A stretch of DNA of 64,000 nt from Octopus vulgaris (lineage: Eukaryota). The notes beneath the pieces were generated by a model. It saw only the letters and a list, made by a program, of their open reading frames with translations. It was not told where the DNA came from and made no database searches. This document shows, piece after piece, positions 1 to 64,000 of the stretch (positions are counted from its first letter, which is position 1; each line of letters begins with the position of its first letter). A program made the position numbers and the translations under genes. The stretch is from contig OX597836.1 of assembly GCA_951406725.2 (NCBI GenBank), positions 22,692,001 through 22,756,000 on the forward strand, given 5' to 3'.

Positions 1-244
1 GAGAGAGAGCCAGACAAGAAGAAGAAAGAGTTGGGGAGAGAAAGAGGTTTGAGAAGGAAAGAAAGCCTTATAGACATAGAGAACAAGAGGAAGTGAGAGA
101 GAGGGAGAGAGTGAGAAGGAAGATAAATAAAAATTAATTATAAAAGGATTAAAAACTGATTTTTAAAAAATAGAAAAACAAACTCATTGATTAGATTTCA
201 ACTATTTGAAGAAGAAATATTTCTAATTAGTTTTCTGCTGCTGC

Positions 245-306
<62 letters not shown>

Positions 307-512
307 TTGTTGTTGATGATGATGATGATCATCATTTAATTATTTGATTATTTGTTAATGTATTCATTTGTTATTTGAAACTATGATTGAGACTTGGAAA
401 AGAAATGGGTTTTTTTCCTCTTGTTTATTTGTAGTTTGTTGTTATTCCTGCAATGTGTTAAAAGGGACAGATTAGATGTTGGTAGACTAGTCATAGTATA
501 TAGATAAGTGGG

Positions 513-912
513 TGGAACCCAGTTATGGCAGTCAGACAATTTCTGCAACCACATCTCCCCTAACATCTGACCACCTAACTCCCCAGACTGCAACCCCTTT
601 GATTATTATGTGTGGGGTGCAGTTGAGTAAGAGACCAACAAAACTTCTTGTGACACCAAAGATGAACTGAAGGCAAGGATTATGGCAGCATTCACCAACT
701 TAAACAAGGAGACCATCAAGAAGAGTTGCAGGAGATTCCGAAGTCGTCTGGAGGCTGTGGTTGAAGCCAATGGCGATTTTATTAAATAAATTTGCTCTTT
801 GGTATTTCAAGATAATTTTATATAATTTTGGTAAATATATTTGTTAAAATGAGATATCAGTGTTATTTTCATTTTTGCATAATTTAAACGACAGTTTAAT
901 CATCGCAGCCTG
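513..912 (+). mobile_element. Tc1/mariner (maT/DD37D-like) transposon, 3' fragment
   Basis: Translates with stops to ...PPNSPDCNPFDYYVWGAVE...KDELKARIMAAF...RFRSRLEAVVEANGDFIK*. It ends ...CCTG followed by TA and is homologous to the copy at 46176-47060. Confidence 0.8.
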
Positions 913-946
913 TATATTTATATATATATAAAACAGGATGTGTGTG

Positions 947-981
<35 letters not shown>

Positions 982-1726
982 GAGTGTGTATGTGTGTGTG
1001 TGTGCATTTTCCTTATGCATTCGAAAACTTAGTTGTTGATTTTGATGCAGGAATATCAAAAGGTTCAGTAATCTTTGGGCTACCATATAAATGTTATTTT
1101 CGTTTACATATTTGCATTACAAAAATTTTAACATTATAATCTTTCTATAAGTCAACTGTCGTAAACGACATTTTATACCACCACCACCACCACCATGACG
1201 TCACATCTATATCTATATATTATCAGACGTCTGTGTATTTGTATGTTTGTGCATAATGTCAATGATGGAGTAAGAGGGGAAAGAAAGAAACAGAGGAGCA
1301 AAGTGAGGAAGTGGCTCTTTACTTCTCCCCCTTCGCCACAATGTTTTTCGATAGAGGGTGAAATGTAAATAGTGTGTGTGAGTGATTTAGAAAGAGAGAG
1401 AGAGAGAGAGAGTGAAAGAAACAAACATAAACTAAAAGAGGAGAACTATTATAGAGGGTGAGAGAGAATATGTGTGAACAAGAGAAACACAGAAGGAGAA
1501 AAAGACAGAGACAAGAGAAAGAAACAGAGAGTGATAAGTTTCTACAGGAAAAGTTGAAAGAGAGAGGGATAGCAGGAGAGAGAGACAGAGAGACAGAGAG
1601 AAAGAGAGAGACAGAGAGAGAGAGCTGCTGATGTTTGATACTGTATGTATGTTCTATAAGTGAAGTTCAAAGAAAGTTGGCACAAAGAGAGGAGGAGAGC
1701 AAGAGAGAAAGAGATGTTGACGTTTG

Positions 1727-1769
<43 letters not shown>

Positions 1770-2586
1770 ATGTATGCATGTGTGCAGCGTTCCACAATTG
1801 CCATATATTTCAATCACTCTTGTGAAGATATTCAAGTAACTTTCACTCGTTTTTTCATTTAATCCCCATTTTATTTTTCAAACAAGTTTCCAAGAAAAAT
1901 CTTCTCACTCTCTACAAGAGGGAGACGAGGTAGATGTAGATGACTAGTATTCTACAGGGAAGCAAAAAACGGGTACAGGTAGCCAGAGTAAGGTCACTAG
2001 AGACCCCTGCACAATGACTGAAGGAGAACTGCTGCATGCAGGGCCAATGGATCACAAGTGGCAAGAGACACACAGAACAGTTATATCAACCAAATGCAAT
2101 CTGCAGGAGCCAAGGGTCAAAAAAGGAAAGAGAAAAACATTTAAAGGATGCAAGACAAAGACAAGCTGCCAGAGTTGTCTGTGAAACAGTAGGTCAATGA
2201 GAGATGAGACAAAGAAAAAACCAGGAGCAAACAGTTGCTGCAAGATTCACCATTCCTCAGAGGAAAGACGTAAGCGTTTGACAAAAGAGATGCACCTTTT
2301 AAGGGGACTTGGAAAAGATTAGCTTTCAACTATGATCCAAAACAGGATTTATATTACAAAGAAATTGGTATCGGAGCAATGTCAAAAGAGTGCATTTTTT
2401 AATAAAGGAAAAAAATGGGAAAGAGAAACCACTACTATGTGTTGTGGTGGGGGAATGGTTGTTTCATTGACCTTTGGTACACCCCAGATACTTTGAAGGC
2501 ATTGCTTTTGGGAAACACAGCAAGGAGCATGCACTTCTTGAAAAACATTAGGGATTATAATTCTGCTTTCTAAATGACCCCTTTTC

Positions 2587-2882
2587 GTAGCAATATTAAA
2601 GTCAATACCACCATGACTGATATCCAATCTACAGTGGAGAAGGCTAGCCATTGGATTTGGTTAAAAAGAGACGATGAGCGATGGCTAGAAGGATATTGAG
2701 TTTTTCATAACCAGCTGATCTAGCAAGCGGGGCCTTATATCAGTGAGGGGGGCCAGTGCGCATTGATGCCGTCGAGAGGTAGGCCCCGAAACGGCACGCA
2801 TTCTCTCCTGATGACCCCATACACTTGCTAGCTTCCGATATACGGAGCTTTTAACTGGTAGCACTTGCATGTGCAAGTTGTT
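2587..2882 (+). mobile_element. 5'-truncated HERO-like (RLE-type) non-LTR retrotransposon 3' end inserted in the Helitron
   Basis: Reads ...IQSTVEKASHWIWLKRDDERWLEGY* (stop 2697-2699), a C-terminal motif I recognise from HERO-clade ORFs, followed by a structured 3'UTR. The Helitron frame (MTPF | ARHIREEN) is split at this point. Confidence 0.7.
2720..2831 (+). ncRNA. Permuted hammerhead-like RNA structure in HERO-like 3'UTR (copy A)
   Basis: TGCCGTC-GAGAG-GTA-GGCCCC-GAAACGGCA-CGCATT-CTCTC-CTGATGA-CCCC, with upstream partners GGGG, a hairpin, GGGGCC and AGTGCG. It is closed by CTAGCAAG/CTTGCTAG. Confidence 0.6.
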
Positions 2883-3653
2883 TGCAAGACATATAAGAGA
2901 AGAGAACATGAAGCCAACTTTTAGAGTTCAAGGTCAAGTATACTATTGTAATGGTTCTTTATTATCAACTGAAGGCAAAAATCCTCAGTTTTTACAGCTA
3001 TATTTTATGTCAAATTACAAGGATCAGGCTTTGCAACAGTCATTTAACCTTCCAAATTTGAAAGAAGAGTTAATCTTTCATCTGCAAGATATGTTGCAGA
3101 TGAACAATAGCTACATCAGAAGCTTTGAGTATGCATTGGAATCTGCACCATCCACTGAATACAAGGTAGTTATTGATGCAGACAAAAAGCCTATCGCTGA
3201 GCACAGAGGCCACTACAAAGCCCCTGCCACAAAGGAAATAGCAGCAATTATTACAGGCGATGAGTATGGGAAGAGAGATATTATTATTCAAGGAAAAGGA
3301 AATATGATTCAGCAGATAAATGCAACCCACTGTTCATATGATGCACCCCAGTATCCATTAATCTGTGTGTTTGGCATTGATGGATATCACTTTAGGATAA
3401 AAAAGAAACAGATACGTAATTTCCTTCAACACATGTGATAGAATTTATCTCCCTTCATAAAAGTGGTAAATTTTGTATTTTCGTTTTTTTTATTATTTTT
3501 TTTTTTTTTTGTATTATGAATTCAGAATTGATTTCTTAATTGGAGAATAAATTGAATTTAGAATAACAAATTTCTTTACAACATATTTTGCTTTTTTCTT
3601 CCAATATATAAGGAACAATTTCATTCCTGGGCAAAACCGATTGACTCTGCTAG

Positions 3654-3654
<1 letters not shown>

Positions 3655-3712
<58 letters not shown>

Positions 3713-3818
3713 CACACACACATATATGTATACACACAGATAGATAGTTAGAAGCACAGATAGACAGACAGACAGGCAGACAGACAGACACATAGATAGA
3801 CAGACAGACAGATTGATT

Positions 3819-3855
<37 letters not shown>

Positions 3856-3889
3856 GCAGGCAGACAGGCAGGCAGGCAGGCAGGCAGGC

Positions 3890-3924
<35 letters not shown>

Positions 3925-3931
3925 TAGATAG

Positions 3932-3962
<31 letters not shown>

Positions 3963-4465
3963 GATAGGTAGACAGACAGGCAGACAGATGGCTAGATAGC
4001 TAGCAAGATAGCTAGCTAGCTAGATAGATAGAGAGATTGATAGATAGAGAGATACACAGACAGATAGAGAGATAGACAGATAGATAGACAGGTAAATTGA
4101 TAGATACTCCTTTCTCTTTTACTTGTTTCAGTCATTGGACAGTGGCAGTGCTGGGGCACCATTGGTGACAACCTCACAGGAATACAATCAGACCAATGGA
4201 ACTCAAAGACAGAGTGAAATATATCACACCTGGAACCAACTCCTGAATATGATCTATAGTTTATTTTGGACTTGGTAGTTGTATGTATGTATGTATGTAT
4301 GTACGTATGAATGCATGTATGTACGTGTGTGTATGTATGTGTGTATGTGTATGTGTGTGTGTGTATGTATGTATATATGTATGTATGTATGTATGTATGT
4401 TTGTATGTATGTATGTTTGTATGTATGTATGTATGTATGTGTATATATTTATATATATATATAAT
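3655..4465. repeat. Compound microsatellites (TA)n, (GATA/GACA/GGCA)n, (TATG)n
   Basis: Read directly from the sequence. Confidence 0.95.
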
Positions 4466-5185
4466 GTTTTCTTGATGAGACCTCAGATGAAACAAAATAC
4501 ATTTTGTCAAAGTTGAACAGAGACAAGTGCATGTGTCTATATGTTTATCTTTCCCTTTCTCTGTCTCTCTCTCCCTCTCTCTCTATGTGTGTGTATATGT
4601 GTGTGAATGTATATATATGTGTGTATATATACACACATATACACACGTGTGTGTGTGTGCACAGACATACATGTACACACATTCACATAAAATTTCATGA
4701 TATCTTCAAAATATTGAACACTAGACTATACATATATACATACATGCATGACAACATAACTTATTCTATATATAATACAACATACCACATACATGCACAT
4801 ACACACAGACACACACACACACACACCATAACCTATATTTTGAACTGTTATTTATGACCAACATTAATTGTCGAAAGTCAAACATAAATTTACTGCCAGT
4901 TATAATCTACAGTACTTTTAGTTGTCATATCCTAATTTATGTACATGTATGCACACACACACACACACACATGCACGCATGCACACACACACATACATAC
5001 AGATGCATACATGCAAGCATACAGATACTGTAATTCAGTAAGTTTATTTGTAGGGAGATGTAGCTGCTATTTCTAGCTGGTTGAGAGACTGCATAGAGGC
5101 TTCGCTGTTGAGGCAATATTTATGTTATGCATATATACATGTAAGTATGTATATGTACGTATATAAGTGTGCATATATGCATATA

Positions 5186-5417
5186 TATTTCTTTACTACC
5201 CACAAGGGGCTAAACACAGCGGGGACAAACAAGGACAGACAGAGGGATGAAGTCGATTACATCGACCCCAGTGCGTAACTGGTACTTAATTTATCGACCC
5301 CGAAAGGATGAAAGGCAAAGTCGACCTCAGCAGAATTTGAACTCAGAACGTAACGACAGACGAAATACAGCTACACATTTCGCCCGGCGTGCTAACATTT
5401 CGCCCAGCTCGCCGCCT
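5186..5417 (-). mobile_element. tRNA-derived SINE with Meta-like central domain
   Basis: The minus strand has A/B-box-like head (GTTCAAATTC) and GCCTTTCATCCTTTCGGGGTCGATAAATTAAGTACCAG core. Many copies occur in the window. Confidence 0.85.
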
Positions 5418-5669
5418 TCATATATGCATATATGTGTGTATACATACATGTATGTGTGTGAGTATGTCTGCTGGTGTGTATGTATGTGTGTGAGTATGTA
5501 GGTCAAAATCTTCGGAAATGGATAGAAATGACCATGCTTTAGATGGTGAATAATGGAAGAAAGGAGGAAAGCAGTGCATGATGGGAGGAGGGAATTTGAG
5601 CAAAGTCATATCAGATATGGAAGCTTAAGTGAGCTGTTCATAAGTGTCTGTATGTGAATTTACCCGAGG

Positions 5670-5978
5670 TGGAGGCACATGGCCTAGTGGTTAAAGCAAC
5701 GGGCTCGCGGTCGAGGGATCACGGGTTCGAATCTCAGACCGGACGATGTATGTGTTTATGAGCGAAACACCTTAGCTCCACGCAGCTCCGGCAGAAGGTA
5801 ATGGCGAAACTTCTGCTGACTCTTTCGCCACAACTTTCTCTCACTCTTTCCTCCTGCATCTTGCAGCTCACCTGCGATGGACTGGTGTCCCGTCCAGGTG
5901 GGGAACCTATACGCCAAGAAACCAGGAAACCGGCCCTTATGAGCTAGGCATGGCTCGAGAAGGAACAAACAACAACAA
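5670..5978 (+). mobile_element. tRNA(Arg-like)-derived SINE, tail type 1
   Basis: A box TGGCCTAGTGGTTA, B box GGTTCGAATC, body, CCTGCGATGGACTGG...GTCCAGG motif and (AAC)n tail. Confidence 0.8.
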
Positions 5979-6037
5979 TCTACCTGAGTGTGATGGCACA
6001 CAAGCCAATTTGATATTTAACAACTGTGAGCATGTCT

Positions 6038-6240
6038 ACAAGGTGGTATTAAAAAGGTCCTGGATTAGTTTTGTAACATGCCAACAGATGGCAGCACAGT
6101 CACATGCACAGTGAGGGAGAGCAGTGACCTTCATGAGGGGCAGTGCGCTGAGTGACATCACTGGGTTTACTTCACAAGTTGTGAAATTTGTGTTTTTGTG
6201 ATCACGTGTATGCTGTAGTCTGTGATTTTGTCATGGACAT
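6038..6240 (+). mobile_element. Possible mariner-type 5' terminus remnant
   Basis: TA-CAAGGTGGTATTAAAAAGGTCC resembles mariner TIR starts. No matching right end was found. Confidence 0.35.
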
Positions 6241-6965
6241 TCACACATGCTCTTCTACAAGCTAACATTTCTAATACCAATTATCTGTTGTCAGTCTCCT
6301 TTGACACATCAAAACTCAACTGATAAATTCACCATTTTGGCCAGATTCTATCATTTGTTTTATCATTGCTTTTCCCGTTGTTGTTCTTGTTGTTACTGTT
6401 GCTAATGTTTCCCACTCATAAGATACTGTTGTGGTAAATAAATGAAATCATTATTATCACTGTTATTGCTGCTGCTGCTGTTGTTGTTGTTGTTGTTATT
6501 CCCGCTCAAAAGGTCCCTGGATAAGGGTTGTTTAAGGATGTTGAACGAAACACCCATGTTTCCAAAGGTTGATTATTCAAACCCCAAAGAATCCCTCTCA
6601 ACACATGGCTATGATGCTCCCCCACTACTTCTGCTTGTTTTTATTATTGTTTTTTTTTTTCCTTCTTTCTTCAAATTTCTTCTGTTTCTCGCCGAGTGTT
6701 TTCCGTACACCTAGGTCAGAGAAGCTCATTGTATGCATTCCCAGATTACACACGCAAATTCACAGGTAAAATATGTATTTAAGAAAAATTAATAAACAAA
6801 TAAATTCATGAATGGATGTTGTTTTCACAGCAATAATGCTCTTCTCAATACATGAGTCGTTCCAGTTAACATGATTTTTTGTACTTCCTGTAGGGATGGT
6901 AAGCCTGGTATCATTTTCATTGTTATTATTATTATTATTATTATTATAATTTTTATTATTATTAT

Positions 6966-7485
6966 TAAGGCAATGAGCTGGCAGAATTGTTAGCGGCATC
7001 TCGTCCATCTTTATATTCTGAGTTCAAGTTCTGTTGAGGTCAACTTTGCCTTTCATCCTTTCAGGGTCAATAAAATGCGTACCAGCTGAGCATTGGAGTC
7101 AATTTAATCAACTAAGTAAGCCCCTCTCCCAAACTTACTGGCTTTTAGTCGGCCCTTTTGGAAGTGATAAAGTAAGTACCAGTTGATGACTGGGGGGGTC
7201 ATTGTAATCGACTTAACCCCCAGCCTCCAACTTGCTGGCCTTGTGCCAAAACTTGAAACCATTATGATGAGGGGCAATGAGCTAGCAGAATCAATCCCAT
7301 ATTGGACAAATGTCTTAGCAGTGTTTCTTCTGGTTTTTTTCATTCTGATTTCAAATGCCGCCACAGCCAACTTTGCCTTTCATCCTTCCAAGGGGTCAAT
7401 AAAATAAATAAGTTCCATAGGAGTCAATGTAATTAACTTACTCTTTCCCTGAAATTGCTGGTCTTGTGCCAAAATTTGAAATTAT
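6966..7485 (+). mobile_element. Tandem degenerate Meta-type SINE copies (short-tail variant)
   Basis: Repeated GAGCTGGCAGAA...CTTTGCCTTTCATCCTT...TGCTGGCCTTGTGCCAAAA units. Confidence 0.75.
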
Positions 7486-7693
7486 TATTATTATTAGTAT
7501 TATTATTATTGATACAACCCTTTCCTCAGATGTTCCTGAGGCAAATGAAAGAAATTATTTTTGTTGTTATTGATGTTGTTGTTTAGAAATTATAATTATC
7601 ATCATCCTCACCACACCTCCACCACCATCATCATCATCATCATCATCATTACTGCTGCTGCTGCTGCTGTTCTTCTTCTTCTTCTTCTTCTTC

Positions 7694-7731
<38 letters not shown>

Positions 7732-8581
7732 GCGGTTTGTATGCATTTGAAAAATGTTCAGTTCTGCTTCTAATTCTTTCATTTTCATTTTATTTCTTTA
7801 TTTCTTTTGGTGGGAGATAGGAATATTCCAACAAAGAACAATAACCAAAAGCTATAAACATATGGAGTCTTTCAGATAGCAGACCAGTTCTCTCAACAGG
7901 AAATTAATTAGGTGCTGACCAACACTGAATTTAAAAATATGAAACGAAAGAAATAGAAATGATATACAAATCAACAAAAAAAAAACACACACACAAAAAA
8001 ACCAACAAAACGACATTGTCAGCTTTTTATCTCAAAGCTCTTCTTACACAATATGAAGATGTTTGGTGGGGGCAAGGAGATGGTGGGGAGCTAGGAGATG
8101 GTGGGTGGCTGACTTTTATGGTCGGGACTGGAACTTGGCAGCAGGTTGTGAAAGAAGTCTGCTGTTATAGTGCTAGACTCAAAGTGAAAACCATTTATAG
8201 GTTTATATATTATTTCCTATATATAGAAATGCATACACATATATATACATTATCATCATCATCGTCATCATTTAACAGCCATTTTCCATGCTGGCATGGG
8301 TTAGAGGATTCGACCGGGACCTGCAAGCCAGAGAACTTCTCCAGGCTCCAATCGTCTCTTTTGGCTTGGTTTCTATGGCAGGATTCCCCCTCCTAATATC
8401 AACCACTTTACATAGTGTACTGGGTATCTTTTATGGGTCACCAGCAAGTGGGCCTTTTATGTGTCACTGACACAAGCAATCACCACGATTCACTTAGCTT
8501 GATGTGTCTTCACAAGTACAGCAAATTGTCAGAGGCTTGAAAAGGGTGCATAAAAAAAAATAAACAATATTTGTTTATTTG

Positions 8582-8795
8582 TGGCAAGTTGGCAGAATCG
8601 TGAGCACAGCAGGCAAAATGCTTAGTGGTGTTTCATCCACCCTTATGTTCTGAGTTCAAATTCTATCATGGTTGACTTTGCCTTTCATCCTTTCGGGGTC
8701 GATAAAATAAGTACCAGTTGAACACTGGGGTCGATGTAATCGATTTACCCATTCCCTGACATTGCCAGCCTTGTACCAAAATTTGGAACCATTAT
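8582..8795 (+). mobile_element. Meta-type SINE (short-tail variant)
   Basis: Head, CTTTCATCCTTTCGGGGTCGATAAAATAAGTACCAG core and tail are all present. Confidence 0.8.
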
Positions 8796-8977
8796 TGTGT
8801 ATAATATTACTTCCGTTGAGGAGTTGGTAAAGGCTTCTGCCAGTTGAATAATAATGGTATTTCAAATTTTGGCAGCAGCAGAGCCATGACTTAAGGCTTA
8901 AGGGCAGCTTTTGTTAATTTCTTTGCAGCAACATGGAGTTTTGCTATTTTATATGAAGAATATTTTCATTTATGATA

Positions 8978-9170
8978 TCATCATCATCATCATCGTTTAA
9001 CGTCCGTTTTCCGCGCTAGCACGGGTTGGACGGTTCGACCGGGGTCTGGGAAGCCAGGGGCTGCACCAGGCTCCACTCTGATCTGGCAGTGTTTCTACAG
9101 CTGGATGCCCTTCCTAACGCCAACCACTCCGCGAGTGTAGTGGGTGCTTTTTATGTGCCACCGGCACAGA
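8978..9170 (-). mobile_element. Non-autonomous retroposon 3' end with (ATG)n tail
   Basis: The minus strand reads GGTTGGCGTTAGGAAGGGCATCCAGCTGTAGAAAC...GGACGTTAAACGATGATGATG. Related copies lie near 8250, 21410, 39080, 47300, 59885 and 61640. Confidence 0.65.
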
Positions 9171-9179
9171 TATGTTTGT

Positions 9180-9598
9180 CTTTTATCTTTTTACTTCTTT
9201 CAGTCATTAAACTATGGCCATGCTGGGGCACCACCTTTAAGAATTTTGGTCAAACTGATTCAACCCCAATATTCATTTTTTGTAAAGCCTGTTACCTATT
9301 CTATTGGTCTCTCTTGCCAAATCACTGAGTTACAGGGATGTAAACACACCGACACCAGTTTCAAGCAGTGGTAGGGTACAAACATAGACACAAAGACATA
9401 CACACACTCACACACATGCACACACATATACACATACACATACATATATGATGGCTTCTTTCAGTTTCCATCTACCAAATCCACTTACAAGGCTCTAGTC
9501 AACCCGAGGCTATCGTACAAAACACTTGCCCAAAGTGCCAAGCTGAGGGACTGAACCTGCAGCCATATGGTTATGAAGTAAACTTCTCACCTCACAGC
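9180..9598 (-). mobile_element. CORE-type tRNA SINE
   Basis: The minus strand has a tRNA-like head and TTGGGCAAGTGT core. Same family as 44317-44705. Confidence 0.75.
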
Positions 9599-9988
9599 CT
9601 AGTTTAAATTCTCTATATATTTGTTTATTCAATATTTATGGGTTTAATTTGAGTTGTTCCCAAGTGGAAGGTATTTTGTACCATTTGATTCATAGCTACT
9701 TATTCAGTTTTTGCAGTTAGGTCATTTTATTTATGTTATCTATCTCCTATAATTCAGAAGTTTTTGTCAAATCTATATTATTTTTTTATACTATACTATT
9801 CGATTATTTTATTGCAATTTTAAAATTTATTTGCACTTTTAGTATGCAATTTATTTTGTAAATTTATTTCCTCTAATTGGATATACAGTTAATAGTTATT
9901 GATTTATGCGAGTCTTTTTCCCTTGCACATGGTTCAAGGACATTGATTAATTTGGTTAGTTTTTGGTGTGGTGCTAATTAATCTATAT

Positions 9989-11351
9989 CAGTGTTTCCCA
10001 ACCATTTTTTCCCCTATAGCCCCCTTTAATTTCTGTTTTACTCAGATGCACCCTTATAACTATTTGATGCTTAAAAAACCCCATTCTGGCATTTTTATTC
10101 CATATATCACTGGCAGAGAGATGAATCGCTGCTATCTCATACAGTTAATCTTCCATCCCTGACAAGACCAAGGAAGGTCAAATCCATGCGATCTGGTGGT
10201 CTTGGTACTGGAGGTGGCAGGGAATTATCTCCCTGCTAATAGTATAAGCAAGAATGCATTTTGCACCAAAAGCCAAAATGAGAGTTTCGGCAGTAGAGTT
10301 TGTTCTGACAGAACATCCTCATTTAAGTGGAGATAAATATTACCTCTCATTATATTTTAAACTAGCAGTATCGCCTGGCGTTGCTCGGGTTTGTTTCGAC
10401 CCTTTAGAATAGGAATTTTTGAAAAGTAAAAATTTTGCATTATGCTGCTTGTTATTCTCTTTAAGTGAACATTTTTCTGGTTGAAATACACCGAAAAATG
10501 GCAACACAACAGTCTAGTAAAAAAGCACCTTTTTGATGTAAATAATTTTTGTTGTTAACATGGTCCGATTAGATATTTTTCTTCTACGGAAGGAAGAGCA
10601 AGCTTTTCTTCTATCATACTCTCAATTTTGGTCAACTTGCGCCGCAGGGTCTCGGAGGAGATAGTGTTAGTTGAAGGCTACCAAACCTGCCATACACAGA
10701 CAACTTTAGCTTTATATATATAGATATATATATATATATATATGGTCAACACACACATTGCATGCATCTGTGTTGTATGCATAAATGCTCGTGTGAGTGT
10801 GTGTGTGTGTGACTGAAGCCATTCACCCATACATACATACATAACAACACCTGTCTGTCTGTTTTTGTCTGTCAATCACTCACTAAAAAGAAATTTTAAA
10901 AATCTGTTATCTCTCTCTCCCTCTCCTTCCCTCTCTTTACACCATTACTTGAAGGGGACTTAACTCATGTTTTGTAAATAATAATGGCGTCACTACAGTG
11001 GATTTATCCGCCTTCAAAATTGAAGTTATGGCTCAAAATTATTTACCGCTATTCGCGGGTGCCTCAGGGGAAAATAATTTGATGAAAATACAGCTAGGGT
11101 CGTGATGAATGTCCTCCTAAAATTTGAGCAACATGCGTGCTAATTTGTGGATGTGTATAAGCTACAATCATGTACACACACACACACATCCTGCCTTATA
11201 TATATACAGATATTATTAGGAATTGTATAAAAATATTGTGAAATAGTTTGTTTATTGTAGAAAAAAACACCAATTTATTGTACATAAATTTTAATAACAA
11301 AATCTTACATGGACCCCCAAGAGTTATAAGGGCTCTGGTTGAGAACCACTA
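9989..11351. mobile_element. hAT-type MITE carrying nested insertions
   Basis: TIRs CAGTGTTTCCCAACC / GGTTGAGAACCACTA. 8-bp TSD ATCTATAT (9981-9988) / ATCTATAC (11352-11359). Confidence 0.75.
10361..10724 (-). mobile_element. Non-autonomous Helitron
   Basis: The minus strand starts TCTATATATATAAAG and ends with CCCGAGCAACGCCAGG hairpin-like sequence plus CTAG. Confidence 0.75.
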
Positions 11352-11979
11352 ATCTATACTTTTGAGATTCTAGGCTTGTTGTTCGTTGTGTTATTATTAT
11401 CATATTATGTATTGATGGTTCAGTAGGTTTTGCTCAATATATTTTGTTCGCCAGTTCTATTTTAGTATTATAGATTTTTTAATCACAATGTCCTTTGAGA
11501 GAGGAATTTCTTCATTCTATAGATACTGTTTTTCAATTGCAAGCTTTGTAGCCATAAGTTAATAGCATTTTATATTCAATGTTGTTATAATAATAAGCAG
11601 ATGTTGGTGTAAAGTTTATATTATGCTAATGTTTTGCTTCTGTTGCTTGTCTATTGATTTTTTGCTAACATTAATGTTTATAACACTACTGACATGGCTG
11701 AATTGAATGGTACTGCTGAGGTGTCAAAACCATTGTGATAGCTGTTAGGCAGCTGAAGATGGAGATTGTATGTTTGATATGCTTGTTTATATATTGGGGT
11801 CTCGTTATGCTGAATTGTCATAAGGTTAAACATTCTTGTGAGGTTAAACTTGTTTTAGGGTTCATGATTTATGGGGATTACATATTTTGTTAATGCTTGA
11901 TTGCCTTCATGGATAATCTTATTAGACTAGAATAATACTTAATTAGCGATTTCAAGTTTTAGGAGGTTCTGAATATATA

Positions 11980-12398
11980 CTCTTTTTACTCTTTTACTTG
12001 TTTCAGTCATTTGACTGTGGCCATGCTGGAGCACCGCCTTTAGTCGAGCAATTCGACCCCAGGACTTATTCTTTGTAAGCATAGTACTTATTCTATCAGT
12101 CTCTTTTGCAAACTGCTAAGTTATGGGGACATAAACACACCAACATCAGTTGTCAAGCGATGTTGCGGGGACAAACACAGACACAAACATATACAGACAC
12201 AAACATATACACACACATACATATACATATACACGATGGGCTTCTTTCAGTTTCCGTCTACCAAATCCATTCAGAAGGCTTTGGTCGGCCCGAGGCTATA
12301 GTAGAAGACACTTGCCCAAGGTGCCACGTAGTGGGACTGAACCTGGAACCATGTGGTTGGTAAGCAAGCTACTTACCACACAGCTGCTCCTACGCCTA
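11980..12398 (-). mobile_element. CORE-type tRNA SINE, full length
   Basis: Matches the family from head (GGAGCAGCTGTGTGGTAAG) to (GTAAAAGA)n tail, with an internal (TG)n. Confidence 0.85.
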
Positions 12399-12414
12399 TG
12401 TATATATATTTATA

Positions 12415-12580
12415 TAGGGAGAGTTTACGAAAAAAACAAAAGACGAAGACAGGTGGTGTACAAAACAAACAGCTGTATTAGTATAACACTCAGGAATCGA
12501 AAAAGTCTTTTACGTTTCGAGCCTACGCTCTTCTACAGAAAGGGACACAAAAAAATAAGGAGAGAAAAAAATGTGTGTCA
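12415..12580 (-). mobile_element. Penelope-like pseudo-LTR fragment with hammerhead-like motif
   Basis: Minus strand CTTT-CTGTAGAA-GAGC-GTAG-GCTC-GAAAC-GTA-AAAG. Further copies at 40935-41090 and 55655-55820. Confidence 0.55.
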
Positions 12581-13027
12581 TATATATTTATATATGCATG
12601 CGTGTGTGTGTGTGTGTGTGTGTGTGTAATTAATATAGATATCAATAAAGCCAGAGCTACTGCTGAAAAATGTGCATGGTGGAAGTTGCAAATGGAAGTA
12701 TAAGGATGTAAGTAAAAATGCCAAAATGACAGCAAAATAAGAAAATTACATTTATCATTTATCAGATTGTGTGTGCTTATGTACATGTATGTGTGAATAT
12801 GTATGTATGAGTCTGAATGTGGACAAATATGTGCACATTTGCGTACATATATGTATGTGCTTGTGTGCTAATTTGTGTATGTGTGGGTGTACTGTTGTAC
12901 GTATTCCAGTGAAAATAGATTTTTCTTTGCAGTGTAAATATCGAAAACATCAAAAGTGAAGTGGATAAACTTCCAAAGTCTTTTGTTACATCATGATAAC
13001 TGGTTACATAACTATAAATATGTGTGT

Positions 13028-13070
<43 letters not shown>

Positions 13071-13124
13071 TGTGTGTGTGTATGTGTGTGTGTGTATAGC
13101 TTTATATATATAGATATATATAGT

Positions 13125-13314
13125 AAGTTCACTTACTCGATATCTGCTTTGATTTATTAATCCCTATTACCTTTTATATATATATATATATATATACAAC
13201 GTCGTCGTAACCGACGGAGTGCTTCCATCATATATATATACATACACGTGTGTGTGTGTGTATAACAGGTAATAGGGATTAATAAATCAAGGCAGATATC
13301 TAGTAAGCGAACTT
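13125..13314. repeat. 48-bp inverted repeat around (TA)n/(TG)n
   Basis: 13125-13172 is the near reverse complement of 13267-13314. Confidence 0.85.
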
Positions 13315-14055
13315 GAAATGTTCTCTTAAGTATAGAAAACCATTTTATAAATTTCAATGGTAAATAACACATCGTTATAATTGCGTTTCCTATAATTTAA
13401 TAAGCATAATTTTTAAAAGTTTTTTTTTTTTTTATTTTATTTTAGAAACACCTGAATCTACTGACGTAGGAATTTCTATGCTTATTTTTTATTCTTTCAT
13501 TGCCTGTTGACATCATCACGAGTTTAAATACTAAACTGGCTTTTCTTAGCATATATTTCTTCCTAACACTCTCTTTTTGCCTGCAATCATCAATTACAAC
13601 CATTTTATCAGCTCACTTTAAATTCAAGCTTTTATGTGTTGCCTTCATAACACTGAGTTCACATAAATTTTGGATATCTTGAATGTTACAATTGATCCAA
13701 TATAGATATTTTGTACTTTATTCTGCATCCAGATGTGTTTACACAATAGAAATGATTATTGGAACTGTATGATGTAGTCCTCTAATAAAGATGTGATGTT
13801 CTCCACTTTTATTGATGTTTTTGTTTTATAAATATATATATATATATATATAATAGACACAATATATGTTTTACTATTAGTTTCATGTGCTGAGAGCATG
13901 CCAGACAGTATTTTTTAACTCGTCTGTTGAGATTTTCTGAAACTAACCCATGCCAGCATGGAACAATGGGCATTAGATGAAGATGACAATGACGATGATT
14001 ATGATGATGATGGTGGTGGTGGTGGTGGTGGTGATGATGTTGATGTCGATGATGA

Positions 14056-14089
<34 letters not shown>

Positions 14090-14142
14090 GGTGGTGATGT
14101 TGATATCGATGATGATGATGATGTTGATGATGATGATGATAT

Positions 14143-14555
14143 ATTCTTTTATTCTTTTACTTGTTTCAGTCATTTGATTGTCATCATGCTAGAGCACTAC
14201 CTTGAAGGGTTTTAGTCGAACAAATCAACCCCAGGGGTTATTTTTTTTAAGCCTAGTACTTTTTTTATCGATCTCTTTTATTGAACTGCTATGTTACAGG
14301 GACATAAACACACTAACATCGGTTGTGAAGCGATGGTGGAGGACAAACACATATACAAAGGCACACACACACAGATATATACATACATACACGATAGGCT
14401 TCTTTCATTTTCCACCTACCAAATTCACTCACATAGCTTTGGTCAGTCCAAGATTATAGTAGAAAACACTTGCCCAGAGTGCCACTCAGTGGAGACTGAA
14501 CTTGGAATCATTTGGTTGTGAAGCAAGCTTCTTACCGCACAACCATGACTGTGCC
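14143..14555 (-). mobile_element. CORE-type tRNA SINE (diverged)
   Basis: Similarity to the family across its length. Confidence 0.75.
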
Positions 14556-14631
14556 TGCCTGCCTGCCTGCCTGCCTGCCTGCATGCATGCATGCATGCAT
14601 GCATACATACATACATACATACATACATACA

Positions 14632-14665
<34 letters not shown>

Positions 14666-14666
<1 letters not shown>

Positions 14667-15926
14667 TACATTGACAAGAAAGCTCTTGCAGTTTTTAACC
14701 TCTAAATTCAGAAGCACATATCTCGGCTCAAACAAAACTTTATTAATCAAAATAAACACCATCAGAATCAACACACTTTTGCCAATGCGAAACAAGTTTA
14801 TTTATGCCAGTAGCATAAAAATCCTGTGTTCTGGTGCCGATGAAGTCGTTGAAGGCGTGTTTGGTATCGTCTTGGTTTTTGATACATTTCTCATACAGGA
14901 AGTTGTCAAGATGCTTGAAAAAGTGGCAGTCGGTAGGCAAGAGGTCTGGTGAGCATGGCAGATGAGTCAGAGTTTCATAGCCCAATTCATTCAACTTCTG
15001 CAGGGTCAGTTGTGCCACATGTGGCCAAACATTGTTGTGGAGAAGAATTGGTCCTTTTCTATTGACCAATGCTGGCTGTTGTTGTCAGAGTTTCTTATGC
15101 ATTTCATCCATTTGCTTACAGTACTTCTCCGCCATAATGGTTTTGCCTGGATCCAAAAAGCTGTCATGGATGAGATCGGCCGCAGACCACCAAACAGTCA
15201 CCTTGACCTTCTTTTGGTGTAACTTTGGTTTCAGGAAGCACCATGGAGCTTTGTCGGCATCCAGCCACTGAGCTGAGCATCGCCAGTTGTCATAAAGAAT
15301 CCACTTTTCATCACAAGTCCCAATCCGGTCGAGAAACGGATCATTCTTGTTGCGTAAAAGAAGAGAAGACAACACTTCAAAACAGCGTCTTTTTTTTGGT
15401 TGTTCAATTCGTGCTGCACCCATTTCTCAAGTATTTTTGTTTTTCCAATCTCTTTCAAGTGGTTGGAAATTGTCGTATACGCTACGTCTAATTCAGAAGC
15501 AAGCTCTCAAACAGTTGTGCGTGGATTGGCTTCAACTAAGGCTCCCAGTTGATCATTGTCAGCATTCGATGGCCGACCACTACGCTTATCATCTTCAAGA
15601 CTCTCATCACCGCTATGAAATTTCTTGAACCACCATTGTGCTGTACATTCATTAGCGGTTCCTGGGCCAAATGCATTGTTGATATCATGAGCTGTTTCAG
15701 CAGCTTAGAATAAAAAAATTGTGCAAATTTGCTTTTTGTCCATGTTGTCTTCAACGTTCCAAAAAAATGGCTTAATTATTTAAAAAGGGAAAGAGTAACA
15801 CACTTAGAGGAAAAATGGGCTTTAAAATGATATATAAAGTCAAAGTAATTTAACGAAAATTAATTTGAAAATACATCATTTAAAACCAAAATTTAAAATT
15901 CCACAAGAACTTTCTTGACAACCTAA
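14666..15926 (-). mobile_element. Full-length decayed mariner (DD34D) transposon
   Basis: TIRs TTACATTGACAAGAAAGCTCTTG / CAAGAACTTTCTTGACAACCTAA with TA on both sides. Frameshifted transposase has WVQHEL, FLDRIGTCDEKWILYDN, LLHNNVWPHVA and SPDLLPTDCHFF. Confidence 0.92.
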
Positions 15927-15949
15927 TATTTATTAAATAAGTAACAGTA

Positions 15950-16275
15950 CAGAGGTACAGGTGCCAATCCATGACACCTGTTCGCACACATGCATCATAC
16001 AGTCTACTTTTCACTCTGAGTGAGAGGCCCTTTGTTACTAGCTGAGGTGGGAGCTCTCTGAACTTTACCCAGGCTATTCTTATTCTAGTAGCTACACTCT
16101 AAGTGTACCCGCCCCACTACAGACTTGGTCACCTAAGTAGTGGAAGCTATCATCTACTTCTAGTTTTTCCCTCTGTCATGTGATGAGATCTGTTTTCTGT
16201 ACATCATCCTTGTTATTGCACTTGTGTATCTGTGTATCTTCCCAGTTAGTCTTCCTTTGATATTGCTGCACCTCT
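15950..16275 (-). mobile_element. RTE-clade LINE ORF fragment
   Basis: The minus strand encodes RIRIAWVKFRELPPQLVTKGLSLRVKSRLYDACVRT. A second copy lies at 27597-27860. Confidence 0.7.
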
Positions 16276-16282
16276 TATGAGT

Positions 16283-16577
16283 CAATGGCCCGGTGGTTAG
16301 GGTAGTGGACTCATGGTCGTAGGATTACAGTTTCGATTCCCAGACCAGGTGTTGTGAGTGTTTATTTAGCGAAAACACCTAAAGCTCCACAAGCTCTGGC
16401 AGGGGGAGGTGGCGATCCCAGCTGTACTCTTTCACCACAACTTTCTCTCACTCTTTCTTCCATTGGCATGCACCCTTAGCCAGCGGGGTGGCATCATTTG
16501 AAGGCTAAAACAATGTGAAGCGCATTGTGACCAGCGATGTACAGCAACATCTGATAGCCTGGTCAGTCACGGTGATA
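16283..16577 (+). mobile_element. tRNA(Arg-like)-derived SINE, tail type 2
   Basis: Same head and body as 5670-5860 and 63818-64000, but a different 3' tail (GAAGGCTAAAACAATG...GGTGATA). Confidence 0.8.
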
Positions 16578-16602
16578 CACACACACACACATATATAAAC
16601 AT

Positions 16603-16653
<51 letters not shown>

Positions 16654-17311
16654 CCATTACTCAAAGCACTAAACTCTTGGTATGTATTTTCAGGTATCAG
16701 TGGAATCCTATGTTCTGAGCGATGTCTTCCACATTAAATAACTACCAGAAGTGGTACCAGTCTCTTTTCTCCAATAAGTTCTTGGAAGAATTCGAGCGAG
16801 TGGCCCTGATGTTCTTTATCTCTTAGATGAGTGCTCGAGCCCAACCATTGCAGTCTGTGTCAGTGTTAATTGATTTGTTGGCCAAAAGTGATGAACAAAA
16901 ACAGCAGACGGCTCGATATATGGCAGCAAGCCAACTATTGTGGCTGCACTGCCAAGTTGATAGAGCAAAGTATGGTATTAATCTGTAATTATTGACTGTA
17001 TAGAGATGGGGGGAGGAAAGAGAGGGAGAGGAAGAGAAGAAGGAGGGAGAGTGGAGGGAGAGGAAGGAGGGAGAGAGAGTGGGAGAAAAGAGAGAAACTA
17101 GAAGAGAAAACAAGAGAGGAGAGGGGACAGGGAGAGAAAAAGAGTAGGAGGGAAAGAAAAAGAGAGGGAGAGAGGGAAAGGGAGAAGGAAAGAAAAAGAG
17201 AAAGGGAGGGAGAGACTGGATGATAAAAAGAGGTGGACAGACGGATAGAAAGAAATGGAAACCATATTTCACACACACACACATTTTATTGATGTCGTGA
17301 TTAGACTTATT

Positions 17312-18300
17312 AAGGCAATGAACTGACAAAATCGTTAGCACACCTAGCAAAATGCTTAGAGGTGTTTCATCCATCTTCATGTTCTGAGTTCAAATTCCAC
17401 TTAGGCTGACTTTGCCTTTCGTCCTTTCAGGGTCAATAAAATAAGTACCAGTTGAGCACTGGGATCAGTTTAATTGTCTCACCCCTCCCCACTGAAATTG
17501 CTGGCCTTGTGCCAAAATTTGAAACTATTATTATCATTGTTATTGCTGCTGTCTTCTTCTTCCAATCAGGACTCACGCCATTAGCCACAAAGAATAATCT
17601 CTAATTCGAGCCTACTCTAAGCTATTAAGAATGAGTGTGACAACTTGAAGATCTACCTACCACACGCGATAGACTGGCAGTTGCACGGGCGCGAAAGCTA
17701 TGTTGTTATCCTCATTCCATAAACGGTGGCTTTTAACGGGTGGAGAGCTGAACCATCCTGGGGTACAGAGGATTCGCAATCTAGACTAGGGTCTGAAAGT
17801 TTACCACACCATAGTGGGTTACACCATGCTTAGCAGCATTTCATCTGTCTTTATGTTCTGAGTTCAAATTTCGCTGAGGTTGACTTTACCTCTCATCCTT
17901 TTGGGGTCAATGAAATAAGTACAAGTTGAGTCCTGCGGTCAATATCGTCAACTTAACCCTACCCCCTGCTAAAATTACTGGCCTTGCGCCAAAATTTGAA
18001 ACCATTTTTGTTAGACTTGTTATGACAGTGAACAGGCAGAGTTGTTAACATGCTGAGTAAAATGTCTAGTGGCATTTAATCTGTCTTTACATTCTGAGTT
18101 CAAATTCCACCAAGTTCAACTTTGCCTTTCTTCATTTTGGGATTGATGAAATAAGTACCAGTTGAAAACTGGGGTCAATGTAATTGACTTATACCTCCTC
18201 TGATATTGCTGGTCTTGTGTCAAAATTTGAAATCATTATTATTAGACTTGTCAGAATCATTAAAGTAACAAACAAAATGCTTTGTAGTATTTTAATCCAG
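17312..18300 (+). mobile_element. Head-to-tail array of Meta-type SINEs with an unidentified insert (about 17560-17820)
   Basis: Three to four units ending GTGCCAAAATTTGAAA.C.ATT. Confidence 0.75.
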
Positions 18301-18306
18301 TTTAAT

Positions 18307-18482
18307 CTATAGCCAAGCCAGTATTTATAGTCTAGCCTATCTCTATAGCCAAGTCAGTGCTTATAGCCAAACCTGTACCTATAGCTAAACCAGCACCTAT
18401 TGCCACGATTGTGCCAATAGCCAAAACTGCACCTATAGCCAAGCCAATGCTAATAATCATAATTGTGCCTATAGCTAAGTCA
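18307..18482. repeat. 18-bp minisatellite (CTATAGCCAAGCCAGTGC-like)
   Basis: ATAGCCAA recurs with an 18-bp period over about 10 units. Confidence 0.75.
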
Positions 18483-18869
18483 TCATCCCTATATTTAAAA
18501 ATGAGCTTTAACATACAGCAGTGACCTCATCCCCAAATCAGAAATCCTTTTATATGAAATCTTGATAGATCACCAAACAAAATCAATAGTAATCAATGTC
18601 AATAGCTCATCTCTAGAATCAATGAATTAGTTATGAAGCTGATATGGACTTGGTTTAATCAACTGTACTCCACCTCCATGCTGGTCTATTGAATCTTTTG
18701 ATCTTTGACCAATGTCAGAATTTATTGCTATTATATATGACATGTGCCATAATGCTGTGATAAATGGGACATTGGAAGCCAAATTCTTTGATTTTTGTTG
18801 GTTTTTTTTTTACTCACTGGGTTTGGATGTAGGGTTAATGCTCATGGCCTTATCGGGCTTTTGAGGTCG

Positions 18870-19540
18870 ATGAGACTGTTGCTGTTGATATTCCGCTTGA
18901 ATCTTTGTAAGTCAACAACAGTGAGACAGAAAGACATGAGCAAGGGAAGAATTCCAGAGGGCCAAAGTTCTGGGAAAGAGAAGACCATGGTAGTGAGTGC
19001 AGGGTCTGGAGATGGAGGCAAATAGGTCAAGAATACTTGAGCAGGATAGCATGAGCCCAGCCAGATTCAAAGGGCAGAATTCATTATAAAAAAATTTATT
19101 TACTACCTACAAGGGGCTAAACACAGAGGGGACAAACAAGGACAGACAAACGGATTAAGTCAATTACATCGACCCCAGTGCGTAACTAGTACTTAATTTA
19201 TCGACCCCGAAAGGATGAAAGGCAAAGTCGACCTCGGCAGAATTTGAACTCAGAACGTAACGGCAGACAAAATACCACTAAGCATTTTGGCCGGCGAGCT
19301 AACATTTCTGCCAGTTCAGCCATTATAGAAGTAGTGTAAACGGCAGAGAAATGAAACAGTGCAGCCCCCTAGGCCAGACAAAGAAGTACGTCTTATAAAT
19401 GATTTTAGGCCAATCAGTTTTATGGCCCTTTCCCTGAGTGTGGTCTGAGTTGTCTGTGTATGCAGCACCAACAGCACTGTCCCAGTTGTGGGAGCAGTGT
19501 TCTATTGTGGGCCTTACTAGTGCTTTTTTGAGTACCAAAA
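18870..19540 (-). mobile_element. CR1/Jockey-group LINE 3' fragment interrupted by a SINE
   Basis: KALVRPTIEHCSHNWD..., then FPRTLALWNSSLAHVF-like and VDLQRFKRNIN motifs across frameshifts. Confidence 0.6.
19095..19322 (-). mobile_element. Meta-type SINE
   Basis: Near-consensus copy flanked by CATTATA (19082-19088 / 19321-19327). Confidence 0.85.
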
Positions 19541-19791
19541 ATTATCTGAGTATGTAGAGAAGCTTGCTTCCCAACCACATGGTTCCAGGTTCAGTTCCCA
19601 CTACACAATGTCTGCCTTTATATTTTGAATTCAATTTCTGCTGAAGTTGACTTTGCCTTTCTTCCTTTAGGGATCAATGAAATAAGTACCAGTTGTGCAC
19701 TGGGGTCAATGTAATTGAACTGCTCCCTCTCCCCAATTTTACTGGTGCTCCAAGACTGGAAGGAAGGAGGGAGGATTCTCAAACAGCAGAT

Positions 19792-20260
19792 GAGGTATAA
19801 TGTGGAAATATGGGATTGAGGTAAAATGTGAGTTTATGGGATTGAGGCAAAATGTGGGTTTATGGGATTGAGGTTTAATGTGGAAATATGGGATTGAGGT
19901 AAAATGTGGGTTTATGGAATTGAGGCAAAATGTGGGTTTATGGGATTGTGGTTTAATGTGGAAATATGGGATTGAGGTAAAATGTGGGTTTATGGGATTG
20001 AGGTATAATGTGGAAATATGGGACTGTGGTAAAACGTGGGTTTGTGGAATTGAGGCAAAATGTGGGTTTATGGGATTGAGGTGAAATGTGGAAATATGGG
20101 ACTGAAGTGAAATGTGGGCTTATGGGATTGTGGTAAAATGTGGGTTTATGGGTCTGAGGTAAAAATGTAGGATTATAGTAAAATGTGGGATAATGGAATT
20201 TAGGTACAAATGTGAGATTATAGGATTGAAGTAAAATGTTAGACAGAGGTAGGAAATGCA
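19792..20260. repeat. 21-bp minisatellite
   Basis: Units ATGTGG(AAAT|GTTT)ATGGGATTGAGG(T|C)AAA, about 22 copies. Confidence 0.9.
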
Positions 20261-20436
20261 TTACAGATTCATAGACAGTCAACAAGTGACCACCATGTAT
20301 GAAGTATATTTCTGACCCTTTAGGGTAAAGGAAAGCAAATATTTACTCTATGCATGAGGTTTTTCCTCTTTTCTTTTTGTCATGTTCAAATACATGAGGT
20401 GGCCGATTTAAGACTAGGAGTGGCAGTGATGATGGT

Positions 20437-20474
<38 letters not shown>

Positions 20475-20866
20475 TAGTAGTGTTGCTTTGTTATTTGAGC
20501 AACCAACACACCAACAGTCCCAATAACTGACAAAAATCTGGTGGTTTTATAAGGATGGGGGTGGGGAATGGGGATGGCTGAGGATTCTTTTAAACACAAA
20601 ACTATTAAATTACAGACATTAACACAATAATTCTTCCAGATCTCTTGTATTATCAAAACCAATTTTTGCTTCTGTCCTTCACCCTCACCAAACCTTTTTC
20701 ATCCACACACATATTATATTCACAGAAACAGAATTTCGGTCTGTGGGAACGAAAAATATTCACAAGATCAGAAGAGAAATTTCTACAGTGGAACTCAACT
20801 AAGAAGAACTATTTTCTCATCACACTGCCCAATTAGGGGATTTTATAAAACATACCAGGATACACA

Positions 20867-20898
<32 letters not shown>

Positions 20899-21043
20899 TA
20901 CATACATACTCACACATGCACACATGCAGTCACACACACACATGCACACACACACACACATGCATGCTTGCACACACACACACACATATTTATATGTACT
21001 ATGTATGTATGTATGTATGTATGTATGTATGTATGTATGTATG

Positions 21044-21074
<31 letters not shown>

Positions 21075-21103
21075 GTATGTATATTATCATCATGATCTAA
21101 TCA

Positions 21104-21154
<51 letters not shown>

Positions 21155-21559
21155 CATCATGATCTGATCACATCCACATAGACAATATATATATACAAGA
21201 TGATGATGATGATACACACAGACACACACATATATATATATACTTATGCAATATACATATGAATACGCATAGGCAAGTTTATAGGTGTGTGTGTGAGTTT
21301 GTGCATGAGTGTGTCTATGTTGCACACACATATTTATACTGAGCGATTTGAGGATATAAACATTTAAGCTATATAAACAAATATACATGCAAACACCAAA
21401 CACACACATCAGCATTTAACATCCACTTTTGCCAGCCTTGCATGGGTTGAATGCAATTTATTTGAGGCACAATTTCTACAACCAAACGCCTTTCCTGTCA
21501 CCCCCCTCCGCATGGTTCCATGCAAGGCAATATTTCCCTATGGGCCAGAAGGCCAAGCA

Positions 21560-21904
21560 TGTTGTTCAAGGACCTATCTGCAGTAACTATAGCGAAAACT
21601 TTATTTACCAATTGGATGTTAAGATTTGGCATACCAAAAACAGTGACAACAGATCACGGTAGACAATTTGAGTCTAGCCTGTTCGCAGAATTCAATAAAT
21701 TGTTGGGGATTAATAGAATTCGTTCAACTTCATATCACCCACAATCTAACGGCATGATAGAAAGGTTTCGTAGGCAGTTGAAATCTTCATTAAGAACTTA
21801 TTTTGATTCTAACAGTTGGTTAGAAGCCTTACCAGTGGTATTGTTAGGAATTAGAAGTGCTGTTAAAGAAAATTTACAATGTTCTCCTGCTGAACTCTTG
21901 TACG
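21560..21904 (+). pseudogene. Gypsy/Ty3 LTR-retrotransposon integrase fragment (5' part)
   Basis: RFGIPKTVTTDHGRQFES...TSYHPQSNGMIERF...SPAELLY (rve D..E core). Confidence 0.88.
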
Positions 21905-22391
21905 TGTAGCGGTAGCTGATATCCTCACTGTTTGAGAGACACAACAGGAATGATCTCATTTGAGATTACAGCCAGTTTTGGCTGGGTTGTTCCTGTTGTG
22001 TCCACTGATCTGATTGGTTGACATGTGGCGCTGTTTGTCTCTACTTTAATTCGCGCCACTGTCCAAAGCCAACTAATCACGGCCTTAGGATAAGGTCACA
22101 TGACACAGTCTTTTGGATGTTCTTCAGGAGCCTCTAGAATGCTTTAAAAGGCCTCAGAATTTACCATTCCAGGTCTTTGGTCTTCGGCCATTGACCACAC
22201 CACCATGTTCCTGCTACAGCCAGCGACAACGCCAACATACACCAGCAACGCAGGACGTCTCCACCACTGTCGCCGTTCTCTACCGTCGCCATCACCACCT
22301 TCGACCTCATCGATGGGTACACAGCAACACGCTCAAGTTTAGCTTACTCGCTGTTCGTGTAGACACACCTAGGTTAACAACACAACTCTAC

Positions 22392-22577
22392 CTATTTCTT
22401 TACTACCCACAAGGGGCTAAACACGGAGGGGACAAACAAGGACAGACAAATGGATTAAGTCGATTACATCGACCCCAGTACGTAACTGGTACTTAATTTA
22501 TCGACCCCGAAAGGATGAAAGGCAAAGTCGACCTCAGTGGAATTTGAACTCAGAACATAACGGCAGACAAAATGCGG
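22392..22577 (-). mobile_element. Meta-type SINE (5'-truncated)
   Basis: Near-consensus core and tail. Confidence 0.85.
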
Positions 22578-22759
22578 CTTGGCGAAATCTTCTGTACCGA
22601 TGTAACCTGGCAAATGGATCGAAGCCCCAACTTCTACATGCGTAGTAACTGCTCTCCTCTTTGCCCCAACTTCATTGACACAGAACAAACTGCTATTGTG
22701 TACCTTACGAACTGGTATTTATCTCTATCTTGTGTCTGGACATTTCTATTTGTTCTCTA

Positions 22760-22993
22760 GGCGGCAAGCTGGCAGAAACGTTAGCACACCAGGCGAAATG
22801 CCTGGCCGTATTTTGTCTGCCGTTACGTTCTCAGTTCAAATTCCGCCGACGTCGACTTTGCCTTTCATCCTTTCGGGGTCGATAAATTAAGTACCAGTTA
22901 CGCACTGGGGTCGATGTAATCGATTTGATCCGTTTGTCTGTCCTTGTTTGTCCCTTCTGTGTTTAGCCCCTTGTGGGTAGTAAAGAAATACAG
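22760..22993 (+). mobile_element. Meta-type SINE, full length
   Basis: 16-bp TSD TTCTATTTGTTCTCTA (22744-22759 / 22994-23009). Confidence 0.92.
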
Positions 22994-23188
22994 TTCTATT
23001 TGTTCTCTATGTTCACCCTTATAACACACATACACAAACACTTGTTGCATGCACACATACACAACACTTGCTAGCACTCACAACCCTCTAACCTTAACAC
23101 CTTGTAAATAAAATTTTATCTTCTGTCAAACAGTAGAATGGCTTGTCCTCATTCATTTATATTCTGTTGGCACTGTATTGTATAAGTT

Positions 23189-23623
23189 AGTTAGTTAGCT
23201 AGTTAGTTAGTTAGTTAATTTGGCTCAAAAGCAAATAGCAAGGCCATGTAGGGGGACATGGAGTTAAGTACAGGGTGGTGTTCATGTAAAGAGTTCAGGC
23301 CACTTGAGGTCGAGGGAGGCTTTGAACAAAGCGGTCGTCGGCATCTTCACCATCTCATCTGGCAGCTTGTTCCACGGATCCGCAACCCGGATGGAGAAAG
23401 CCCCTCTCCTTCGATTGAGATGAAATCGTCGCAGGTAGAGCTTTTCGGAATGACCCCGCAGCCGACGCTCTGGAGCAGGAGTGAAGAACAGCTCTTTCGA
23501 GAGGTTACACTTTCCGCTTATGATGTTGTGGGCGAGAATGAGATCACCACGGCGGCGGCGTTTTTCAAGAGAATAAAGGTCGAGCGTCCTCAGCCTTTCT
23601 TCATAGGACAAATTTTTGTCCTT
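23189..23623 (-). mobile_element. CR1-clade LINE 3' end with (TAAC)n tail
   Basis: ORF 23282-23611 SYEERLRTLDLYSLEKRRRRGDLI...RGH...FSIRVADPWNKLP. 11-bp TSD TTGTATAAGTT (23178-23188 / 23624-23634). Confidence 0.9.
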
Positions 23624-23712
23624 TTGTATAAGTTGTGTTATGGCTCATCTTATTTTTGTTAGGGATGCGACCGTGTGGCTTACAAAGGAGACCTATGCCA
23701 CCAACCTCTTCA

Positions 23713-24060
23713 CACACATTAACTCTACCTGGTCAAATGTTCAAAGAAACCAATTCTTTTAATGGAGATGTTAATGATTATGTAACTCGTCTTCAGAGAT
23801 TTCTTACTCTTTCTTCCTTCTTTTACAAGAAAATTGCAAAATGTTAAAAGTTTTGTTCCTTCGGATATAAATTCTTGGACTCATGTATTTGTACGTAACG
23901 ATGCTGCTCATAATTCACTGGAATATAAATACACTGGACCTTTTAAAGTCTTGTCAATTAGAGACAAAACTATGACTTTGGAGATGAATGGTAAAAAAAG
24001 AGATTGTCAGTGTCGACAGAGTAAAAAAAGCTTATTTCGACCAATATTCATGTCATGAAA
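23713..24060 (+). pseudogene. Gypsy integrase fragment (3' part, GPY/F region)
   Basis: TLTLPGQMF...THVFVRND...YTGPFKVL...VSVDRVKKAY across frameshifts. Confidence 0.8.
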
Positions 24061-24523
24061 ATGAAGATGTGAGCAATACATATCGACATAGTTTGAAACA
24101 AAGTGAGATTCAAACCAACAAATCTTATGTTAATGGAAACACAAAGTCAATTTTGAAATCACCTAAAAAAACTTTCTCAGTTTGTTTGAGGATTTTCAAA
24201 ATATTTTTTATATTCCTGGATTATATATATAAAAAAATTTTTTTTTTTCCAGTGAAATGAAATGAACTGTATATGGAAATTATAATTGTAAAGCCGTATT
24301 GGAAAGGCTAATTTCATATGTTTAACATGTAATTTATAAATGCATTGTATATATTGATGTGTTATAACAAACGGCGTAAATTAACGAAGGTATAAACCTG
24401 ACGGAAATACACGAAGTTGACTACTTTCACTTCTGACAACCAAAGGCATGACAGTGCCTAATATTTTTCTGTTGAAATCCGTTTTAAGGCGGTAAATAGC
24501 TTAATTAAAGATGTGTCTATACA

Positions 24524-24563
<40 letters not shown>

Positions 24564-24767
24564 GTGAATACATATATATACATGTGTATATATACATGCG
24601 TATACATATATATATATACACGTGTATACATTACACATGAAATGTATTTATTTATAAACTTTAAAGTGCCATGACTATTAAATTCAAATGTTGTATTGAA
24701 AAGAATATGTATTACGAATTTCTTTTTCGCAAAATTTTAACAATTTTTCTGGCGGAAGGCTGAAATG

Positions 24768-25858
24768 GTATCTTTATTACGATCCTGATGATCTAATACA
24801 GAATGGGACAATACAGGACAAACAGTTCGAATGATTTCAATATTAAAAATTTACTCAAAAAGTATTTTATATACCGATTAAATTTCCTTTAACTAGAAAC
24901 TTTTTTTAAATAAAACTAACACAAAGAAAGAAAAACGAACAAAAAGGTTAAAAGATCGAACCCGGCATCCTATAAAGCCCAGCAACGATCTTTTCCTTTC
25001 ATCAATGATTAAGCTGGGTTACTAACACCCACCTTTCTCATCACATCCTTCCATCGTTTCTCGTATTCTCTCAGTGGCAGGGTCCTCCTCTCCAACCCCA
25101 TCTTGCTCTTCAGGTGGTATCTGAAGTAAGACAGCAAACCAGGACCAGTGATAAAGGACCCTTTCACCGAACCTTCCATTCTCGTCCTCCAAACACACTC
25201 CTTCAGTACTACAAACCGTACAGTAAAAACATGCCTTACCTTCCTCTGTGAGTCCAGCTGGCGGTATCATCTTTATTATAGATTCAGCCGACAGCTGTAC
25301 TCGTCCTAAATGCGACAGCACGTGTTCGACATAACTTATCAAGCTTGATAGCTCCCGACATTGTACAATAGTGTGCTGGACAGTTTCCTTGTCCACCTGG
25401 CATCTTGGACACGTCGGTAACACTAGTAAGGCGACGAGCTGGCAGAATCGTTAGCACGCCGGGTGAAATTCTTAGTGGTATTTCGTCTGCCGCTACGTTC
25501 TGAGTTCAAATTCCGCCGAGGTCGACTTTGCCTTTCATCCTTTCGGGGTCGATTAAATAAGTACCAGTTACGCACTGGGGTCGATATAATCGACTTAATC
25601 CGTGTGTCTGTCCTTGTTTGTCCTCTCTGTGTTTAGCCCCTTGTGGGTAGTAAAGAAATAGGTAACACTAGTACTCCGTGTCTGGATAACTTATCTCGAA
25701 CAGGTAAAGCCTTCCTATAACACTGCCAGGTCAGGGATTTTTTGGAAGTTATCCAAATACCCTGGCCTGAAAGTTTTTTTTAAACAGGTTGGCGAGTTGG
25801 TTCTCATCGAACCCCAGAGCCCCTCCTAGGACGTCATCGTTTTTTTTTCCTCTACCAG
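24768..25858 (-). mobile_element. Tx1/L1-type LINE, 5'-truncated
   Basis: WQCYRKALPVRDKL...CPRC...ETVQH...C zinc knuckle. 17-bp TSD GGCGGAAGGCTGAAATG (24751-24767 / 25859-25875). AATAAA sits at the minus-strand 3' end. Confidence 0.8.
25429..25660 (+). mobile_element. Meta-type SINE, full length, nested in the LINE
   Basis: 13-bp TSD GGTAACACTAGTA (25416-25428 / 25661-25673). Confidence 0.92.
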
Positions 25859-26009
25859 GGCGGAAGGCTGAAATGTGGCAAGTAGCCATTTTGGCTATTT
25901 TGAAATACGGCGCGAATTGGCAATATGACGTAATGTCGTATTGCCGAAAAAATTATTATTTTCGTTTTTTTCCATTGGTTAATATAACTGCTCATATAAA
26001 GATTTTGAT

Positions 26010-26260
26010 GACGCAGATGGGACAAATCCTTCTGGCATATTTTGGTCATATTATGCGGAGAAAATCCCTGGAGAAGGACATCATGCTCGGAATGGTCAGT
26101 GGCAAGAGATGAAGAGGCCCACCAAGAACCCGCTGGCTTGACACCATCAAGAGAGATACCGGAATGGACATAGCCAATCTGAAAGAAGCGGCCCAGGATA
26201 GAACTGACTGGAGGATACTGATCCAATGAGTGACCGAGAGTCGACTTCGACTGAGCGGAT
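26010..26260 (+). mobile_element. RTE (BovB-like) LINE 3' end
   Basis: YFGHIMRRKSLEKDIMLGMVSGKR*RGPPRTRWLDTIK...AAQDRTDWR, followed by (TA)/(GATA)n. Confidence 0.85.
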
Positions 26261-26272
26261 ATATATATATAT

Positions 26273-26312
<40 letters not shown>

Positions 26313-26381
26313 GTAGATAGATAGCATAGATAGATAGGAAGATAGATAGATAGACCAACATAGATAGATAGGCTTGATACC

Positions 26382-26421
<40 letters not shown>

Positions 26422-26441
26422 CCCAGGATAGATACTGATGG

Positions 26442-26473
<32 letters not shown>

Positions 26474-27092
26474 GAGCAGATAGATAGATAGATATAAAGA
26501 TTCTAAAAAGTTACGTAAAGAATATTTGTAATGGATTTCGATTCTTTTCAGTCAAGTTGAGCAGTTATAAAAACCCTGGATTTTGGGGGGAAAACTTTAG
26601 TGTTTGTTGGATGTAACTGAACTCCACGATACTCACTCCTTTGAGGCATTGGTGATTTTCATGCCATGTCCAAAGATAATCACAAGACGATTTTGAATTG
26701 TTGATTAATCTATTAGTTAGATTTACGAATTAGCTAGTGAATATATAGTGAATATATACGACGAAAATTATCTTTCCTTTCTAATGTACATAATATAAAA
26801 TGTTATATTTATATAATAAAACTAATTAATAAAATGTTTCTCTTCAGGTTTTTTTCAACTGAGTATAAATAAATATGAGATCTTTTCCTTTTGAACGGCA
26901 GTTTTCAACACAATTTCTAGTTAACTAAACACTTTTAAACCCTAACCCTAAATTTTAGCTTTTCGTTTTGTTTTTTTTTTTTATTGTTATCCTTAAATTA
27001 ATTTAACAATTAAGAAGAAAAAACCGAAAGCAAAAACTCAAAACAAAAACAAAACGAATAATTTTAGACACACGCGTAACAATTAAATTAAT

Positions 27093-27516
27093 GGCAATCT
27101 TTCGTCTCTAGTAGACCTTTCCGTCGATTTCCGTAAAAAAATTTTTTTTTTTTACATATGGGCTTGCGGGAACTTTTGAAGTAATGAGAGCGAAAGAGAC
27201 TAAGAGAAAGCGATTGTATGACGAGGGAAGTTCTTTTGAAGTTACCGTGCATGGCAAGCATTGATGTACATGTGTGTGTGTGTGTTTGATGGGGTGTGGG
27301 AGACAGACAGTATCTTGTGTAAGTGAAGAGCTTCTGTTAGTGTGTGTGAAGAGACAGAGTAATGTGTGAAAGAAAGAGATAACTGAAATTTTTTACTCGG
27401 TGTATGTGTATATGTATGTATATTACTTCAAAAGTTCCCGCAAGCCCATATGTAAAAAAAAAAAAAAAATTTTTACGGAAATCAACGGAAAGGTCTACTA
27501 GAGACGAAAGATCGCC
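27093..27516. mobile_element. MITE with about 95-bp TIRs, Merlin-like
   Basis: 27093-27185 is inverted relative to 27422-27516. Termini are GG...CC and the 8-bp TSD is AAATTAAT (27085-27092 / 27517-27524). Confidence 0.85.
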
Positions 27517-27596
27517 AAATTAATTTAACAATTAAGAGAAAAAAAAAAAGAAAGGCATTTCTGTAATCATTAAATTATATTTTCACTACTGTGAAG

Positions 27597-27860
27597 CATG
27601 GCAGTTCGCACACATGCATTGTACAATCTACCTTTTACTCTGAGTGAGAGACCCTTTGTCACCAGTAGGGCTAGAAGCGTTCTAAACTTTGCCCAGGCTA
27701 TTCGTATTCTAGTGGTGACACTCTCTGAGCATCCACCTCCACTACTAACTTGGTCACCTAGGTAGCGGAAACTATCAACTACTAATTTCTTCCCTTGGAG
27801 TGTGATGGAATCCGTTTTCTGAGTATCTGTGGTGTCTATTGCCCCTGTGCATCTGCCTCA
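27597..27860 (-). mobile_element. RTE-clade LINE ORF fragment
   Basis: RIRIAWAKFRTLLALLVTKGLSLRVKGRLYNACVRT on the minus strand. Confidence 0.7.
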
Positions 27861-27901
27861 CACGAAAGCTATCTTATATATATATATATAAATATATCGT
27901 G

Positions 27902-27955
<54 letters not shown>

Positions 27956-27958
<3 letters not shown>

Positions 27959-28473
27959 GCAGTATCGCCCGGCGTTGCTCGGGTTTGTAAGGGAAATAAC
28001 TATATAAGCATTTTTAGAGAGTTACTTCCCTTATAGATGCCAATTCGGGCTTTCTTAGCCATTTCTGTTTTGGTGTCTTCAAGCCATGAAGTCGTTGTTC
28101 TAAAAGAACGCTGGTCTCCTTGACAACGCATTACGACGTTGATTTCCTTAAACTCCCTTCCCCACAGCTTCACGAGGGAGGGAAGAAGGGGGAGAAGCAA
28201 ACACAGGTGCAGGTGTTTGAGCGTGGACGCCAACTCCGCCGCCATCGACGCAGGAAAAATTATGCATTAAAATGGAATAAAAAATTATGTTAAATTATTT
28301 TTTAAATCGTAGACTCATCGTAGACGCGCGCTAATATTCAGACGGGCTCGATATTAATCACGACTATAAGATACCCGAATTTGGTTAAACTGCACCGCAA
28401 AATGTGGGAGGAGTTAGGAATCTAAATCGAAGGGGACAGACACTCACACAACTACAGTTTTATATATATAGAT
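27956..28473 (-). mobile_element. Non-autonomous Helitron
   Basis: Shares terminus TAGCAGTATCGCC(C/T)GGCGTTGCTCGGGTTTGT with 10361. The other end reads TCTATATATATAAAA on the minus strand. Confidence 0.75.
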
Positions 28474-28499
28474 ATATGTATGTATGTATATATATCTGT

Positions 28500-29380
28500 G
28501 TGTGTATGTATGTATATACACATACACAGATATGCACACATACTTTGATACTTTGATAGGTTTCGGCCATTATTGGCCCAGGCCATGTCTAACTTAATAG
28601 CACCACATGCGCATGTATATATACATACATACAAATATAATGCACACATGTACATACACATGTACATACATATATATATATGTATGTATGGGTGTATATG
28701 CACACAACATATACAAACATGTTATATACATTCATGCAAATACTCACATGTGCATGAATGTATCTTTGTGTGTGTGTGTTTATATGTATGCATGAGTGTT
28801 TGTTGTTATCATTTTATTCGTATTTGATATAATGCATGCTTAATACAGATTATATCAGCTCACACATACATACATACATATGCACATACATACATACAAA
28901 TATACATACATATAAATATACATACATACACATATACATACTTACATACACATGTGCATACATACATATATACACACACACATATGTACATACGCATACA
29001 TATATACACGCATACATACATGCACACATACATACACACATACATACACAAATACACACACATATACACATACATACATACATACACACACATAGATACA
29101 CACATACATACATACATACACACATACATACACAAATACACACACATATACACATACATACACACACATACGCACATAGATACACGCATACATAGACAAA
29201 TACACACACACACACACACATACACATGTGCATGCACACATACATGCATGCACATACATGCACACACACATACATATATACATACATGCATACACAAACA
29301 TACATACAAACACACACATACATACATACACACATATACATACATACATACACAAATACATACACACGCAGATATATACC
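28500..29380. repeat. Degenerate (CA/TA)n and (TACA)n microsatellite
   Basis: Read directly from the sequence. Confidence 0.95.
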
Positions 29381-29601
29381 TATGTAGTTTGACCTTTCAA
29401 AAGTAAAAAAAAAAACACAACCAAAATAATTGACATCGCTTTACTAAACGGTCTTCTCTCATTTTCTCATATACAAACTAATAATGTCTGTCTGTGTGTC
29501 TGATATGGGCACAAGGCAGTAGGTTTTGGGGATTATGTGACTGTCATGCCTTTTTGTTTTGTTTTTTCTCAAGACCATTAATGTCACACAATCTGTTTGT
29601 T

Positions 29602-30000
29602 TCATTCCACAATCAAATGAAAATTGAGTTGTTGATTCAGTTTGCTCAGATTTTATCAAGGTTATATATGATATTCAAAACCAAAAGTAAATGTGAAAGT
29701 CATTCCAGTTATCTTCAGAGCCTTGGGTTCAATCTCTAGCCATGTTCCACCTGAAAGTAATAGACATCAGGGCAGACATTTGAGTGATGCAAAAATATCT
29801 GTCATTCCACAATCAAATGAAAATTGAGTTGTTGATTCAGTTTGCTCAGATTTTATCAAGGTTATGATATTCAAAACCAAAAGTAAATGTGAAAGTCATT
29901 CCAGTTATCTTCAGAGCCTTGGGTTCAATCTCTAGCCATGTTCCACCTGAAAGTAATAGACATCAGGGCAGACATTTGAGTGATGCAAAAATATCTGTCA
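29602..30000. repeat. Direct tandem duplication of about 200 bp
   Basis: 29602-29802 matches 29803-30000 apart from a 4-bp ATAT indel. Confidence 0.92.
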
Positions 30001-30044
30001 AATTTGGATCAGTTCATATTCTTAGAAAAGAATTTTCTGTTTAA

Positions 30045-30264
30045 CCCTTTAGCATTTAAACCGGCCATAGCCGGCTGAAAGTATTCTGCCTGTTTCATGG
30101 TCAAACTAGCTAGATCTGGTCTCTCACACCAACCCTACAATATTGTTTTAAAAATTACAGGTACCTCATCAAAATCTCGTCGCTACAAGATAATGCATGA
30201 TTAGTTCAAAACAATGTGGATAAAAGAGCATTAATTTTGGCAGAATAATGCGAACACTAAAGGG
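30045..30264. mobile_element. piggyBac-type MITE
   Basis: TTAA|CCCTTTAG...CTAAAGGG|TTAA. A second copy lies at 59663-59882. Confidence 0.88.
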
Positions 30265-30384
30265 TTAAGGTTCATTTGGTAAGCTTTAAAAAAAAAGAAT
30301 AAAAACAACAAAAAAAACCCCAGTATTTTTATTTCCAAACTGTACAGTGAAAGATGATGATGATAACTATAGGTTAATCACTTG

Positions 30385-30606
30385 CTTACCTTTAGTGTGG
30401 ACGCTGTTAACAGGAATGCTTCCAGAAAGCATTTACGAGCACCTTGACAACCAGAATCTACTACCAGAAGAACAGTAAGGTTGCAGGAAGAAGGCTAGGG
30501 AATGCATGATCTATTATATATAGACAAAGCAGTTCTAAATGAAGTAAAAACCAGAAAGAAAAATCTAACAATAGCATGGATAGATTATAGGAAAGCCTAT
30601 GACATG
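30385..30606 (+). mobile_element. R4/Dong-type reverse transcriptase fragment
   Basis: YEHLDNQNLLPEEQ*GCRK...DLLYIDKAVL...KNLTIAWIDYRKAYDM. Confidence 0.8.
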
Positions 30607-30909
30607 CATCACAACCATACGTGTGCAACAAAGTCTACCTCAGTGGAATTTGATCTCAGAATGTAATAAAGACTTATGAAATGCTACTTAGCATTTTGCC
30701 TGATGTGCTAACAATTCTGCCGGTTCACCACCTTGATAAAACTAAGAAGAAAAAAAAACAGCAACATTAAATACAAATAAATACACAATGAATAATTTAA
30801 AGAGAAATAATTCCAACAGACATATTTGATGAAGGAATTAAAGCACAGCAGAAATCCTAAAGTTGTTAATATTTAAAAAAAAATATGGTTATTAAAACTT
30901 ATTAAAGCT

Positions 30910-30964
<55 letters not shown>

Positions 30965-32259
30965 GTATGTATGTATTGTTCAATATCTTTATGTTTTGCG
31001 CTAGTTTTAGACATTCCTCTTCTTTTTTGCTGTTTTCCTGTTTTCCAGATTATGAAACTGTCATGGCCGCTATTTCCAATTTTCACTCAAAACGTTTTGT
31101 TCATTTTTTTCCTTTTTTTTTTGTCCTTTCTTTCAATTTCTATTGAAAGGATTTTTAAAAACTCTAGCTTTATATATATTTATTTGTTTATTTGTAGGAA
31201 ATAGGGTTTTATTTTTCTGTATTGAGATTAGTTTATTTTTATTTTAAGTGTGAATTCATTTATTTAATGTAAATTCATTCTTTGAAAATAAGAAGGAAAA
31301 TAAAAAAAAATCAACAAAAGGTGTGAAATGGATGCTTGTGCGAAATAAGTTATTCTTGTTATTGTTGTTATCCATCATGTCGTTGTTGTTATTATTGTTG
31401 TTATCGCTGTTGTCATTAATGTTGTTCAGAATATTTTGTTGTTGTTATTGATCCGGCCATTGTTATTTTGTTGTTGTTGTTATTGTTCTGGCTGTTGGCA
31501 GTCATTGCTTATTTTATTGTTGTTGTTAATGTTGTTATCAATGTTGTTGTTGCCCTTATTCTTGTTGTTACTGTTATTGTTATTTTGTTGCTTGTGCTGT
31601 TGTTGTTCTTGTTGTTGTTAGTGCTGTCTTATGTGAGGCGTTTTTCTGTGATGGTTGCATTGAGTCGTTAGCTGTGTGTAAATGATAAACAACACTCACA
31701 AGCAATTAACAGAAGCTTTTATTTACTGTACAAAGTGTTTTCGGTGTTGGTCGTTGAATGAAGAATAACAACAACAATTTATAAACACTGAATGAGACAA
31801 AACTCTGGCTTTTGCAATAAATAACTGGTACATGTAGATCTGTTATTTTGCCATCACAACTGAAGAAATATTATGCTAAATTCAAAACAGTAAATCTATA
31901 CTTTCTATCTGCTCGGCTTGAGAATAAAAATATGAGCATGGAGCTGTTGAAACAACTGTCTCGACATTCTGTATCTGAAAATGGCTGTAAAATGGAAATA
32001 TGAGTATGGAATTGTTGAAACAACTGCCTCGACATTTCAATGTCCAAAGATAGGTTTAAGGTCAACAAGTGTGCACTCAAGTCACTCACAAAAATTTTAA
32101 CAACCCACACTAATGCATGCCCCACCCTCAATTTTCCCACATCCTATGTTGGAAAACACTGTTCTAGCTGCTATGCTTTTGGAACAACCATCCTCCACTA
32201 CTTACTTGCACTAGGTACACCTTATGAAATTTCTCCCAACACCTGTTCTACTTATCGAG

Positions 32260-32337
<78 letters not shown>

Positions 32338-33030
32338 AAGGGCTTCTTTCAGTTTCCACCTTCTAAAGCTACTCACAAGGCTTTGGTGAGCCTGAGTTTA
32401 TTGTAGAAGCACCCTAGGTGCCATGCAGTGAAACTGAACCTGGAACCATGTGGTTAGCAAGCAAGCTTCTTTCCACACAGCCAAACCTGTGCAAATATCC
32501 TTGCATAAGAATGAAAAATGATCCATTTTCTCCCTTTAAAAAAATTTTTTTTAGCATCTCTGTATTTTAGACAACAGAAATTACTATTCTGAACAAATAG
32601 GTGTAGTCGTGGTTGAGTGGTGAGAAGTTTGCTTGCCAACTACATGGTTTCAAGTTCAATCCCACTACATCACACTTTGGGTAAGTGTCTTCTGCTATAG
32701 CCTTGGGCCAACCAAAACTTTGTGAGTAGATTTGGTAAATGGAAGCTGAAAGAAGTCCATTAAAACAAAAAGATACATATATATATTTATTTATTTACAT
32801 ATATATACATATATTGTGTGTGTGTGTGTGTGTGTGCTTGTCTCTTCCACTGCTTGATAACCAGTGTTGGTGGGTTTACATCCTCACAACTTACTGGTCC
32901 AGCAAAAGAAACCGATAGAATAAATAACAGGCTTTATAAAATAATTACTGGGGCCAATTCATTCAGCTAAAATTCTTCAAGGTGGTGCTACAGCATGGTC
33001 ACAGTCTAATGATTGAAACAACTAAAAAAT
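32338..33030. mobile_element. Two divergently oriented CORE-type SINE copies
   Basis: Minus-strand head at 32338-32490 and plus-strand copy at about 32600-33030. Confidence 0.7.
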
Positions 33031-33469
33031 GAAAAATAAAAAAAATAAAAAATATTTTTTTACAAAAAAATTCCAATTTCTTTTACATTTTTACCTACTT
33101 CCATAACTTTTTTCTCTTCTAACGATGCAAAAGAATTTCAAAGAAGACTGTTCCAAAACTCTACAGAAATTTGTATAAGAAAGAAATTTTTTGAATAAGG
33201 CACATAGTATATCACAGGTGAATCTGTATAACAACAGCCCTTGAAGTATAGAAAGGTGAAAATATGAGCAATAAATGTTAATAGTAATAGATGTTGTTTA
33301 TGTATGTCTGAAAAGTAGGAGCAGCTATTTGCAATTTTCACCTTCATCAGAAGATGATAAACAACTTTTAAGCTGTTATTCTGTGTGTATCTGTGTGTGT
33401 ATGGTGAGGTGGAGTTGTTTATGTGTATATGCAAGTATGTGTGTGTTTGTGAATGTGCTTTATATATAC

Positions 33470-33574
<105 letters not shown>

Positions 33575-33600
33575 CATATATATATATATACATATATATA

Positions 33601-33697
33601 TACCGGAGTAAACACATAAATGTGAAACAAGGTGGAAAAAAGAGTACTCAAATACCAGTGGTAGAGTGATATGCTTTATTTAAAGCAGCAGAAAATT

Positions 33698-33746
<49 letters not shown>

Positions 33747-33820
33747 CTGTCAGCACGATGAACGGCAACGGGAAACTCAGAGTAACAGGTTTTGTTGAAT
33801 TTTCTGCTGCTTTATAAATA
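33601..33820. mobile_element. Penelope-like terminal fragments in inverted arrangement within (TA)n
   Basis: 22-bp perfect inverted repeat at 33681-33702 / 33793-33814, and a degenerate hammerhead-like CGATGA...GAAACTCAGAGTA. Confidence 0.45.
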
Positions 33821-33869
33821 TATATATATATATATATATACATACACATACAAATACAAATACATACAT

Positions 33870-33910
<41 letters not shown>

Positions 33911-33998
33911 TTCTTTCATACATGCAAACATGGAAATATATGTATGAATGTAACTGTATGTGTGTCTGTATATATATATATATGTGTGTGTGCGTGCT

Positions 33999-34038
<40 letters not shown>

Positions 34039-34158
34039 AGCACGCACACACACACACACACACACACACAAAACATATGCACAAGCAACAATATGTGTAT
34101 ATATGTATGTATATGTTTACATACATTTATGCATGCATACAAGTATGTACATGCAAAT

Positions 34159-34198
<40 letters not shown>

Positions 34199-34209
34199 GC
34201 ATGTATGTA

Positions 34210-34246
<37 letters not shown>

Positions 34247-34479
34247 CAGAGAGAAAAGGAGCATGTAAGCGATGTTCGTGAGTTGGTTTTCGTTCATTTC
34301 TTGTTATCCAAGAGGGAAAACAAAGCTGGCTCAAACAAGTGTTAAAATGTTGCATGTTGGGAGAACAATGGCCAACCACTACAGTTATTTATGTAATAAT
34401 GTACTTCAGGAATGGGTGGGGTGGGGTGGGGGTCAGCAACACCATTTGGAGTTTCACAGCTTCAAGTTGATATGGCTAT

Positions 34480-34600
34480 ATATCATCACTATTGTCATCA
34501 TCACTGCCATTGTCATCGTAATGGTCATCGTCATCATCATCCTTCTGCTCTCCTCCTTTTCCTCTTCCTCCTCCTCCTCCTTCTCCTCTTTGTCATCATT

Positions 34601-34632
<32 letters not shown>

Positions 34633-34960
34633 TATCATTGTTGTCATCACTACAATTCTCACTACAACCACCACCACCACCACCATTGTAATTATTGTCA
34701 TCATCATCATCGTCATCATCGTCGTTGTCGTTAGCAGTAGGAGTGGCATCCTCCTCATCATCATCACCACCACTACCACCAGCATCATCAGTCACCCTTC
34801 CTCCTCCGTCTCCTCCTCCCCCTCCCAATCCTCCTCCTCCTCATCATCATCATTATCGTTATTGTCATCATCGCCATTATCATCATCGTCATCATCATCA
34901 TCATCATCATCATCACCTTTGTCGTCATGGTCATCTTTGTCATTACCATCATCATCATCG
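34480..34960. repeat. (CAT)n/(CAC)n/(CCT)n trinucleotide tract
   Basis: Read directly. Similar tracts lie at 37220-38010, 39420-39845 and 52460-52735. Confidence 0.95.
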
Positions 34961-34971
34961 TTTGACATTCT

Positions 34972-35140
34972 TTCAATTTAGCTTTGACAAAGGAATTTAC
35001 TGACATTAATGATAGGGAAACAGAAGTAATAATGCATGCCAGGGGAAACCCTGCTGTTCAACAAGGGCTTTGCTTGGGTCAAAGGAACCAACCAAAGAAG
35101 CTCCTTCAACATGGTGATGGGAGCATTCAACAGCGTGTAT
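34972..35140 (+). mobile_element. Penelope-like reverse transcriptase fragment
   Basis: KEFTDINDRETEVIMHAR/TLLFNKGFAWVKG...FNMVMGAFNS resembles the PLE RT region (SLLF...WVKK...FDVTMGS). Confidence 0.55.
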
Positions 35141-35299
35141 TTCTCCAACCTCACAGGATTATATATATATGGACATCTTAACAAAGAGGTTCCCAGGAAT
35201 TGAGCACACAGCATCACAATTGCGAGCCCAACACTCTAACCACTGAGCCATGCACCTTCACAACAGGGCTGCAGTATGTGACACGCATTCCAAGTGCCA

Positions 35300-35812
35300 A
35301 TCATTATCATCATTGTTCGACTGTGGTCGAGACAATGGAATTTACCATGCTACGCCAGACTTCACGGTCCATCATAGCATTACGGAGGTCCTGTTGCTGG
35401 ATGCCTGTATCCCTGGAGATTACATCAGGGTAGGAGAGTGTGCACCCTCTGGTATTGCAAGTAGATGGCTTCCAGAGGAGAAGAGTAGAAATTGCCTCGT
35501 TTTCAGCTCTACAACAATGTCCAGCAAACTGGACTCTCCTACCTTTCGCAAAAGATGACACAGGTGGTAGTTTCCCATATATTAGCATTTTGGTTGGATG
35601 ACGCTGCCACAAGAGATTTTGAGCTCTCATAAGGAGGCGAGTGTAGGTTCCATCTCAAGCTTCTTTGATAACGTCCAGGTTTCTGAGCCATATAGTAGAA
35701 TTGGTTTGACTGTGGCATTGAAGATTTCAAGTTTGAAGACTCTACTTAGATTTGATGACCAGATCTTATGCATGTCATTACAGGCTGACCAGGCCATACC
35801 CTTTCTAGTTAG
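35300..35812 (-). mobile_element. RTE-group LINE 3' end
   Basis: AWSACNDMHKIW...LLYGSETWTL...RRVQFAGHCCR...AMMDREVWR* with a (TGA)n tail. Confidence 0.85.
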
Positions 35813-36485
35813 AAAGTGCCAAACAGTGGAACTGAACCCAAATCTATGGAATCCAGAAGCAAACCTCTTAACTACAAGACATCCATACCTACAACTTCTT
35901 CATAGACTCCGATGGATTAATTTTTGATGACATAGAACCCGGCCATTTTCTTTACATCCCACATTCTACCTTTTGTAGCATCGATATCAGTGTGTGGCAA
36001 ACAGCAGAGCTGTTTGCAAACCTCCACTTGCTATCATCTTGTAAATGGCATCCACATTCTGTTGCTTGTTTATCAACAGTGGGTGATTCTAGGTTTAAGA
36101 GATTTGCTTCCATCATCTTCTATCTGCTTATCTCTTTTATCTTTCCAAGATCAACAGAGTTATGAAGACGTGATTGCCTATTTAATTTAGTGATTGGTGA
36201 TTAACGATCCAAACTTATGGTCTGTATGGTACTTTCAGCCGGTATTTATTAAATATTAACCCATTCTCGCAGGTTCTATCGTAATGTGTAAACACTGCGC
36301 CATGATACATGTGTGTATGCATGTGTGTGCATGTGTGTGTATGTGTGTGTGTGTGTGTGTGTGCATACACAGAGACACACACACATATATATATACATAT
36401 ATATATATACATATACATATATGTACTTATATTTATATACATATATACATATATATATATATGTATACAAACACATATATGTACT

Positions 36486-36521
<36 letters not shown>

Positions 36522-36950
36522 TATATATGTATATGTATGTATGTGTAAATATATATATGTGTGTGCACATATATATATATATGTACATACATATATATAT
36601 ACATATATATATATACATATATATACATATATATATATATACACACACATATATATATATATGTACATATGTATGTACATATATATACACACGCATATAT
36701 ATGTATATACATACATATATTTACATATATATATAGATATATGTGTATATATATGCATGTATGTACATATATATAAGTACACATACATATATATATTTAC
36801 ACATACATACATATACATTTATATATATATATATATATATACACAAAAAAAAATAATATTAACAGCCATGCACAATACACAGACACATGCACATACATAC
36901 ATATATGCATCTTATGCATGCCTGAATCTACATGAATAGTGTGTGCATGC

Positions 36951-36984
<34 letters not shown>

Positions 36985-37225
36985 ACATGTGTGTGTGTGC
37001 ACATGCATGTGTGTGTGTGTGTGTGCACATGCATGTGTGTGTGTGTATGTGTGTGCATGTTTGTATAAGAGTAGTGAGAGAGAAATGGGAGAAAGATAAC
37101 AGTTTTCCAAATTGAAGAATATTCATCTGGAATTGTACCTCAAAGACGAAACAATATTGGTTCACACAGCAATAAAACTCGGCTGGAATTAGTCATAGAT
37201 AATATCAGTCACTTATATTTACATC

Positions 37226-37308
<83 letters not shown>

Positions 37309-37759
37309 TGTCATCCATCATCATCACCACCATCACCATCATCATTGTCATCATCATCACCATCATCATCATCAGTGTCATCACTGTCTTTATCATTACC
37401 ATCATCACTACCATTCGTTTCCATTACCATCACTACTCTGACAGCCGCCACCATCACCTCCACCGCTGCAAGAAACATCATAGACGTCGGAACAGAAAGC
37501 AATCATTGATTGGCGTTAGTTGTAGTTTGTCTATCATAGTCATCAACATCTCCCCTACCACCACCACCACCGCCGCCGCCACCATCATCATCATCATCAT
37601 CATCACCATTCATTCTCACTATTACCACCACCACTTTTACTATCACAACAATCACCAACATCACCATCACTGCCATTATCATCATCACCACCACCACCAC
37701 CACCACTACCACCACCACCACCGCTGCCACCACCCACCCCCACCGCTGCCACCACCACT

Positions 37760-37796
<37 letters not shown>

Positions 37797-39610
37797 CCAC
37801 CACCACCGCTGCCACCACCACTATCATCATCATCATCATCATCACCATCACCATCAACATCACCACTATCACCATCGCAAATCTTCAACACGGTCACTAC
37901 CACTATCATTACCATCATCACTGCCATCATCACCACTGTGTTTCCTCCTTGTTAATTACCATTATTGGAACCTGCTCCTCCCTCTCCTCCTCCTCCTCCT
38001 CCTCCTCTTCCAAATGAAATATTGGTGAAGCATGAAGATGAGGTGAAGTGGAATTGACACGACTTTCAGATATTGGAACAACAATAGTTTGGGAAGAATA
38101 TGGTTAAGTCTGTGTTAAAGAGTCTTGGAGGAACCGAACTGGAATTCTAGCTGCAGTGATTAATAATTTAGACTGACATTCAAAGACCTCTCAAAGATTG
38201 CAATCATGGAATTGAGACAATGGAACTACTGCTACATCAGGTGGTCAGTTAATATTGAGTTATCTAACCAACATAGGCACAAGACTACACATCTGGGGGG
38301 TAGTCAGGGGTTGGGGAGTATAGGAGTATAGTTGGTTATATATGTAGAAGACACTTGCCCAAGGTGCCATGCAGTGGGACTGAACCCGGAACCATGTGGC
38401 TGGTAAGCAAGCTACTCACCACACAGCCACTCCATATATACATATATATATATATACAAATGCATTTATGTGTGCATATATAGAAATATAAGTACACAAA
38501 TATATGTATACAAACATGTCCTCTGTTCTTTCTACAAGTCCCAGAGCCTCTCATAGACTCTGCCTTCCTTCCTGACCAAAAGATCGAAATTTGGAGGAAT
38601 GAATGGAGGGTTAAGCAATTGTATCTGCCCCTAGTACTTAACTGGTACTTTGGTTTACCTTGGGAGCTCAATTTTTTGAGAGGTACACCGTACACTGTAA
38701 TATACAGCATGTCTTTGACATTTTTTGATCTGGTGGTGAGCAACCCCATCCAGGGATGACCACAGATGATTTCATCCTGAAACAGAGAAAAAGCAACCAT
38801 GTTGAAAAATAAAGTCAGCCTCAATAGAATTTGAACTCAGAATGTGGAGATCCAGAACAATTGTCAGAAAAGCAATCACTGCAACATTCTAACACCTTGG
38901 CCAATTTGGTAGACTTTATTTATTATCAATCTTTATTTATTATTGCAATCTTGGGAAACAGTAAAGCAAAGTTTACCTCAGTGGGGTTTGAACTCACAAC
39001 ATAAACCATGAATCTGATCATCATTAACATCACCACTACCACCACCACTACCACCATCATCATCATCATCAACATCATCATTTAACACCTTTTGTATTTT
39101 GGCAGAGGTTGCACAGTTGACAGCAACTGGCAAGTTGGAGAGCTGCACCAGGCCCCAGTCGTCTGTTTTGGCATGGTTTTTATGGTTGGATTCCCTTCCT
39201 AATGCCGACCACTTTACAGAGTATAGTAGGTGCTCATTACGTGTTGCTGGCACAGGTGCCTTTTGCATGATGCTGGCACTAGTGTTGTTCACGTGGTGCA
39301 AGTACAGGTGTTATTTATGTGGCACCGGAACATGTGCTTTTTTTCTAGATATCAATTTCCCACTTAATATAGGTACAACACCATGGCTGAGAATCTTGGG
39401 ACAGTCTAGGACAGCTGAGGTAGTGTTGGTGGTGGTGGTTTTGGTGGTGGTGGTGGTTGAAATGGTTGTGATAATGGAAAGTGGTGGTAGTGGCTGCAGC
39501 AGTGGTGGTGGTGTTTGTGATCATAGTAGTAGTAGTAGTAGTAGTAGTAATAGTAGTTGTGGTGGCGGTGGTGGTGGTGGTGGTAGTAGTAGTAGTAGAA
39601 GAAGAAGAAG

Positions 39611-39682
<72 letters not shown>

Positions 39683-40130
39683 ACATGTTGGTACTGGTGG
39701 TGGTAGTGGCCACAGTCGTCATTGTCATTATCCTTGCCATCTTCATCATAAGTAGTAGTAGTAGTAGTAGCAGCAGCAGCAGCAGCAGTGGCAGAATCAA
39801 TACACTTTCAGTATTCAACAAGGAACAACAACAACAACAATGCCGGAGGCAACCATAAGAGGAAGTGATTGCAATAATGTCATTCCCTACAAATAAACGT
39901 TTGTTTGGAAGATGTCAGCTGCTTCAATGTTATTCTCTGTTGAAGAACTGATGTAACAAGCGTTACACAAGTGTTGTGTTATACAAAGTACACATAGACA
40001 TGATTGTGTAACCACACACACACACACACACACACATACACACTCACTCACACACACACACACACACTCGCACACACCATTCATACTCATATCATATCTA
40101 CAGTGAAATTATATGTGGAGCGTGTGTATT

Positions 40131-40165
<35 letters not shown>

Positions 40166-40289
40166 TTCTATATGTGTTTGTGCCCATATATTTTTATATA
40201 CACACACACTATATAACTGCATGCATGCATGCATGTATGTATGTATGTATGTATGTATGTATGTATGCATGAATGCATGTATGTATGTG

Positions 40290-40337
<48 letters not shown>

Positions 40338-40373
40338 TACAATTAGCACTGTACACAATTATTATTATTATTA

Positions 40374-40417
<44 letters not shown>

Positions 40418-40551
40418 CTAGATAGCTAGATAGATAGATAGATATAGATACAGATATATAGATATATAGATACAGGAGAATTTGTTGTCAAAAATGCACC
40501 TAAATTTGAAAAACTTGTAATTGTTTTTACTCTTCTTATATATGCATATAC

Positions 40552-40620
<69 letters not shown>

Positions 40621-40891
40621 CACAACATTGTATTCAATAACTCTGTGTATTAACTCTCAATTTGGAATGACAAATTTTAAATTCTATTGGATTTTACTCA
40701 TAAGGTATTGGAATATTATATGTATACCATTCTGTCTAAAAAAATGGATCTAAAAATGCAAGATCCCTACATATCTCACATCTATTTTCTTTTATTTCCT
40801 CCACATCATCTGAAGGCTAAAACAATGCGAAGTGCATTGTGACCAGTGATGTGTAGCAACATCAGATAGCCTGGCCGGTCATGGTGATCAT

Positions 40892-40934
<43 letters not shown>

Positions 40935-40935
<1 letters not shown>

Positions 40936-41090
40936 CTGGAAAGTTTACGAAAATAAACAAAAGACGAAGGCAGGTGGAGTACAAACAAACAAATGTATTA
41001 GTATGGCGCTCAGGAATAGAAATAGAAAAAGTCTTTTACGTTTCGAGCCTACGCTCTTTGACAGAAAGATACACAGAAAAAAACAAGGAG
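40935..41090 (-). mobile_element. Penelope-like pseudo-LTR fragment with hammerhead-like motif
   Basis: Same family as 12415-12580, embedded between (TA)n tracts. Confidence 0.55.
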
Positions 41091-41101
41091 ATATATATAT
41101 T

Positions 41102-41150
<49 letters not shown>

Positions 41151-41177
41151 GTATGTATATGTATATGTATATGTATG

Positions 41178-41230
<53 letters not shown>

Positions 41231-41233
41231 ATG

Positions 41234-41264
<31 letters not shown>

Positions 41265-41267
41265 ATG

Positions 41268-41365
<98 letters not shown>

Positions 41366-41469
41366 TATATAGATGTGCATATATATGTGTATGGAAAACA
41401 CTCAGCAAGAAATGGAAGAAAATTTGAAGAAAGAAGGAAAATAATAATAATAATAATAATAATAATAAT

Positions 41470-42040
41470 CCTTTCTACTAAAGGCTCAAGGCCTGACATT
41501 TTGGGGAGGGGACTTGTCGATTACATCGACTCCAGTGTTTCATTGGTACTTAATTTATCGACCCCAAAAGGATGAAACGTAAAGTCAACCTCAGCAGAAT
41601 TCGAACTCAGGGCGTAAAGACAACAGGATGCCACTAAGCATTTTGCCTGGGATACTAATGATTCTGCCAGCTCACCACTCTTTTCCTTTTAGTAATATTG
41701 GTTTCAAATTTGTGCACAAGGCCAGCAATTTGGGGTGAGGTGGTAAGTCGTAATTGACCCCATTATTATTCAACCATCATTATTCAACTGGCAGAAGCCT
41801 TTACCATCTCCCCAACATCAGTAATGTTATACACAATAATGGTTTCAAACTTTGGCACAAGGCCTGCAATTTCAGGGAAGGGGTAGGTTAATTACATTGG
41901 CCCCAATGTTCAACTGGTACTTATTTCATCGACCCCCAAATGGATAAAAGGCAAAGTGGAACTTGGCAGAATTTGAACTCACAACCTTCAGACAGATGAC
42001 ATGTCACTAAGCATGCTAATGATTCTGCCAGCCTGCTGCC
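41470..42040 (-). mobile_element. Tandem Meta-type SINE copies (short-tail variant)
   Basis: Repeated GGTACTTA..TTATCGACCCC...AATTTGAACTC units. Confidence 0.75.
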
Positions 42041-42051
42041 ACATGTTTTAA

Positions 42052-42365
42052 AATAATAATAATAATAATGAAATTATTGTATACAGTGCTCAGGTGCACC
42101 ACAACTTGTCAGAAAGTGCGTATAGAGTATATGCAGTAATGTACAAATGTCTGGAAAGCAAACAATGTATGAGTCAGATACATGCTTGTGTGTGTATGGA
42201 GGGGAGAAAATGAGGTGCAGTGTTGTCGAATCTCAGAAAGCATGGAAGTTTTGAAGGATGCAGTGCTCCGACAACAAACAACTGATGGCGGCAGTTTGTT
42301 CCATGGTTCAGCAACTCTCAGCGTGAAGAAATGTTTCCTAAAGTCATGGGAGCTGTGCTGTTTTA
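42052..42365 (-). mobile_element. CR1-clade LINE 3' end with (ATT)n tail
   Basis: HDFRKHFFTLRVAEPWNKLP...SFK and 3' terminus CACCTGAGCACTGTATACAAT. Shorter copies lie near 40345, 48527, 49262 and 53570-53722. Confidence 0.8.
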
Positions 42366-42397
42366 TCTGAAGACTGCATCAAGTGAGAAAATCTGAG

Positions 42398-42923
42398 TAA
42401 ACACACCAGCATCGGTTGTCAAGCAATGTTGGGGGGACAAATACACACACACAAACATATACACACACACATACATATATATATACATTTATACGACAGG
42501 TTTCTTTCAGCTTCCGTCTACCAAATCCACTCACCACCTAATTTTTTAGCAATACTAAATAAAGACACTTGCCCAAGGTGCCACGCAGTGGGACTGAACC
42601 CAGAACTGTAGTACTTATTCTATCGATCTCTCTTGCTGAACCGCTAAGTTACAGGGATGTAAACACACCAGCATCAGTTGTCAAGCAATGTTGGGTAGAC
42701 AAACACAGACACACACACATATACACACACACATACATATATATACGTATATATGACGGGCTTCTTTCAGTTTCCATGTACCAAATCCACTCACAAGGAT
42801 TTTGGTCAGCCTGAGGCTATAAATAAAAGACACTTGCCCAAGGTGCCACGCAGGCAGTGGGACTGAACCCAGAACCATGTATTTTGTAAGCAAGCTACTT
42901 ACCACACAGTCACTCCTGCGCCT
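42398..42923 (-). mobile_element. Two partial CORE-type SINE copies in tandem
   Basis: Duplicated ACACCAGCATC.GTTGTCAAGCAATG...GGGACTGAACCCAGAAC. Confidence 0.75.
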
Positions 42924-43484
42924 ATACTGGAAAAAATTCTCGATTCATTAAAGTCATCTCTGATTCCAGTGAAGGTTGAACAATCACTCGGTGGCAAGTG
43001 GTACAAGGACCAAATGAAAAGAAAATAATCACAAGAATCCGGAATTCTCCAAGTTTGGAAATTGTCTGATTGTCTGGAAACAAGAGAACAGCTGTGGACA
43101 CAAGTTTCTGTCTCAGTTAATATCATGTATAGATACATACATACATACATACATACATACATACATACATACATACATACATACATACATACATACATAC
43201 ATACATACATACATACATACATACATACACACATACATGCATACATACATACGTACATACATACATACATACATACATACATACATACATACACACATAG
43301 ATACATACATACATACTTATATACATACATATATTTATCAACATAGCTCGGTGTGTGTACGCATGCGTGTATGTGTTAGTGCACACGCACACCTATATTA
43401 ATGTATGTAATGCATGTGTGTGCGTACATGTATATATATATATATATAGAAAGAGAGAGAGAGAGAAAGAGATAGATAGACAGA

Positions 43485-43515
<31 letters not shown>

Positions 43516-43523
43516 GGAGATAA

Positions 43524-43654
<131 letters not shown>

Positions 43655-43685
43655 AATAGATAGATAGATAGACAGATAGATATAG

Positions 43686-43731
<46 letters not shown>

Positions 43732-44230
43732 GGGTGGAATTATGTATGTATACACACACATACACATGCACATCTACATAAATACATTCATCTCTATAGA
43801 AGGAAGAGAAGAGAGGAATATCTTGTGTGTCCATATTCTGCGTTTCTTGCAGTCTTTGTCAGCATCGGGATTCCTTTATTCCTTCCATCACAGAGCTGTC
43901 GTTTTGAAGCCTCTCACCAGTGTCTGTTGAATAATGGACTGAAGTACTTATGTTCTTGCGCTGCCTGTTATCTTGTTATCTTAACATCTCCATAACATTG
44001 TGCAACAGCTCTATATATGGCTTGACCATGGCATGTGACCCAGTAAAAACATCAAGTCTTTTGTTTCTGTCTGTGTGTCTTTGAGATTATGGTAAACAAT
44101 CTCTTCTCCACTTATCAGTTCCATGCTGACAAACGTGCAAGCGTTGCGCACATGGGCAACTCTGCGTGGACACATGGACACACAATTTTGTAAGTTTGTA
44201 TCTAATCATAGACATGTGTATGTATGTGTC

Positions 44231-44278
<48 letters not shown>

Positions 44279-44316
44279 CACACACACATCACTGTATGAA
44301 TGTATACATACATTCA

Positions 44317-44705
44317 GGCGCAGGAGTGGCTGTGTGGTAAGTAGCTTGCCTACCAACCACATGGTTCCAGGTTCAGTCCCACTGCGTGGCATCTTGGGCA
44401 AGTGTCTTCTGCTATAGCCCCGGGCCGACCAAAGCCTTGTGAGTGGATATGGTAGACGGAAACTGAATGAAGCCTGTCGTATATATATATATGTATGTGT
44501 GTGTATATGTTTGTGTGTCTGTGTTTGTCCCTCTAGCATTGCTCGTGTGTTTATGTCCCCGTTACTTAGCGGTTCGGCAAAAGAGACCGATAGAATAAGT
44601 ACTGGGGGCTTACAAAGAATAAATCCTGGGGTCGATTTGCTCAACTAAAGGCGGTGCTCCAGCATCGCCGCAGTCAAATGACTGAAGTAAAAGAGTAAAG
44701 AGAGA
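44317..44705 (+). mobile_element. CORE-type tRNA SINE, full length
   Basis: GGCGCAGGAGTGGCTGTGTGGTAAG (A box), GGTTCAGTCCC (B box), TTGGGCAAGTGTCTT core and GTAAAAGA tail. Confidence 0.88.
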
Positions 44706-44711
44706 GTATAC

Positions 44712-44743
<32 letters not shown>

Positions 44744-44883
44744 GGTTGTGTGGTAAGACACTTGCTTCCCAACCACATAGTCCAGGGTTCAGTCCAACTG
44801 CATGGCATCTTTGGCAAGTGTCTTCTATTTCATCCTCCGGCTGACCAAAGCTTTATGAGTGAATTTGGTAGACAGAAACTGAA

Positions 44884-45116
44884 AGGCAGCGAGCTGGCAG
44901 AAACGTTAGCATGCTGGGTGAAATGCTTAGTGGTATTTCATCTGCCACTACGTTCTGAGTTCAAATTCTGCCGAGGTCGACTTTGCCTTTCATCCCTTTC
45001 AGGGCCAATTAAATAAGTGCCAGTTACACACTGGGGTTAATATAATCGACTTAATCTGTTTGTCTGTCCTTGTTTGTCCCCTCTGTGTGTAGCCCCTTGT
45101 GGGCAGTAAAGAAATA
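44884..45116 (+). mobile_element. Meta-type SINE nested in a CORE-type SINE (44740-45330)
   Basis: Flanked by duplicated GAAACTGAAA. Confidence 0.85.
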
Positions 45117-45413
45117 TGAAACTGAAAAAACCCTGTTGTGTGTGTTTTATGTCTGTGTTTGTCCCCCACCACCACTTGACCATCAGTGTTGGCATATCCC
45201 CATAACTTAGTGGTTCAACAAAAAAGACCAATAGAATAAATACCAGGCTTAAAAATAGTCTTGGGGTTGATTTGTTTAACTGAAACCTTTCAAAGCTGTG
45301 CTTAAGCATAGCAGCAGTCAAATGACTGAACCATCTAGAAAATAAAGGAGATATATATATATATATATATTTAATGTAGGATAAATTTTCTTTTTTGAAA
45401 AAAATTTTATCAA

Positions 45414-45567
45414 TGGCCAGCATATTAAAAAATACCTTTAAAGGTTATAATTATAAACAACTTATAAATAAGGGCAAAAAATTATATGGTTATGGACAAT
45501 AGTTCCAATTTCAGCATATTTGGCATTAGAAATTTCTTCGTTTGCCCTTATTTATAAGATGTTTATA

Positions 45568-45619
<52 letters not shown>

Positions 45620-45884
45620 AAAAGATCGATATTTAAATACTGATCTTATCAGGTGGCCAGCATGGGAATAAAAACCTTTCAAAGGTAAAAATTATTTAAA
45701 ATTATAATTTAGGGTATCTAAGAGATACCACCACGATGGAAATAGCAATCAAAACTTGACTCCAAAACCACATTGAATGTTCATATAGCAACAGATTCTA
45801 TATGAACATTTAATGTGGTTTTAGAGTCAAGTTTTGACTGTTATTTCCAGTATGGTGGTATCTCTTAGATACCCTAAATTAAAA

Positions 45885-45890
<6 letters not shown>
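45414..45890. repeat. Two fold-back units separated and flanked by (TA)n
   Basis: 30-bp arms at 45449-45478 / 45541-45570 and 93-bp arms at 45696-45788 / 45798-45890 with a 9-nt spacer. Confidence 0.9.
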
Positions 45891-45954
<64 letters not shown>

Positions 45955-46137
45955 AGGGAATACCCCCACACACACGCAACAGGCTTCTTTCAGTTTCCAT
46001 CTACCAAATCTACTCACAAGACTTTGGTCAGCCTGAGGCTATATTAGAAGATGCATCCCTAAGGTGCTATGCAGTTGAACTGAACCCAGAACCATGTGGT
46101 TGGGAAGCAAACTTCTTACCACACAGCCATACCTGCG

Positions 46138-46175
<38 letters not shown>

Positions 46176-46177
<2 letters not shown>

Positions 46178-47060
46178 AGGTATGATGGATAAATTGTCAC
46201 CATTTTATATTTTTAATTTCATGAATGTACATTGTTTGTTTTTGTTGACTACACAGTATAGTAGGGTCAATTGGATATTGTCTGTGAGAAAAACAGCACC
46301 ATGACGCAATTCACTCTGCCAGAAATTTGGAAACGACATGCTGTACTGCTTGGCATTCGTGCCGGAAGCTCCAATACAAACATTTCAGACTGTTTGAGTG
46401 TCAATCTAAGGACAGTGCAATCTGAGGACATTTACCAAGAGTGGTAAAAATCAAACATCCAGTCAACATCATGGTGTTTGGAGTGATCATTAGTGATGGT
46501 AATGTTATGCCTCCATTCATCTTACACAAAGCTTAAAAACTTAACACGGAGGCCTACATCAAGTGCCTTGAAGAGGTAGTGCTTTCCTGGGTGAAGAGGG
46601 TGGCTGCTAGAAGATCCTATAACTGGTAACAGGACTCTGCACTATTCCACAGAAGCAGGAGAACCCAGTCATGGCAGTCAGACAATTTCTGCAAACCACA
46701 TCACCTCAAACATCTGGCTACCTAACTCCCCAGACTGCAACCTTCTTGATTATTATGTGTGGGGTGCAGTTGAGTGAGAGACCAACAGAACTCCTTGTAA
46801 CACCAAAGATGAACTGAAGGCAAGGATTATGGCAGCATTCACCAACTTAAACAAGGAGTCCGCCCAGAAGAGTTGCAGGAGATTCTGAAGTCGTCTGGAG
46901 ACTGTGATTGCAGCCAATGGCAATTTTATTGAATAAATTTACTCTTTGGTATTTCAAGATATTTTTATGTAATTTTGCTAAATATGTCTGTTAAAATGAG
47001 ATGTCAGTGCTATTTTCATTATAAGCATATTTTAGACAACAGTTAATTCACCACACCCTG
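46176..47060 (+). mobile_element. Tc1/mariner (maT/DD37D-like) element, internally deleted
   Basis: Imperfect TIRs CAAGGTATGATGGATAAATTGTC / GACAACAGTTAATTCACCACACCCTG-TA. Encodes KHPVNIMVFGVI, QDSA and WLPNSPDCNLLDYYVWG. Confidence 0.82.
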
Positions 47061-47112
<52 letters not shown>

Positions 47113-48288
47113 TATTTATAGCTATATCTATAAGTGTGTGTGCGTATCTTTTATCTTTATTGGTTTCAAATTTTGGCACAACTCACACACACACACACAC
47201 ACATGTGCGTGCGCGCAGATCGGTGTATGTGTGCACATGTTGCTTTGCCTTGACCGTCATGTGATGGTCATATGTGAGTGTCATTAATTTTTAATCTACT
47301 GTGAAAACATCTGTGGCCTTGTGGAAATATTACCTTACTCAGAGACAACTGAAGGTTGGTAACAGTAAAGGCATCCTGCTATTTAAAATTTGCCTCTTTG
47401 AATTCAGTCAAATCCATGAAAGCATGAAAAATGGACATTAAAACGACAAGGATGATAATGATGATGATGATGATGATCATCATCATCATAATTTTTAGAC
47501 GAGGTAGGATTTGGTAGATGGAAACTGAAAGAAGCCTGTCATATGTGTGTGGGTATGCGTGTGTGTGTGCGTCCTTGTGTCTGTCCCCACCAATGATTGA
47601 CAACCGGTGTCGGTGTGTTTACATCCCCCATAACCTAGCTGCTCAGCGAAAGTGTCCGATAGAATAAGTACCAAGTTTAAAAAGTCAAAAAACAGAAGTA
47701 CTTAGGTTCATTCATTCAATTAAAAATTGTTGAAGGCGGTGCCCCAGCATGGCTACAGTCTAATGACTGAAACAAGTAAAATGTTACCCATGACAGAGAG
47801 CCTCAATGTGGTCACATACCTTGCTAGAAATAGCAGTCGGCAAAGTAGACAAAATTATTTTGCATGAAGAAATAAGGAGTAAAATTTCTGGTGAAACCTT
47901 TTATCAGAGTGTTTCATGAAGCCTCAATCAAAGAGGAATTGGTGGTGTTCATGGGTCTCCAATTCATGTCACTAAAAGAGAAGTATCTTCCTTGACACTG
48001 TAAAGCAGGGCAATAACTTATATTGATGATTATGCTGCGTTCATAAAAGTAATAGAAATTAAGATGTGGTGATGTTCATGCATTATCCCCTTCTTTAAAA
48101 GGGAAAAGAAATAACATATGGGGGATGCGTCCGTCTCTTCTCCAACCAATTAGCGCCTGTAAAGGGGAATAACTTGTAATGTTGAATCGATGATTCCAGA
48201 GGTTATCAGCGAAAGGGAAGCAACTCTGTGTGCATGTGTGTGAGCGTGCACGTGCGTGTGCGTGTGTGTGTGCGTGTGTGTAAATACT

Positions 48289-48324
<36 letters not shown>

Positions 48325-48362
48325 CAGACAGACACACAGACAGACAGACAGATAGGCATATT

Positions 48363-48397
<35 letters not shown>

Positions 48398-48576
48398 GAG
48401 ATTTTTGATCTCCATGATCCAGACAGACAGATAGACAGACAGGCAGCTCCCATACTTTCGGTAGGTAGGTAGGTAGATAGATGGATGGATAGATGGATAG
48501 ATAGACAGACAGACAGACAGATAGTTGTAGTGCAGACACTGTACACAATTATTATTATTATTATTATTATTATTAT

Positions 48577-48652
<76 letters not shown>

Positions 48653-49027
48653 TAGACAGACAGGCAGATAGATAGGTAGGTAGGTAGGTAGATAGATGGA
48701 TGGATAGATAGATAGACAGACAGACAGACAGATAGACAGACAGGCAGATTGATAGGTAGGTAGGTAGGTAGATAGATGGATAGATGGATAGATAGACAGA
48801 CAGACAGACAGATAGATTGATAGATAGTTAGTAGATAGATATCATTGACACAAACATTTTTCACCATACATTAATGATATGTGTTCGATATGACAGCGAA
48901 ATCAAACTTTGCCAAGTAAATAACTTGGGTGTTATTAAGAAAAAATTTGTGGCAAAGAATTCCTATTTGGAATCATGCATCGTATCAATATATCTGCTTA
49001 TCACTCTTTGTATTAATGCTTGTCTGT

Positions 49028-49082
<55 letters not shown>

Positions 49083-49295
49083 TGTGTGTATATATATGTG
49101 TGTGTGTGTGTGTGTGTGAATGCATATATATGTGTATGTATATATATATATATATACCTACATATATTAATGTATATGAGTATATATGTATATATCTGTG
49201 TGTGTGTGTGCATGTGTGTATGTCTGAATATATATATATGTACATCTGTGTGTGTGTATATACCTGAGCACTGTATACAATAATTTCATTATTAT

Positions 49296-49367
<72 letters not shown>

Positions 49368-49723
49368 ATGTATATGTACACACACAACATATATATATAT
49401 ATATATATATACACATACATGCATACATATATTGATGGATACATGTGTATATATGTATATATCTGTTTGTGTGTGTATGTGTGAGAGAGAGAGAGAGAAA
49501 GAAAGAGTGTGTGTATGTGTGTATGTGTGTGTGAGTGTGTGTGTGTGTGTGCTTTAGTACAATGAATTTGTAAACAAGGTACAAAAGAGAGAGAGAGTAT
49601 TTATGTATAACACAAACAAGAAAATGATAAAAAAAAAAATGTGTTGTATAATATTTATTGGAAGTTGAAAAAGTTCACCAATCAATTGGTGAGTTTTTTG
49701 GAAAATGTTATGTATGCACTTAG

Positions 49724-49774
<51 letters not shown>

Positions 49775-49842
49775 TATATATACACATATATATATATACA
49801 TGTGTGTATGTATGTTTATATGCCGGCATGCATATATGTATT

Positions 49843-49891
<49 letters not shown>

Positions 49892-50733
49892 TATATATAT
49901 AAAGATAGATAGATATAGATAGATATATACATACAAACATACAATTATGCATGTCTCTATATATCATATATGCACACCTACAAATATGGTTGTGTGTGTG
50001 TGTTTACATGGCAGACATGCATATACTTATATTTATGGTTATATACATACATGTATGCTTATATATATGTGTGTGTCTATCTATAATCAATCTACTATTC
50101 ACCTGTCTCCATCACTTACATTTTTTTTTCTCCCTTATGTATCGACTTTCCCTTCACAACCAAATAAAATAAATCTGGAAAAAGACAAAATAAGAGAGAA
50201 AAAAGTAAGAAAAAAAAGTAAGAAAAAAAGAAAACCTACAGACATTTCACAGCAAATAAAATGTACACACATTTTGTTGTACATTATTGTGAAAACTTGA
50301 TATAGCGGAAAACATTTATAAAACACATTTTTTTTTTATAGAAATATAACTACACCAATCATAGAATACATTTTCACCCTAAAAACTTAATTCTTTCTTC
50401 TTTTCATTTTAAAATGAAAATACTTAACAAACAATGAAATTTTTTGACTTTAATCATGTTTTCTTTAATCTTTTTCTAATAGAGAATCTGGGTAAAAATA
50501 TTATTTTTAAAAATTGTAAATAATAATAATAGAAAAAGAAATTTACTTATTTTGCTTTTAGTGATATTTTTACCTTTGGAAATTCAAGCAGAGATGTTAT
50601 TCAGTTCCATCTACAACACTGGGTAACACAAGTTTTCTCCTTGGGTAGCAAATATTATTTCTGATTTGCTTACCTTTAGAAAGTATGAAAAATGGCTTAA
50701 ATATTTCCTTCAAACTTTGCTTTTGTTACATTT

Positions 50734-50900
50734 ATTCAAACCCAAAAGAATCCCTCTCAATACACAGCTATGATGCTCCCCAACTATTCCTACTCAAGGT
50801 CAAAGATACACATATTGTCAGCCACTAAGGGACATGCCCTAGTGGTTAAGGTCAAGCAACTGACAAACAAAACTGTGGTATTGAGCAGAATATTCGCTAT
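50734..50900. repeat. Unclassified interspersed repeat
   Basis: TTATTCAAACCC.AAAGAATCCCTCTCAA...GCTATGATGCTCCCC is also present at about 6573-6635. Confidence 0.6.
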
Positions 50901-51002
50901 AATGATATTTCTGCTTCAGCAACTCAGCACTGAATCTGTCTGAAATGTAATGGAAATCATCATCATCATCATCATCTTCATTATTATCATTTATTATTAT
51001 TA

Positions 51003-51038
<36 letters not shown>

Positions 51039-51096
51039 GTTTTTATTATTATTATTATTATCATTATTACTATTATTATTATTATCATCATCATCA

Positions 51097-51132
<36 letters not shown>

Positions 51133-51139
51133 GTTTTTA

Positions 51140-51195
<56 letters not shown>

Positions 51196-51196
<1 letters not shown>

Positions 51197-51945
51197 CGTA
51201 GTTTTATTTTTATAGCGTGCTTTCACTTCACTACCGAGCGCAGCTCTGTGTGCCTTGGGTATGTGCTGTGATTTGTTGTGATGCTCTGATGGTTATTGTA
51301 TGGAAAGTGTTCTGCGTAGGATGTGTGCAGTGCCTAGTAGTGCAATTTTCTGTATGTTATATGTGTTTGTAAGTCCTGGTGTTTTTGTTATGTATTTGTC
51401 TGAATATTTTTTTATCATGCCTAATGCACCTACTATGATAGGAATTGTTTCTGTTTTCAGATTCCACATTCTGGTTACCTCTATTTCCAGGTCTTTGTAT
51501 TTTGAGAGTTTCTCCATTTCTTTTAGAGACACGTTGTCATCTGCCGGTATTGATACATCAATTAGAAAGCATTTTTTTCTTCATGATCTCTGACAACTAT
51601 ATCTGGTCTGTTGGCCTTAATTTCTCTATCTGTGTGTATCGGCATATCCCAGAGTATGGTTGCTTTCTCGTTTTCTGTGACCTTTTCTGGTGTGTGCCTA
51701 TACCATCTTTTTTCTGTGGTTATTCCATAATGTTGGCATAGCTTCCAATGTATGTAGGTTCCAACTCTGTCATGTCTGTGAATATATTCCTTCTTAGCCA
51801 GGACTGGGCAGTCAGAGATAATATGATTTATTGTTTCTTGTCCATCTCCACATAATCTGCAGTTACTTATGTTTCTTTTCATTATGTTTTTGGTAATTTC
51901 TGGTGGGGAGGCTTTGGTCTTGTGCTGCAATTAAAAATCCCTCTG
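51196..51945 (-). mobile_element. R4/Dong-clade non-LTR retrotransposon 3' part in a (TAA)n tract
   Basis: CRLC...ETINHIISDC (CCHC), RHD and RPDIVV...LIDVSIP...EKLSKY restriction-like endonuclease motifs, with one frameshift. Confidence 0.92.
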
Positions 51946-51948
51946 CTC

Positions 51949-51976
<28 letters not shown>

Positions 51977-51980
<4 letters not shown>

Positions 51981-52094
51981 TAGTTTTATTTTTATAGCGT
52001 GCTTTCACTTCACTACCGAGCGCAGCTCTGTGTGCCTTGGGTATGTGCTGTGATTTGTTGTGATGCTCTGATGGTTATTGTATGGAAAGTGTTC
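51977..52094 (-). mobile_element. Second, very short R4/Dong 3' end
   Basis: Near-identical to 51198-51313 and flanked by (TTA)n. Confidence 0.9.
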
Positions 52095-52106
52095 TTCTTC
52101 TTCTTC

Positions 52107-52206
<100 letters not shown>

Positions 52207-53059
52207 AGCTTCCTGCCCCTGCTTCTAACCCCTTCCATTTTGAAAATAATTCTCCTTAATCCTTCTTGTCCATGTCTTCTTATCCGATACACTCCGTAGC
52301 AGTTATATAAATAGCCAGGAATTAAATCCATCATTCTCTCAGAGAAACAGCAAGATATGAGCTTAATGGAATTTTGGACTGGAGTCACTTAATGGACGGT
52401 ATTGGTCTCTCTTCTTTCTTTGAAACACAATAACATTGGCCTTGCCAACACAGGCATCAACACATCAGCATCACCAATACTACTACCATCATCACCAACA
52501 CCATCACCGTCTTCATCATAATCATCATCATCATCATCATCACCATTACCATCACCACCACCACCATCATCATCATCATCACTACCATCATCATCACCAT
52601 AATCATCATCACCGTCACCATCAACACCACCACCATCATCGCCACCACCAACAACATCATCACTACCAACAGCACCAGCATCACCATAATCATCATCATC
52701 ATCACCACCACCACTACCACCACCACCACCACCAGTGTGCCTATGTATGTATATCTTTTATCTTTTTTTCTTTTATTTACTTCAGTCGTTAGACTGTGGC
52801 CATGCTGGGACACCGCCTTGAAGAATGCTCAACCCCAGTACTTATATTTTAAAGTTGCATTTTTATTGTATCAGTCACTTTTGCCGAACTATTAAGTCAC
52901 AGGGATGTAAACACACCGGCACTGGTTGACAAGCAATGATGGGAGGACAAACACAGACACAAAGACACACATAGATGTATACATATATATGACAGGCTTC
53001 TTTCAGTTTCCAGCTACCAAATCCACTCACAACGCTTTGGTCAGCCTGAAGCTAGAGAA

Positions 53060-53565
53060 TTACAACCGTGTTTCATGGTCTGCTACCACAACAGCTCCTT
53101 TATAGGATCCAGTTAGCTCAAGACATCATCAGGAGGAACCACGTCCGGTTTCGGCCCCTACTCCTCTACCATTTTGACATGGCGGGGCCCCTCCTTTCGG
53201 AGGTGTCTTCAGCTCTGGTGGTGGGTGCATGTCTTCTTTCTTCTGTTCCCTGGCCTCTTCCATCCGATTGCGCTCAAATTTGATATGTCAGCGAGTGTCA
53301 GCCGGTGACTGACTGTCTTGTCAAATTTTTCTCTTTAAATACCTGCCGCATAGGCTCCAGCAGGCAGCCCCAGCAAGTTGTCATGTGACACTGTCTCACC
53401 TTAACTGACTTGTGAAGGCGCGTAGTTTTAGCCCGCGCTTTTTCTAAACGACCGTCACCTGTCAGTTAGCAAAGCTGATTCAGTCAGCTTGTCTCACCTA
53501 ATGATGTTATTTCCCGTCGACGTGTTTATGACTTTCAAGCCATTTTCGGTCTTCCCGCTTCAGCC

Positions 53566-53570
<5 letters not shown>
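53060..53570 (-). mobile_element. 5'-truncated HERO-like retrotransposon 3' end (second family)
   Basis: The minus strand begins IWLKREDRKWLESHKHVDGK*, matching IWLKRDDERWLEGY* of copy A, followed by a long 3'UTR. Confidence 0.68.
53115..53214 (-). ncRNA. Permuted hammerhead-like RNA structure in HERO-like 3'UTR (copy B)
   Basis: Minus strand AAGACA-CCTCCGAAAGGAGG-GGCCCC-G-CCATGTC-AAAAT-GGTA-GAGGA-GTA-GGGGCC-GAAACC-GGACGTGG-T-TCCTC-CTGATGA-TGTCTT. Confidence 0.6.
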
Positions 53571-53605
<35 letters not shown>

Positions 53606-54566
53606 TGTATACAGTGCTCAGGTGCACTACAACTCATCTAAAGTGTATATATAATCAGGTGTAGTTTCGGCAGATTTCGGAAAGCATGAGGGCCTTAAAG
53701 GATGCAGTGTCATGGCAGTCAATATATAGAAGCTGGCTTTTTCAACCGCCTCCTGTACTCTCCTTATTAGTTTACACAGCTCATAAAGGTGTCACATTGT
53801 GAGACTGAACCCCCAACCATGTGGTTGGGAAGCAAGCTTCTTACCACACAGCCATGTCTGTGCCGATATAAAAATTAAACCATTAATGCATGCCTGTGTT
53901 ATACATGCCAGGATGTCTGTCTCACATTAATTTCACACACCATTATGATTATCTAATTATCAAAACCAGTCATTCTAATTACAGTTTACTTTCATTAAAT
54001 ACATGAAAGGTAATAAATCTGTTTTAGAAATATTTAATAAATATAAAATCACATAGAATATATAGTAAAAATATATAACATATAATGATATATAATATAC
54101 AATAGTGTATGATAAATAATTAAAATATATAATATATAATGAAGATATATGATTAAAGTATGGAATAAATGATGGAGAAGATAAGGGGGAAATTGAAACA
54201 AAATTGAAATAGATTTTGAGAGTAAATTTTAATAAATATTGTACATTACTTTCTCAATTAACCTAAATACATACATATATACACATATATATATGTGTGT
54301 GTATATATGTGTGTGTGCATGCAAGTGTATATATGTGTGTGTGCATGCAAGTGTATATATATATAGATATAGATATAGATAAAGAGAAACAGACAGACAG
54401 AGGCAGACAGAGACAGACAGACAGACAGATACATACATAGATGTCTCTTATTTTTTTAGTTGTTTCATTCATTAGACTGCGGCCATGCTGGGGCACTGCC
54501 TTGAAGAACTTTGAGTCAAATAAATTGATTCCAGTTCTTGTTTTCATTTTTTAAGCCACTGTTTAC

Positions 54567-54940
54567 AGACCACATGGTTCCGGGTTCAGTCCCACTGCGT
54601 GGCACCTTGGGCAAGTGTCTTCTACTATAGCCTCGGGCCGACCAAAGCCTTGTGAGTGGATTTGGTAGACGGAAACTGAAAGAAGCCTGTCGTATATATA
54701 TATATATGTATGTATGTGTATGTGTTTGTGTGTCTGTGTTTGTCCCCCTAGCAGTGCTTGACAACCGATGCTGGTGTGTTTATGTCCCCGTTACTTAGCG
54801 GTTCGGCAAAAGAGACCGATAGAATAAGTACTGGGCTTACAAAAGAATAAGTCCCGGGGTCGAGTTGCTCGATTAAAGGCGGTGCTCCAGCATCGCCGCA
54901 GTCATATGACTGAAACAAGTAAAAAGAGAGTAAAAAGAGT
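54567..54940 (+). mobile_element. CORE-type tRNA SINE (head truncated)
   Basis: Near-consensus sequence. Confidence 0.88.
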
Positions 54941-55041
54941 ATACTTATTCTATCAATCTCTTTTTGCTGAACAACTAGGTTATGGAGACATAAGCACACC
55001 AAAACTATCTGTTAAGTGGTGGTGGGAGACAAACACAGTCA

Positions 55042-55078
<37 letters not shown>

Positions 55079-55080
55079 CA

Positions 55081-55255
55081 TCTATTATATAAAATCCATT
55101 CTGTCTGTCTGTGTGTGTGTCTTCTAGGATCTCGGGCATCCTCCATCCGATTGCGCTCAAATTTGATATGTAGATAATGACGGTATCAGGGCATGTATAA
55201 GTCTTGAAAAAATTACAAAAATCGATTCCAGGTGAGAATGCGATCGATAAAGCCA
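55081..55255 (+). mobile_element. Helitron-like 5' end fragment
   Basis: A|TCTATTATATAAAA start followed by (CTGT)n, the same architecture as the other non-autonomous Helitrons here. Confidence 0.55.
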
Positions 55256-55654
55256 TTTTTGTCCTGCTTTTCTTCCGTCAACCTGTACATAACTGCACCT
55301 TCCATTTTTTGTTGTTTTTGTACTGCTTAAAGGCACGTTTCTTTCCTGCCAAGCTTACTATTTAAACCATGTTTGTGTTCTCCCAGTCAACAGCCTTATC
55401 ATTACTGGTACTTTAAACTCTTTGGTTGCATATTTGTGTGGATAAAATCGTTTTTCTTTGGAATAGAAAAAGTCTATCTTTATTTCTTCTTTTGCTGGTG
55501 TCTCAAATTTAGGTTAAATCAGTGTTTCTCAAAGGGGAGGCCCAGGGGACAGTCGGACAAGCTGTTTTGAGAAAATTTGGTTTAAATGTTTGACAACTCA
55601 GCACCATCCATTGGACGGGGGGTTGGGGGTGTTTTACTCGTCTATATATATAGA

Positions 55655-55820
55655 CTCTCTCCTTTTCTCTCCTTATTTCTTTTCTGTCTACCTTTCTGTA
55701 GAAGAGCATAGGCTCGAAACGTAAAAGACTTTTTTTTATTCCTGAGCGCTATACTAATACATTTGTTTGTTTGTACTCCACCTGCCTTCGTCTTTTGTTT
55801 ATTTTCATAAACTTCCCCCT
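55655..55820 (+). mobile_element. Penelope-like pseudo-LTR fragment with hammerhead-like motif
   Basis: CTTT-CTGTAGAA-GAGC-ATAG-GCTC-GAAAC-GTA-AAAG at 55692-55727. Confidence 0.55.
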
Positions 55821-55830
55821 ATATATAAAA

Positions 55831-55881
<51 letters not shown>

Positions 55882-56564
55882 TAGATATATATAGATCTAC
55901 CAAATCCACTCACAAGGCTTTGGTCAGCCCTTCATTGACCAAAGCACCAAGAGAATCCATTATAAGCATATTCATATATTGTATAAGATTATATATTTGT
56001 ATGGATATTAGCCTGTTTGATTAAAAACAGATTAGATGGTCACAGTAGAAAGATCTTTGATAAGAGATCTTCTCAATTAAGATTAACATGTAGTTGACCC
56101 ATTCCAGTTGTGACCACCTTGATGATTTGTATATATTTAGGACTAAGTGTCCATCATTTTTCAAGATAGTCGAGTATGATTTGAGGAAATTTAGCTGCTG
56201 TTTCTTGTAAGTCAACAACAATGGCAGTAACAGCGAGAACAATGACAACAGCAAGAAAGTTGTTGAGCTACTAGAAATAGCAGTCAAATCCCAAACCTAG
56301 CTTCGAGGAAAAGTTAGAACACACCAAGTGACTGGAGATTGTGGCTACACAAAGGCACAGTGTTGGTCAATGCTAGAATAATGTTAATTAATAAAGTTTG
56401 ATTGATTAGGACTGACCTAGGGTTAACTAACAACAACAACACCAACAACAACATTTTATTGTCTGTCTCAGCACTTGTGTGGTACCATTATCAAAGATAC
56501 AATCACAGAGAAATTGCAGAGTGTGTCTAGTAGACATTTCAACAATATCAGTGAGGCAGTGTAC

Positions 56565-58820
56565 TGTGGTGGTGGTGGTGGTGGCCAGTGGTGGCGGTGA
56601 TGGCTTTGGCAGCAGTGGTGACGGCAGTGGCAGCAGCAGTGGCGGTGGCAGTGGCAGTAGCAGTGGTGGTAATGTGATGGTGGCGGTGGTGGCGGCGCTG
56701 GGGGCAGTGCGGTGGAGGCGGCAGTGGTGGCGACAGCGACGGCGACAGGGGTGGTGGTGGCGGCACTGACAGCAGCAGTGGCGGTGGCGGTGGTAGTGGC
56801 AGTAATGCGGGGTGGTGGTGGTGGAGGTGGTGGTGCTGGTGGCTTTGATGGTGGAGGTGGTGGAGATGATGATGATGGTGAGGGTGATGATGATGGTGGT
56901 GATGATAATGTGGGGAAGGATGATGATGATAATGATGGTAGTGGTGATGAAGGTGGTGGTGGTGGTGGTGGTGGTGGAGATGATGATGATGGTGAGGGTG
57001 ATGATGGTGAGGGTGATGGTGATGGTGGTGATGATCATTTGTGGGGAAGGATGATGATGATGACGATGGTAGTGGTGATGGTGGTGATAATGATGGTAGT
57101 GGTGATGAAGGTGGTGGTGGTGTTGTTGGTGGTGGTGTTGTTGGTGGTGGCTGTAGTGATGATATGGGAAGGAAAGATGATGATGATGATGATGATGGTT
57201 GCGGTGATGATAATGGTGATGATGGTGTCGATGATGATGGTAGTGGTGGTGCTGATGACAATGGTGGTGATGATGGTGTTGCTGGGGCTCTATCAATATA
57301 TTGATCCTATTCATGACCATAATGATGATGATGATGATAATCACACACCCCCTTCTTACCAAACTACAAATCCCCTTTCATCACACTGTTTAATCTATTG
57401 ATAGCTCGTGTTTTATGCAACTCTGTAATTCCATTATTCTCTAATTCTGTGATTCAGTGATTCTGTGATTCCGTTTGATGAGAAATCTACCCATTGACCT
57501 GTGGAAATCGAAATATTCCTGTTTAACCACAACACAATGAGACAAGATAAGGGTGGATGGGAGAGGGAACCCGGACGTAGACTGTGGCAGTAGTGGTGGT
57601 GGTGGCGGCGGCAGTGGTGTTGGTGGTGGAGATTGTGCAGTTGGTGATTGCAGTATGATGATGATGATGGTGATGCTGGAGGTTGCATTGTTATTGTTAC
57701 TTGTGGCAGTAGTGGTGGTGGTTGTGGTGGTGGTGGTGGTTGTGGTGATGGTTGTGATGGTGGTGGTGGTTGTGGTGGTGGTGGTGGTTGTGGTGGTGGT
57801 GGTGGTGGTGGTGGTGGTGGTGGTGGTGGTGGTTGTTATGGTGGTGGTGGTGGTGGTGGTGGTGGTTGTGGTGGTGGCGGTGGTGGTGTTGGTCGTTGTG
57901 GTGGTGGTGGTGGTGGTTGAGGTGGCGGTGGTGGTGTTGGTGGTGGTGGTGGTGGTGGTGGTTGAGGTGGTGGTTGTGGTGGTGGTTGTGGTGGTGGTGG
58001 CGGTTGTGGTGGTGGTAGTGGTGGTGGTGGTGATTGTGGTGGTGGTTGTGGTGGTGGTAGTGGTGGTGGTGGTGGTGGTTGTGGTGGTGGTGGTGGTGGT
58101 GGTGGTGGTGGTGGTGGTGGTGGTGGTGGTGGTGGTGGTGGTGGTGGTGGTGGTGGTTGAGGTGGTGGTTGTGGTGGTGGTTGTGGTGGTGGTGGCGGTT
58201 GTGGTGGTGGTAGTGGTGGTGGTGGTGGTTGTGGTGGTGGTTGTGGTGGTGGTAGTGGTGGTGGTGGTGGTGGTAGTGGTGGTGGTAGTGGCGGTGGTGG
58301 TGGTGGTTGTGGTGATGGTAGTGGTGGTGGTTGTGGTTGTTGTGGTGGTGGTTGTGGTGGTGGTAGTGGTTGTGGTAGTGGTTGTGGTGGTGGTGGTGGT
58401 GGTTGTGGTGGTTGTGGTTGTTGTTGTTGTGGTGGTGGTGGTGGTGGTTGTGGTGGTGGTTGTGGTGGTTGTGGTGGTTGTGTGTTGTGGTGGTGGTGGT
58501 GGTGGTGGTTGTGGTGGTGGTGGTGTTTGTGGTGGTGGTTGTGGTGTTGGTTTTGGTTATGGTCGTGGTGGTGGTAGTGGTTGTGGTGGTTGTGGTTGTG
58601 GTGGTTGTGGTTGTGGTAGTGGTGGTGGTGGTGGTGGTGGTGTGGTGGTGGTTGTGGTGGTGGTGGTGGTGGTTGTGGTGGTGGTGGTGTTTGTGGTGGC
58701 GGCGTCAGTGGAAATTGTGCAGTTGGTGATTACAGCATGATGATGGCGATGGCGATGTTTGAGGTTGCATTGTTGTTGTTGTTGGCCATGATGATGATGA
58801 TGATGGTGGTGATGCTGTTG
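56565..58820. repeat. Very long (GGT)n/(GAT)n trinucleotide region
   Basis: Read directly. About 1 kb of near-pure GGT/TGT lies at 57705-58700. Confidence 0.95.
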
Positions 58821-58944
58821 TTTTCGTTGCTTAACCCTATGTCAGCCCTGACAGAACGATAGGAATGTAGTGGTGGTTGTGGCAGTAGTGGCAGTGGTGG
58901 TGGTGATGCAGTTAGCTGTAGTACATGCATCGATGATGTGTATC

Positions 58945-59475
58945 ATATGTATGTATGTATGTGCATGTGTATGTATGTATGCATGTATGTATGTATGTGC
59001 ATGTGTATGTATGTATGCATGCATGCATGTGCGTGTGTATGTATGTATGCATGTGCGTGTGTGTGTATGTATGTATGCATGTGCATGTGTATGTATGCAT
59101 GTATGTATGTATGTATGTATGTATGTATGTATGTATGTATGTATGTATGTATGTATGTATGTATGTATGTATGTATGTATGTATGTATGTATGTATGTAT
59201 GTATGTATGTATGTATGTATGTATGTATGTATGTATGCATGTGCGTGTGTATGTATGAACGTATGTATGAATGAGTGTATGTATGTATGCATGTGCGTGT
59301 ATATGTGTGGGTATGTTTATGAATATATGTATGGATGGGTGGGGAACAGAAATACGGATGTATGTGCTTGTGTATGTATATATGTATATGTGTGTGTATG
59401 AATATGTATATGTATATATGGGTGTGTATGCATGACTATGTATGATTGTGTACGTATGTGTGTGTGTATGTATGT
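58945..59475. repeat. (TATG)n microsatellite
   Basis: Read directly from the sequence. Confidence 0.95.
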
Positions 59476-59662
59476 TAGTATTCTTTTATTCTTTTACTTG
59501 TTTCATTCATTTGACTTACGGCCATACTGGGGCACCGTCTTAAGATGTTGAACTAATTCTTTCCATTGGTTTAATTTTGCACTAGGGTAACAGGGTTCTG
59601 AATGAAAAATACAAAGGCTTCTCTTAAGTATTTCATTGGCATCATCATCATCATTGTCTTAA

Positions 59663-59882
59663 CCCTTTAGTGTTTAAACCGGTCGTATCTGGCCCAGATA
59701 TTCTACATGTTTTATATTCAAACTGGCAATATCTAGCCTCTCACACCTACCCGACAATGTCATTCTAAGTATAAACAATCACATCATTGAAACCTCAAAG
59801 CTATAAGATAATGCATGATTAATTCAAAACAATTTGAGTGGAAAAGTATTACATTTAACAGAGTAATCTGAACATTAAAGGG
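59663..59882. mobile_element. piggyBac-type MITE
   Basis: TTAA|CCCTTTAG...TTAAAGGG|TTAA, homologous to 30045-30264. Confidence 0.85.
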
Positions 59883-60142
59883 TTAAAGTCCACTTTTCCC
59901 TGCTGGCAAGGGTTGGACGAAATTTGCTGAAGCAGATTTCCAGCAGCCAGATGCTTCTCCTGTCACCAAACCTTACCTGTTTCTAAGCAATGTAATATTT
60001 ACCCATCACCAGACATATTTTCACAGAATATTGAAAAGAAAGGAACCTGCTTGCTGTGGCGTAGCTAGGGTAAACCTTGTCCAAGACAAGCTGCAAAAAT
60101 GCACCACTGCACCACCAATTACAAAATCCACGATATTATATA

Positions 60143-60546
60143 TTACTCTTTACTCTTTTACTTGTTTCAGTCATTTGACTGCAGCCATGCTGGAGCACCG
60201 TCTTTAGTCGAGCAAATCGACCCCGGGACTTATTCTTTGTAAGCCCAGTACTTATTCTATCGATCGCTGTTGCCGAACCGCTAAGTGACGGGGACGTAAA
60301 CACACCAGCATCGGTTGTCAAGCAATGCTAGGGGGACAAACACAAACATATACACACACACATATATATATATACATATATACGACAGGCTTCTTTCAGT
60401 TTCCGTCTACCAAATCCACTCACAAGGCATTGGTCGGCCCGGGGCTATAGCAGAAGACACTTGCCCAAGATACCACGCAGTGGGACTGAACCCGGAACCA
60501 TGTGGTTGGTTAGCAAGCTACTTACCACACAGCCACTCCTGCGCCT
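60143..60546 (-). mobile_element. CORE-type tRNA SINE, full length, young
   Basis: Near-consensus from head to tail, with CpGs retained. Confidence 0.9.
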
Positions 60547-61083
60547 ATTACTTATTTGTTACAAGTAATTAATGTTTTAAAGCAATATTTTAGGAATAAA
60601 TACTATACCAGGGTTCATATACCTGCCGGTTCAGTACAGCCTGTAATTCAGAATATATTTTTTGAACATTAACTTTTACGAAACCTTTTTTTGATGCCTT
60701 TGTAAAAACGTCCAGACATGAATGTAGGCAGCCATCATATTGCGCTTAACTTTAATAACAGCATAAAACAATATGCTGGAGATCCATCTTTACAACTGCA
60801 ATTTGTAAAATTTCTTCTTCTTCTTCTGCTGCTGCTGCTGCTGCTGCTGCTTCTGCTTCTGCGTGTTACTGATAAGTTTATAGAGAGCGAAAAAAAGCTT
60901 CTTCAAAGCAAACAACTTTAGACTTGTTCTTTTAGAAAGAAATCTACAAGTCTGTCTCTGAGTGCTTGTGAATCAGCGATCGTGTCTACATATATATATA
61001 TATATATATATATAATAAATTCAGGGTGAATACTTGATAAATGTAAGCACCTGTATATGCCAGCTAGTAGCATAGGTGAGAGG

Positions 61084-61385
61084 ATATATGTATCAAATGA
61101 AATAAATGAAAAACAGGACACAAAGGATGTCGCGGTACATATGTTTCGAGCTTTATAGAACAACTTATTCTTATATCAATGCATAATCGACATAACAGAT
61201 AGTTCAAAAGCCCTCTTCAGTGATACAAGTCTTTGGCGTAGCAATTGCATGTGGCTGAAGAGGGCTTTTGAACTATCTGTTGTGTCGATTATGCATTGAT
61301 GTAAGAATAAGTTGTTCTATAAAGCTCGAAACATATATACCGCAACATCCTTTGTGTCATGTTTTTCATTTATTTCATTTGATAC

Positions 61386-61391
<6 letters not shown>
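61084..61391. repeat. 137-bp-arm palindrome of a Penelope-like terminal repeat
   Basis: 61084-61220 is inverted relative to 61255-61391, with a 34-nt spacer. Confidence 0.92.
61250..61344 (+). ncRNA. Type I hammerhead-like motif with extended stem II
   Basis: TGTGG-CTGAAGA-GGGCTTT...AAAGCTC-GAAAC-ATAT-ATA-CCGCA. The opposite arm reads GAAACATATGTA. Confidence 0.6.
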
Positions 61392-61419
<28 letters not shown>

Positions 61420-61715
61420 GTGTGTGTGTGTGTATCTGTATGTGTGTATGGATGTATGTGTGTGCGTATATGTATCTCTGTATATGTGTGTGTATATCTA
61501 CACATATATATGTCTGTGTGTCAGTATCTTCTTGTCAAGACAAGAAGGCACATTACATGATAGTTGTAAAAGAATGTCATGATTATACAAGCAACATCAT
61601 TCCTTTCAGTTCTTCCACGAAGAAATATTACCATATTTGGTAACAGGTAAAGGTTGGCAACAGGAAGAGCCTCCAGCTGTAGAAAAAAACTGCTGCAATA
61701 AACTCAGTCCAACCC

Positions 61716-62415
61716 ATATTTCTTTATTGTCCACAAGGGGCTAAACGTAAAGGGGACAAAAGAGGACAGACAAAGGGATTAAGTCGATTACATCGACCCC
61801 AGTGCATTATTGGTACTTAATTTATCGACCCCGAAAGGATGAAAGGCAAAGTCGACCTCGGCAGAATTTGAACCCAGAACGTAACAGCAGACGAAATACC
61901 TATTTCTTTACTACCCACAAGGGGCTAAACACAGAGAGGACAAACAAGGACAGACAAAGGGATTAAGTTGATTATATCGACTCCAGTGCGTAACTGGTAC
62001 TTATTTAATCGACCCCGAAAGGATGAAAGGCAAAGTCGACCTTGGCGGAATTTGAACTCGGAACGTAACAGCAGACGAAATACCGCTAAGCATTTTGCCC
62101 GGCGTGCTAATGTTTCTGCCAGCTCAGTCTAACCCAGGCAAGCAAGTAAGATAAGTGGATATCAAAATAATAATGATATAAAACCCAAGTCATTACAGAC
62201 AGGTGAATATGATATGGTACCATGTACAATATACCATGTTTTGACTAATGCAAAGTCGATTACATTGACCCCAGTGCATAACTGGTACTTAATTTATCGA
62301 CCCCGAAAGGATGAAAGGCAAAGTCAACCTCGGCGGAATTTGAACTCAGAACGCAACAGCAGACGAAATACCGTTAAGCATTTTGCCCAGCGTGCTAACG
62401 TTTCTGCCAGCTCAG
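61716..62415 (-). mobile_element. Three Meta-type SINE units (dimer plus local tandem duplication)
   Basis: Units at about 61716-61899, 61900-62124 and 62253-62412. The flank 62125-62252 is repeated at 62413-62540. Confidence 0.85.
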
Positions 62416-62937
62416 TCTAACCCATGCAAGCAAGCAAGATAAGTGGAGGTCAAAATAATAATGATATAAAACCCAAGTCATTACATACAGGTGAATATGA
62501 TATGGTACCATGTACAATATACCATGTTTTCACTAATGCAGTCATGAGTAGACACAGAATCCCCCAGCCTCTTGGTACAGCAGAATATCTGAGATATAAG
62601 AGCTGGAGGGCTGTTCCAGCACAGTACTCACTAAGCTGGTACTCATTTTACTGCTAAGTAGAGTACAGGAAAGCGATGTGAAATGAAGTAATGAAGTGTC
62701 TTGATCAAGGTAGCAAAGCACTACCTGGTATGGGAATTGAACCTGTAATTGTATGTTTCTGAGCCCAATACCATAATCATTAGGCTAGTATTAAAGTTGA
62801 AATGTAATTTGCTGGTTGGTGTATCATAGTTATGTATCGTTGGTGGGATAAATGAAAAGACTAGCCTTTGATAGAATAGTATACGTCATGCATGATATCT
62901 ATGTATGTATGTATATACACATATACACATACATACA

Positions 62938-62982
<45 letters not shown>

Positions 62983-63229
62983 CGTGCATGTGTGTGTATA
63001 AATATGTATATATATATATATATATGTATATTCACGTGTGTGTGTGAATATATATATATATATATATAGATATGTATGTATATATATATATATGTATGTA
63101 TGCATGTATATATATATATATATATATTATAGATATACACATACACACACACAATCATACATGCATTCACAAACACATACATAAATATAAAAATACACAC
63201 ACATATAGGTACATGGATACATGCACACG

Positions 63230-63260
<31 letters not shown>

Positions 63261-63817
63261 CTGCACACAACATAAACACATATCCACGCCTACTAACAGA
63301 TATTTACATAAATATACAACTATACACATGCATGCATAAATGAACACATACAAGTATACACACACACACACACACGTATATATAAACATGCACACACAAC
63401 ATAATCTTTCCCCACCCCATACACTGCTATTTAGATAAATGTATAACTATTTAATTAGTATACAAATATTGAATCACCAAAAATTAAATTATTGAATATT
63501 CAATTATCGATTATTGAATCATCGTTGCACTTCCTCCCCCAAATTCCCACCGCATCTCACAGTTAGTCATCTAAGGAAAACAAAAGGAAGCTGGGGAGGC
63601 AGGTTGGGGTTTGGAATGGTGAGACATTCTTTCTGTGAGAGATAAAAAAGAAAGAGAGAAGGAAGGGGGAAGAGAAGTAGAATTTCTAAAAAGAAAAAAA
63701 AAACAAACACAGCAATTAGTATTTTTTTTGTTTTTTTTTTAGTGATAGAGAAAAGTAATGGATGTACCACTAGCATCACCAACGGCAGCAGCAACATCAT
63801 GACCAGCAGCAGTAAGT

Positions 63818-64000
63818 GGAGGCGCAATGGCCCCGTGGTTAGGGCAGCGGACTCGCGGTCGGAGGATCGCGGTTTCGATTCCCAGACCGGGCGTTGTGTG
63901 TGTTTATTGAGCGAAAACACCTAAAGCTCCACGAGGTTCCGGCAGGGGGTGGTGGCGACCCCTGTTGTACTCTTTCGCTCCAACTTTCTCTCGATCTTTC
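63818..64000 (+). mobile_element. tRNA(Arg-like)-derived SINE, young copy running off the window end
   Basis: GGAGGCGCAATGGCCCCGTGGTTAGGGCAGCGGACTCGCGG...GGTTTCGATTCCC with no acceptor-stem 3' end. It continues into the SINE body. Confidence 0.85.

Follow-up and report, generated by a model that had tools for sequence, protein, structure and literature searches.

A conserved RNA fold holding the full catalytic core of a hammerhead ribozyme is present behind the open reading frame (ORF) of many HERO-like elements, which are non-LTR retrotransposons with a restriction-like endonuclease (RLE). Two copies of this fold, copy A and copy B, each from a different element family (families A and B), lie in the window, i.e. 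the whole stretch of 64,000 nucleotides of Octopus vulgaris DNA analysed here. We regard it as practically certain that the fold is real.

The fold in the window and its host elements

Copy B lies on the minus strand at 53209-53120, and all the elements that a sequence-only reading had placed there were located. No hammerhead core base is missing: the cleavage block comes first, then GAAA and last CUGAUGA, which is the order of type SGC (Eckert 2023). Instead of forming one stem II with each other, the strands that follow CUGAUGA and precede GAAA are each paired with a strand of their own further upstream; this split stem II is arranged around an inserted hairpin as a four-way junction. On the minus strand from 53218 to 53109, the 5' half consists of the 5' strand of helix a, the hairpin with its GAAA loop, the 5' strands of helices b and e, an A bulge and the 5' strand of stem III with GUA, and the 3' half of the 5' strand of stem I, a UA link, the 3' strand of b, GAAA, the 3' strands of III, e and I, CUGAUGA and the 3' strand of a. 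The features of both copies are as follows.

53204..53209, minus strand: helix a, 5' strand; pairs with 53125-53120, outward extension at 53211-53218
53190..53203, minus strand: hairpin with a GAAA loop, inserted as second arm of the four-way junction
53184..53189, minus strand: helix b, 5' strand, read as the 10-side strand of stem II displaced upstream; partner 53158-53153
53176..53182, minus strand: helix e, 5' strand, taken to correspond to the helix by which stems I and II interact in published SGC ribozymes; partner 53145-53139
53172..53175, minus strand: 4-nt A bulge from helix e to stem III; most relatives have the kink-turn consensus instead
53161..53171, minus strand: block S, with stem III 5' strand, G-U-A triplet, predicted cut 53167/53166 and stem I 5' strand
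53146..53158, minus strand: block G, with helix b 3' strand (read as the 11-side of stem II), GAA and stem III 3' strand; G-A-A-A-C invariant in 36/36 motifs
53126..53145, minus strand: 3' strands of helix e and of stem I, then CUGAUGA; CUGA.GA invariant in 36/36 motifs
53109..53125, minus strand: helix a, 3' strand and outward extension (from sequence, fold and per-motif fits)
53057..53108, minus strand: tail, ending at the usual insertion end of family B (29/30 copies within a 5-nt span); putative internal priming site
53057..53570, minus strand: 5'-truncated family-B copy with the last ORF codons, 3' untranslated part, ribozyme and 3' end (blastn 89.7% to the unit)
53722..53782, minus strand: further 5' piece of the same family-B copy (blastn 90% to unit 3366-3426), with an insertion of about 150 nt between the two pieces
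2729..2818, plus strand: copy A, the family-A counterpart of this fold, within the element copy 2597-2898 and with its predicted cut at 2773/2774

Stem III of copy B, first read as the 3-bp helix GGT/ACC, has 4 bp including one U-G (53171-53168 with 53149-53146), while stem I pairs 53166-53161 with 53138-53133 and CUGAUGA occupies 53132-53126. A17 is position 53167. The G of the GTA linker lengthens stem I as a G-U pair; this linker, which had been called invariant, is so in families A and B, but beyond them the spacing between stem I and helix b varies from 0 to 8 nt. Copy A has the element order of copy B with different helix sequences, as had been claimed. The list of elements was right, but it overlooked that helix b would be the true stem II and helix e the interaction helix of SGC ribozymes.

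CTGATGA was seen 7 times in the window versus 11.8 expected by chance, and GAAAC lies 8-30 nt upstream of it in copies A and B only. The strand of copy B folds with z = -3.78, and none of 200 shuffles was equally stable. In comparison with most family-B copies, it carries two C-to-T changes that turn pairs into G-U pairs and that, in the nested fold, also give an alternative CCAU/AUGG hairpin. Rfam models gave no match at gathering score anywhere in the window, and near copy B only chance matches. An HDV-like ribozyme reading was dropped, since no P1/P3 fit was found by eye.

In the genome searched (G000, 2.8 Gb), there are at least 2440 candidates of family B and at least 2362 of family A, with units of 3916 nt and 3737 nt, respectively. 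Long copies encode a reverse transcriptase, a Cys-His finger and a PD..E..K nuclease motif. One family-A copy (L062) has an intact ORF of 1091 aa with an RVT_1 match (E 5e-19) and the motifs visible in its translation; the best PDB matches of this protein are R2 proteins. Copies of family A are up to 99.9% alike, while copy B in the window is probably an inert, truncated insertion with a single ribozyme. Named homologues come from fish and oyster and include Takifugu BAC82598.1. HEROFr corresponds to AB097130 (available text of PMC2790886) and, judging from organism and accession series, BAC82598.1 appears to be HEROFr; we therefore term the families HERO-like. A third family in the same genome, with the same spacing and another first base after the cut, was not found among the 100 listed of 114 matches (control 5): 90 of these 100 were variants of A or B and the rest AT-rich chance matches. 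No relatives were obtained from a viral contig collection.

Some side observations concern the same DNA. In family B (L001-L030), the equivalent of window 53194-53183, i.e. the 3' arm of the hairpin and the 5' strand of b, is an indel hot spot: over 27 copies, a single 10-nt bin has 18 deleted bases together with 8 insertion events, compared with mostly 0-1 elsewhere. The hot spot is weaker in family A, and slippage on G/C runs and reverse-transcriptase errors are indistinguishable as its source. Pfam searches with 16 long ORFs of the window gave nothing above cut-off. The translation of window 2850-3438 (plus strand), after copy A, lacks a Pfam match and resembles what we take, from its motifs, to be a Helitron Rep/helicase fragment.

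Conservation of the motif and its relation to published hammerheads

A protein alignment search yielded 79 metagenome loci, drawn from the 80 best among 355 confirmed ones, and a further 8 loci in genome records. When both strands were scanned, cores in SGC order appeared on the coding strand only, 58-721 nt behind the ORF match, and none on the opposite strand; the matches thus lie downstream of RLE ORFs of the W(I/L)W(L/I)KR type, the arrangement for which the sequence-only reading had proposed a test. This fixed place behind the ORF and the absence from the other strand give support that is independent of the selection for core letters. In a tree of the C-terminal region, families A and B form one clade (support 0.94) with the fish and oyster proteins; BAC82598.1 stands among the motif-bearing loci in this tree, which was built without named references of other clades. 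Among the 48 loci of this clade with enough downstream DNA, the strict descriptor found the motif in 38, a decayed motif was recognised by eye in 8, and 2 had none. In the sister clade, an SGC-like core was present in 3-4 of the 18 loci having at least 400 nt downstream. Rfam searches on 20 motif-negative loci gave nothing at gathering score.

Within the sister clade, cores in SGC order were noted at L162:3844-3888, L168 and L189:1188-1238; one of them has a U4C change, and another a flipped 15.2-16.2 pair with no junction found. The motif-negative loci L173, L174, L183 and L185 have another conserved non-coding element in common, located 80-200 nt past the ORF match, with an apparent helix and pseudoknot and, in L174, without an Rfam match, which may be another ribozyme. 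Loci L189-L196 are eukaryotic retrotransposon contigs inside bacterial or archaeal genome records, most likely contamination.

Statistics were calculated on 37 motifs, leaving aside the near-duplicates L124, L152 and L157, the loci L127 and L143 cut by contig ends, and L189. The motif-bearing families share 30-53% protein identity. A junction of helix a, hairpin and helix b with zero spacers occurs in 36 of the 37 motifs and, fitted per sequence, reaches p<=0.05 against shuffled upstream DNA in 35; pairs a.1-a.3 of helix a are formed in all 36 fitted motifs. For covariation, an unfitted MAFFT alignment of 36 motifs was used, with L112 left out. Of 469 cells in stems I, III and b, 92.8% were paired; double-sided changes numbered 105, 11 of 14 pairs changed on both sides, and none of 500 shuffles reached the covariation score, a test inflated by the relatedness of the sequences. 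The control in which the register was slid by 1-3 columns is free of that flaw, and here pairing fell to 36-47%. The two stems flanking the core, stem I (99% of cells paired) and stem III (95%), both show double-sided changes. These results bear out the proposal that selection acts on an RNA structure. The core had also been said to be invariant, and CUGANGA, GAAA (with its C) and NUH are indeed kept in 36/36 aligned motifs, which were chosen for these letters. H17 is never G in the 37 motifs, in part by the search rule.

A direct stem II is absent from these motifs. A direct 10.1-11.1 pair after A9 is formed in 1 of 37, and no register gives a consistent helix; the five registers tried were rejected, with 42% of cells paired and 156 of 500 shuffles as high, i.e. 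at chance level. Helix e, fitted per sequence and without shuffle control, has 5-10 bp in 33 of 36 fitted motifs. In the kink-turn consensus, tandem GA/GA follows a bulge of 3 nt, with a canonical stem on one side and a non-canonical one on the other. At the joint of helix e and stem III, 23 of 37 motifs match this consensus (NNN-GA/GA); the corresponding pattern matches 1-2 motifs when the bulge is set to 1, 2 or 4 bases, and 8 when it is set to 0 or 5. Families A, B and their close relatives have a bulge of 4-6 nt instead of the consensus. A sharp bend at this joint is what the geometry needs.

The closest published molecules are the type-SGC hammerheads (HRIMA-1 and variants) which, according to the available text of Eckert 2023 (PMC10085705, to which the statements of this paragraph on that type refer), were recovered from metatranscriptomes and validated, with none described there from genomes belonging to known organisms, save for one weak GCS case. 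Both share the block order S-G-C, the core bases and a short linker between stem I and the 11-side of stem II. Both also have an extra helix beside stem I, named I' there and e here, the other strand of which follows the stem II partner. The published alignment runs III-UH-I-link-II-GAAA-III..I'-I-CUGAUGA-U-II-n-I'. There, the strand after CUGAUGA pairs, past a bulged U, directly with the strand before GAAA, whereas in the HERO-like motif it does not, and the uninterrupted block C, with the stem II strand within 1-2 nt of CUGAnGA, is missing from the latter. The published search pattern demanded such a direct stem II, with its strand within two bases of CUGAnGA. Since the HERO-like motif breaks this rule, Rfam models and published search patterns miss it.

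From its sequence, the motif reads as the published SGC molecule with its free ends joined via the bulge or kink-turn and reopened at the bulged U, where helix a, which holds the free ends, and the hairpin would have been inserted to give a perfect four-way junction. By this correspondence, helix b is stem II and helix e is the SGC interaction helix, and the core would stack on helix b in the way that it does on an ordinary stem II. How stem III is linked to the stem I-II helix is an open structural question in the available text of Eckert 2023 (PMC10085705).

Insertions at the predicted cut and across it

With cleavage after H17, some reverse transcripts primed in the tail would be expected to end at precisely that bond. 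A family-A pattern for 5' ends between +1 and +30 gave 90 matches, 63 of which were examined with their flanks. They include 31 short copies; in 13 of these the element begins precisely at +1, next to unrelated DNA upstream, and the remaining 18 have their starts at the other 29 positions (binomial p 7e-12). The other 27 matches were judged by eye to have continuing element DNA (shifted intact copies), save one start at +27. One further copy joins +1 to an internal position of the element, the outcome expected if the enzyme had reached a free 5' end and jumped to another template. Among the first 100 of 876 family-A copies in genome order, an unselected sample, the start lies at +1 in 3 and at one of the 95 other positions covered in 8 (p 2e-4). 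With a stricter pattern, all 9 matches were junctions at +1, 8 of them to foreign DNA and one to an internal element position.

In family B, 4 starts at +1 were counted among about 19 short starts (p 0.003; 89 matches, 36 examined), where two of the four and the figure of about 19 were read by eye; a stricter pattern placed 1 of 2 matches at +1. A family-B pattern at -3 gave 16 matches, all with element DNA upstream and 6 with deletions of the region of the hairpin, b and e; it excludes the family base at one of three places only and is invalid as a control. Clear target-site duplications were seen in only 1-2 of 19 cut-site copies. The pile-up of 5' ends at +1 is indirect evidence that makes self-cleavage after H17 in vivo likely; that the motif cleaves we hold with considerable confidence.

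The cut-site copies include L228, L234, L247, L287-L300 and L319. In 12 of 14 cut-starting family-A copies, a T, often as AT, stands just before the cut, which may be a target preference or an untemplated addition. Four long family-B insertions (L350, L353, L356 and L359) begin at -42 to -48 relative to the cut, within the 5' strand of helix a.

The other ends of the insertions are well defined. Family-A 3' ends lie about 116-126 nt after the cut (46 of 48 scored; 59 examined) and those of family B at about 105 nt; in both families they are staggered and without poly(A) or repeat tail. Every sequence that follows is preceded by the element's own 3' end (21/21 unit starts in A and 20/20 in B, six of the B matches being one duplicated event), so that the usual insertion end is not an RNA end; in family B, the 20 unit starts follow it seamlessly. 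The motif thus sits at the joint of head-to-tail units and not at a true 3' end, which the sequence-only reading had missed. The 5' ends of insertions are random, their lengths reach 1.03 to at least 1.5 units, and their flanks are unrelated host DNA. Of 21 long family-A copies, 18 cross the upstream cut and none starts at it; overall, about 97% of copies cross the cut.

Internally deleted short units likewise exceed one unit. Mini-units of about 0.36-1.45 kb that keep the ribozyme (L330, L332, L334, L336, L339, L341 and L350, with a contig in runs X1 and X3) are candidate non-autonomous derivatives. Duplicated parts within one insertion shared no private variant and were no more alike than copies at other loci; a single template per insertion is therefore not supported. 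A repeated deletion breakpoint was seen in one deleted copy only (L354). Nine metagenome contigs of the motif group close on themselves with a period of 3.6-3.8 kb, and some sister-clade contigs also close head to tail, although most of that clade is without the motif. Contigs from four sequencing runs presumed to be RNA cover family A, and one of 1283 nt, from an internally deleted unit, is self-closing; it was set aside, since a longer-than-unit DNA copy would also explain it. In contig L125, two families (69% alike) stand head to tail with a period of 3730 nt, each with its own ribozyme, either by a template switch or as an assembly chimera.

A proposed replication cycle and its meaning

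Starting from the observed structure and position, the longer-than-unit insertions without a fixed 5' end and the family-A pile-up, we infer catalysis and ring formation as follows. In this scheme, which we favour somewhat, the ribozyme would cut the transcript to a unit-length RNA; ring closure or, alternatively, a template jump would then connect its ends, and reverse transcription would begin at an internal site. A longer-than-unit donor transcribed through two ribozymes would yield a unit RNA with its priming site near the 5' end, from which products of more than about 120 nt could arise only by crossing the cut. The cut ends would stay paired via helices a, b, e and III, favouring ligation or a seamless jump, and joining may proceed by the reverse reaction or by an RtcB-type ligase. 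Priming would take place internally, about 105-120 nt after the cut, with rolling-circle-like reverse transcription, and failed closure would leave the short cut-site insertions. In catalysis, the coaxial stack of core and helix b would stand in for stem II; because A9 and the 10-strand are separated here, contrary to the block rule of Eckert 2023, activity of this motif cannot be assumed from that of the tested ribozymes.

A precedent for ribozyme cutting followed by RtcB closure is described for retrozymes in the available text of PMC7229834. Animal non-LTR retrozymes (PMC7229834; bioRxiv 10.64898/2026.07.22.740005, from the portions available) resemble the proposed cycle in having tandem units whose hammerhead-cut monomers circularise. 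They are non-coding, of 170-400 nt and with a type I hammerhead, whereas the HERO-like unit is autonomous, has 3.7-3.9 kb and codes for reverse transcriptase and endonuclease. A wider reading, which we advance tentatively and at somewhat less than even chance, is that HERO-type LINEs across animals are autonomous protein-coding retrozymes, in which a split-stem hammerhead braced by a kink-turn would cut the unit RNA and keep its ends in contact to give a 3.7-kb circle, copied by internally primed rolling-circle reverse transcription with the element's own RLE/reverse transcriptase; the split stem II with its kink-turn brace would then be, as part of this reading, the seventh natural hammerhead wiring.

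It is also conceivable, and we rate it as rather unlikely, that the ribozyme is active while replication goes through uncut multimeric transcripts, as proposed for Penelope-like elements, so that cut-site insertions are by-products and the cut either forms a message 5' end for cap-independent translation (the ORF lies 390 nt downstream) or tunes the RNA level. The crossing of the cut by about 97% of copies is explained equally well by uncut RNA, and the weak +1 signal in family B, the family of copy B, speaks for uncut templates and against the ring. According to the available text of PMC11167929, Penelope-like elements prime internally and, in one such element, unprocessed RNA is the main substrate in vitro; their pLTR hammerheads share with the HERO-like motif the partial-tandem copies, the position near the unit joint and the internal start of reverse transcription. 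They differ by a GIY-YIG endonuclease and a type I or minimal hammerhead, compared with the RLE and split-stem wiring here, and that study detected no RNA ends at their cut, whereas HERO-like genomic copies start at the cut. Ribozyme-linked translation is known in other systems (available text of PMC13725137). However, a transcript cannot exceed its donor, so that longer-than-unit donors would shrink over generations unless the seamless joint is regenerated, and an R2-type 5' end at the cut is found in none of the 21 long copies. R2 and other RLE elements with 5' HDV-like ribozymes (in part from the available text of PMC13580325) have the same single ORF with reverse transcriptase, CCHC finger and PD-(D/E)xK, and a ribozyme upstream of the ORF, as here in the co-transcript. 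In R2, the 5' end is fixed at the ribozyme cut and priming occurs at the RNA 3' end, whereas long HERO-like copies never start at the cut and their insertion end is inside a continuous unit.

The position of the cut between ORF and priming site would also suit a self-limiting device, which severs the priming tail from the ORF in transcripts with a single ribozyme and in host read-through transcripts, with tandems arising by insertion into the element's own joint, as the two families head to tail in L125 might suggest. This would need stand-alone full-length copies starting at the joint; as none of 41 unit starts does so and the flanks are unrelated host DNA, the idea is largely refuted and we give it little credence. 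Least probable, and in our view very improbable, is a non-catalytic relic or protein-binding fold with +1 ends produced by stalling of the reverse transcriptase, for which the lack of a direct stem II and the clustering of indels and some 5' ends at -16 to -48 could be quoted, but all catalytic bases are invariant, including an H17 that, partly by the search rule, is never G, the pile-up is at the single predicted bond, and with the partners of stems I and III already copied at +1, no helix would be left to stall the enzyme.

In the literature outside subscription papers and Repbase Reports, neither this wiring nor any ribozyme or circular RNA of HERO elements was found to be described, and the available text of Forgia 2023 (PMC10162972) contains no split-stem variant. 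What is new is the split-stem wiring of a known kind of ribozyme and, possibly, a replication cycle of LINEs. Hammerheads without circular permutation were known before only from anonymous metatranscriptome RNAs (available text of PMC10085705). The split-stem form has thousands of copies in one animal genome and extends across a wide clade of retrotransposons. Its kink-turn is a candidate answer to the question, raised in Eckert 2023, of the way in which stem III can be linked to the stem I-II helix. For a hammerhead of a retrotransposon, in-vivo evidence such as the genomic copies starting at the cut is rare. If the ring step is true, a LINE with a restriction-like endonuclease would replicate unlike R2 or L1, which would bear on early retroelement evolution, on repeat annotation, where consensus ends would not be RNA ends, and on tools for RNA-templated gene insertion built on RLE proteins.
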